In this document: one piece after another, positions 1 to 33,175 of the stretch
Layout: each line of letters opens with the position of its first letter
Numbering within the stretch: the stretch's first letter is position 1
Source: a virus
Taxonomy: Duplodnaviria > Caudoviricetes
Length of the DNA: 33,175 nt
Direction: 5' to 3' (one strand)
Virus record (IMG/VR): IMGVR_UViG_3300032226_000317
Coordinates: 1-33,175 of that record
Made by a program: the position numbers and the translations under genes
Notes under the pieces: model-generated
The model's database searches: none
What the model was told of the DNA's origin: nothing
Seen by the model: the letters and a program-made list of their open reading frames with translations, nothing else

Positions 1-336
1 GAGAATGATGTGTACAACCTGATGGGTGAACTAAACATGCAGGGCAAAAACTTTATGAGCGAAGACAAGTTAGTTAATTTTGCACGCACCTTCATGGATC
101 ACTACGAAGCCAACGGATGGATAGTAGGCAAGGCATCAATGAAGGACTGGCAAAGTACAGTGCGCAATTGGATGCGCAGGGAGTGGGAAAAAATTACAAA
201 TCAAAAACCAAATCAATATGCAAAACAACCTAGTACCACAGCAGAACACGTTGCAAAAGCTGAACAACTTTTCCGCGATGCAGTCGCTATCAGTCGAGCA
301 CGCGATGAAGCAAGACAAGATAGCACTGCTTCGTAA
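1..336 (+). CDS. C-terminal part of phage replication initiator (5'-truncated)
   Basis: Frame is open from base 1. F-x-D-H-Y-E-A-N-G-W...M-K-D-W-Q-S-T-V-R-N-W is a typical C-terminal motif of phage replication proteins. The probable N-terminus is at 32994. Confidence 0.7.
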   Translation, partial: ENDVYNLMGELNMQGKNFMSEDKLVNFARTFMDHYEANGWIVGKASMKDWQSTVRNWMRREWEKITNQKPNQYAKQPSTTAEHVAKAEQLFRDAVAISRARDEARQDSTAS

Positions 337-907
337 ACTTGACCGAACAACTACCAAGATTAAAATCATGGAATTGGTTACGCGATGTACCCAACTGCTC
401 AATGTGCAAAACAACATGAATGCAATGCAGATTGAATTCTGCGCTGAAAACATTCTCGATAAGATGTGGATGTATAGCCTGGAAGATATTCAGTTGTGTT
501 TAGATCGCGGTGCTATTGGTGCGTATGGCACCATATACAACCGAATCGACCCAGCTACGGTGCTTGCATGGTTTCCGTTATATGACCAGCAACGACAACT
601 TGCGGTTGATAGAATCAATGAGAATGAAAAGACCAACAATAACATCTATGAAATGTTTCAGCATCCGCAAATTATGGATGCGATGCAGCAGGCAGCAGAT
701 AAGTTGAAGATAGAAGAAGCCCCGGTGCGCGAAGTGAAAAGAGAAAACCCGCCACAGATTGAAATAGCCTTAATGCGTGAATACGATGCGCTTGCGCAAT
801 GGGATAACGATGTTCGTTTCCGTGTGTATAAGAACAAGCCTTACCAGTTCACCGAATACAGGCAGGAACGTTACAGAGAACTAATTGAAAATCAAAATGA
901 ATACTGA
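218..907 (+). CDS. DUF6633-like protein, putative helicase loader or replication partner
   Basis: Overlaps the initiator gene. SLEDIQLCLDRGAIGAYGTIYNRIDPATVLAWF resembles Bacteroidota phage proteins found after initiators. Start uncertain (218, 278 or later). Confidence 0.55.
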   Translation: MQNNLVPQQNTLQKLNNFSAMQSLSVEHAMKQDKIALLRKLDRTTTKIKIMELVTRCTQLLNVQNNMNAMQIEFCAENILDKMWMYSLEDIQLCLDRGAIGAYGTIYNRIDPATVLAWFPLYDQQRQLAVDRINENEKTNNNIYEMFQHPQIMDAMQQAADKLKIEEAPVREVKRENPPQIEIALMREYDALAQWDNDVRFRVYKNKPYQFTEYRQERYRELIENQNEY

Positions 908-1100
908 TATAAAAATAGGAAGTATGATAAGGGATGTAGAAGATGGTGATTGTTATTACGAAGGAATAGTAGTAGAGTTAATTCCCATCAAATACAAGAT
1001 AACTAACATTGTATGGGGTGGTGAAATAGATACATCTATGAACGGGCAAGTAATACAGCCGAAGTGGTGGTATATTGAACTAATCGAAAACGAATGCTAA
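897..1100 (+). CDS. hypothetical protein
   Basis: ORF overlaps the previous stop; ATG at 897; small beta-rich protein. Confidence 0.6.
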   Translation: MNTDIKIGSMIRDVEDGDCYYEGIVVELIPIKYKITNIVWGGEIDTSMNGQVIQPKWWYIELIENEC

Positions 1101-1258
1101 TGAAGTACGATCAACAGAAAGAAGTGGAATTGCTACGTAAGTTGTTTCTGTTAACAGCCAAACGCAGCATGCGCCCTGCAATGCAGGACAATATCACAAT
1201 GCGTCTTATCTTTGAGGAGTTACATTTGCTCACGGACAAAGATGAATATAAGCTATGA
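1100..1258 (+). CDS. hypothetical protein, 52 aa (not in ORF track)
   Basis: MKYDQQKEVELLRKLFLLTAKRS...DKDEYKL; TAATG overlap upstream and ATGA overlap downstream. Confidence 0.7.
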   Translation: MKYDQQKEVELLRKLFLLTAKRSMRPAMQDNITMRLIFEELHLLTDKDEYKL

Positions 1259-1437
1259 CTATTGGTGAATTGTGGGATAAGCTTGCGCAATACCCGGATG
1301 ATGTCGAGGTGTACGTTGGATTTGTCAACGGGCACAGCATCGAGCACGAATGGTTTGAAGTAGTTGAAACAACCGACTTCAATGGCAAGACCACAATAAG
1401 CCTAATGGTAGACGATATCGCAATAATAAACAATTAA
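1255..1437 (+). CDS. hypothetical acidic protein
   Basis: ATGA-coupled; MTIGELWDKLAQYPDDVEV is a common start for small phage proteins. Confidence 0.7.
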   Translation: MTIGELWDKLAQYPDDVEVYVGFVNGHSIEHEWFEVVETTDFNGKTTISLMVDDIAIINN

Positions 1438-1441
1438 TACA

Positions 1442-1675
1442 ATGAGTAACTATCAAATGCAAGAGGGTCAGTTCACCCTATTCAAGAACAACAACGTGGC
1501 TAACAACGGGCCGCAGTACACTGGTGAAATTATGGTCAATGGTAAGAAGATGCGCCTTGCTGCATGGGTTAAAGAGGGCAAGAGCGGCAAGTTCTTTTCA
1601 GGCAAGATGTCCGAACCTATAGTCAAGCGTGAAGAAGTGGATGATTCACAAGGCACCGGTGATTTGCCATTCTAA
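1442..1675 (+). CDS. ssb: small single-stranded DNA-binding protein (DUF736-like)
   Basis: G-x-F-T-L-F-K-N...P-Q-Y-T-G...L-A-A-W core and the acidic SSB tail DDSQGTGDLPF. Confidence 0.7.
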   Translation: MSNYQMQEGQFTLFKNNNVANNGPQYTGEIMVNGKKMRLAAWVKEGKSGKFFSGKMSEPIVKREEVDDSQGTGDLPF

Positions 1676-2973
1676 TGATTGAATACCTGCCTAAACAAAA
1701 GGAAGCATTGCGCGTGCTGGGTAATTCACACCCGGCACGTGTGGTGCTGTTCGGAGGAGCTGCAGGGGGATCTAAATCCTTCATTGGTTGCGCATGGCAA
1801 ATAACCCGCAGGTGGAAATATCCGGGCACGCGTGGTTTAATAGGCCGCAGTAAACTTGACACGCTAAAAAAGACCACGTTAAAAACATTCTTTGAAGTAG
1901 CGCACATGTTAGGGTTAGCACCTAACGAGCATTATACCATCAACAACCAAACGCACGTCATAACGTTTGACAATGGAAGCGAAATAATCTTAAAGGATTT
2001 GTTTGCGTACCCATCAGACCCCGAGTTTCACTCATTAGGTGGTTTGGAATTAACCGATGCATACGTAGATGAAGCTGCACAGGTTAGCAAACGGGCAATA
2101 GACATTCTCCAGTCGCGCATTCGTTTTAAACTACGCGAATATGATTTAGCACCCAAGATGCTACTCACTTGCAATCCGTCCAAAGGATGGCTTTACAATG
2201 AGTTTTACGCACCGCACAAAGCAGATAACCTAGCGCAACACCTAGCGTTTATACCATCATTGCCAACAGATAACCCCCACCTACCCGAAAGCTACATCGA
2301 AACGCTGGAACGTTTACCTGAAATAGACAGGCGAAGACTGTTACATGGTGATTGGGAATACGATGAAAGCGTAGATAACCTGTACCAATACGACGACCTT
2401 GTGCGCTGCTTCCGGGAAGAGGAAAGCAAAGGCGACAAGTACATAAGTGCTGACATTGCGCGACTAGGGAAAGACCGTAGTGTGATTTGCGTATGGCATG
2501 GATTGCACCTTATTGAGATTCATGAGTTACGCAAGCAACCAATCACAACAGTTGTATCTACCATTCGCCAGTTATGCGATAGGCATAGCATTAAACTAAG
2601 CAACGTGATCTGTGATGAAGATGGGGTCGGAGGGGGTGCGGTCGATGCGCTCCGTTGTAGGGGCTTCCTTAATGGTGGGCGTGCTAAGCAATCGGATAAG
2701 TTTACCAACCAAAAGGCTGAATGCTATTTCAAGCTTGCGGAATTAATCGAACAGAACAAAGTTATTTTCAAAGTCAATCAGTTCCGGGATGTTATCGTGC
2801 AAGAACTGGACATGATACGCAGGCGGCAACCTGAAGCCGATGGCAAACTTGCAGTAATCAGCAAAGATGAAATCGCCCGCATGCATGGCAAGTCGCCCGA
2901 CTATGCAGATGCCATAATGATGCGCATGTACTTCGAACTATTCCCGAACTACGGCAGCTATTCGTGGGCGTGA
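1675..2973 (+). CDS. terL: terminase large subunit
   Basis: Walker A-like GGAAGGSKS, Walker B YVDEA, coupling motif TCNP, and RNase H-like nuclease motifs SADIARLGKD, DEDGVGGG and SPDYADA. Confidence 0.93.
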   Translation: MIEYLPKQKEALRVLGNSHPARVVLFGGAAGGSKSFIGCAWQITRRWKYPGTRGLIGRSKLDTLKKTTLKTFFEVAHMLGLAPNEHYTINNQTHVITFDNGSEIILKDLFAYPSDPEFHSLGGLELTDAYVDEAAQVSKRAIDILQSRIRFKLREYDLAPKMLLTCNPSKGWLYNEFYAPHKADNLAQHLAFIPSLPTDNPHLPESYIETLERLPEIDRRRLLHGDWEYDESVDNLYQYDDLVRCFREEESKGDKYISADIARLGKDRSVICVWHGLHLIEIHELRKQPITTVVSTIRQLCDRHSIKLSNVICDEDGVGGGAVDALRCRGFLNGGRAKQSDKFTNQKAECYFKLAELIEQNKVIFKVNQFRDVIVQELDMIRRRQPEADGKLAVISKDEIARMHGKSPDYADAIMMRMYFELFPNYGSYSWA

Positions 2974-3023
2974 CGCTTCCAAATTTTAACAATTTTTAAC
3001 AGGGTGTATGTAACTATTTGCAG

Positions 3024-3031
3024 TATATTTG
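3024..3031 (+). promoter_or_regulatory. Bacteroidota primary-sigma -7 element
   Basis: TATATTTG matches TAnnTTTG and lies 24 nt upstream of the ATG at 3056; the -33 element is weak. Confidence 0.65.
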
Positions 3032-3055
3032 GCTATCAATTAAAAACAATACACA

Positions 3056-3160
3056 ATGAAAAAAGCATCTACAATCCTTCGCTACGTTATCGCAGCCATC
3101 GTAATCTTCGCACTTCTTAACTATTGTCAAGAGTTAAACGATTGCCTCGCTAAGTATTAA
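3056..3160 (+). CDS. 34-aa single-pass membrane peptide (not in ORF track)
   Basis: MKKASTILRYVIAAIVIFALLNYCQELNDCLAKY; A-rich leader directly after the promoter. Confidence 0.65.
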   Translation: MKKASTILRYVIAAIVIFALLNYCQELNDCLAKY

Positions 3161-3179
3161 AATCAAAATCAATAACAAC

Positions 3180-3851
3180 ATGAACTCATTTCACAAAGAC
3201 AATCTTGAAGCATTGCAAAAGTTTCAGCAAATGCTCAACGCATCACCCGACCAAGTCGGTATTGAAAAGACACCCGATGGTAAAGCGGTAACGCTTGTTA
3301 TATCGCACGTCGAAACCACCCTAGACGAAATGTTTTTCGGGCACTGGCGCACTGAGAATTTTAAATGGGAGCGAATGGCAAACGAAGTTGTAGGTTCACT
3401 TGACCTTGTAGTGATCCATCCAATAACCGGCTACGAATTACGCCGCACGGGAGCAGCATCCATTGTTATCATGGTTGACCGAGCACCACAGAATCTTGAC
3501 AATATCGAACGCAATAGATGGGCATTAAACGCAGATAATAAAAAACCTAATGCCTTAGACCTCGCGTTCCCTAAACTCAAAACAGAGTGTCTTAAAAACG
3601 CTGCAGTGTCATTTGGTAAGCTGTTAGGTCGCGACTTGAATAGAAAGAATGTGGATTTGTACAAGCCATTCAAATTGAAAGGTTCGCTCAATGCATCGAA
3701 TAAGGATGTGCAATACTTACACGAATTGATTGAAAAGGCGCAAAGTCTAGACGATTGCGACATCATATTGCAAGCATGCCCACAGGAATTCTATTCACAA
3801 ATTGAACCGTTAGTAAATGTTAAAAAAGAGCAACTAAGCGGATTGTTGTAA
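3180..3851 (+). CDS. Sak/Rad52-like single-strand annealing protein
   Basis: VETTLDEMFFGHW...KTECLKNAAVSFGKLLGRDL matches the Rad52/Sak pattern; adjacent to an exonuclease. Confidence 0.7.
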   Translation: MNSFHKDNLEALQKFQQMLNASPDQVGIEKTPDGKAVTLVISHVETTLDEMFFGHWRTENFKWERMANEVVGSLDLVVIHPITGYELRRTGAASIVIMVDRAPQNLDNIERNRWALNADNKKPNALDLAFPKLKTECLKNAAVSFGKLLGRDLNRKNVDLYKPFKLKGSLNASNKDVQYLHELIEKAQSLDDCDIILQACPQEFYSQIEPLVNVKKEQLSGLL

Positions 3852-3880
3852 TATCTTCACACCATCAATAACAAGAACAA

Positions 3881-4645
3881 ATGGAAACAACACTATTCAG
3901 AGCATCGCAGCTTGGTAAGCTAATGACCGATGCACGCACAAAGACAGGACTATCTGAAACCTGCAAAAGCGCACTGCTTGAAATCTACATCCAACAGAAG
4001 TACAAACGCTACAAAGAAATCAGCAACAAGTACATTGAGAAAGGTGTTGCTGTTGAGAATGATGCCATCGACATGTGGCGCAGGGAGCGTAACGCTATCG
4101 TATTCAAGAATGAAATCAATTTCAAGAATGAGTATGTAACAGGCACGCCTGATTTGCTTATCAAAGATGGTGGCGCAGTAATCAACGTGCCGGATATCAA
4201 AAGCAGTTGGGATATACACACTTTTATCGATGCAAAGGTGAATGAGTTGAGCAAAGACTACTATTGGCAAGGCCAAGCATACATGTGGTTAACGGGCGCA
4301 CCAACAGCAACGTTTTGCTTTGTGCTAGTCAATGCGCCAAGTCAAATGATTGACACCGAAAAGTACCGCCTATCATTGCGTATGAATCTTATTGATCCAC
4401 AAAGTAATCCTGAGTTCATCAAGAAAGCATCGCGCATCGAACGTAACATGATTTACGATATGCCTACTTTCCTTGCGGAGAATCCACACGCTAATCTTGA
4501 AAGTGATTTGGCGAATTGGGAATACGATATACTAGTGAGTGAACGCATACACGAAAAGGTAGTTGAGTTTGATGCGGATGCAATCGCAAAGCTTCAGGAG
4601 CGTGTACCAATGTGGCGTGAATACCTTAATACTTTAGCACTATGA
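3881..4645 (+). CDS. YqaJ/lambda-type exonuclease (PD-(D/E)XK)
   Basis: FRASQLGKLM, KG-x-x-x-E, GTPDLL, DIKSSW and YYWQGQAYMWLTG motifs. Confidence 0.85.
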   Translation: METTLFRASQLGKLMTDARTKTGLSETCKSALLEIYIQQKYKRYKEISNKYIEKGVAVENDAIDMWRRERNAIVFKNEINFKNEYVTGTPDLLIKDGGAVINVPDIKSSWDIHTFIDAKVNELSKDYYWQGQAYMWLTGAPTATFCFVLVNAPSQMIDTEKYRLSLRMNLIDPQSNPEFIKKASRIERNMIYDMPTFLAENPHANLESDLANWEYDILVSERIHEKVVEFDADAIAKLQERVPMWREYLNTLAL

Positions 4646-4911
4646 AAGCAAAAGACAAAGCATGGCAACTGTACTCGAACTATTTTGATATAGTCGAGGG
4701 TGAATCGCAGGAAGGTCAACTAGCACAGGTGCATTTTAAAGCTATCAACTGCGCGCTCTATTGTGTAGATGAAGCACTGGCTAATGCTCCTGATGACATC
4801 GTGAATGACTTTGAAGGAACTGGTGAATACTATTCCGTAAAGGCGTACTACATGCACGTTAAAAACGAAATACTCAAACTCAATGCGGCAAAGAACAATA
4901 AAGTCAGTTGA
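4642..4911 (+). CDS. hypothetical protein
   Basis: ATGA-coupled; KAINCALYCVDE...VKNEI is typical of small Bacteroidota phage proteins. Confidence 0.7.
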   Translation: MKAKDKAWQLYSNYFDIVEGESQEGQLAQVHFKAINCALYCVDEALANAPDDIVNDFEGTGEYYSVKAYYMHVKNEILKLNAAKNNKVS

Positions 4912-5053
4912 CACATTAAAGCTGGAGCGTGTTAACCTGCTCGGCATGTTTGCAGATGCAAAGACAAAGTATGTCAAGGATAATCTAGCGAACAAAATCA
5001 AATCGGTCAATAGAGATCTATTCACCATAACCAAAGACACAAAGTATTTATGA
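4883..5053 (+). CDS. hypothetical protein, 56 aa (not in ORF track)
   Basis: MRQRTIKSVDTLKLERVNLL...TKDTKYL fills the gap and has an ATGA overlap with the next gene. Confidence 0.6.
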   Translation: MRQRTIKSVDTLKLERVNLLGMFADAKTKYVKDNLANKIKSVNRDLFTITKDTKYL

Positions 5054-5271
5054 AAGCAACACTAACATTTGAATTGAACAAAGACCAGCACGCATTTGAT
5101 TGCGCTGTGAATGGTGTAAAGTATTTTGACATGATTGCTGATCTATTAAGTCATATACGGCACATTGAAAAACATGGTGAACTAACAGAAGAGCAGTATG
5201 GAATGGTTGCAAGGATTCGTGACTGGATGCATAGTGAATTACATTCGGAAGGTTTAGCAGGTAGGTTTTAA
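5050..5271 (+). CDS. hypothetical protein
   Basis: MKATLTFEL start; last + strand gene before the convergent late arm. Confidence 0.7.
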   Translation: MKATLTFELNKDQHAFDCAVNGVKYFDMIADLLSHIRHIEKHGELTEEQYGMVARIRDWMHSELHSEGLAGRF

Positions 5272-5517
5272 CTACTGCTGCACCTTGCGATAGCCCTGCT
5301 TCCACAGAAACCTACCCAGTGCTTCGCCTTCAGCATCAACTTTCTCCTCGCTCCACTCAGGCTGAATATGGTGAAGGTACTCATGGACAAGCACAATCAG
5401 GTAGCGCATCGGTGGCAATGTAGGGTCAATTTCAATTACGTTATCACAGTACAAACCATCAGCGCGTTCCCTGCCCAACTTACGATGTACGACTTTTGGA
5501 TGTGGCTTGCCTTTCAT
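5272..5517 (-). CDS. minimal HExxH zincin-like metalloprotein
   Basis: ADGLY...IEIDPTL...VLVHEYLHH...WSEEKV. Confidence 0.7.
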   Translation of the reverse strand: MKGKPHPKVVHRKLGRERADGLYCDNVIEIDPTLPPMRYLIVLVHEYLHHIQPEWSEEKVDAEGEALGRFLWKQGYRKVQQ

Positions 5518-5522
5518 TGTGC

Positions 5523-5530
5523 TATATTTG
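5523..5530 (+). promoter_or_regulatory. Bacteroidota -7 promoter element driving a non-coding interval
   Basis: TATATTTG with no + strand ORF downstream. Confidence 0.55.
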
Positions 5531-5534
5531 CGAC

Positions 5535-5612
5535 TTAGTGTAATGGTTCATTGCATTATTGTTTTTGTTATTGATTGATAGAATAAGGCTCCTAACGTGG
5601 AGCCTTCTTCTT
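5535..5612 (+). ncRNA. candidate small RNA (about 75 nt)
   Basis: Promoter upstream. 5' hairpin UAGUGUAAUG-GUU-CAUUGCAUUA (10 bp, two G:U pairs, so it folds better on +), then a U-rich linker, then a terminator hairpin. Confidence 0.5.
5585..5612. terminator. intrinsic terminator, possibly bidirectional
   Basis: AAGGCTCC-TAACGT-GGAGCCTT followed by pyrimidine-rich tails on both strands. Confidence 0.7.
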
Positions 5613-6651
5613 ATCTAATCTTTCCATTAACAATACGGTAGTTATTTACTTCAAATTCGCCCGTATCCATTATACGCACGTGTGCAAATCCGTGGTGGTG
5701 CTTGTTGATGGGCATGTAGTCAGGATGCAGCTCGCACAGACACGCCACACTCCAACACGTTGTTAGCTTGCCATTGATGTTCGGCTCGGTGTGTTCACTT
5801 GCCTGGTGATGGTGTCCACACAATGCGCTGTCTTTTGCTCTTAGGAATAATCCGCGTGCGATGTTTACAGGACTAAAGACCGATGCACCTAACTCATGCC
5901 CGTGTAAGATGGTCAACTTACCTGCATGAATGATTTGCTTATCGGGAATAAAGGTGATGTTGTGTTGATCTAAGTGCATGAGCGATTCAAAGTTGAACTC
6001 ATCCATACCCAACAAATCAGGTGCATTGCGCATGATATAGTGGTCGTACCGTACATCATGGTTTCCGCACTTGTAATATATAGCAGCGTTGGGAAATAGC
6101 TTGCGTAACGTGGCAAGAAATTGCCTTGTCATTAACACCTCATGTCCAAAGTTTCGTTTGCGCGGGTCTTTCTCAAATCGGCTGATAGCATAGAAGTCGA
6201 TTATGTCACCATTGAGCAGGATAGTGTTGACCTCATTCTCCAGTCCGTACTTAAGTGCAAGCGTTAACGCCTGAATATTGTGGTACGGCACGTGAATATC
6301 CGATAGCAACAGGATGTTGTTGTGGTTTATCGGTAGCTTAAAGGGTTTGTAGTTACTTTCCTGCGACGGTGGCAGGTCGAGCGGATTGCTCTGTTCAGGC
6401 ATCAACTCGTTAACGATGTTGCCAAAGTCACCTAAATGGTTTTCAAGCTTAGCCAAATTTCCATTTAGCTTCGGTATAAGGGGTGCATCGTGTTGCAGGT
6501 TATGTCTTTTACGCCAACTGAAATACAAACGCTCAAATGAGCCGTATTTCATGTCAATCTTATAACGCTTCATAGCGGCACGAATCCGGTCTGCTATCGT
6601 ACCCTCGCCTGCGTGTATCTCTTTGTAGATTTCCGCATATTGTCCCTGCAT
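5611..6651 (-). CDS. calcineurin-like metallophosphoesterase
   Basis: SDIHVP, NGDIID, GNHD, HGH and GHHH motifs. Confidence 0.9.
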   Translation of the reverse strand: MQGQYAEIYKEIHAGEGTIADRIRAAMKRYKIDMKYGSFERLYFSWRKRHNLQHDAPLIPKLNGNLAKLENHLGDFGNIVNELMPEQSNPLDLPPSQESNYKPFKLPINHNNILLLSDIHVPYHNIQALTLALKYGLENEVNTILLNGDIIDFYAISRFEKDPRKRNFGHEVLMTRQFLATLRKLFPNAAIYYKCGNHDVRYDHYIMRNAPDLLGMDEFNFESLMHLDQHNITFIPDKQIIHAGKLTILHGHELGASVFSPVNIARGLFLRAKDSALCGHHHQASEHTEPNINGKLTTCWSVACLCELHPDYMPINKHHHGFAHVRIMDTGEFEVNNYRIVNGKIR

Positions 6652-6657
6652 GTATCG

Positions 6658-6984
6658 TTATTTATTGCCCCTGATAAACCCGGCTAACTCCGCAAGATTG
6701 GTGCTAATGGTTAGGTTCTGCGCAGCAATCACATCAATCTTCTTTTCGAGCTTGTCAATAGCTTTGTTTTGTTCCTCTTTCATCACGTTTAACTTGGTAT
6801 TGAATTCGTCTTTTGTTTCTTTAATAGAATCGCCTAACATAGTAACCTCCCTTTTATGATATGACTCGACTTTGCCCAGTGCACTCGACACCTTTACTAC
6901 ATCGCGCTTCAATGCGTAGTACAATCCCGTGAGCGATACCGCTCCACCAATAATTGTGATTAAATCCCTCGGTTGAAAATCCAT
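6658..6984 (-). CDS. holin-like / XhlA-like membrane protein
   Basis: One N-terminal TM helix plus coiled coil; located in the lysis cluster. Confidence 0.5.
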   Translation of the reverse strand: MDFQPRDLITIIGGAVSLTGLYYALKRDVVKVSSALGKVESYHKREVTMLGDSIKETKDEFNTKLNVMKEEQNKAIDKLEKKIDVIAAQNLTISTNLAELAGFIRGNK

Positions 6985-6986
6985 GA

Positions 6987-7427
6987 TTATAGTATTGCAA
7001 AATATATAGTAGAAAAAGCTAAGGCTGTGACACCTAAAGTCATGGCCGTGTTAGAAATTATTAACCGTCTGTTGCGTTTCTTTAAATCCTTAATCTCGTT
7101 GTCTTTCTCAGTAGCAATGGCCTTGTCGATACTTTGCTTATTCTTGTAAATTTCAGCCAATGTTTCATAACTATCCGCCTGAATGCCTGTAATCTTTGAG
7201 TAATACGATACTTTCATTCGTTCAAGTTGGTACAAGCTATCGATTTCGAGAGCGGTACCATACCAGTACATCATGCTATTGTAGTTCAGATTGAAAAGTT
7301 GCAGATCGTAAGTTGTAAGTTCGGGTGTAAAATCCTTTTTTAAGTAGGCTGTCCGACTTTTTGAGCGTTGCCCGAAACTGAGCTGTGGCATTAGAAGGAG
7401 TAGAAGAAAGAATGTTGTAAGTTTCAT
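6987..7427 (-). CDS. putative spanin subunit (signal peptide plus C-terminal TM)
   Basis: Likely start at 7427: MKLTTFFLLLLLMPQLSFG|Q, then coiled coil and a C-terminal hydrophobic anchor. Overlaps the upstream gene by 152 nt. Confidence 0.55.
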   Translation of the reverse strand: MKLTTFFLLLLLMPQLSFGQRSKSRTAYLKKDFTPELTTYDLQLFNLNYNSMMYWYGTALEIDSLYQLERMKVSYYSKITGIQADSYETLAEIYKNKQSIDKAIATEKDNEIKDLKKRNRRLIISNTAMTLGVTALAFSTIYFAIL

Positions 7428-7695
7428 TGCGATATATTTCATTAGTGATTTGCTGATTTTGAATAATGGTATCTTGGTCAATCTTGAGTGAATCAATTTT
7501 AATAAATAAGCTATCTGCTTTGGCGTTGTTGACTTCAATTATTTGGTAAAGTGAATCATTGAGATCTTGTAACCTTTTTATAGCAGGATTTGTTACGGGG
7601 TCATTGCATGACTTCACGCCAACAATAATCATAATTAGCACAACGGATGCAATCGCTGCAATTAGCACAGTGTTTCTTAGTTTGTTTTTTTCCAT
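7276..7695 (-). CDS. putative spanin subunit (lipoprotein or N-anchored)
   Basis: Basic N-terminus, hydrophobic stretch ending GVKS-C, then coiled coil; directly downstream of the endolysin. Confidence 0.55.
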   Translation of the reverse strand: MEKNKLRNTVLIAAIASVVLIMIIVGVKSCNDPVTNPAIKRLQDLNDSLYQIIEVNNAKADSLFIKIDSLKIDQDTIIQNQQITNEIYRNETYNILSSTPSNATAQFRATLKKSDSLLKKGFYTRTYNLRSATFQSELQ

Positions 7696-8252
7696 CTTGT
7701 TATATGTAAATTTTTAGATAGTGGGCGAATCTTGTAGTACACCCCATCGCGTGTACGGCTATCGCGCATGCCCTGGTCATTGGTGTTACCTTCAATAGTG
7801 CGCACCGAATACTTAGCCACCTTGTCAACTATGCCAGTGTGCCCAATCCCCTTATACCTTTTACCGCGAAAGCTGTTGTAACTTAGTGTCATCACTAGCG
7901 CATCGCTATCGCTAAATGATTTGACAAACTTACCATCCGTAAAGATGACATCGTTTTTATTGTACGCAGTAGGTGACCATCCAGTGATGGTGTGTGCTAT
8001 ACCGCACTCGTCGAGCATAGCCATAACAAAGAAGCTGCACCATGCATAGCCGGGCTTCCAACCTTGTTGCTTCATAAGCACAAGCAGAGCCTTGTCATTA
8101 AAGCCCATGTTGTTGCCACCCTTTTCTCTTACACCTACAAATGACGCTGCAGTTGCCCTTACGCAGTAACCGTCATCAGCATGTGTAAGATATACAGGTA
8201 TGCAGCAAAGTAGAACGCATATAAAAGTAGGTATAAGACAACCTTTTGCCAT
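7677..8252 (-). CDS. CHAP-domain endolysin with N-terminal signal sequence
   Basis: FVGVREKGGNN, AWCSFFV (catalytic Cys), GHTGIV (catalytic His) and TIEGNT. Confidence 0.85.
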   Translation of the reverse strand: MAKGCLIPTFICVLLCCIPVYLTHADDGYCVRATAASFVGVREKGGNNMGFNDKALLVLMKQQGWKPGYAWCSFFVMAMLDECGIAHTITGWSPTAYNKNDVIFTDGKFVKSFSDSDALVMTLSYNSFRGKRYKGIGHTGIVDKVAKYSVRTIEGNTNDQGMRDSRTRDGVYYKIRPLSKNLHITRWKKTN

Positions 8253-8569
8253 GTGGTTAGATAGGTGTTTATTTCATACTTAACTTCTTTGTTGTATATC
8301 TCCCGTTGCAATGCCCGAAAATTGAATCTAATGCCCAAAAAAACGACGAAATTGGCAAAGACCATAACAAGTGCAGCAAGTATAACAAATTGAATATACT
8401 CCGTACTTATTATGGCATCATTAAAGTAGGCAACGGATACGGTGCCCGATATGCCAAAGATTAAAAACGCAAGTGGTATAGACCACAATCCATCTATCAA
8501 CTGCAGCTTGTAGCGCAGTGATTTGAAAGTGTTACTTTTTGGCTGTGGTTGTTCCTTCTTGTTTGCCAT
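8159..8569 (-). CDS. putative holin (3 TM helices)
   Basis: Three hydrophobic segments; immediately upstream of and overlapping the endolysin. Confidence 0.55.
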   Translation of the reverse strand: MANKKEQPQPKSNTFKSLRYKLQLIDGLWSIPLAFLIFGISGTVSVAYFNDAIISTEYIQFVILAALVMVFANFVVFLGIRFNFRALQREIYNKEVKYEINTYLTTWQKVVLYLLLYAFYFAAYLYILHMLMTVTA

Positions 8570-8654
8570 TGGCTCTTAGTTTTAATGATAGTTCACGCTC
8601 ATACTTGCGCAAGCGTTCGGTGTAATCTTGTTTCAATTTCTTTTTTTCACTCAT
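8532..8654 (-). CDS. 40-aa basic peptide (not in ORF track)
   Basis: MSEKKKLKQDYTERLRKYERELSLKLRANGKQEGTTTAKK; ATGA overlap with the connector gene. Confidence 0.55.
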   Translation of the reverse strand: MSEKKKLKQDYTERLRKYERELSLKLRANGKQEGTTTAKK

Positions 8655-9220
8655 GGTATTCTGTTAATGATATTACGTGAGTAAGTAGGGTTGAATGAAG
8701 TTGCCGTGTTGCCCGTGCTGAATTGGTAGTTGAGTACATTGGTCACGTCCGTGCGAGGTGAGCGGTCAGGCCACGTGGCTGTGCTATATTCAGGAAACAA
8801 ACTGCTGTTCGCACATAGATAATCGACAAGCAAAGTGGTGTAGTGCTGTGCGTTTTGCCTTGCACGATCTATCATATCCTTCATAACCACATCCGATACC
8901 GGCACGGTGTCTTCAGACTGGCGTTGCACCAGCGTGCCATTGTCCATTCGGTAGCAAAGATTCGGTGTAACATCCACCATAACCCACCACAGGAGCATCT
9001 TTTGAATGTAATCCTCAAGTAATACTTGATAGTTGCCCGCGATTGTGTTAGCGGCTACATCGGCTTTAATCTTATTGAGCAAATCAGTTCCCAAAAAGGG
9101 AAGTAACCACTTGTCCTGTGCTAAATAGATTGAAGGGTACAACAGGTTAGGGTCAACACTGCCGTTCACCGTGCTATACTTCTTGATATAATTTTCTGAT
9201 ATTAGTAATACTTCTGGCAT
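8651..9220 (-). CDS. head-tail connector/adaptor
   Basis: Follows the portal. VLLISENYIKKYS-x-V-N-G-S-V-D...AQD...LGTDL resembles Bacteroidota phage adaptors. Confidence 0.6.
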   Translation of the reverse strand: MPEVLLISENYIKKYSTVNGSVDPNLLYPSIYLAQDKWLLPFLGTDLLNKIKADVAANTIAGNYQVLLEDYIQKMLLWWVMVDVTPNLCYRMDNGTLVQRQSEDTVPVSDVVMKDMIDRARQNAQHYTTLLVDYLCANSSLFPEYSTATWPDRSPRTDVTNVLNYQFSTGNTATSFNPTYSRNIINRIP

Positions 9221-9228
9221 AGTTGTAA

Positions 9229-11157
9229 TTATTGATTTCCGTAAATAGGGTTGGTTGGTAAAAAGCCGTTATAAGGCATGTCTTCAGGTAGCTTTGCCAC
9301 TAATGAATTGTTGCGCACCTTATACCCCATGCGTTCGGCAAGTGATACAGCAATTCGCTTTGCGTCAGGGTCGTTAGGATTAATCTTTGCGCCCGTTGCA
9401 TCAACATATACACGCTTCTCCCAAAAGTGGCGACAGTTACCACCGCCTTTGTAAAACCAAATATCGTAAGTGTTTGCACCTTCAGGGCCCCAACCCGGAT
9501 TGACCGCTACATTCTCCATTGACACAATATCCTCTTTGCGATATAGCTTACCCGCTTCAATCATTTTCTTGCAGAATGGACGCATATTATCATGCGTAAA
9601 GCTGCCTGCATAAACATAACGAGTAATGAAATACTTACCATCGATAATGGCATCCTGCTCACTCTTAGCAGCTGGTCTTGCTGCACCTGTGCGCACTGCA
9701 AACTCGTGTTCAATTTCCTCATCTGCATTATAGCTGTCTATTAATATCCATTCCTCTTTCCAATCTTCACCAAGTGCAATAAGCGCATCGCCTACGGTGC
9801 TATCATCTTTTTTTTTTTCGTCACTCATAATGACCTCTTGTGGTTGCAAAGAACCTGCGATAACATCAGCAAAGATTGCATCAACCGTTGCAGGTGGCAA
9901 TGTTGGGAACGCCGCCCCCACAATCGCCTTAGCACTGCTAACAGGTACTGCACCCGCACTACTTTGCATTACGATGTCAACAAGCGAAGCTATCTGCGCA
10001 TCATTTAAGGCCGTTGCAGCAACATCGGCTGTTGTGCCGCCCGTAGCATCGGAAACAACTTCAGCCTGTTCAACCGCAAGTGGTGTGTTTGGTATAATCT
10101 CAAACGTGACACCAGGCAATTGATTGCTTAATAGTTCCTCGATGCTAGTGTTTATCTTGTCTTGATACGGCTCAATGACTTGCTTGTTGAATATCTCCAA
10201 GCCCGTAGCCATTTCGTCTTTGTTGCTACCGAAGCCTGATGTTTCGCGAATACCAAACAGCAATGGCGTAGTCACGCGGTGCGCTGTAATAATCTTTTGA
10301 GTTGCGGTTGTATCCATTAATTGATACTGCTTATCCGCATCGTTTACAGGAAATGGTGTAATCTCAGTCTTGGGTTGATCGCGTTCGTTAAAGAACATCA
10401 CAACCTTTCCTGCATTACGCGCACCGCTCATCTTGTTTTCCCAATCCATCATCATTTGTTGCTTCTGCTCAGGCGTTGCTTGGCCATTGTAGAAGTTAAT
10501 GATAGTAGAAGGGAATAAACCGTTTGAAATTTGGTTGATATGGAATATAGAAATCTGCTTATCTAACTCGATGTAGTTGATAGCAGACCAATAATCGGGA
10601 CGAGGGTAGGTGTCGCTGCCTGTATAAGTAAAACACCAGTAGATTTGTCGTGGCTCTTGCTCACGTGTTAGGTAGTTGTACTTTGGAATGAACTCGGGCG
10701 TGTTTTTTTTCTTGCGTGTATTCGCCCAATCGTAGCTGTGAAAGATTCCTATTTCGCTATCGTCATCTTGATTCACAGCAATGCGGCACTCTTCGAATGG
10801 TATCGCGTTTAGCTTTGATATAACCGTGCGGTCATTACTCCAAATCACTTCAATAAAAAACCCGCCAAACAACTTTAAGTCGTGCGCACACGCATACGTC
10901 AAAGTGTTTATGTCGAGTGCATCAAGTTCCGCTTGATATTGTTCCGATTCAATACCCTTTCCGGCTATCATGTCACCAATGGCAACAACGAGTGAACCAT
11001 GCACTGGAGATTCGTGAGCAAGGTCACGTAGGTATTGTGGAAAATCGTTTTGGTCACCGTAGTTTACCCAACCTTTACGGTCAACTTTCTCGGCATCGCT
11101 CTTAGCAACGTACTCGCTAAGCTTCAATGATACTATATTGGATTCGTTATGGTTCAT
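9229..11157 (-). CDS. portal protein with C-terminal MuF/head-morphogenesis-like extension
   Basis: WVNYGDQNDFP, SPVHG, YPRPDY, SGARNAGK and ITAHRVTTPLLFG portal motifs; C-terminal RPFC...YKGGGNCRHFW domain. Confidence 0.85.
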   Translation of the reverse strand: MNHNESNIVSLKLSEYVAKSDAEKVDRKGWVNYGDQNDFPQYLRDLAHESPVHGSLVVAIGDMIAGKGIESEQYQAELDALDINTLTYACAHDLKLFGGFFIEVIWSNDRTVISKLNAIPFEECRIAVNQDDDSEIGIFHSYDWANTRKKKNTPEFIPKYNYLTREQEPRQIYWCFTYTGSDTYPRPDYWSAINYIELDKQISIFHINQISNGLFPSTIINFYNGQATPEQKQQMMMDWENKMSGARNAGKVVMFFNERDQPKTEITPFPVNDADKQYQLMDTTATQKIITAHRVTTPLLFGIRETSGFGSNKDEMATGLEIFNKQVIEPYQDKINTSIEELLSNQLPGVTFEIIPNTPLAVEQAEVVSDATGGTTADVAATALNDAQIASLVDIVMQSSAGAVPVSSAKAIVGAAFPTLPPATVDAIFADVIAGSLQPQEVIMSDEKKKDDSTVGDALIALGEDWKEEWILIDSYNADEEIEHEFAVRTGAARPAAKSEQDAIIDGKYFITRYVYAGSFTHDNMRPFCKKMIEAGKLYRKEDIVSMENVAVNPGWGPEGANTYDIWFYKGGGNCRHFWEKRVYVDATGAKINPNDPDAKRIAVSLAERMGYKVRNNSLVAKLPEDMPYNGFLPTNPIYGNQ

Positions 11158-11536
11158 ATATGATGTCATTTGATATTGTTACAACAGGCACATCAAACCA
11201 AGTGGTGTTCTGATTCAATACAGCATATCCACGCTGACACAAACCAATGACAAGACCGCTTGCCGGATCAATATTGCTATTAGAATTCTGTCCATATACT
11301 TCATACCTGTAACGCCCAGCTAATGTAAGGCCAACCGTTGTAATTTCAAGTTCCGTAATTCTTGTATTCTCGGCAATAATGGTTGCAACCTGTGCAAGTT
11401 GATTGCCTGTTGTGCTGTTTTCTTCGTGTGTCAACACTAACAAATAGTTAGTGAATGGTGTGGCAAAGTATTGCCGTGCTTCGTCAAGTGATAAAAACAC
11501 TTGTTGTGTTGGTGTGTTAGTCTGTAGATATATCAT
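11147..11536 (-). CDS. hypothetical virion protein
   Basis: Between tail tube and portal genes; beta-rich, with G-R-Y-R-Y-E-V-Y-G-Q. Confidence 0.6.
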   Translation of the reverse strand: MIYLQTNTPTQQVFLSLDEARQYFATPFTNYLLVLTHEENSTTGNQLAQVATIIAENTRITELEITTVGLTLAGRYRYEVYGQNSNSNIDPASGLVIGLCQRGYAVLNQNTTWFDVPVVTISNDIIYEP

Positions 11537-11548
11537 GATACTTTATTT

Positions 11549-11579
11549 AAAAAGGGGCAAGTGTAAACTCGCCCCTTTT
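11549..11579 (-). terminator. intrinsic terminator after the tail tube gene
   Basis: GGGGCGAG-TTTACA-CTTGCCCC-TTTTT on the - strand. Confidence 0.8.
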
Positions 11580-11611
11580 ACGATACAACAAGAACACAAC
11601 GGAAAACGCTC

Positions 11612-12154
11612 TTAGTAAGCAGGGCTTACAGTAATACTTGCAAAGTTGTCAAAAGGTACTGTTGTGAATGGCTCAAGGTGGATTGCAGGAACAAGTTCTT
11701 CTGCAACCGTAGTAACTTGATAACCCATCAAATCTGCTTTCTGCTGTCCCGATTGAACGGTACCTGCAGTAAGCTGTGAACCTTCACCGGAACCAATCAT
11801 TAAGATTTGGTCATCGTTGGTACGTACAAACACAATCATTTTAGCTTTTGCAACGTTCAAGAACTCGTTGCGCATATCTTGGTTCAACTTACCAAAAGTC
11901 CATCCAACTTCCTGTGAGAAATACAATGTACCTGTTTCCAAGTTTTTGTTTACGGTCTCGATGTATGAACCGCTGTTGCGGAATGGAACGTAACGATATA
12001 GAGTTGCAGTAGGCAATCCATCAACTTCACCTGTTACAGCATCGAAAGTGATGCCCGATGTGAAGTCATCAAAGTTAGCAATAAGTACTTCGCGTACACC
12101 TCCGATACCTTCGAGGCACCCGAGAGTAAAACCAGTTGTTAATTCACAAGCCAT
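11612..12154 (-). CDS. major tail (tube) protein
   Basis: The MAC-x-L-T-x-G-x-x-L-x-C-x-x-x-x-G-G N-terminus is typical of Bacteroidota siphophage tube proteins; follows the capsid gene. Confidence 0.7.
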   Translation of the reverse strand: MACELTTGFTLGCLEGIGGVREVLIANFDDFTSGITFDAVTGEVDGLPTATLYRYVPFRNSGSYIETVNKNLETGTLYFSQEVGWTFGKLNQDMRNEFLNVAKAKMIVFVRTNDDQILMIGSGEGSQLTAGTVQSGQQKADLMGYQVTTVAEELVPAIHLEPFTTVPFDNFASITVSPAY

Positions 12155-12169
12155 TTTTTTTATAGTTTT

Positions 12170-12192
12170 AAAAGGGGGCTGTTACACCCCCG
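12170..12192 (-). terminator. hairpin / partial terminator between capsid and tail tube genes
   Basis: GGGGG-TGTAACAG-CCCCC-TTTT on the - strand. Confidence 0.55.
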
Positions 12193-12207
12193 TTATTATT
12201 TTAAAGA

Positions 12208-13104
12208 TTATGCTCCCCAATATGTGATGTCCTCACCTACTGCGATCTGTGCGCCCAAGTAGAAACGTGCGCCGTAACGAACGTTCTGTGAACCATCCAA
12301 GTTCTGCATGTCCAAGATGAACACTTCGTTCATTTGGTTCTCCTGCCATGTACCCAACATCAAGTTTGATGGTTGAGCAAAGATGATATTGTTAGCAGTC
12401 ATACCCGGACAAACGTAGATGTCGTACATACCTACGAAACGACGATTTACTTCTGGTCCACCTGTCAAGTACCAACCGTTGCCAGCAGCAATCTGTGCTT
12501 CCATGTAAGCTTCCCATGCAGCCTGTCCCATGTACAATGCAGGCTTTTCAGCAGCACCTTTCACAGCAGCGTTGGTAGTGTTGATAATGTCCCAAATAGT
12601 AGCAATGATGTTAGCAGCAGTCAACGAGCCTGAACCCGCAGATACAGCACCTGAACCAGCTGCCTTAATCAAAGTTTCGAAACCATCGTACTGACCAGCT
12701 GTTGCGTTAACACCGCCCCACATGATAGTCTCGTTAGCAGCAGCAATACCACCAACCAAACGGCCAATGATAGCGTCTTGGATTTGTGTGTTTACACGTC
12801 CGCTCATTACGTCAGCGGTTGTCCAGTCAATGAAGAAATCCTTCTTACAGATTTGGCGTTGAACTTGGAACTCTTCCAAGGTCAAAATTCGCTCGGTCAA
12901 AGTGATTGTACCTGTTGGGGTAAAGTCACATGTACCTGCAGCGAAAGTTACAGTGTCATCAATTTTACGTACCACTGATTTGTAAGGTACGTTAGGCTTC
13001 ATTGTTACGTACTGTGCAGATACGTTTTGCAACAAAGCCTTTGCTACGATTTCACCAGCTAATTCACCTGCATAGGTGGTGGTGAGTGAAGTTGTTGTTG
13101 GCAT
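12208..13104 (-). CDS. major capsid protein
   Basis: 298 aa, downstream of the scaffold. TYAGELAG, CDFTPTGTITLTERIL, YDGFETL and DGSQNVRY resemble Bacteroidota HK97-fold capsids. Confidence 0.85.
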   Translation of the reverse strand: MPTTTSLTTTYAGELAGEIVAKALLQNVSAQYVTMKPNVPYKSVVRKIDDTVTFAAGTCDFTPTGTITLTERILTLEEFQVQRQICKKDFFIDWTTADVMSGRVNTQIQDAIIGRLVGGIAAANETIMWGGVNATAGQYDGFETLIKAAGSGAVSAGSGSLTAANIIATIWDIINTTNAAVKGAAEKPALYMGQAAWEAYMEAQIAAGNGWYLTGGPEVNRRFVGMYDIYVCPGMTANNIIFAQPSNLMLGTWQENQMNEVFILDMQNLDGSQNVRYGARFYLGAQIAVGEDITYWGA

Positions 13105-13128
13105 ACTAATTTTAAATTATGAGGTGAA

Positions 13129-13737
13129 TTAATTTACTTTTTTGGAACGAATACTTTCCATGAAGTCGGCGAATGAGTTACCATTCGATGCAACCACAGG
13201 TTGAGCATTCTTTTTAAATTCTTGTGACTTAACGCTAGGAACGGCAGGGGCTTTCTTAACTTTTGCAAGTTCAGCCTTTACAACCTCCGCATCCTTTTTA
13301 GCAGATTCAACCGCTGCAGCAAGCTCGGTCTTTTCAGTTTCAAGTGCAGCAATACGCTCAGATAGTTGACCGATTACAGCAACCAGGTCTTCGCTGCTCA
13401 TTTCGGTTGATTGTTCAGCACGTTCGATTTCAGACACCATACCATCTTCGCCTACGTAGACTGTGGTAACGCCATCTTCGAGCAAGTATTCGCCCGCAGG
13501 TACAGGTACTGGGTTGCCCTCAGCATCTTGTGTGTAAATGTCTACACCTACTACCCACTCATCGGCGGTAGAATAGATTTTAGTACCATCGGCCAAAGTG
13601 CCTTCTACTGCAAACTTAACTTCCGTTGCCGGAGCTTCAGCCGCTGCAGTTTCCTCTTCGAACTTGATACCAACACTTGACGGGTCAATGCCGTATTTAT
13701 TGAATACGCTTTTGATTTGTTCTTTTATGTTTGACAT
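13129..13737 (-). CDS. capsid scaffolding protein
   Basis: Very acidic; GTLADGT...PVPAGEYLLEDG plus coiled coil; directly upstream of the capsid gene; ATG at 13737 preferred. Confidence 0.7.
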   Translation of the reverse strand: MSNIKEQIKSVFNKYGIDPSSVGIKFEEETAAAEAPATEVKFAVEGTLADGTKIYSTADEWVVGVDIYTQDAEGNPVPVPAGEYLLEDGVTTVYVGEDGMVSEIERAEQSTEMSSEDLVAVIGQLSERIAALETEKTELAAAVESAKKDAEVVKAELAKVKKAPAVPSVKSQEFKKNAQPVVASNGNSFADFMESIRSKKVN

Positions 13738-13771
13738 GTTGGATGTTTGGATATAGTAGCAAAAACGATAT

Positions 13772-13803
13772 TTTGTTACATCCAAAAAACTTTCATATCT
13801 TAG
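13772..13803 (+). promoter_or_regulatory. Bacteroidota-type promoter for the RHH gene
   Basis: TTTG (13772-13775), 20-nt spacer, TATCTTAG (13796-13803). Confidence 0.55.
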
Positions 13804-13826
13804 CCATGTAAAAAATTACATACAAT

Positions 13827-13961
13827 ATGAAAACAACAACCGCCCCTATGCACCTAAAGATGAGCGTGCGTGTAAATGAAAAACAATATCAGTCAGTTGC
13901 GAAAGCTGCAAAAAAGCATAAGATGAGCATCGCCGAATATATTCGTGCGTGTATTTTGTAG
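13827..13961 (+). CDS. 44-aa ribbon-helix-helix DNA-binding protein (not in ORF track)
   Basis: MKTTTAPMHLKMSVRVNEKQYQSVAKAAKKHKMSIAEYIRACIL has an alternating beta strand (MSVRV), helix A, a turn and S-I-A-E-Y-I-R helix B. It has its own promoter and terminator. Confidence 0.75.
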   Translation: MKTTTAPMHLKMSVRVNEKQYQSVAKAAKKHKMSIAEYIRACIL

Positions 13962-13978
13962 TTATTGGTTTTGGTTTC

Positions 13979-14014
13979 AAAAAAAAGAAGGCCCTCGTTT
14001 GGGCCTTTCTTTTT
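13979..14014. terminator. bidirectional intrinsic terminator
   Basis: A-run, GAAGGCCC-TCGTTT-GGGCCTTTC, T-run; lies between the convergent RHH and subtilase genes. Confidence 0.85.
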
Positions 14015-14064
14015 AACACATACTTTAGATCACTTTTAAGCTTTTAACCGTAGCAAATATAGAA

Positions 14065-16134
14065 CTATTTTTTTATCTGCATACGCGCTACATTGTTTGA
14101 GCCATTACTATCGGGCACACCATTCACAGCTGTAATCGTAAGCACATAATCTGCAGGCAATGGAATGGATGGAGTAGTTGTATTGTACACACTTGATAAG
14201 GTTATGCTACGTCCAACATCAATTCTGTCGGCTCGGTTCCATGTACCTGTGAAGCTACCAACAAAACCATGCGTAACTTTTAGGCTAGTGATTCCAACTG
14301 TGCCGCGGTTATAAAACGTGTAACGTATACGCACGCGGTTAGCATCGAGCCATTCGTAACCATCGATCGTAACAGCTGCATCCAAACCTTCTGCGGGTGG
14401 ATTAAGCATTGTGATGGTTGTACCTGTGCTTATGGTGTTATCATTCTCATTGGTTTCTTTTATGACCATGTTAGGGTCGATAGTCAATGAGAATATTGAT
14501 GGCCCCGATTGGTTGTTTGGCAAGCCCATTGGTGCGGTCTTGGTCACTACCGTTTGTCCTGCAGGTATAGTCACATCACCAGTGTAGAAAATAAACTTAG
14601 TGGTATCGGGACGTGTGAAAGTTAGTTGCACGGTAGCAATCACATCCTTTGTTTGAGCCTTGTCAAGATGTACGCTGTAAGTTGCTGTGATGCTTGAGCC
14701 TTGCACAGCTGTTGCAGGTGTGCTTATTGTACCGAACAAATTGTATTCAGCAACGGGTACTGGTACAGGGTCGCCACCGTCCAAACTTTTTGCAATCGTC
14801 ACAGCGTTAAACATGCTCACCACACCATAACCAAGTTCAGCACTTTTGCCATTGGCATCGTATACATACCCTCCAGTCTTGCGACATGATTGGCGCAGTA
14901 CATCAATTACTTGTGATTCTGTTAGTGCAGGATTGGCAAGGATAACATTTGCCGCAGCCGCAGCCAATACAGGGCATGAACAAGACGTTCCGCTAAAATT
15001 GGTGTAATTGCTTGTCGCGTTATAACCACTTGCACCTGTGCGGTCTGTTGTTGGGCATGAAGTACCGGGAGCAGCTGCAAAAGTCTTAGGCCCGTAGTTG
15101 CTAAAATTAGCGCGAAGGTTTGACTGCGTAGAAGCACCAACCGCGTGAACCATTGGGTAGATTGCAGGCGCTTGTGAGAAGTTAGGATTGTTTTGATTGC
15201 CCGAACTTGCAAACGCAGGTATGCCCTTGCCATTACGACCAAATGTTTTAGCCGATGTCAAAGCGTTTTGGAATAGTGGGTATGATGTTGGGCCACCTCC
15301 ACCCCATGACATTGATATTGCAAGGCAGTTAGGATTCTCGATAGCCTTGTTTATTGCACGTGTAACTATAGTGTCCGATGTTCCAAAGCTACCACTTGAT
15401 GACGAGTTGTAACCGATATGCAAGAATTGCACTTTTAGTTTGTTGTTACCAAGTGAAGATACACCAATGTTGTTGTCGGTTGTTGCGCATATCAATCCGC
15501 TGCATGGTGTACCGTGCTTTTCATTCTCGCTAATGGGCCGAACATCGGCTGCATCGGTTACGCAGTTCCATGAAGTAGCACTAATGCGACCTTGTAAATC
15601 TTCGTGGTCTACATCGCATGCAATATCGAGCACAGCAACTTCACCATAGGCAGCACCATCAATCAAACTCCATGCTTCAGCCGCTTGCATGTTAGGCAAG
15701 TGCCATTGCCCCGCATAGGTATAACCATCTGCATCGGCTTGGTAGGTTTGTATGTAGTCAGGTTCTACGCTAGTGAATAGCTTTGAATTCATGAGCGAAG
15801 TATAGAACTCATCAAATGAACTGAAGGCAGGTACTTCAACAAACAGCGTGTTGGTTAAGTGAAATACTTCCGTAACCACAACGCGATTCTTTGACAAGTA
15901 TGCACGGGCTGCATCAAGGTTAGGTGCAACTAGGATAGCAAGACCTGTTGCAATTTGGTCTAGTGATCTATCTACTTCGTTAACCTGTGATACCTTCTTT
16001 GCATTCACCTGCACTGGCTCGTCGTCAGCAAATACAATGATGTTGAATGGCTCATGCACTGCAACGACATTAGCCTTTGTTTTGTTCTTGTCAAAAGACT
16101 CACGGTCTTTGAATTTAACGCTGTTTATTTTCAT
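14065..16134 (-). CDS. S8 subtilisin-family serine protease with C-terminal CARDB/Ig-like domains
   Basis: Triad VAVLD / HGTPCSG / FSGTSCSCP, oxyanion ASSGN, prodomain end VEPDY, LGYG, and CARDB-like IDPNMVIKETNENDN. Confidence 0.9.
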   Translation of the reverse strand: MKINSVKFKDRESFDKNKTKANVVAVHEPFNIIVFADDEPVQVNAKKVSQVNEVDRSLDQIATGLAILVAPNLDAARAYLSKNRVVVTEVFHLTNTLFVEVPAFSSFDEFYTSLMNSKLFTSVEPDYIQTYQADADGYTYAGQWHLPNMQAAEAWSLIDGAAYGEVAVLDIACDVDHEDLQGRISATSWNCVTDAADVRPISENEKHGTPCSGLICATTDNNIGVSSLGNNKLKVQFLHIGYNSSSSGSFGTSDTIVTRAINKAIENPNCLAISMSWGGGGPTSYPLFQNALTSAKTFGRNGKGIPAFASSGNQNNPNFSQAPAIYPMVHAVGASTQSNLRANFSNYGPKTFAAAPGTSCPTTDRTGASGYNATSNYTNFSGTSCSCPVLAAAAANVILANPALTESQVIDVLRQSCRKTGGYVYDANGKSAELGYGVVSMFNAVTIAKSLDGGDPVPVPVAEYNLFGTISTPATAVQGSSITATYSVHLDKAQTKDVIATVQLTFTRPDTTKFIFYTGDVTIPAGQTVVTKTAPMGLPNNQSGPSIFSLTIDPNMVIKETNENDNTISTGTTITMLNPPAEGLDAAVTIDGYEWLDANRVRIRYTFYNRGTVGITSLKVTHGFVGSFTGTWNRADRIDVGRSITLSSVYNTTTPSIPLPADYVLTITAVNGVPDSNGSNNVARMQIKK

Positions 16135-16727
16135 TTGGATGGATTTACTTTGCTTAGAAGTTGGTCAAGTTCTAGCACTAACTCTGCTTCGTAGTTCTTA
16201 ACTCCGCTCATAGCTACACCAACCTCGTTAAAAAAGCCCTCGATGCTGTAACCTTTTATCTTGCCTTCCTTTACATCCGTCCACACATGTTCCTCATCAA
16301 CCTTAGTACCGATGAACCATGTCCCATCGGGCAATTCAGGCAGGCCAAGTTCAATGCTCTTGTCATTCTTGCCTTCCTTTAACCATGATTCCACAACGGT
16401 AACACCCGTTACGGGAATTTCATGCTGCAGATTTGTGGTGTGTTGCAGATTTTTTTTGAAGAATTGGTGAGCGATAGCCTGTACGGTTGCCTTTTCAAAG
16501 TAGACATAGTAGGCTTCGCCCTTTTCGTCATAACGCAAAATCTCTTTATCCGGGATAAGTGCGGGGCCGTATAGCATGCGACGTTCCTCATCCACTTTTG
16601 CAAGTTGCATCTTGCTTAATGCTATCCAATTCTCCTCAATAGCGGGCATGTCCACAAGCCCCATCGCCGTAATACCAAGACGTCCTTCCTCATCTATCAC
16701 ACACTTAACTACTTTTCTTTTTTCCAT
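16131..16727 (-). CDS. XkdF-like putative prohead serine protease
   Basis: LVDMPAIE, RMLYGPALIPDK, NLQH, VVESW and VKEGKIKGYSIEG. Confidence 0.8.
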   Translation of the reverse strand: MEKRKVVKCVIDEEGRLGITAMGLVDMPAIEENWIALSKMQLAKVDEERRMLYGPALIPDKEILRYDEKGEAYYVYFEKATVQAIAHQFFKKNLQHTTNLQHEIPVTGVTVVESWLKEGKNDKSIELGLPELPDGTWFIGTKVDEEHVWTDVKEGKIKGYSIEGFFNEVGVAMSGVKNYEAELVLELDQLLSKVNPSK

Positions 16728-16746
16728 GTTACAAAATTATTTATTA

Positions 16747-19080
16747 TTAACCTATTCGTGCTAAATCTTCAACCTTAGTTCTCACCTCTTGCTGACTTGC
16801 CACATCGCCCGATAGTACATAGGCGCGTGGTGTTAGTTGCTCTGGTCTATCTTGCAAGAATGACGAAGCAAGTGGGTTGAACTGCGCAGGCTGTGAACCT
16901 GTGTCCCCACCACCACCAATGGACGGTGATGGAGTATCGACACCGCCACCACCACCACCTTCAAACTTGGTTGCTGCAATCTTTGCAATCGACGCAACAC
17001 CTGTTGTGGTAGCAAGCGCAAGCGATGCAATACCTGCCGGGTTAGGAACAGGCCCGATTGCCACAGGAGCAGAGGCCAGTGATGACGTAACCGCTTTCGC
17101 TGCATCAATAGTAGCCGCACCTAATTGCAATGCCTTTTGAAACTTAAATTGTTTTTTAGCAAGCGCTTCTTCTTCTTTACTACCCTTTTTTACCTTGCTC
17201 ATCTTGTTTGCGAAAACGACATCATTTAATGAGCTAATTGCATTTAACCCCTTTTCGGACAATTCAATATTTGCTTGAATAGTCTCTATATTGAGTTGTC
17301 TTATTTTTTCTTGTTTTTCACGTTCAAATTCTACTAATTTTTCTTTATCACCAAAAGCAAGTCTTTCTTTTTCGGCATATTCAAGTTCAAGTAAAGCTTT
17401 GCGTTCATCAAAACCAGTAAGGTCATTTTGTATGCGTAAAGTATTTAATTCGTTATTGCGTGTTATTTCTGCTTCAGTTATTGCTGTAGCATTGGTCTGC
17501 AATGATTGATCTATCTCTTGCTTTTTTTGTGCATAGGCTATTTCAGCATCTAACCTTGCTTGCGTACCTTGGTTATATTTATCAATCTCAGTTTGAAGGG
17601 CAGCCAAGGCAATAGTTTTTTCTTGTTCTAAAACTGCACGCTGGGCATTGAGCCTATCCAAATCATTTTTTATACTGTCTGCTGTAAACTTCGCATCAGC
17701 TATTGCAAGTTCTGCATTACTTTGTACTTGCGCCTTTGTTAATTCGTTAAGTTCTTTATTAAGTGCTATCTCATTTACAAGCTGTTCAGACTTCAATCCA
17801 GCAATCTTAGCACGCACACCATCGACACCTGCTAGTGCTTGCGTTAAAGCTACCTGATTGTCTATAGTTTGATTATGTTGAAACGTTGCTTGTGCTGCTG
17901 CGACTTGCGCCTGTGCCGATGCTAACTCAGCCTTTTCTTGTTTTTCTAAAACTTCACCAAGTTTCGTGTTAGCATCAATACGGTCTTGAATGCTTTTGCT
18001 TTCATCGTCACGTGTCTGTCTTAATAACTCTGCTTGGCGATCATATTGCTCGGCCAATCTTGCCTGTTCTGCCGCAGCAAGTTTTGCGTTGTTTTGTAAC
18101 TTGACTAACTCTTCATTAGCTTTAAACGTTTCCGAAACATACTTGCCGAATGCCGCCGCTCCTTCTACAACTGCATCAGTAACTTTGTTTACAGTATCAT
18201 CAACACCCGTTAAAACATCAATAGATTCTTTACCCGCGTTCTTAAATGATTCAAGTGCAGCATCAAACTCACCAGTAAAAAGATTCTTAATACCCTCTGC
18301 AATAAATCCAAGTGTATCAACAAAGGAGTTAAAACGTTCAATCAGGTTCTCAACGATAGCATCACCAAAATCTTTTAACGCTTGTACCGGGTCATTAAAA
18401 ATAGCCTCAAAATATTCTATGACTGTACCTGCATTATCACTGATATATGTAAACGCATCGCGTATAATATCGGTAAATGTTCCAAATGCCGCGCTAAACG
18501 CGTCCGCAATTGGTTGAGTTGATTGTATAACACTCTTTACAGTATTGAATGCAGCAGTCAATAACGCTACTACACCCGTTGCCTTAGCAAGTCCATTAAG
18601 GGTGGAACCTACTTTCTTAAATCCTGATTCAGCACCTTTAGCATTTTCACCTAATTTCTTTGCAGACTTTGCAGATTCATCTAGTTTATCCTTTGCGTTT
18701 TCGGCTTTATCACCAATATCAGCTAACGAATTTTTTGCTTGATCAAAAGGCTCAGTTGGAAATTTAACCTCATTGGGCAATTCCTTTAGATCACTACCTA
18801 AGTCCTTGACTTGCGCATTTAAGTCGTTAAGGTTTTGTTTACTTTCATTAGTGTCCAAATTAAATGATTGAGATGCATCATTAATTGTTTGACTTGTAGC
18901 ACTAATCTGATTTGATAACTCTTGTAGATTTTGCTCACTCTTGTCAGTATTAACATTAAATGATTTTTTAGCGTTATCAACTAAATCAATAGTTGCATCC
19001 AGTTGAACATTTAACTCTTTAAGGTTTTGTTCACTTTCACTGGTATCGATTACAAAACTTCTAACAATAGGTTCAGCCAT
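16747..19080 (-). CDS. tail tape measure protein
   Basis: 777 aa, helical and Ala/Leu/Glu/Lys-rich, with aromatic periodicity, C-terminal hydrophobic segments and an RAYV end. Confidence 0.85.
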   Translation of the reverse strand: MAEPIVRSFVIDTSESEQNLKELNVQLDATIDLVDNAKKSFNVNTDKSEQNLQELSNQISATSQTINDASQSFNLDTNESKQNLNDLNAQVKDLGSDLKELPNEVKFPTEPFDQAKNSLADIGDKAENAKDKLDESAKSAKKLGENAKGAESGFKKVGSTLNGLAKATGVVALLTAAFNTVKSVIQSTQPIADAFSAAFGTFTDIIRDAFTYISDNAGTVIEYFEAIFNDPVQALKDFGDAIVENLIERFNSFVDTLGFIAEGIKNLFTGEFDAALESFKNAGKESIDVLTGVDDTVNKVTDAVVEGAAAFGKYVSETFKANEELVKLQNNAKLAAAEQARLAEQYDRQAELLRQTRDDESKSIQDRIDANTKLGEVLEKQEKAELASAQAQVAAAQATFQHNQTIDNQVALTQALAGVDGVRAKIAGLKSEQLVNEIALNKELNELTKAQVQSNAELAIADAKFTADSIKNDLDRLNAQRAVLEQEKTIALAALQTEIDKYNQGTQARLDAEIAYAQKKQEIDQSLQTNATAITEAEITRNNELNTLRIQNDLTGFDERKALLELEYAEKERLAFGDKEKLVEFEREKQEKIRQLNIETIQANIELSEKGLNAISSLNDVVFANKMSKVKKGSKEEEALAKKQFKFQKALQLGAATIDAAKAVTSSLASAPVAIGPVPNPAGIASLALATTTGVASIAKIAATKFEGGGGGGVDTPSPSIGGGGDTGSQPAQFNPLASSFLQDRPEQLTPRAYVLSGDVASQQEVRTKVEDLARIG

Positions 19081-19253
19081 TAGTATATGAAATTAGCGAT
19101 TATATAAATGATTAGAAAGAATAAGAACGTGCGCCATGCATAGAGCGTAATAAACCACAGCACACGCTGCCAAGGGCGAAGTGAGTAGATGTACTTAGGT
19201 GGTGACTTAACACCGAGTTGCAAATAGCGCAATGAGTTTTTGATGTTGTCCAT
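19080..19253 (-). CDS. 57-aa membrane protein (not in ORF track)
   Basis: MDNIKNSLRYLQLGV...WQRVLWFITLYAWRTFLFFLIIYIIANFIY; TAATG-coupled to the tape measure gene. Confidence 0.65.
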   Translation of the reverse strand: MDNIKNSLRYLQLGVKSPPKYIYSLRPWQRVLWFITLYAWRTFLFFLIIYIIANFIY

Positions 19254-19254
19254 G

Positions 19255-22200
19255 TTATGTTGTTTTACTTTGTTGATATTGTATGGATGCTGTAATAAAC
19301 AAGTCTGCAGGATAAGTGCCAGCTGTTACGGTCACATTGATTCGATGCTCGTCCGTATTAGTCGTAGTATCAATTCCGAATGTGAAAACGTTACTACCCA
19401 CAGCGCCTATGGTGCTTAGCGTGGTGATTGCACTGGCAGTTGCTGTGCCGCCTATCTTATCGAGTGTAAAGTGATGTAATGAATTTTCACTTGCACCAAA
19501 TGAATCTTTAATAGTCACGTTCATGAGCACGCTCCATACCGTCTCATCGCTAATGTTGATGTATTGACCTGCCACACCTTCAATGTCCAAGTCTACAACA
19601 GTGCCTGAAGCTGCAACGATGGGTCTTGAATGCAACACGAATTGTCCAAACTGCGCCCATCCATAGTAAGTGCTTGTATTGTCGCCATCGCGATAGCCAC
19701 CGCCCACGTGAATACCGGGTAGATTCGTGTAAACGTTTTTACCGAGCAATGTGCTACCGCGAACGTTGGATGTAAGTTCTAACTTTTCACCCACCGCAAG
19801 CATGTTGGCATTGCCTTCTGCAATGGTCACGTCCGTTCCTGTGATAGATGAATTGGTTATACTTAAATTACGTCTTGCTGCCTTGATTACACGCGGTGCA
19901 GGATTGGTTGCTGTACCTGTGGTTGGTGGTGATGGTCTTGTACCTGTTATAGTACCCCAACATATAGCGTTGGCTTCGTCCCAAGTAAAGCCGTAGCGCG
20001 TGCAACAACTTTCATTCGACGCAATCGGGTCACCGTTATAGTCAATGAATAGGATTTCGCCGTTGGAAGTTTGCTCAGATGGCACACCATTGCAGTCCTC
20101 TTGATTTTCAAGAAACTTCAACAGCTTGACTTGTGTGCTTTCGTACATGCCCACCTTGTAGTCGTTGACTTCAAGAATGCGCCAATAGCTATCTTGTATC
20201 CAAATCTTGTCACTAAACTTAAAGCTAACTATATCCTTTAGGTCAAGTGCAAACGATGCCTCCATGATTCTACCTTCAGGCGAATACAGAGCATTCATAT
20301 AGCTACGCCAATACTTGTTGAATAGGTTGTTGTATGGATTGCTATTGATAAAGTGCGGAGGCGTTTCAGGTGCCCAGTTCAAATCTTCATCGTCAACAGA
20401 TGCTTGCACCACACTATAATTATTTAGCACTGGTATGGCATCGGTCACAACTGTGCTAGTGGAATCATCAAACATTCTAATATTAACAGCACCTGCTTCA
20501 AAAAGGCAACGCGGCCCCGGTGCAACAAACTCTAAAGAGTCATTATAAAATAGAGGCATGACATAACCACTACCATTGATAACACCACTTGGCGTAGATC
20601 GCGTGACAAGCTGCACCTTTTGGTCACCAATCACATAGTCACTTGGTGGTGTGCTAGGGTTTACGGTATATCCGATTGCTTCATAGTCACCATATATCCT
20701 GTTAACGTTTCGGTATGGTCGTGCAATGATATCCTCACCCGCTGTATAGGTAAATTGAAACTTGGCCTTTTGTAAATCTACCGTGCTGGTTATAGTTATA
20801 TCCTTACTCGTGTCAAGCTTATTTGTCCAATCGAGCGTATCGCCACTACCCAAATAGCTATTCTGTGGCACGATGTAAATCTTATTTGGTATTGCCCTAT
20901 CAGCTACAATAGCACAGTTATGCATCTTGATTACGTCAGTGACTAAATCAATTTGGCGCATATCGGGTGCGTTCTGATTGTAAAAAATCGTTTGTCCATA
21001 ACTTAACAGAGCGTACTCCATTCTAAAGTTACTGCCCGGTTCTAAAAAACAAAAGGTTAAACCTAAAACGTTGGTTGTTGTACCTGCTCCTGAAAAGCTA
21101 ATTGTATCTCCTGCGTTTAGCAGTATAAACTTACTGGTTTGCCAAGTATTAATTCCCTCATTGAAAACTATACCATCATTGATAGCAGGTTGCAATACTC
21201 CGTTAAGGGTTGACCTTATTTGAAACGTACCCCCACCCACAGGAACGTCAATTATTAAAGTCCACGCGAATGAATATAACCCCGCAAATGGTGCGGTGTA
21301 TTCAAACGTGGTTGCATTATAACTACTTCCCGCATTGTCAAATACAATATTGTCAAATTGAAACGGAAAAAAGTATTGTTGCGTAGCCGATAACTCAACC
21401 AACAAACCTTGTGCACCTGCTACATCACTTCCTTGCAATGCTCCGTTATTGCACCAAGGCATCCAGTATGTGGTAAGTATCGTTTCAAGTGTGCCCGCTG
21501 CAAGTTCAAACCCCGCCTCGGTGATAATATTCTTAAACAAATACCACCAACTTAGAGCAGGTGTTAAATCGGCTGCATAGACTGGGTATGTAGAATCAAG
21601 CAAAGACTGTGTACCTTCCTCACCACCTTCGCTCCATAATTGACCACGATCTAAAATTGTCCAAATGCGGTCGGCACTTGGTGTTATAACGTTGTTATAT
21701 TCTACCGTTTCATCCAATGATGTCAACGCACCCAAATCTTGCAGCTTCTTTTCACCGATGTTGCGCACAAGGTCAGGTGTCTCAGCATAAAACGCTATCT
21801 CAACTTCATTGATTCTGTTCTGTTGCTTGTATACTTTACGCACCCGCACATAACCCGCTGCGATAGGCAACGTATCAACGCGAATTTCAGCACGTAGTTT
21901 ATAGTGGAAATAGTTTTCTAAGCCACCCGCCGCGTTAACATCGAACAGCGCACCAAGTGCTTGCTGATTGTTGTAGCTGTATGGTATACGAAACTCACGA
22001 CTGAACGCACCTTGTGAAGTAAAGTTGTTAAGGTCTTGGAACTTCCAGTTTTGGCTGATGCTTTCGTTTTCAAACAAGTCAAGATATGCCTCGGTTTCAG
22101 ACCCCCAATCAAAGTAACCACCTGCTGATAACCTAAAATCGAAACTAAATCCGCTGTTAAAATTCAGGCGCGTTAATCCGGGTGTTGGTGTATCGGGTTG

Positions 22201-22404
22201 AATCGAATTACAAATACGAATATTGGTTTGACCAAGTGAATTCTTAAGTGTTACCGATGTGCCAACGATGGTGGACTGATTAGGAAACGCAGGCACAACA
22301 ATGCGCAGCGAGCCAACACCACCTAAGGTTGCAACATTGCTTTGGCTATATACTTGGATTTCGCCACTACCACTTCTTACTATCAGTTGTACTTCTCCGT
22401 TCAT
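19255..22404 (-). CDS. tail tip / hub protein
   Basis: 1049 aa. YLDLFENESI...FSREFRIP hub-like start, C1q-like insert, LFNKYW...IWIQDSYWRI and a variable C-terminal domain. Confidence 0.7.
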   Translation of the reverse strand: MNGEVQLIVRSGSGEIQVYSQSNVATLGGVGSLRIVVPAFPNQSTIVGTSVTLKNSLGQTNIRICNSIQPDTPTPGLTRLNFNSGFSFDFRLSAGGYFDWGSETEAYLDLFENESISQNWKFQDLNNFTSQGAFSREFRIPYSYNNQQALGALFDVNAAGGLENYFHYKLRAEIRVDTLPIAAGYVRVRKVYKQQNRINEVEIAFYAETPDLVRNIGEKKLQDLGALTSLDETVEYNNVITPSADRIWTILDRGQLWSEGGEEGTQSLLDSTYPVYAADLTPALSWWYLFKNIITEAGFELAAGTLETILTTYWMPWCNNGALQGSDVAGAQGLLVELSATQQYFFPFQFDNIVFDNAGSSYNATTFEYTAPFAGLYSFAWTLIIDVPVGGGTFQIRSTLNGVLQPAINDGIVFNEGINTWQTSKFILLNAGDTISFSGAGTTTNVLGLTFCFLEPGSNFRMEYALLSYGQTIFYNQNAPDMRQIDLVTDVIKMHNCAIVADRAIPNKIYIVPQNSYLGSGDTLDWTNKLDTSKDITITSTVDLQKAKFQFTYTAGEDIIARPYRNVNRIYGDYEAIGYTVNPSTPPSDYVIGDQKVQLVTRSTPSGVINGSGYVMPLFYNDSLEFVAPGPRCLFEAGAVNIRMFDDSTSTVVTDAIPVLNNYSVVQASVDDEDLNWAPETPPHFINSNPYNNLFNKYWRSYMNALYSPEGRIMEASFALDLKDIVSFKFSDKIWIQDSYWRILEVNDYKVGMYESTQVKLLKFLENQEDCNGVPSEQTSNGEILFIDYNGDPIASNESCCTRYGFTWDEANAICWGTITGTRPSPPTTGTATNPAPRVIKAARRNLSITNSSITGTDVTIAEGNANMLAVGEKLELTSNVRGSTLLGKNVYTNLPGIHVGGGYRDGDNTSTYYGWAQFGQFVLHSRPIVAASGTVVDLDIEGVAGQYINISDETVWSVLMNVTIKDSFGASENSLHHFTLDKIGGTATASAITTLSTIGAVGSNVFTFGIDTTTNTDEHRINVTVTAGTYPADLFITASIQYQQSKTT

Positions 22405-22405
22405 G

Positions 22406-23692
22406 TTATGTCCAGTATTCGTTTGCGATTCGCATCTTTAAAGTTACGTTATACAGCTTGCCATCACGTGTGTTCTTTTCCACATACGATGTATCGTCTA
22501 GGTTTACAGGTATTGAGATGTTTTTACCTGCGTCCTGTGTTAGCCATTCAACTTGATTGCTTACAAGTAACGAGCGCAGGAATTGAAACTCGCCCTCACT
22601 AATGAAGTCGCTTGTGATTGTAATAACTTGTTGCACCAAGTTCCTGCGTTCTTGCAATCCTCGGTCGGTAGCTTTGAAAACTGCAGTTGTACCATTGAAC
22701 AACACACGTCTAAACTTCTTGCGTTCTATTTCATCAGTTGTTTCTGACTTCTTAATAAAGTTAAAGTAATCCCACCCGCCTTTACTATTGACAAATGCAA
22801 GGCGCATGTTGTAATATCTGCAATCGCGCTGACCATATACACCCGCATTGTAGAATATAAAGGCTTTGCTTTTTTGCGATACGCCATTAAACACGGAAAC
22901 TGTGTAACAACGCCAGTTAGGAAAGAGCGAAGGCTTAACGGTTAACGTAGTAAAGTCATTGAGGTTGGCAGGATACACTGGCAAACCTTCAATGTCATAT
23001 CCGTTTAATGGTAGTGTTTCCGTGACAACACCACCCGTTGCGGGAAACATGCCGATTCGATAAGTATCGACTACGTTATTGGTTAAGTACGTGTCATTGC
23101 CCGGTATAGACAACAATCCATAATCACTTTCAAATACAGGAATCCAAATAATGTTATTACTACTACCAAAGGCCCATGAACTTTGATACTTGTTAACGTG
23201 CATGCCCCCGAACCTATCGGACATTGGTAGGCTCGTTAGGAAGGATGTGAGCGAACGCTGTACTTTTGCAGAGCCTGTGAGCACGTTTGGTTTGTAACCA
23301 TCGATTACTTGAAAGTAACCATTGATTGCTATCATTTCTTCACCTACAACCGCGCTGCCGGGATTGACTGTAAGCACACCATCAACTATCCAGTTTTCAC
23401 TAAGCGTAAAGCTCATGTCCAACTTGCTGTTATCATCAACCGTGTCATCTGTTGCATAGTGTGAATTAGTACCAAGCACGTTGCGCATATCATCAACAAG
23501 TGGCGAAAGGTCAAAGTACAACCTATCATCGGGAGCGGCCGATACATAAAACGTATACAGCTTACCCTCTATTGTAACGTCAACACCGTATCGAAAACCC
23601 GAATTAGATATCTCGTCACTTATTGCAATGATCATTAGCTTTTGACCACGTATGGCCCACTTGTATGGCTGGTCTTCTATTGTTATTGCCAT
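22406..23692 (-). CDS. tail protein (distal-tail-like)
   Basis: LAFVNSKGGWDYFNF...FLRSLLVSNQV C-terminal domain, typical of Bacteroidota phage tail genes. Confidence 0.6.
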   Translation of the reverse strand: MAITIEDQPYKWAIRGQKLMIIAISDEISNSGFRYGVDVTIEGKLYTFYVSAAPDDRLYFDLSPLVDDMRNVLGTNSHYATDDTVDDNSKLDMSFTLSENWIVDGVLTVNPGSAVVGEEMIAINGYFQVIDGYKPNVLTGSAKVQRSLTSFLTSLPMSDRFGGMHVNKYQSSWAFGSSNNIIWIPVFESDYGLLSIPGNDTYLTNNVVDTYRIGMFPATGGVVTETLPLNGYDIEGLPVYPANLNDFTTLTVKPSLFPNWRCYTVSVFNGVSQKSKAFIFYNAGVYGQRDCRYYNMRLAFVNSKGGWDYFNFIKKSETTDEIERKKFRRVLFNGTTAVFKATDRGLQERRNLVQQVITITSDFISEGEFQFLRSLLVSNQVEWLTQDAGKNISIPVNLDDTSYVEKNTRDGKLYNVTLKMRIANEYWT

Positions 23693-24210
23693 TATCTTTT
23701 ATTTAGTAGTAATCGGTTCTCTATGCTTTTTATGTAGCTATCCATTAGCCTGTCTTTATACTCGTCCCATGTATCGTCTATTGCTTCGCTGTAATAGTTG
23801 ATACCTTCAATGCCATTCTTGCCGATGCTCTTAGCGATTGCAAACGCTGCGCTCTTTATGTTGCTCTCGGTTGACTTAATGAATTCACCTTGTCTATTGC
23901 GAAGCTTCAAACGTTTAATGCGTATCCAATCCTCAATAGGTTTAACAGGTGGCATCCTCGCACCGGGTCTTCTACCAAACTCAATCACGTCTGCATATTG
24001 TCCCGCTGCATCATTGCTAACCGTAAAGTCAATGGTCGGTTTGTTATAGCGTATCTTAAGGTTATAATATAGAGAGTTGAGCAAACGCCCGGATGCAACA
24101 CGATTCACGGTCTTGCCGCGCACTCTACGCTTAATACGTAGGTTGGATTGCGCCCGTTCGATAACAGCAACCGCATACTCGTTTAATATGTCCTCGAATG
24201 CATCTGCCAT
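23692..24210 (-). CDS. neck / tail-completion protein (HK97 gp10-like)
   Basis: ASGRLLNSL, YADVIEFGRRPG-x-x-M-P-P and AFAIAKSI. Confidence 0.7.
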   Translation of the reverse strand: MADAFEDILNEYAVAVIERAQSNLRIKRRVRGKTVNRVASGRLLNSLYYNLKIRYNKPTIDFTVSNDAAGQYADVIEFGRRPGARMPPVKPIEDWIRIKRLKLRNRQGEFIKSTESNIKSAAFAIAKSIGKNGIEGINYYSEAIDDTWDEYKDRLMDSYIKSIENRLLLNKR

Positions 24211-27200
24211 TATGCAACCTCCTCGAATTCTACGATTGAACCTGCTTTAATTGTAATAAGACCGTTGACCGATGCGATGACGCTCATGCTCACCGTGCCG
24301 TTTGCCGATGCTATGTAAATGCCATCAGCGCTTGCAATACGTTGCAGTGTGGAAATGCCAAACACGGTGCCTGTATTGTTAGCGACACCATTGTTGATTA
24401 CGTTAGTTGAAACACCGGTTCCTGTTGTAAAACGGAAAGTAGTTGTACCCGCTGGGCCATTCGTACTTAGCGCGCCATTCACCGTACCTGTTGCCACAAT
24501 TATAATCGTTGCACGCCACTTGTAGGTTTTGCCTGCCGTGACGTTGAATTGTAAACCTGTGATGTTTTGGAAAGCTACTCCACTTGTGATGAAGTCACTT
24601 GTCAAAACAGCATAACCACCTACGCCAATATCCGATTTTAACTCAGCAAGTGTCAAAGCAGAAACAGTGTTATCCGCATTGATGCGTAGATAACGTGTTG
24701 CACTTGGATTAGGTAGCGTTGCTATGTTAGTACCTACCGTCGTAAGTCCGATGCTGTCTTGTTTGCCGTTAAACGTTGACCAGTCAGCGCTACTTAATGC
24801 ACCACGATTTGCAGCACTAGCAGTCGGCAAGTTAAACGTGTGCGTGCTTCCTGTGCTACTTATTGCAAAATCACTTCCCGCTGTGCCTGTGGCAAGATTT
24901 TGAACCTGCGATGTAAGACCATTAATTGCATTGATGCCGGTGCTGAGTGTTGTGATTACTTGGCATAGGTGGCCGTTCTCGGTGTGAAGTTTAAGGGTGC
25001 GCCCCGATGTAGTAACAAACACACGCAAAGCCAATCTATCGGTTAAAGTCATAACCGTTGCTGGTACTGCAAGGGCTGTATAATAGGCATCTATTACTGT
25101 CCCTTGTGTTATGCCTTCAGGCGTTGCAACATCGGTGGCTAAAAGCGTGAATGTTGTGCCGTCATACTTGTATAACTCAACGTAGAATGAAGGCGAGCCG
25201 CCACCTGAGGAGGCATTAAAAAAAAGTTCTAAGTTGAAGTTACCACCCGGCACAAGTAACACATTTGGATCATTAGCATCCGTAATGAATTGCGCAATCA
25301 AACCGTTCCCTTGTCCATTGGTTCGCGTGAAGTCAGTTCCTGCACCAAATACAGCCGTCTTGCTCATTTGGTAGTAGGTGCTTCCACCTATTGTACCTTG
25401 ATTAATTGAGCCATTTAAGTAGTAGCTAACTGATGAACCACCTCCACTCGTTGTTGGGAAGTTGGCAAGTTGACCATCGCCACGCACGTATTGTGTAGCA
25501 AGTCCTGCACCCGTTATTGCAAGCGTACCCGCCGATGTAATTGGTGAGCCTGTAACATTAAAAGCCGAGGGAACAGTAAGAGCAACCGATGTAACCGTGC
25601 CACTTGTTATGGTTGGCTTGTTGAGTATCTGTGCAACGCCACTTGCGGCATTCCAGTCGCTATTGACTTGCGCTGCAGGTATTGTAGGCTTATTCAAGAT
25701 TTCTGCAACGCCACTTACTGCGTTCCAATCCGAGTTGACTTGCGCGGGTGGTATCGTTGGGAATGTTTGCAGCGCACCACCACCATCGATGTATTGAGTG
25801 CTATTTCCTGCCGCTGTAATTGCCAACGTGCCCGATGTCGTAACAGGTGAACCTGAAACGTTAAAAGCTGCAGGTGCTGTAAGTGCAACTGAAGTTACTG
25901 TGCCGCTGCCGCCTCCACCACTTGGTGTCGATGCTATCCATTGCCCAGTGCTAGTGTTGAATGTAAGCACCTGCCCGTTGGTTGGTGTGGGTACGTTAAC
26001 ATCGGTTAAGCTATCAAGTGTTGAGGGTACAAAAGGCTTGTTGAGTATTTGCGCCAATCCACTAACCGCGTTCCAATCGCTGTTAACCTGAGCGGCGGGA
26101 ATCGTTGGTTTATTTAGTATTTGAGCAAGGCCACTTATAGCGCTCCAATCTGCGTTGACAGGTGTAACTATGGTAGGCTTGTTTTTAATGAAGTCTAACG
26201 CGGCTGTGTTAACCTGTGTCCAATCCGATTGTATTTGTCCTGCAGGAATAGTCGGTTGGTTAATCAAATCGGTATAGCTTCCCGTAGTTGCAACCGTTGC
26301 AAGCGAGGGTTTATTTAATATTTGCGCTATACCACTTGAAGCATTCCAATCACTATTTACTTGTGCTGCGGGAATGGTTGGCTTGTTTAGGATTTCAGCT
26401 ACTCCGCTGATTGCATTCCAATCTGAATTGACTTGTGCCGGTGGAATGGTTGGTTTATTCAATACTTGAAAGTCGCCACTCGTTGCGTTCCAATCGACAG
26501 GTGTTTGACGCAACCTGTTACCAACGCTTACAAGTACCCAGTACAAAGTGTTAGTAGGTAGTAGCGCGTCATTATTGGCGATGCATTGATATACATTGCC
26601 ATTGTACCATACGCGATCACCTATTACATATTGGTTGCCCGTTGCTGTGGTGTGATTGACATTAAACTCGGTACTCACGTAGTCAACCGTTCCACCTGCC
26701 GCATCTATTGTAACCGAGCCATTGCCTAAGTCAGTAATGGTTATGTTCGTGCCATCAACTAAGTTTAGTTTTGTTTGCACAACATTGTCAACACCATTCG
26801 TCTGCAGCTCGATGCCATAACCCGTTCCTGTCCCGCCGCTACCACTTGCACCACCAACAGACCATATCGCAGGTATGTCACAAGCACTCCAGTCCCACGG
26901 TACTGAAAGCTTCAAAGTAAACGCAACACCCGTAACCGTGTTCTTTTGCTCCTCCATAAACGGTTCGAAGGTGGGTGTTTCAAGCAGCTGCACATCAAAG
27001 CCAAATAGTTCCAAACCATTCTTAACTTCAGCTATCAAGTCCTGCCCCAATCGGATGCAATCGCTAATTACTTCACGCTGATACTCGGCTTTATATTCTT
27101 TGTCGCGCGGTATGTCCGCAAACATGATATGAAAACTGAAGTTCATTGCACCTTGCACAGGCTCAATGGTATCAGGCGTGACGTGCATGAATGGATATTG

Positions 27201-27326
27201 ATCGTCCTGAAGTTGGTCGCTCATATCAATTTGACCATGCGTGAAGCGTCGAATCAAAAAGTGTCCCGCTGCAAATGCCTCCAAGCGATTGATAAGAACG
27301 TTATAGCTATAATTGTAACTACTCAT
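24210..27326 (-). CDS. tail-terminator-like domain fused to a long repeat-containing fibre
   Basis: N-terminal ~150 aa (YPFMHV...EPFMEE...VTGV...WSACDIP), then a Gly linker, a CBM5/12-like module and NKPTIP..QVNSDWNA repeats. Confidence 0.7.
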   Translation of the reverse strand: MSSYNYSYNVLINRLEAFAAGHFLIRRFTHGQIDMSDQLQDDQYPFMHVTPDTIEPVQGAMNFSFHIMFADIPRDKEYKAEYQREVISDCIRLGQDLIAEVKNGLELFGFDVQLLETPTFEPFMEEQKNTVTGVAFTLKLSVPWDWSACDIPAIWSVGGASGSGGTGTGYGIELQTNGVDNVVQTKLNLVDGTNITITDLGNGSVTIDAAGGTVDYVSTEFNVNHTTATGNQYVIGDRVWYNGNVYQCIANNDALLPTNTLYWVLVSVGNRLRQTPVDWNATSGDFQVLNKPTIPPAQVNSDWNAISGVAEILNKPTIPAAQVNSDWNASSGIAQILNKPSLATVATTGSYTDLINQPTIPAGQIQSDWTQVNTAALDFIKNKPTIVTPVNADWSAISGLAQILNKPTIPAAQVNSDWNAVSGLAQILNKPFVPSTLDSLTDVNVPTPTNGQVLTFNTSTGQWIASTPSGGGGSGTVTSVALTAPAAFNVSGSPVTTSGTLAITAAGNSTQYIDGGGALQTFPTIPPAQVNSDWNAVSGVAEILNKPTIPAAQVNSDWNAASGVAQILNKPTITSGTVTSVALTVPSAFNVTGSPITSAGTLAITGAGLATQYVRGDGQLANFPTTSGGGSSVSYYLNGSINQGTIGGSTYYQMSKTAVFGAGTDFTRTNGQGNGLIAQFITDANDPNVLLVPGGNFNLELFFNASSGGGSPSFYVELYKYDGTTFTLLATDVATPEGITQGTVIDAYYTALAVPATVMTLTDRLALRVFVTTSGRTLKLHTENGHLCQVITTLSTGINAINGLTSQVQNLATGTAGSDFAISSTGSTHTFNLPTASAANRGALSSADWSTFNGKQDSIGLTTVGTNIATLPNPSATRYLRINADNTVSALTLAELKSDIGVGGYAVLTSDFITSGVAFQNITGLQFNVTAGKTYKWRATIIIVATGTVNGALSTNGPAGTTTFRFTTGTGVSTNVINNGVANNTGTVFGISTLQRIASADGIYIASANGTVSMSVIASVNGLITIKAGSIVEFEEVA
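25610..26500 (-). repeat. about eight 24-aa coding repeats NKPTIPAAQVNSDWNAxSGxAQIL
   Basis: Visible in the translation; synonymous divergence between DNA copies; boundaries approximate. Confidence 0.85.
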
Positions 27327-27602
27327 TAGCGTTGTCTTTTTCTCATTTCAATTTTTTGCGTGTACACATAGTCGGCTAAATATGTAAGGTGGGTGAAGAC
27401 CTCATATACACCGCGCTCTGTTACCGCGTCAAACTTTGTTATGTCACGTTCGGCTAGTGATTCAATAATATGAAACCACCCGTATGCGGCTAAGCCGTCA
27501 GGGGTTGTTCCTGCGTCATCTCCTTCACTATCTCCGTTATCTCCTTGGCCAAATATTCGAGGGAACTGTTGTATAGTTCGATTTCTAAACTCGAAAAAAA
27601 AA
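27326..27602 (-). CDS. -1 frameshift extension of tail assembly chaperone (gpGT-like)
   Basis: The -1 frame after the T9 run reads FEFRNRTIQQFPRIF...YGWFHIIESLAERDITKFDAVT...KRQR* and its stop forms a TAATG with the next gene. Confidence 0.75.
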
Positions 27603-28092
27603 GCAGCACATTAAGTACATGGTCAAGTGTTAGCTGCAATACTTCATCCTCATACTTGCGTTTCGCGTTAGGGTTGTATGCTTCTATATCGTAATACTTC
27701 CCGAACTTAGCTTTGATGGGGCGGTATAGTATGCACATCATCTTGTGTGCTGCCACGCCGTTAATCTTGCCGTCCTTGTATATGCCAGTGCAATGCGTAT
27801 CAAGGTCGATGTATTCACCAAACGTTAGTTCGTTAAGGTTAGGAATAAACCCTAATTCGATTGCACCGATTCGCACCTTGCGTTCAAAGTCATTGCTACC
27901 TAACTTGATTGCAGCTTCAAAACGAATGATGATTTCATCAATGACTTGTGATTGTAACAGGCGAACCGCATCCATACTCTTGCCAGTGATCACCCGCACG
28001 CGCTCCATCTTATCGACTGCGTTTTGATAGTCGATGTATCTAGCAAGAGTTACCGCCTTAGCGTTTGCCGCTATGTTTAACTTAAGTTTCAT
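27490..28092 (-). CDS. tail assembly chaperone (gpG-like)
   Basis: GFIPNLNELTFGEYIDLD...MCILYRP and LLFFS with the slippery sequence C-TTT-TTT-TTT. Confidence 0.7.
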   Translation of the reverse strand: MKLKLNIAANAKAVTLARYIDYQNAVDKMERVRVITGKSMDAVRLLQSQVIDEIIIRFEAAIKLGSNDFERKVRIGAIELGFIPNLNELTFGEYIDLDTHCTGIYKDGKINGVAAHKMMCILYRPIKAKFGKYYDIEAYNPNAKRKYEDEVLQLTLDHVLNVLLFFSSLEIELYNSSLEYLAKEITEIVKEMTQEQPLTA

Positions 28093-28126
28093 GTTCCGTC
28101 TTATTGTAGTTTTTCCTTGTTATTTG

Positions 28127-28393
28127 TTACAAGTCTGAATGCACCTGGATAATAACCGGTGCTTTTGAATCACCTGCCATAGTCATGCGGGCTTGTTTTG
28201 GTTTGAAGTATTCGAGCAGCGCTGTGTAGTGTTTGATGTATTCCTCATCCTCCATTTCATTCATAATGCGCATACACTTGGCTGCACCTTCCTGCACAAA
28301 CCATTCGCCCAACTCATTCCACATTTTGACCTTGTCGCTTACGGCACCAACGGGCCTGCCGTTTGGATTGCCTGATTTTCCTTTTATAAACAT
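28127..28393 (-). CDS. terS: terminase small subunit
   Basis: KGKSGNPNGRP-x-G (DUF5681-like) start and LLEYFKPK. Confidence 0.7.
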   Translation of the reverse strand: MFIKGKSGNPNGRPVGAVSDKVKMWNELGEWFVQEGAAKCMRIMNEMEDEEYIKHYTALLEYFKPKQARMTMAGDSKAPVIIQVHSDL

Positions 28394-28417
28394 TTGTTAC
28401 TTTTTGATAAAAACAAT

Positions 28418-28558
28418 TTATTTCTGTTCATACTGCGCAATGCAGACAGCAATGCGCTGTTGCGAATCGGGAAACTCACCTTGCACTTTTGCATCGCTCA
28501 TACAACGTGCAATGAATGCGCTTTTTGATTCGTCTGTTGTTGGTGTTGGTAGGGGCAT
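28418..28558 (-). CDS. 46-aa small phage protein (not in ORF track)
   Basis: MPLPTPTTDESKSAFIARCMSD...EFPDSQQRIAVC; the FI-x-RCM...QR-x-AVC pattern is common near phage head genes. Confidence 0.7.
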   Translation of the reverse strand: MPLPTPTTDESKSAFIARCMSDAKVQGEFPDSQQRIAVCIAQYEQK

Positions 28559-28575
28559 GTTATTATTTGTTTAGT

Positions 28576-29016
28576 TTATACTTTTCCTAATTGTCTTCTG
28601 AATTCGTTTATTAGATCGCGGATGCAGGTTGCACACGCACTAGGCTTTTCATGTTTCTTTGTAATCTTACTGAACCAATAGTACAACAGCTGCAAATCGT
28701 CACGTTCAATCTTATTCGCCTTATGGATGCGTTGAATAAATTCATCTAACGCCGCAATCTCATTCGGTTCCCAGTCAATAGCGAACCATTTGTGCGCCGG
28801 GCATGACGTGAACCTGAACTTAGTCTTTACATCCATAAAGCAACCGCATAGTTTTATCTTTTCTTTGTAGTAAGTGACCTCGTTTTCTTCAGGCATGACG
28901 GTTCCACCGATTAAAGGTGTGCCGCATGTGCCGAATGTAGGTTGGTAGAACTTACATTTTTTGCAAGTCATTAGCCTCTCTCTCTGAATGTGCAATGGCG
29001 CGTTGAAGTTTAACAT
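28576..29016 (-). CDS. Cys-rich, probably metal-binding protein (DUF6171-like)
   Basis: CKKC, CGCF, CP-x-x-KW and CATC motifs. Confidence 0.65.
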   Translation of the reverse strand: MLNFNAPLHIQRERLMTCKKCKFYQPTFGTCGTPLIGGTVMPEENEVTYYKEKIKLCGCFMDVKTKFRFTSCPAHKWFAIDWEPNEIAALDEFIQRIHKANKIERDDLQLLYYWFSKITKKHEKPSACATCIRDLINEFRRQLGKV

Positions 29017-29509
29017 ATTCTCTAATCTTTTTTAATGCCCTATGTATTGACGTGCGTAGGTATGGGTAGGGTATGCCCGTTGTAACGCTTAGTTCTTTGT
29101 AATCAAAGTCAGGTTTGCTGTATAGGCGCAACAGGATTGCATCAAACTCATGCATGCGCCCGATTGCGCTGTATAAATACTCACCATCTACGAACGCACC
29201 TATCCATGTCTCGTCCTGTTTACTATCTTCTACCTGTTTATCTACGTGCAAGTCGTAATACTTGCGGTATTTGATGGCGTAATCTGAGCGGTTGCTGTGC
29301 CAAGATAGCCAAATTGCCCTGTTGATGTATGCTTCTACTTTGCCCCGGCACACTATGTCTTTAATGTCCTGCTCTGGCCTATCCATTAACCTGGCAAGAA
29401 CCTCGTGCAATAGATCACTACCCTTGTTTTTATCGTGTGCAAGCCTTGTGGCCTTATCAAGCCATGCCTCGTAGTACCTTGATATGTTGCTATTTATACA
29501 GCTATCCAA
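28952..29509 (-). CDS. ECF-like sigma-70 family factor (putative late sigma)
   Basis: Region 2-like SDLLHEVLARL...YINRAI and region 4 HTH YKELSVTTGIPYPYLRTSIHRALKKIR; TTG start. Confidence 0.75.
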   Translation of the reverse strand: MDSCINSNISRYYEAWLDKATRLAHDKNKGSDLLHEVLARLMDRPEQDIKDIVCRGKVEAYINRAIWLSWHSNRSDYAIKYRKYYDLHVDKQVEDSKQDETWIGAFVDGEYLYSAIGRMHEFDAILLRLYSKPDFDYKELSVTTGIPYPYLRTSIHRALKKIREYVKLQRAIAHSEREANDLQKM

Positions 29510-29526
29510 TTATTTTTTCGAAATAA

Positions 29527-29557
29527 TTTGCATACTGAAAATAGTTGCCTATATTTG
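29527..29557 (+). promoter_or_regulatory. consensus Bacteroidota promoter for the early operon
   Basis: TTTG-N19-TATATTTG. Confidence 0.8.
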
Positions 29558-29569
29558 TCCCCATCAATA

Positions 29570-29577
29570 CAAAGGTA
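29570..29577 (-). promoter_or_regulatory. -7 element facing the sigma gene
   Basis: TACCTTTG on the - strand, about 60 nt upstream of the sigma start; no clear -33 element. Confidence 0.5.
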
Positions 29578-29593
29578 AACAAAAACAAACGCA

Positions 29594-29833
29594 ATGAGAG
29601 AAGAAGATTTCTACACCGAAGACCACACATGCATCCACTGCGATTGGCAGGTCAATTATTACACCGAGGTTAAAGAATTAGCTTCTGCTTTATGGATTCA
29701 ATACAATGCAGGTCTTGAAGGCGAAGACCGCGCGGCCTATTGGGATGCCTTTGTAGATGAAGCTATTGAGATTATAGCCAAAGACAAAAGCACAGCGACT
29801 ACATGTCTTAATTGCTATTCACCATTCGAGTAA
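29594..29833 (+). CDS. hypothetical protein with two CxxC motifs
   Basis: CIHC and CLNC; first gene after the early promoter. Confidence 0.65.
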   Translation: MREEDFYTEDHTCIHCDWQVNYYTEVKELASALWIQYNAGLEGEDRAAYWDAFVDEAIEIIAKDKSTATTCLNCYSPFE

Positions 29834-29854
29834 ATAATTTAATCAATAAATACA

Positions 29855-30190
29855 ATGACAAACGTTATCGAAGTAAACACCTACCACCCAGTGGTAAACG
29901 GTACAACCCAAATCACACTACCTTTCTTCTACACTTGTGGAAGCTTTGGCGACATCTATTGTTGCATGTCTGCTGACATGGTATTAACCACCGTTTTGAG
30001 TTACAGCACCAACAAGCAGATTGAAACGCGTAAATACGACGATTCAATGCAGGTGCAGTCAAGACTCGAAATAGATATGCGCGACAAGCGTTATCGGGCT
30101 ATTGATGAGGCTGTATTCATGCACATTTTTAGCGAAGCACACCGAGAAGTGTTCTACGCTGTTAACCCTCAACTTAAACCAAAGCTATGA
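29855..30190 (+). CDS. hypothetical protein
   Basis: A-rich leader; ATGA-coupled to the next gene. Confidence 0.65.
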   Translation: MTNVIEVNTYHPVVNGTTQITLPFFYTCGSFGDIYCCMSADMVLTTVLSYSTNKQIETRKYDDSMQVQSRLEIDMRDKRYRAIDEAVFMHIFSEAHREVFYAVNPQLKPKL

Positions 30191-30423
30191 GAAAGCACAA
30201 CGAACTGAACGGATTGATAGCGCGAACAGTGGGCAGTAATGCTGCCCTACTTCGTGCGATGCGTAAGAGCAGCACACCAATATCAGACCGTACACTATAC
30301 AACTGGCTATATGATGCCAAGACCATCAAGCTTCAGCAACTCATTAACTTGTCGAAGGCTATGGATCTACCGGTGTGTGAACTAATCAAATCAATAACAA
30401 TTAAAAACGAAGGAGATGAGTAA
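30187..30423 (+). CDS. Cro/C1-type HTH regulator
   Basis: ISDRTLYNWL...IKLQQLINLSKAMDLPVCELI. Confidence 0.75.
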   Translation: MRKHNELNGLIARTVGSNAALLRAMRKSSTPISDRTLYNWLYDAKTIKLQQLINLSKAMDLPVCELIKSITIKNEGDE

Positions 30424-30997
30424 TCCAATCAAAAAGAAAATGCGCAAGGATATGATTCCAAGTCGTAGTGATATCTTGTATATAGTAAAGCACTTTGATA
30501 CACTTAGCTTTGAACAGTTACGCAGGAACTTAAACGTGAGCAATGCCAAACTTATACAATGGTGCAAGTTTATCTTCACTACCGATAAGAAGGAAGCTAA
30601 GTGGAATGAGATGAATAAGAAGCTCGATACTCTGGAGTTTCATGAAGAGTTCACCGATTCGATGCAAAGTGAATACGATGTTCACGACATACGCCGCGTC
30701 AATGGAAAGAACATGTACATAGTAAAAAAGAAAGTGGTTAATGAGAATCGTATGTGCTACCTGATTACTATCAATAATGAGAATAGCATGATAGTACGGT
30801 TTGATATACCTGTCGAGCGCACATCGGTAGCTTATTGTCCTGTGTCACTTGGCTGTGATTATGATGTTCACTCGTTAGGCCATTGGGAGTATCAACAGCT
30901 AGAGCATGATTTGCCCGTGATCCATTTGGAAGCGGATGAGGATTACATCGGTAAGTTTTGGTTAGCCATACATAACACTATGATGCATGAAGCATGA
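30416..30997 (+). CDS. hypothetical protein, possible N-terminal HTH
   Basis: SFEQLRRNLNVSNAKLIQW resembles an HTH; overlaps both neighbours. Confidence 0.6.
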   Translation: MSNPIKKKMRKDMIPSRSDILYIVKHFDTLSFEQLRRNLNVSNAKLIQWCKFIFTTDKKEAKWNEMNKKLDTLEFHEEFTDSMQSEYDVHDIRRVNGKNMYIVKKKVVNENRMCYLITINNENSMIVRFDIPVERTSVAYCPVSLGCDYDVHSLGHWEYQQLEHDLPVIHLEADEDYIGKFWLAIHNTMMHEA

Positions 30998-31349
30998 GGA
31001 AAGTAAAATACAGCAACGATGTGTTGAGTGGTTTAGGTATTCCTTCCCGCGCACATTGATTGCTTCATTTCCTAACGGGGTGTTCATTGGCGGTACACCA
31101 GTGCAACGGGCCAAACGTTGGAACATATTAAAGGCTGAAGGGGCCATGCCCGGTATGCCTGACTTAATGATATGCATTCCATCGGGCGGATACCACGCGC
31201 TGTTTATCGAGATGAAGACTGAGAAGGGAAAACTTTCAGACACGCAAAAAATCGTTCACGCACAGCTTATCAATGCAGGATACTGCGTCAAGGTGTGCAG
31301 GTCATTTGAAGAATTTACACAAACTATTAAAACATATATTAAATTATGA
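30987..31349 (+). CDS. VRR-NUC domain nuclease
   Basis: ESKIQ, GMPDL and FIEMKTEKGKLSDTQ. Confidence 0.85.
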   Translation: MKHEESKIQQRCVEWFRYSFPRTLIASFPNGVFIGGTPVQRAKRWNILKAEGAMPGMPDLMICIPSGGYHALFIEMKTEKGKLSDTQKIVHAQLINAGYCVKVCRSFEEFTQTIKTYIKL

Positions 31350-32512
31350 TGGATGCATTAGCATTGCGTGAAAACGCACAGGCGCAATTAGCGCAAATCA
31401 AAACACTTGAATCGGGTGTTGATTATCTTAACAAAGTCAAAGCAATTGAAGTATGGGCGAAGGCAGAAAAGAAAGATGCCGAGCTGCAAAACATGATAGC
31501 TGAACAAAAGATACGCACGCAGCGAATCTTAGGACAATTGTTGAAGGAAAGTGATTTGAAAAGAGGTAACGCCCCCGGTAGTAATAACAGAGAAATTGTA
31601 AAGTCGAAAGATACGACTTTACAAAGTTTTGGAATTAGCAAAGATGAAAGCAGTACATTTCAAAAGATTGCCGCACTACCTGAAGAAGTGTTTGAACGCG
31701 AGATAGCAGTTGCCAAAGAAGAAAGCGAAAAGCGTGTTGAACTAACTACGAGCCGGGTTTTGTTTGCTGCTAAGGAGTACGAGCAACAAAAGAAGAAAGA
31801 CCAGCACAAACAAGATGTCATGGACAAGCGTGTCCAAAACATTTTTAAAGATAGTTTTATAAATGGAGATTGTCTTGCTGTTTTAGAAACTATACAAGAT
31901 AATTCTATTGATATTGTTATTACTGATCCACCTTACGGTATTTTGTACAAATCAAATCGATCTAAGTTTGAGGATGCAATTACAAAGCGTGGTTTATTAA
32001 ATGATGGTGCTGATGAAGCTTTTACCTTACTTAATAAAACATGTGAAGTATTAAGTCGCAAGTGCGCTGAAAATAGTCATCTGTATTTTTTTTGTAGTTG
32101 GTCTGTATTTAGTCAATTTGAAAAAATCATTTCAGAATACTTTATAATTAAGACACCGATTGTTTGGGATAAGGGAAATAAAGGCAGCGGTGATTTGGAG
32201 AATGATTGGGGCAACCAAACGGAAATCATTATCTTTTGCATTCAAGGTAAAAAAACTATCAATTACCGACGCGGTAATATACTTAGCGTTCCAAGATTGC
32301 ATAGTAGCAAGATGGTTCATCCAACACAGAAACCTATTGAACTAATTAATGAACTTCTGAATGTAAGTTATTTTGAAGGTGATTTTGTAGTTGATCCATT
32401 TATGGGTTCAGGCACAACCATTCATGCCTGTAATGCTAAATCTATTCGCACATTGGGTATTGAATTAGACAATGAAATGTTTGAAATTGCTAAATCTTAC
32501 AATCATGAATAA
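31346..32512 (+). CDS. DNA amino-methyltransferase (m6A/m4C, beta class) with N-terminal helical domain
   Basis: TDPPY precedes HPTQKP and DPFMGSGTT. Confidence 0.9.
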   Translation: MMDALALRENAQAQLAQIKTLESGVDYLNKVKAIEVWAKAEKKDAELQNMIAEQKIRTQRILGQLLKESDLKRGNAPGSNNREIVKSKDTTLQSFGISKDESSTFQKIAALPEEVFEREIAVAKEESEKRVELTTSRVLFAAKEYEQQKKKDQHKQDVMDKRVQNIFKDSFINGDCLAVLETIQDNSIDIVITDPPYGILYKSNRSKFEDAITKRGLLNDGADEAFTLLNKTCEVLSRKCAENSHLYFFCSWSVFSQFEKIISEYFIIKTPIVWDKGNKGSGDLENDWGNQTEIIIFCIQGKKTINYRRGNILSVPRLHSSKMVHPTQKPIELINELLNVSYFEGDFVVDPFMGSGTTIHACNAKSIRTLGIELDNEMFEIAKSYNHE

Positions 32513-32981
32513 TGTTAGAGCATTAGAAAAAAAGTACCATGCCGATATTGGTACTCATCTACGTAAATCCTTGCGCGGATTTCACGAAAGATATGCTATC
32601 ATGAAACCGTCCACAGAATTTCAAGATGGCAACTATTCTTTTGATTTGATATACCAGCTAAATTTTGTCGTATCTGTGCGCATCAGGCAGCATAAATACA
32701 TGAAGTATAAAGACATGACAATAAGGTATAAAAGCAAAGGTGGTGGTCTTACTGAATTTGATAAAATTAAACAGGGTTACGCGAAAGTTTATTTTTACGC
32801 ATATGAATCAGAAGACAGAAATAGTTTGGTAAAAGTAAGAATTGTAGATGTTGATGCTATTAGAAAATTAATAGCACAAGAAAGATATTCAGTTTACAAA
32901 AATGATGACGGCACTGAATTAGCGACTTTTCGGTTTTCAGATATTGCTACTTTTGGTGGCGCAATCTATCAATACGATTAA
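32505..32981 (+). CDS. methyltransferase-associated protein, possible restriction-endonuclease-like fold
   Basis: Overlaps the MTase stop; QDGNYSFDL...VSVRIR...DMTIR...TEFDKI...YFYAY. Confidence 0.5.
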   Translation: MNNVRALEKKYHADIGTHLRKSLRGFHERYAIMKPSTEFQDGNYSFDLIYQLNFVVSVRIRQHKYMKYKDMTIRYKSKGGGLTEFDKIKQGYAKVYFYAYESEDRNSLVKVRIVDVDAIRKLIAQERYSVYKNDDGTELATFRFSDIATFGGAIYQYD

Positions 32982-32993
32982 TACAATAATAAC

Positions 32994-33175
32994 ATGGCAC
33001 AAGACCCGGCATTTCTTTTTTACTATCAAGATTTCTTAGTAGGCACTGACGATATGGACAATGATGAAGTGGGGGCGTACATACGCTGCCTATGTCATCA
33101 GGCATCAAAAGGATGCATTAGTGAAAAACATATGATGAAGATATGTTTAAGACAAGATGTGTACACGAGCGTATC
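32994..33175 (+). CDS. N-terminus of DUF1376/YdaU-like replication initiator (3'-truncated, not in ORF track)
   Basis: MAQDPAFLFYYQDFLVGTDDMDNDEVGAYIRCLCHQ; frame is open to the end of the window. Confidence 0.8.
   Translation, partial: MAQDPAFLFYYQDFLVGTDDMDNDEVGAYIRCLCHQASKGCISEKHMMKICLRQDVYTSV

What the first reader, a model, noticed from the sequence alone, without database searches (positions are those of the whole stretch)
5523..5612. Candidate phage sRNA complementary to a shared leader of early recombination genes
Seen: the gap between two - strand genes holds a complete + strand non-coding unit. It has a TATATTTG promoter element (5523-5530), a 10-bp 5' hairpin with two G:U pairs that favour the + strand (5536-5558), a single-stranded linker and a terminator hairpin. 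The linker 5559-5575 (UUGUUUUUGUUAUUGAU) pairs over all 17 nt, with one G:U, to 3864-3880 (ATCAATAACAAGAACAA), the bases directly before the exonuclease ATG. Its 12-mer 5565-5576 is the exact complement of AATCAATAACAA at 3167-3178 (just before the Sak-like ATG) and at 30389-30400 (15 nt before the ATG at 30416). Shorter 9-nt matches precede 29855 and 9220. Inference: a trans-acting sRNA could shut off the annealase/exonuclease pair and other genes by masking the A-rich, SD-less initiation regions Bacteroidota use. Caveat: such leaders are low complexity.
Basis: partly seen in the sequence, partly recalled or inferred. Interest (0 to 1): 0.8.

Follow-up and report, generated by a model that had tools for sequence, protein, structure and literature searches.

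The report
Phage small RNA masking recombination-gene leaders
An uncultured phage, likely of Bacteroidota bacteria, and its relatives keep a promoter-to-terminator unit for a predicted ~78-base RNA whose exposed stretch is complementary to the start regions of the phage's own Sak annealase and exonuclease genes and changes in step with them between lineages, so it likely turns down translation of those early genes, although no transcript has been seen.

Summary
The unit is a TAnnTTTG box, a variable 5' hairpin, a U-rich seed and a terminator with an A/CACG loop. It sits at the same place in 95 distinct sequences from related phages. Polarity is + strand: U tail in 94 of 95, and 77 G·U against 0 A·C in the stem. 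It stays when the neighbouring - strand gene is lost, and no mini-ORF is conserved. In 21 genomes, exact seed matches of 10 nt or more fall in early-strand leaders 50 times (shuffles 3.9). Seeds pair better with their own Sak and exonuclease leaders than with other lineages' (7 lineages, p=0.0002; 16 held-out loci, p=5e-5). Against: independent close pairs are not significant (p 0.05-0.22), so the signal rests on a few deep switches. No RNA data and no host. The 9220 site does not co-vary. No Rfam match. Best reading: a trans-acting anti-leader sRNA that damps early recombination genes in a phage with no integrase found. The scan noted similar RNAs on other Bacteroidota phages. A second such unit lies at 14061-13979 (-), target unknown.

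The parts
5523..5530 (+). Bacteroidota sigma-A type -7 box (TATATTTG); predicted start of transcription about 5535
   Evidence: Sequence. All 95 distinct units carry a TAnnTTT(G/A) box, which was the selection rule. Box placed at -12 to -5 in PMC9723704 (passage).
5535..5612 (+). Predicted small RNA, about 78 nt
   Evidence: Fold z -4.9; conserved in relatives; no Rfam match at gathering score
5536..5558 (+). 5' hairpin, 10 bp with two G·U; sequence variable, absent in one lineage
   Evidence: The 5' part folds better on + in 82 of 95 units. Absent in L450/L453/L455/L458/L459/L478.
5559..5580 (+). Single-stranded U-rich seed, complementary to early leaders
   Evidence: Unpaired in the MFE structure; duplex and co-variation tests
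5581..5612 (+). Intrinsic terminator hairpin (core 5585-5606) with conserved A/CACG loop; abuts the stop codon of the - strand phosphoesterase gene
   Evidence: Stem positions 2-7 each paired in 95 of 95 units with 2-5 pair types, 77 G·U against 0 A·C. U tail on + in 94 of 95 against 17 of 95 on -.
3864..3880 (+). Main target: leader of the exonuclease gene, 17 of 17 nt pairing; likely the whole 5' UTR
   Evidence: (best of 43 starts, -16.5 kcal/mol with accessibility)
3852..3859 (+). Promoter-like box (TATCTTCA) 4 nt before the exonuclease target site
   Evidence: A TAnnTT(T/C/A)(G/A) box lies 3-4 nt before ATCAA in 55 of 70 distinct exonuclease leaders
3167..3178 (+). Target: leader of the Sak-like annealase gene, 12-nt exact complement
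3180..3851 (+). Sak-like (RAD52-fold) single-strand annealing protein, 223 aa
   Evidence: Foldseek top 10 all human RAD52, best E 9.8e-4, on a model of mean pLDDT 72.7; Atlas cluster with Rad52_Rad22 in 11% of members; no Pfam hit
3881..4645 (+). Exonuclease, RecE-like, 254 aa
   Evidence: PHROG 5715 E 5e-44, PHROG 434 E 6e-12
3024..3055 (+). TATATTTG box plus leader of a 34-aa hydrophobic ORF (3056-3160); weaker candidate target
   Evidence: lineage-level co-variation -1.0 kcal/mol, p 0.003; z -1.6 against shuffles
29550..29593 (+). TATATTTG box plus leader of gene 29594 (11-nt match at 29578-29588); candidate target
   Evidence: z -2.7, only 9 pairs, co-variation not significant
29841..29849 (+). 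9-nt match in the leader of gene 29855; weak candidate target
   Evidence: z -1.1, p 0.12
30389..30400 (+). 12-nt match before gene 30416, inside the 3' end of the HTH gene 30187-30423; candidate target confounded by coding sequence
   Evidence: z -3.0, co-variation -0.87, p 0.004; HTH call from Atlas
5272..5517 (-). 81-aa gene flanking the unit; dispensable for it
   Evidence: Absent beside the unit in 33 loci, present in 169
5611..6651 (-). Metallophosphoesterase gene, convergent with the unit; anchor used to collect relatives

Best explanation
The unit is likely the gene of a ~78-nt trans-acting small RNA that would be made from a host-type promoter and would base-pair with the start regions of the phage's own exonuclease and Sak genes, likely lowering their translation. 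Shown: the anatomy, its conservation and + strand polarity, the complementarity, its concentration in early-strand leaders, and lineage-level co-variation with the two leaders. Inferred: transcription from about 5535 to 5612; pairing at about -17..-1 (exonuclease) and -13..-2 (Sak) relative to AUG; a block on ribosome loading at these leaders without Shine-Dalgarno sites; weaker action on 3056, 29594, 29855 and 30416. The RNA and its targets have the same promoter class, so a stable RNA would build up and act as a delayed brake on early recombination functions. Read-through of the early operon into the same terminator may add to the pool.
For: Conservation and polarity: 95 distinct units; U tail on + in 94 of 95; stem 77 G·U against 0 A·C. 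Independent of the flanking gene and of any mini-ORF. Genome-wide in 21 genomes: 50 exact sites of 10 nt or more in + strand leaders (shuffles 3.9, max 11), 4 in - strand leaders (2.4), 60 elsewhere (32.5). Per gene: Sak z -3.1 and exonuclease z -2.9 against shuffled seeds; own-seed advantage -1.7 and -1.5 kcal/mol, p 0.0002. Lineage level, both leaders: 16 lineages p<1e-4, 7 lineages p 0.0002, 5 lineages p 0.009. Held-out 16 triples p 5e-5. Visible switches: the L202-L213 lineage has ATCAATTTA leaders with a matching or G·U-matching seed; L440 lost ATCAAT in the seed and both leaders; L436 and L450-L458 gained UGUGU against ACACAC. Controls: outgroup Sak leaders carry ATCAAT in 2 of 40 against 43 of 48 in-group; the 9220 leader keeps ATCAATAA where the seed changed; a second U/G-rich unit in the same genomes shows no co-variation with these leaders; the tag is not enriched in one Flavobacteriaceae genome (6 hits, controls 5 and 10). 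Precedent for the mechanism in this phylum: GibS and FopS repress by pairing with initiation regions (passages of PMC7366714 and PMC11697453); initiation depends on upstream adenine and on structure (abstract of PMC6847099).
Against: No transcript or reporter data. Phylogenetically independent close pairs are not significant: own pairing better in 11-14 and worse in about 8 of 22-25 pairs, median p 0.05-0.22, so the signal rests on a few deep switches. Without the L202-L213 lineage the 4-clade test gave p 0.04. The late phosphoesterase leader also shows a lineage-level effect (-1.4, p 0.009) without beating shuffles (z -0.5), so part of the signal may be lineage-wide leader drift. The mirrored-strand G·U test was mixed: it favoured + for Sak (43 of 59) but not for the exonuclease (18 of 69). 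In some genomes the best matches are modest (G003, G014). Sites outside leaders are also above shuffles (60 against 32.5). The duplexes are AU-rich.
Confidence: 0.72

Rival explanations
1. The unit acts only in cis, as the terminator of the early operon and as an antisense transcript to the late phosphoesterase-5517 region. The leader matches are a by-product of shared A/C-rich sequence habits.
For: It lies at the convergence of early and late blocks, and the scan found no other + strand terminator between 5271 and 5585. Close-pair contrasts are not significant. One late leader shows a lineage effect.
Against: A terminator needs no conserved upstream promoter and open seed. The unit stays without gene 5517. 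Matches are concentrated in early leaders. Most other leaders and the second unit show no co-variation.
Confidence: 0.1
2. The RNA is real but its main targets are host mRNAs or a host RNA-binding protein (a decoy), and the phage leaders are secondary.
For: Several known phage sRNAs act on the host (PreS, VpdS, DicF in PMC12197685, parts 1-3 read). The host is unknown: no integrated copy among GTDB genomes.
Against: Seeds track the phage's own leaders between lineages. The tag is not enriched before ATG in the one Flavobacteriaceae genome tested, which is not known to be the host.
Confidence: 0.07
3. The RNA keeps early genes silent in a carrier or plasmid-like state, or in a second infecting genome (immunity, as recalled for P1 c4 or P4 CI), instead of timing the lytic cycle.
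For: It has a host-type promoter and so needs no phage product. Several candidate targets are first genes behind sigma-A boxes. An XRE-type HTH gene is present.
Against: No integrase in the window or among 29 accessory proteins scanned from 20 relatives. No prophage copy in GTDB.
Confidence: 0.07
4. The repeats are DNA sites for a phage protein (operator-like), and the copy in the unit is one more site in reverse orientation.
For: Many sites lie just behind promoter boxes. An HTH protein is encoded.
Against: Sites are strand- and position-biased to leaders. The reverse copy is framed by a promoter and a + strand terminator. In L202-L207 the difference between seed and leader is a G·U-compatible change.
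Confidence: 0.04

Closest known systems
GibS and FopS sRNAs of Bacteroides thetaiotaomicron (PMC7366714, PMC11697453; passages read)
   Same: Bacteroidota trans-acting sRNAs with a single-stranded seed and an intrinsic terminator that repress by pairing with translation initiation regions. FopS use canonical sigma-A promoters and hit the 5' ends of polycistrons; one FopS-like sequence was seen in a phage.
   Different: No Rfam match here. Their seed is in the 5' part, whereas here it usually lies between a 5' hairpin and the terminator. They are chromosomal and target host metabolism; this one is single-copy, phage-encoded and matches the phage's own recombination genes.
c4 antisense RNA of phages P1/P7 (recalled; one search gave only a listing) and P22 sar, lambda OOP and aQ (PMC12197685, part 2 read)
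   Same: Phage RNAs that lower expression of the phage's own genes by pairing; c4 acts in trans on repeated leader boxes (recalled).
   Different: Those belong to temperate phages and control the lysis-lysogeny choice; sar, OOP and aQ are described there as antisense RNAs to one gene each. Here no integrase was found, the targets lie 1.7-2.4 kb and more away, and there is no Rfam C4 match.
OppZ and CarZ autoregulatory 3' UTR sRNAs of Vibrio cholerae (PMC7398697; abstract and outline seen)
   Same: An RNA at the end of an operon pairs with upstream cistrons of the same operon to inhibit translation (negative feedback).
   Different: Those are cut from the mRNA by RNase E. This unit has its own conserved promoter box and is usually separated from the early operon by an opposite-strand gene.

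Membership tests
FopS/GibS family | Match to the family's sequence-structure model | tested here: not met
   No Rfam 15 match at gathering score in the window or in 7 related loci; only E 1.6-4.8 chance hits at 5400-5700. The R1 seed letters were not compared directly.
FopS/GibS family | Multicopy, chromosomal, RbpB-bound | tested here: not met
   One copy in the window's record; RbpB binding not testable
P1/P7 c4 antisense RNA | Match to Rfam C4 models | tested here: not met
P1/P7 c4 antisense RNA | Controls an antirepressor operon of a temperate phage (recalled) | tested here: not met
   No antirepressor or integrase hit among 43 window proteins or 29 accessory proteins; the best targets are Sak and exonuclease
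Trans-acting base-pairing sRNA (kind) | Own promoter and intrinsic terminator, non-coding | tested here: met
   (by sequence only)
Trans-acting base-pairing sRNA (kind) | Exposed conserved seed complementary to initiation regions of distant genes, with co-variation | tested here: met
   close-pair test not significant
Trans-acting base-pairing sRNA (kind) | Transcript detected and target regulation shown | not testable with these tools
3' UTR-derived autoregulatory sRNA (OppZ/CarZ kind) | Released from the target operon's mRNA by cleavage | tested here: inconclusive
   Shares strand and probably terminator with the early operon but has its own box; processing not testable

The most novel reading that the evidence does not exclude
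These integrase-less Bacteroidota phages time their early programme with RNA instead of a repressor protein. Early transcripts start at a short address tag right behind host-type promoters, one small RNA reads that tag to shut the recombination module and other first genes, and a second small RNA with a different seed (14061-13979) handles another set. Similar anti-leader RNAs noted by the scan in unrelated Bacteroidota phages would make this a general strategy where ribosomes do not use Shine-Dalgarno pairing.
Probability: 0.3. Interest if true: 0.8.

Novelty: new variant of a known kind. Interest (0 to 1): 0.63.

Why it matters
In the half of a 2025 review read here (PMC12197685, parts 1-3 of 6), phage small RNAs mostly control lysogeny or act on the host, and none there came from a Bacteroidota phage. 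A conserved RNA that co-evolves with the leaders of its phage's own annealase and exonuclease would show post-transcriptional timing of early genes in an apparently lytic phage. It would also give ready-made natural compensatory pairs for testing how sRNAs block initiation without Shine-Dalgarno sites, and possibly orthogonal seed-leader pairs for gene control in Bacteroidota.

Tried and rejected
Sequencing runs: no RNA holder listed; this is no evidence either way. A pattern scan of viral contigs for box, seed and loop gave 120 loci, nearly all chance matches outside the known group. L143/L201, from an unrelated phage, have a similar seed and terminator but no box, so they were not counted. 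Mini-ORFs: an 11-codon + strand ORF and a 9-codon - strand ORF in the window are not conserved (no ORF in 29 of 79 on +, 51 of 79 on -). Mirrored-strand G·U test: inconclusive. Independent-pair test: not significant. Host search in GTDB: five short contigs in genome bins of mixed taxa, no prophage. No similar annotated phage in the GenBank phage set. Sak: no informative PDB sequence hit and no Pfam hit. Gene 9220 rejected as a co-evolving target. Second unit: no leader co-varies. Rows left out of counts: L038/L305 and L466 (similar unit, box outside the rule), L272/L276 (distant, different short unit), L262-L271, L273-L279 and L538 (no such unit at that place), and loci too short to reach the unit or leaders. 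One search's matrix had one empty seed (L473); one search is the corrected run. Literature searches listed no paper on this RNA. In the supplements of PMC10690425, 6 files had no hit for two seed spellings and two sample numbers, but files 1, 2 and 4 were not searched, so it may be among those unnamed candidate RNAs. Look-ups of earlier scan findings by place and by two protein sequences were blank.

Full report
Setting. The window is a whole 33,175-base virus record. It has a + strand block (terminase 1675, Sak-like 3180, exonuclease 3881, small genes to 5271; 29594-32981) and a - strand block of structural and lysis genes plus a sigma-factor-like gene. TAnnTTTG boxes and A-rich leaders point to a Bacteroidota host. 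This is inference: no prophage copy was found in GTDB and no similar annotated phage. No integrase was found among 43 window proteins or among 29 accessory proteins picked from 20 relatives. Protein 3180 has a RAD52-like fold: the top 10 Foldseek hits are all RAD52, best E 9.8e-4, on a moderate model. Protein 3881 matches exonuclease PHROGs.

Observation. Every coordinate checks out. 5535-5612 folds into a 10-bp hairpin, an open linker and a terminator, z -4.9. The linker pairs over 17 of 17 nt with 3864-3880. The 12-mer occurs at 3167, 30389 and, reversed, at 5565, against 0.024 expected. The five longest exact complements in the window (10-12 nt) include the leaders of 3180, 30416, 3881, 29594 and 3056; one further 10-mer lies on each strand away from a start. 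With accessibility included, the best of 43 starts are 3881 (-16.5 kcal/mol), 30416, 3180, 29855 and 218; two starts were mis-set and scored zero.

The unit is conserved and belongs to the + strand. Using the flanking phosphoesterase and the exonuclease as anchors, I collected 95 distinct units. Among newly fetched loci that reached the spot, 43 of 45 had a box. Terminator stem positions 2-7 are each paired in 95 of 95, with 2-5 pair types per position, 77 G·U and no A·C. A tail of at least 5 U follows on + in 94 of 95, against 17 of 95 on -. The 5' part folds better on + in 82 of 95. The 5' hairpin varies freely in sequence and is missing in one lineage, where the seed follows the box directly. 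The unit stays in 33 loci that lack the gene at 5517 (169 have it; both counts include repeated contigs), and no mini-ORF is conserved on either strand. More distant phages either lack it at this place (L262-L271, L273-L279) or carry a different short unit (L272, L276). No Rfam family matches.

Targets. In 21 long contigs, exact complements of 10 nt or more to each genome's own seed fall 50 times in the 32 nt before + strand starts (200 shuffles: mean 3.9, max 11), 4 times before - strand starts (2.4), and 60 times elsewhere (32.5); starts came from a simple ORF caller. Per gene, over the loci held at that point, Sak and exonuclease leaders beat shuffled seeds (z -3.1 and -2.9) and pair better with their own seed than with others (-1.69 and -1.50 kcal/mol, p 0.0002; 59 and 69 distinct pairs). 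Gene 30416 follows (z -3.0, -0.87, p 0.004) but lies in coding sequence. Gene 29594 has z -2.7 on 9 pairs, and 3056 is weaker. Late genes have z near 0, with noise up to -0.6. In 55 of 70 distinct exonuclease leaders a promoter-like box lies 3-4 nt before ATCAA. With the box at -12 to -5 (PMC9723704, passages), that mRNA would begin at the paired site.

Co-variation. For 72 distinct seed-Sak-exonuclease triples, own pairing was -25.2 against -21.8 kcal/mol for others (p 5e-5). It held at 26, 13 and 5 clades (p 2e-5, 4e-4, 0.008) but not at 3 (p 0.17), and gave p 0.04 at 4 clades once the L202-L213 lineage was removed. Sixteen triples fetched later gave -26.6 against -21.5 (p 5e-5); they come from the same phage group and partly the same lineages. 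Pooling all 88: 16 lineages p<1e-4, 7 lineages p 0.0002, 5 lineages p 0.009, with the own seed best for 5 of 7 lineages. The switches can be read by eye. The L202-L213 lineage has ATCAATTTA leaders with a seed that matches exactly or by G·U. L440 has lost ATCAAT from the seed and from both leaders. L436 and L450-L458 pair UGUGU with ACACAC; for L436, L440, L450, L453 and L458, none of 72 other seeds paired as well with their leaders.

Controls. Sak leaders of a sister phage group carry ATCAAT in 2 of 40 against 43 of 48 in-group, and no such unit was seen in the stretches fetched. The 9220 leader keeps ATCAATAA in the lineage whose seed changed. A second promoter-seed-terminator unit in the same genomes shows no co-variation with these leaders. 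The tag before ATG occurs 6 times in a 2.4-Mb Flavobacteriaceae genome, against 5 and 10 for controls.

Results against. Phylogenetically independent pairs of close relatives were not significant on three trees: own pairing better in 11-14 and worse in about 8 of 22-25 pairs, median p 0.05-0.22. Small indels in the U tract are thus tolerated, the genomes look mosaic, and the evidence rests on roughly three to five deep switches (my estimate). The late phosphoesterase leader also shows a lineage effect (-1.4, p 0.009), so some lineage-wide drift may contribute, or it is a weak target. The mirrored-strand test was mixed. There is no transcript evidence, and the direction of regulation is inferred from the position of pairing.

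Mechanism. Most likely the host polymerase makes a stable ~78-nt RNA whose open seed covers about -17..-1 of the exonuclease mRNA and -13..-2 of the Sak cistron. In Flavobacterium johnsoniae, initiation is tuned by structure and by upstream bases including A at -3 (PMC6847099, abstract), so a duplex there would be expected to block loading. GibS and FopS repress in this way in Bacteroides (PMC7366714 and PMC11697453, passages). RNA and targets share a promoter class, which would give a delayed brake on early recombination functions. Read-through of the early operon to the same terminator could add OppZ-like feedback (PMC7398697, abstract and outline). All of this paragraph is inference.

Comparison and novelty. 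It works like a trans-acting anti-initiation sRNA but is not a member of FopS/GibS or c4 by the tests made; c4's features are recalled. Parts 1-3 of 6 of a 2025 review (PMC12197685) described no comparable case. Searches listed no paper on it, but three supplementary files of the IMG/VR candidate-RNA survey PMC10690425 (passages read) could not be searched. The scan has noted like RNAs in other Bacteroidota phages, among them a 32-kb phage with a similar layout. Sequence look-ups with two window proteins found no link to them, and those notes are leads, not support. Verdict: real feature, interpretation supported, new variant of a known kind, interest 0.63.

Noticed in passing
window 14061-13979 (- strand): Second promoter-seed-terminator unit (TATATTTG box, U/G-rich seed, terminator with AACG loop and U8) between gene 16134-14065 and the scaffold-like gene. 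Found at the same place in 40 loci, 23 distinct sequences. Best but unproven match is the leader of the gene after the exonuclease (z -1.7, no co-variation). Target unknown, possibly host.
   Followed up: partly
window 32948-33175: TACTTTTG box followed by an ATCAAT-containing leader before an ORF starting at 32994 that runs off the end of the record and looks like a replication initiator (recalled resemblance); a further possible target.
   Followed up: partly
window 3056-3160: Conserved 34-aa hydrophobic ORF, first gene behind an early promoter box, no PHROG or Pfam hit.
   Followed up: no
window 5594-5597 and 14061-13979 unit; relatives: Both terminators keep an (A/C)ACG loop: AACG in 92 and CACG in 3 of 95 first units, while the stems vary. 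The loop was also the anchor used to align them. Reason unknown.
   Followed up: no
L143 10010-10065 and L201: An unrelated phage with helicase and primase-like genes has a similar U-rich stretch plus a terminator with an AAACGA loop after an early gene, with no box seen.
   Followed up: partly
L272 and L276, just after the phosphoesterase stop: Distant relatives carry a shorter box-to-terminator unit with a different open stretch at the same place; targets not tested.
   Followed up: no
L107, L146, L147, L163, L190, L193, L194: Another phage group appears to carry the same AATCAATAACA tag directly before an ATG on the opposite strand of the pattern hit; no unit was found in the one record scanned (G032).
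   Followed up: partly
L525 and L537: Both come from one 69,357-base metagenome contig that holds the exonuclease-sRNA region twice about 35 kb apart, probably a doubled assembly of one genome.
   Followed up: no
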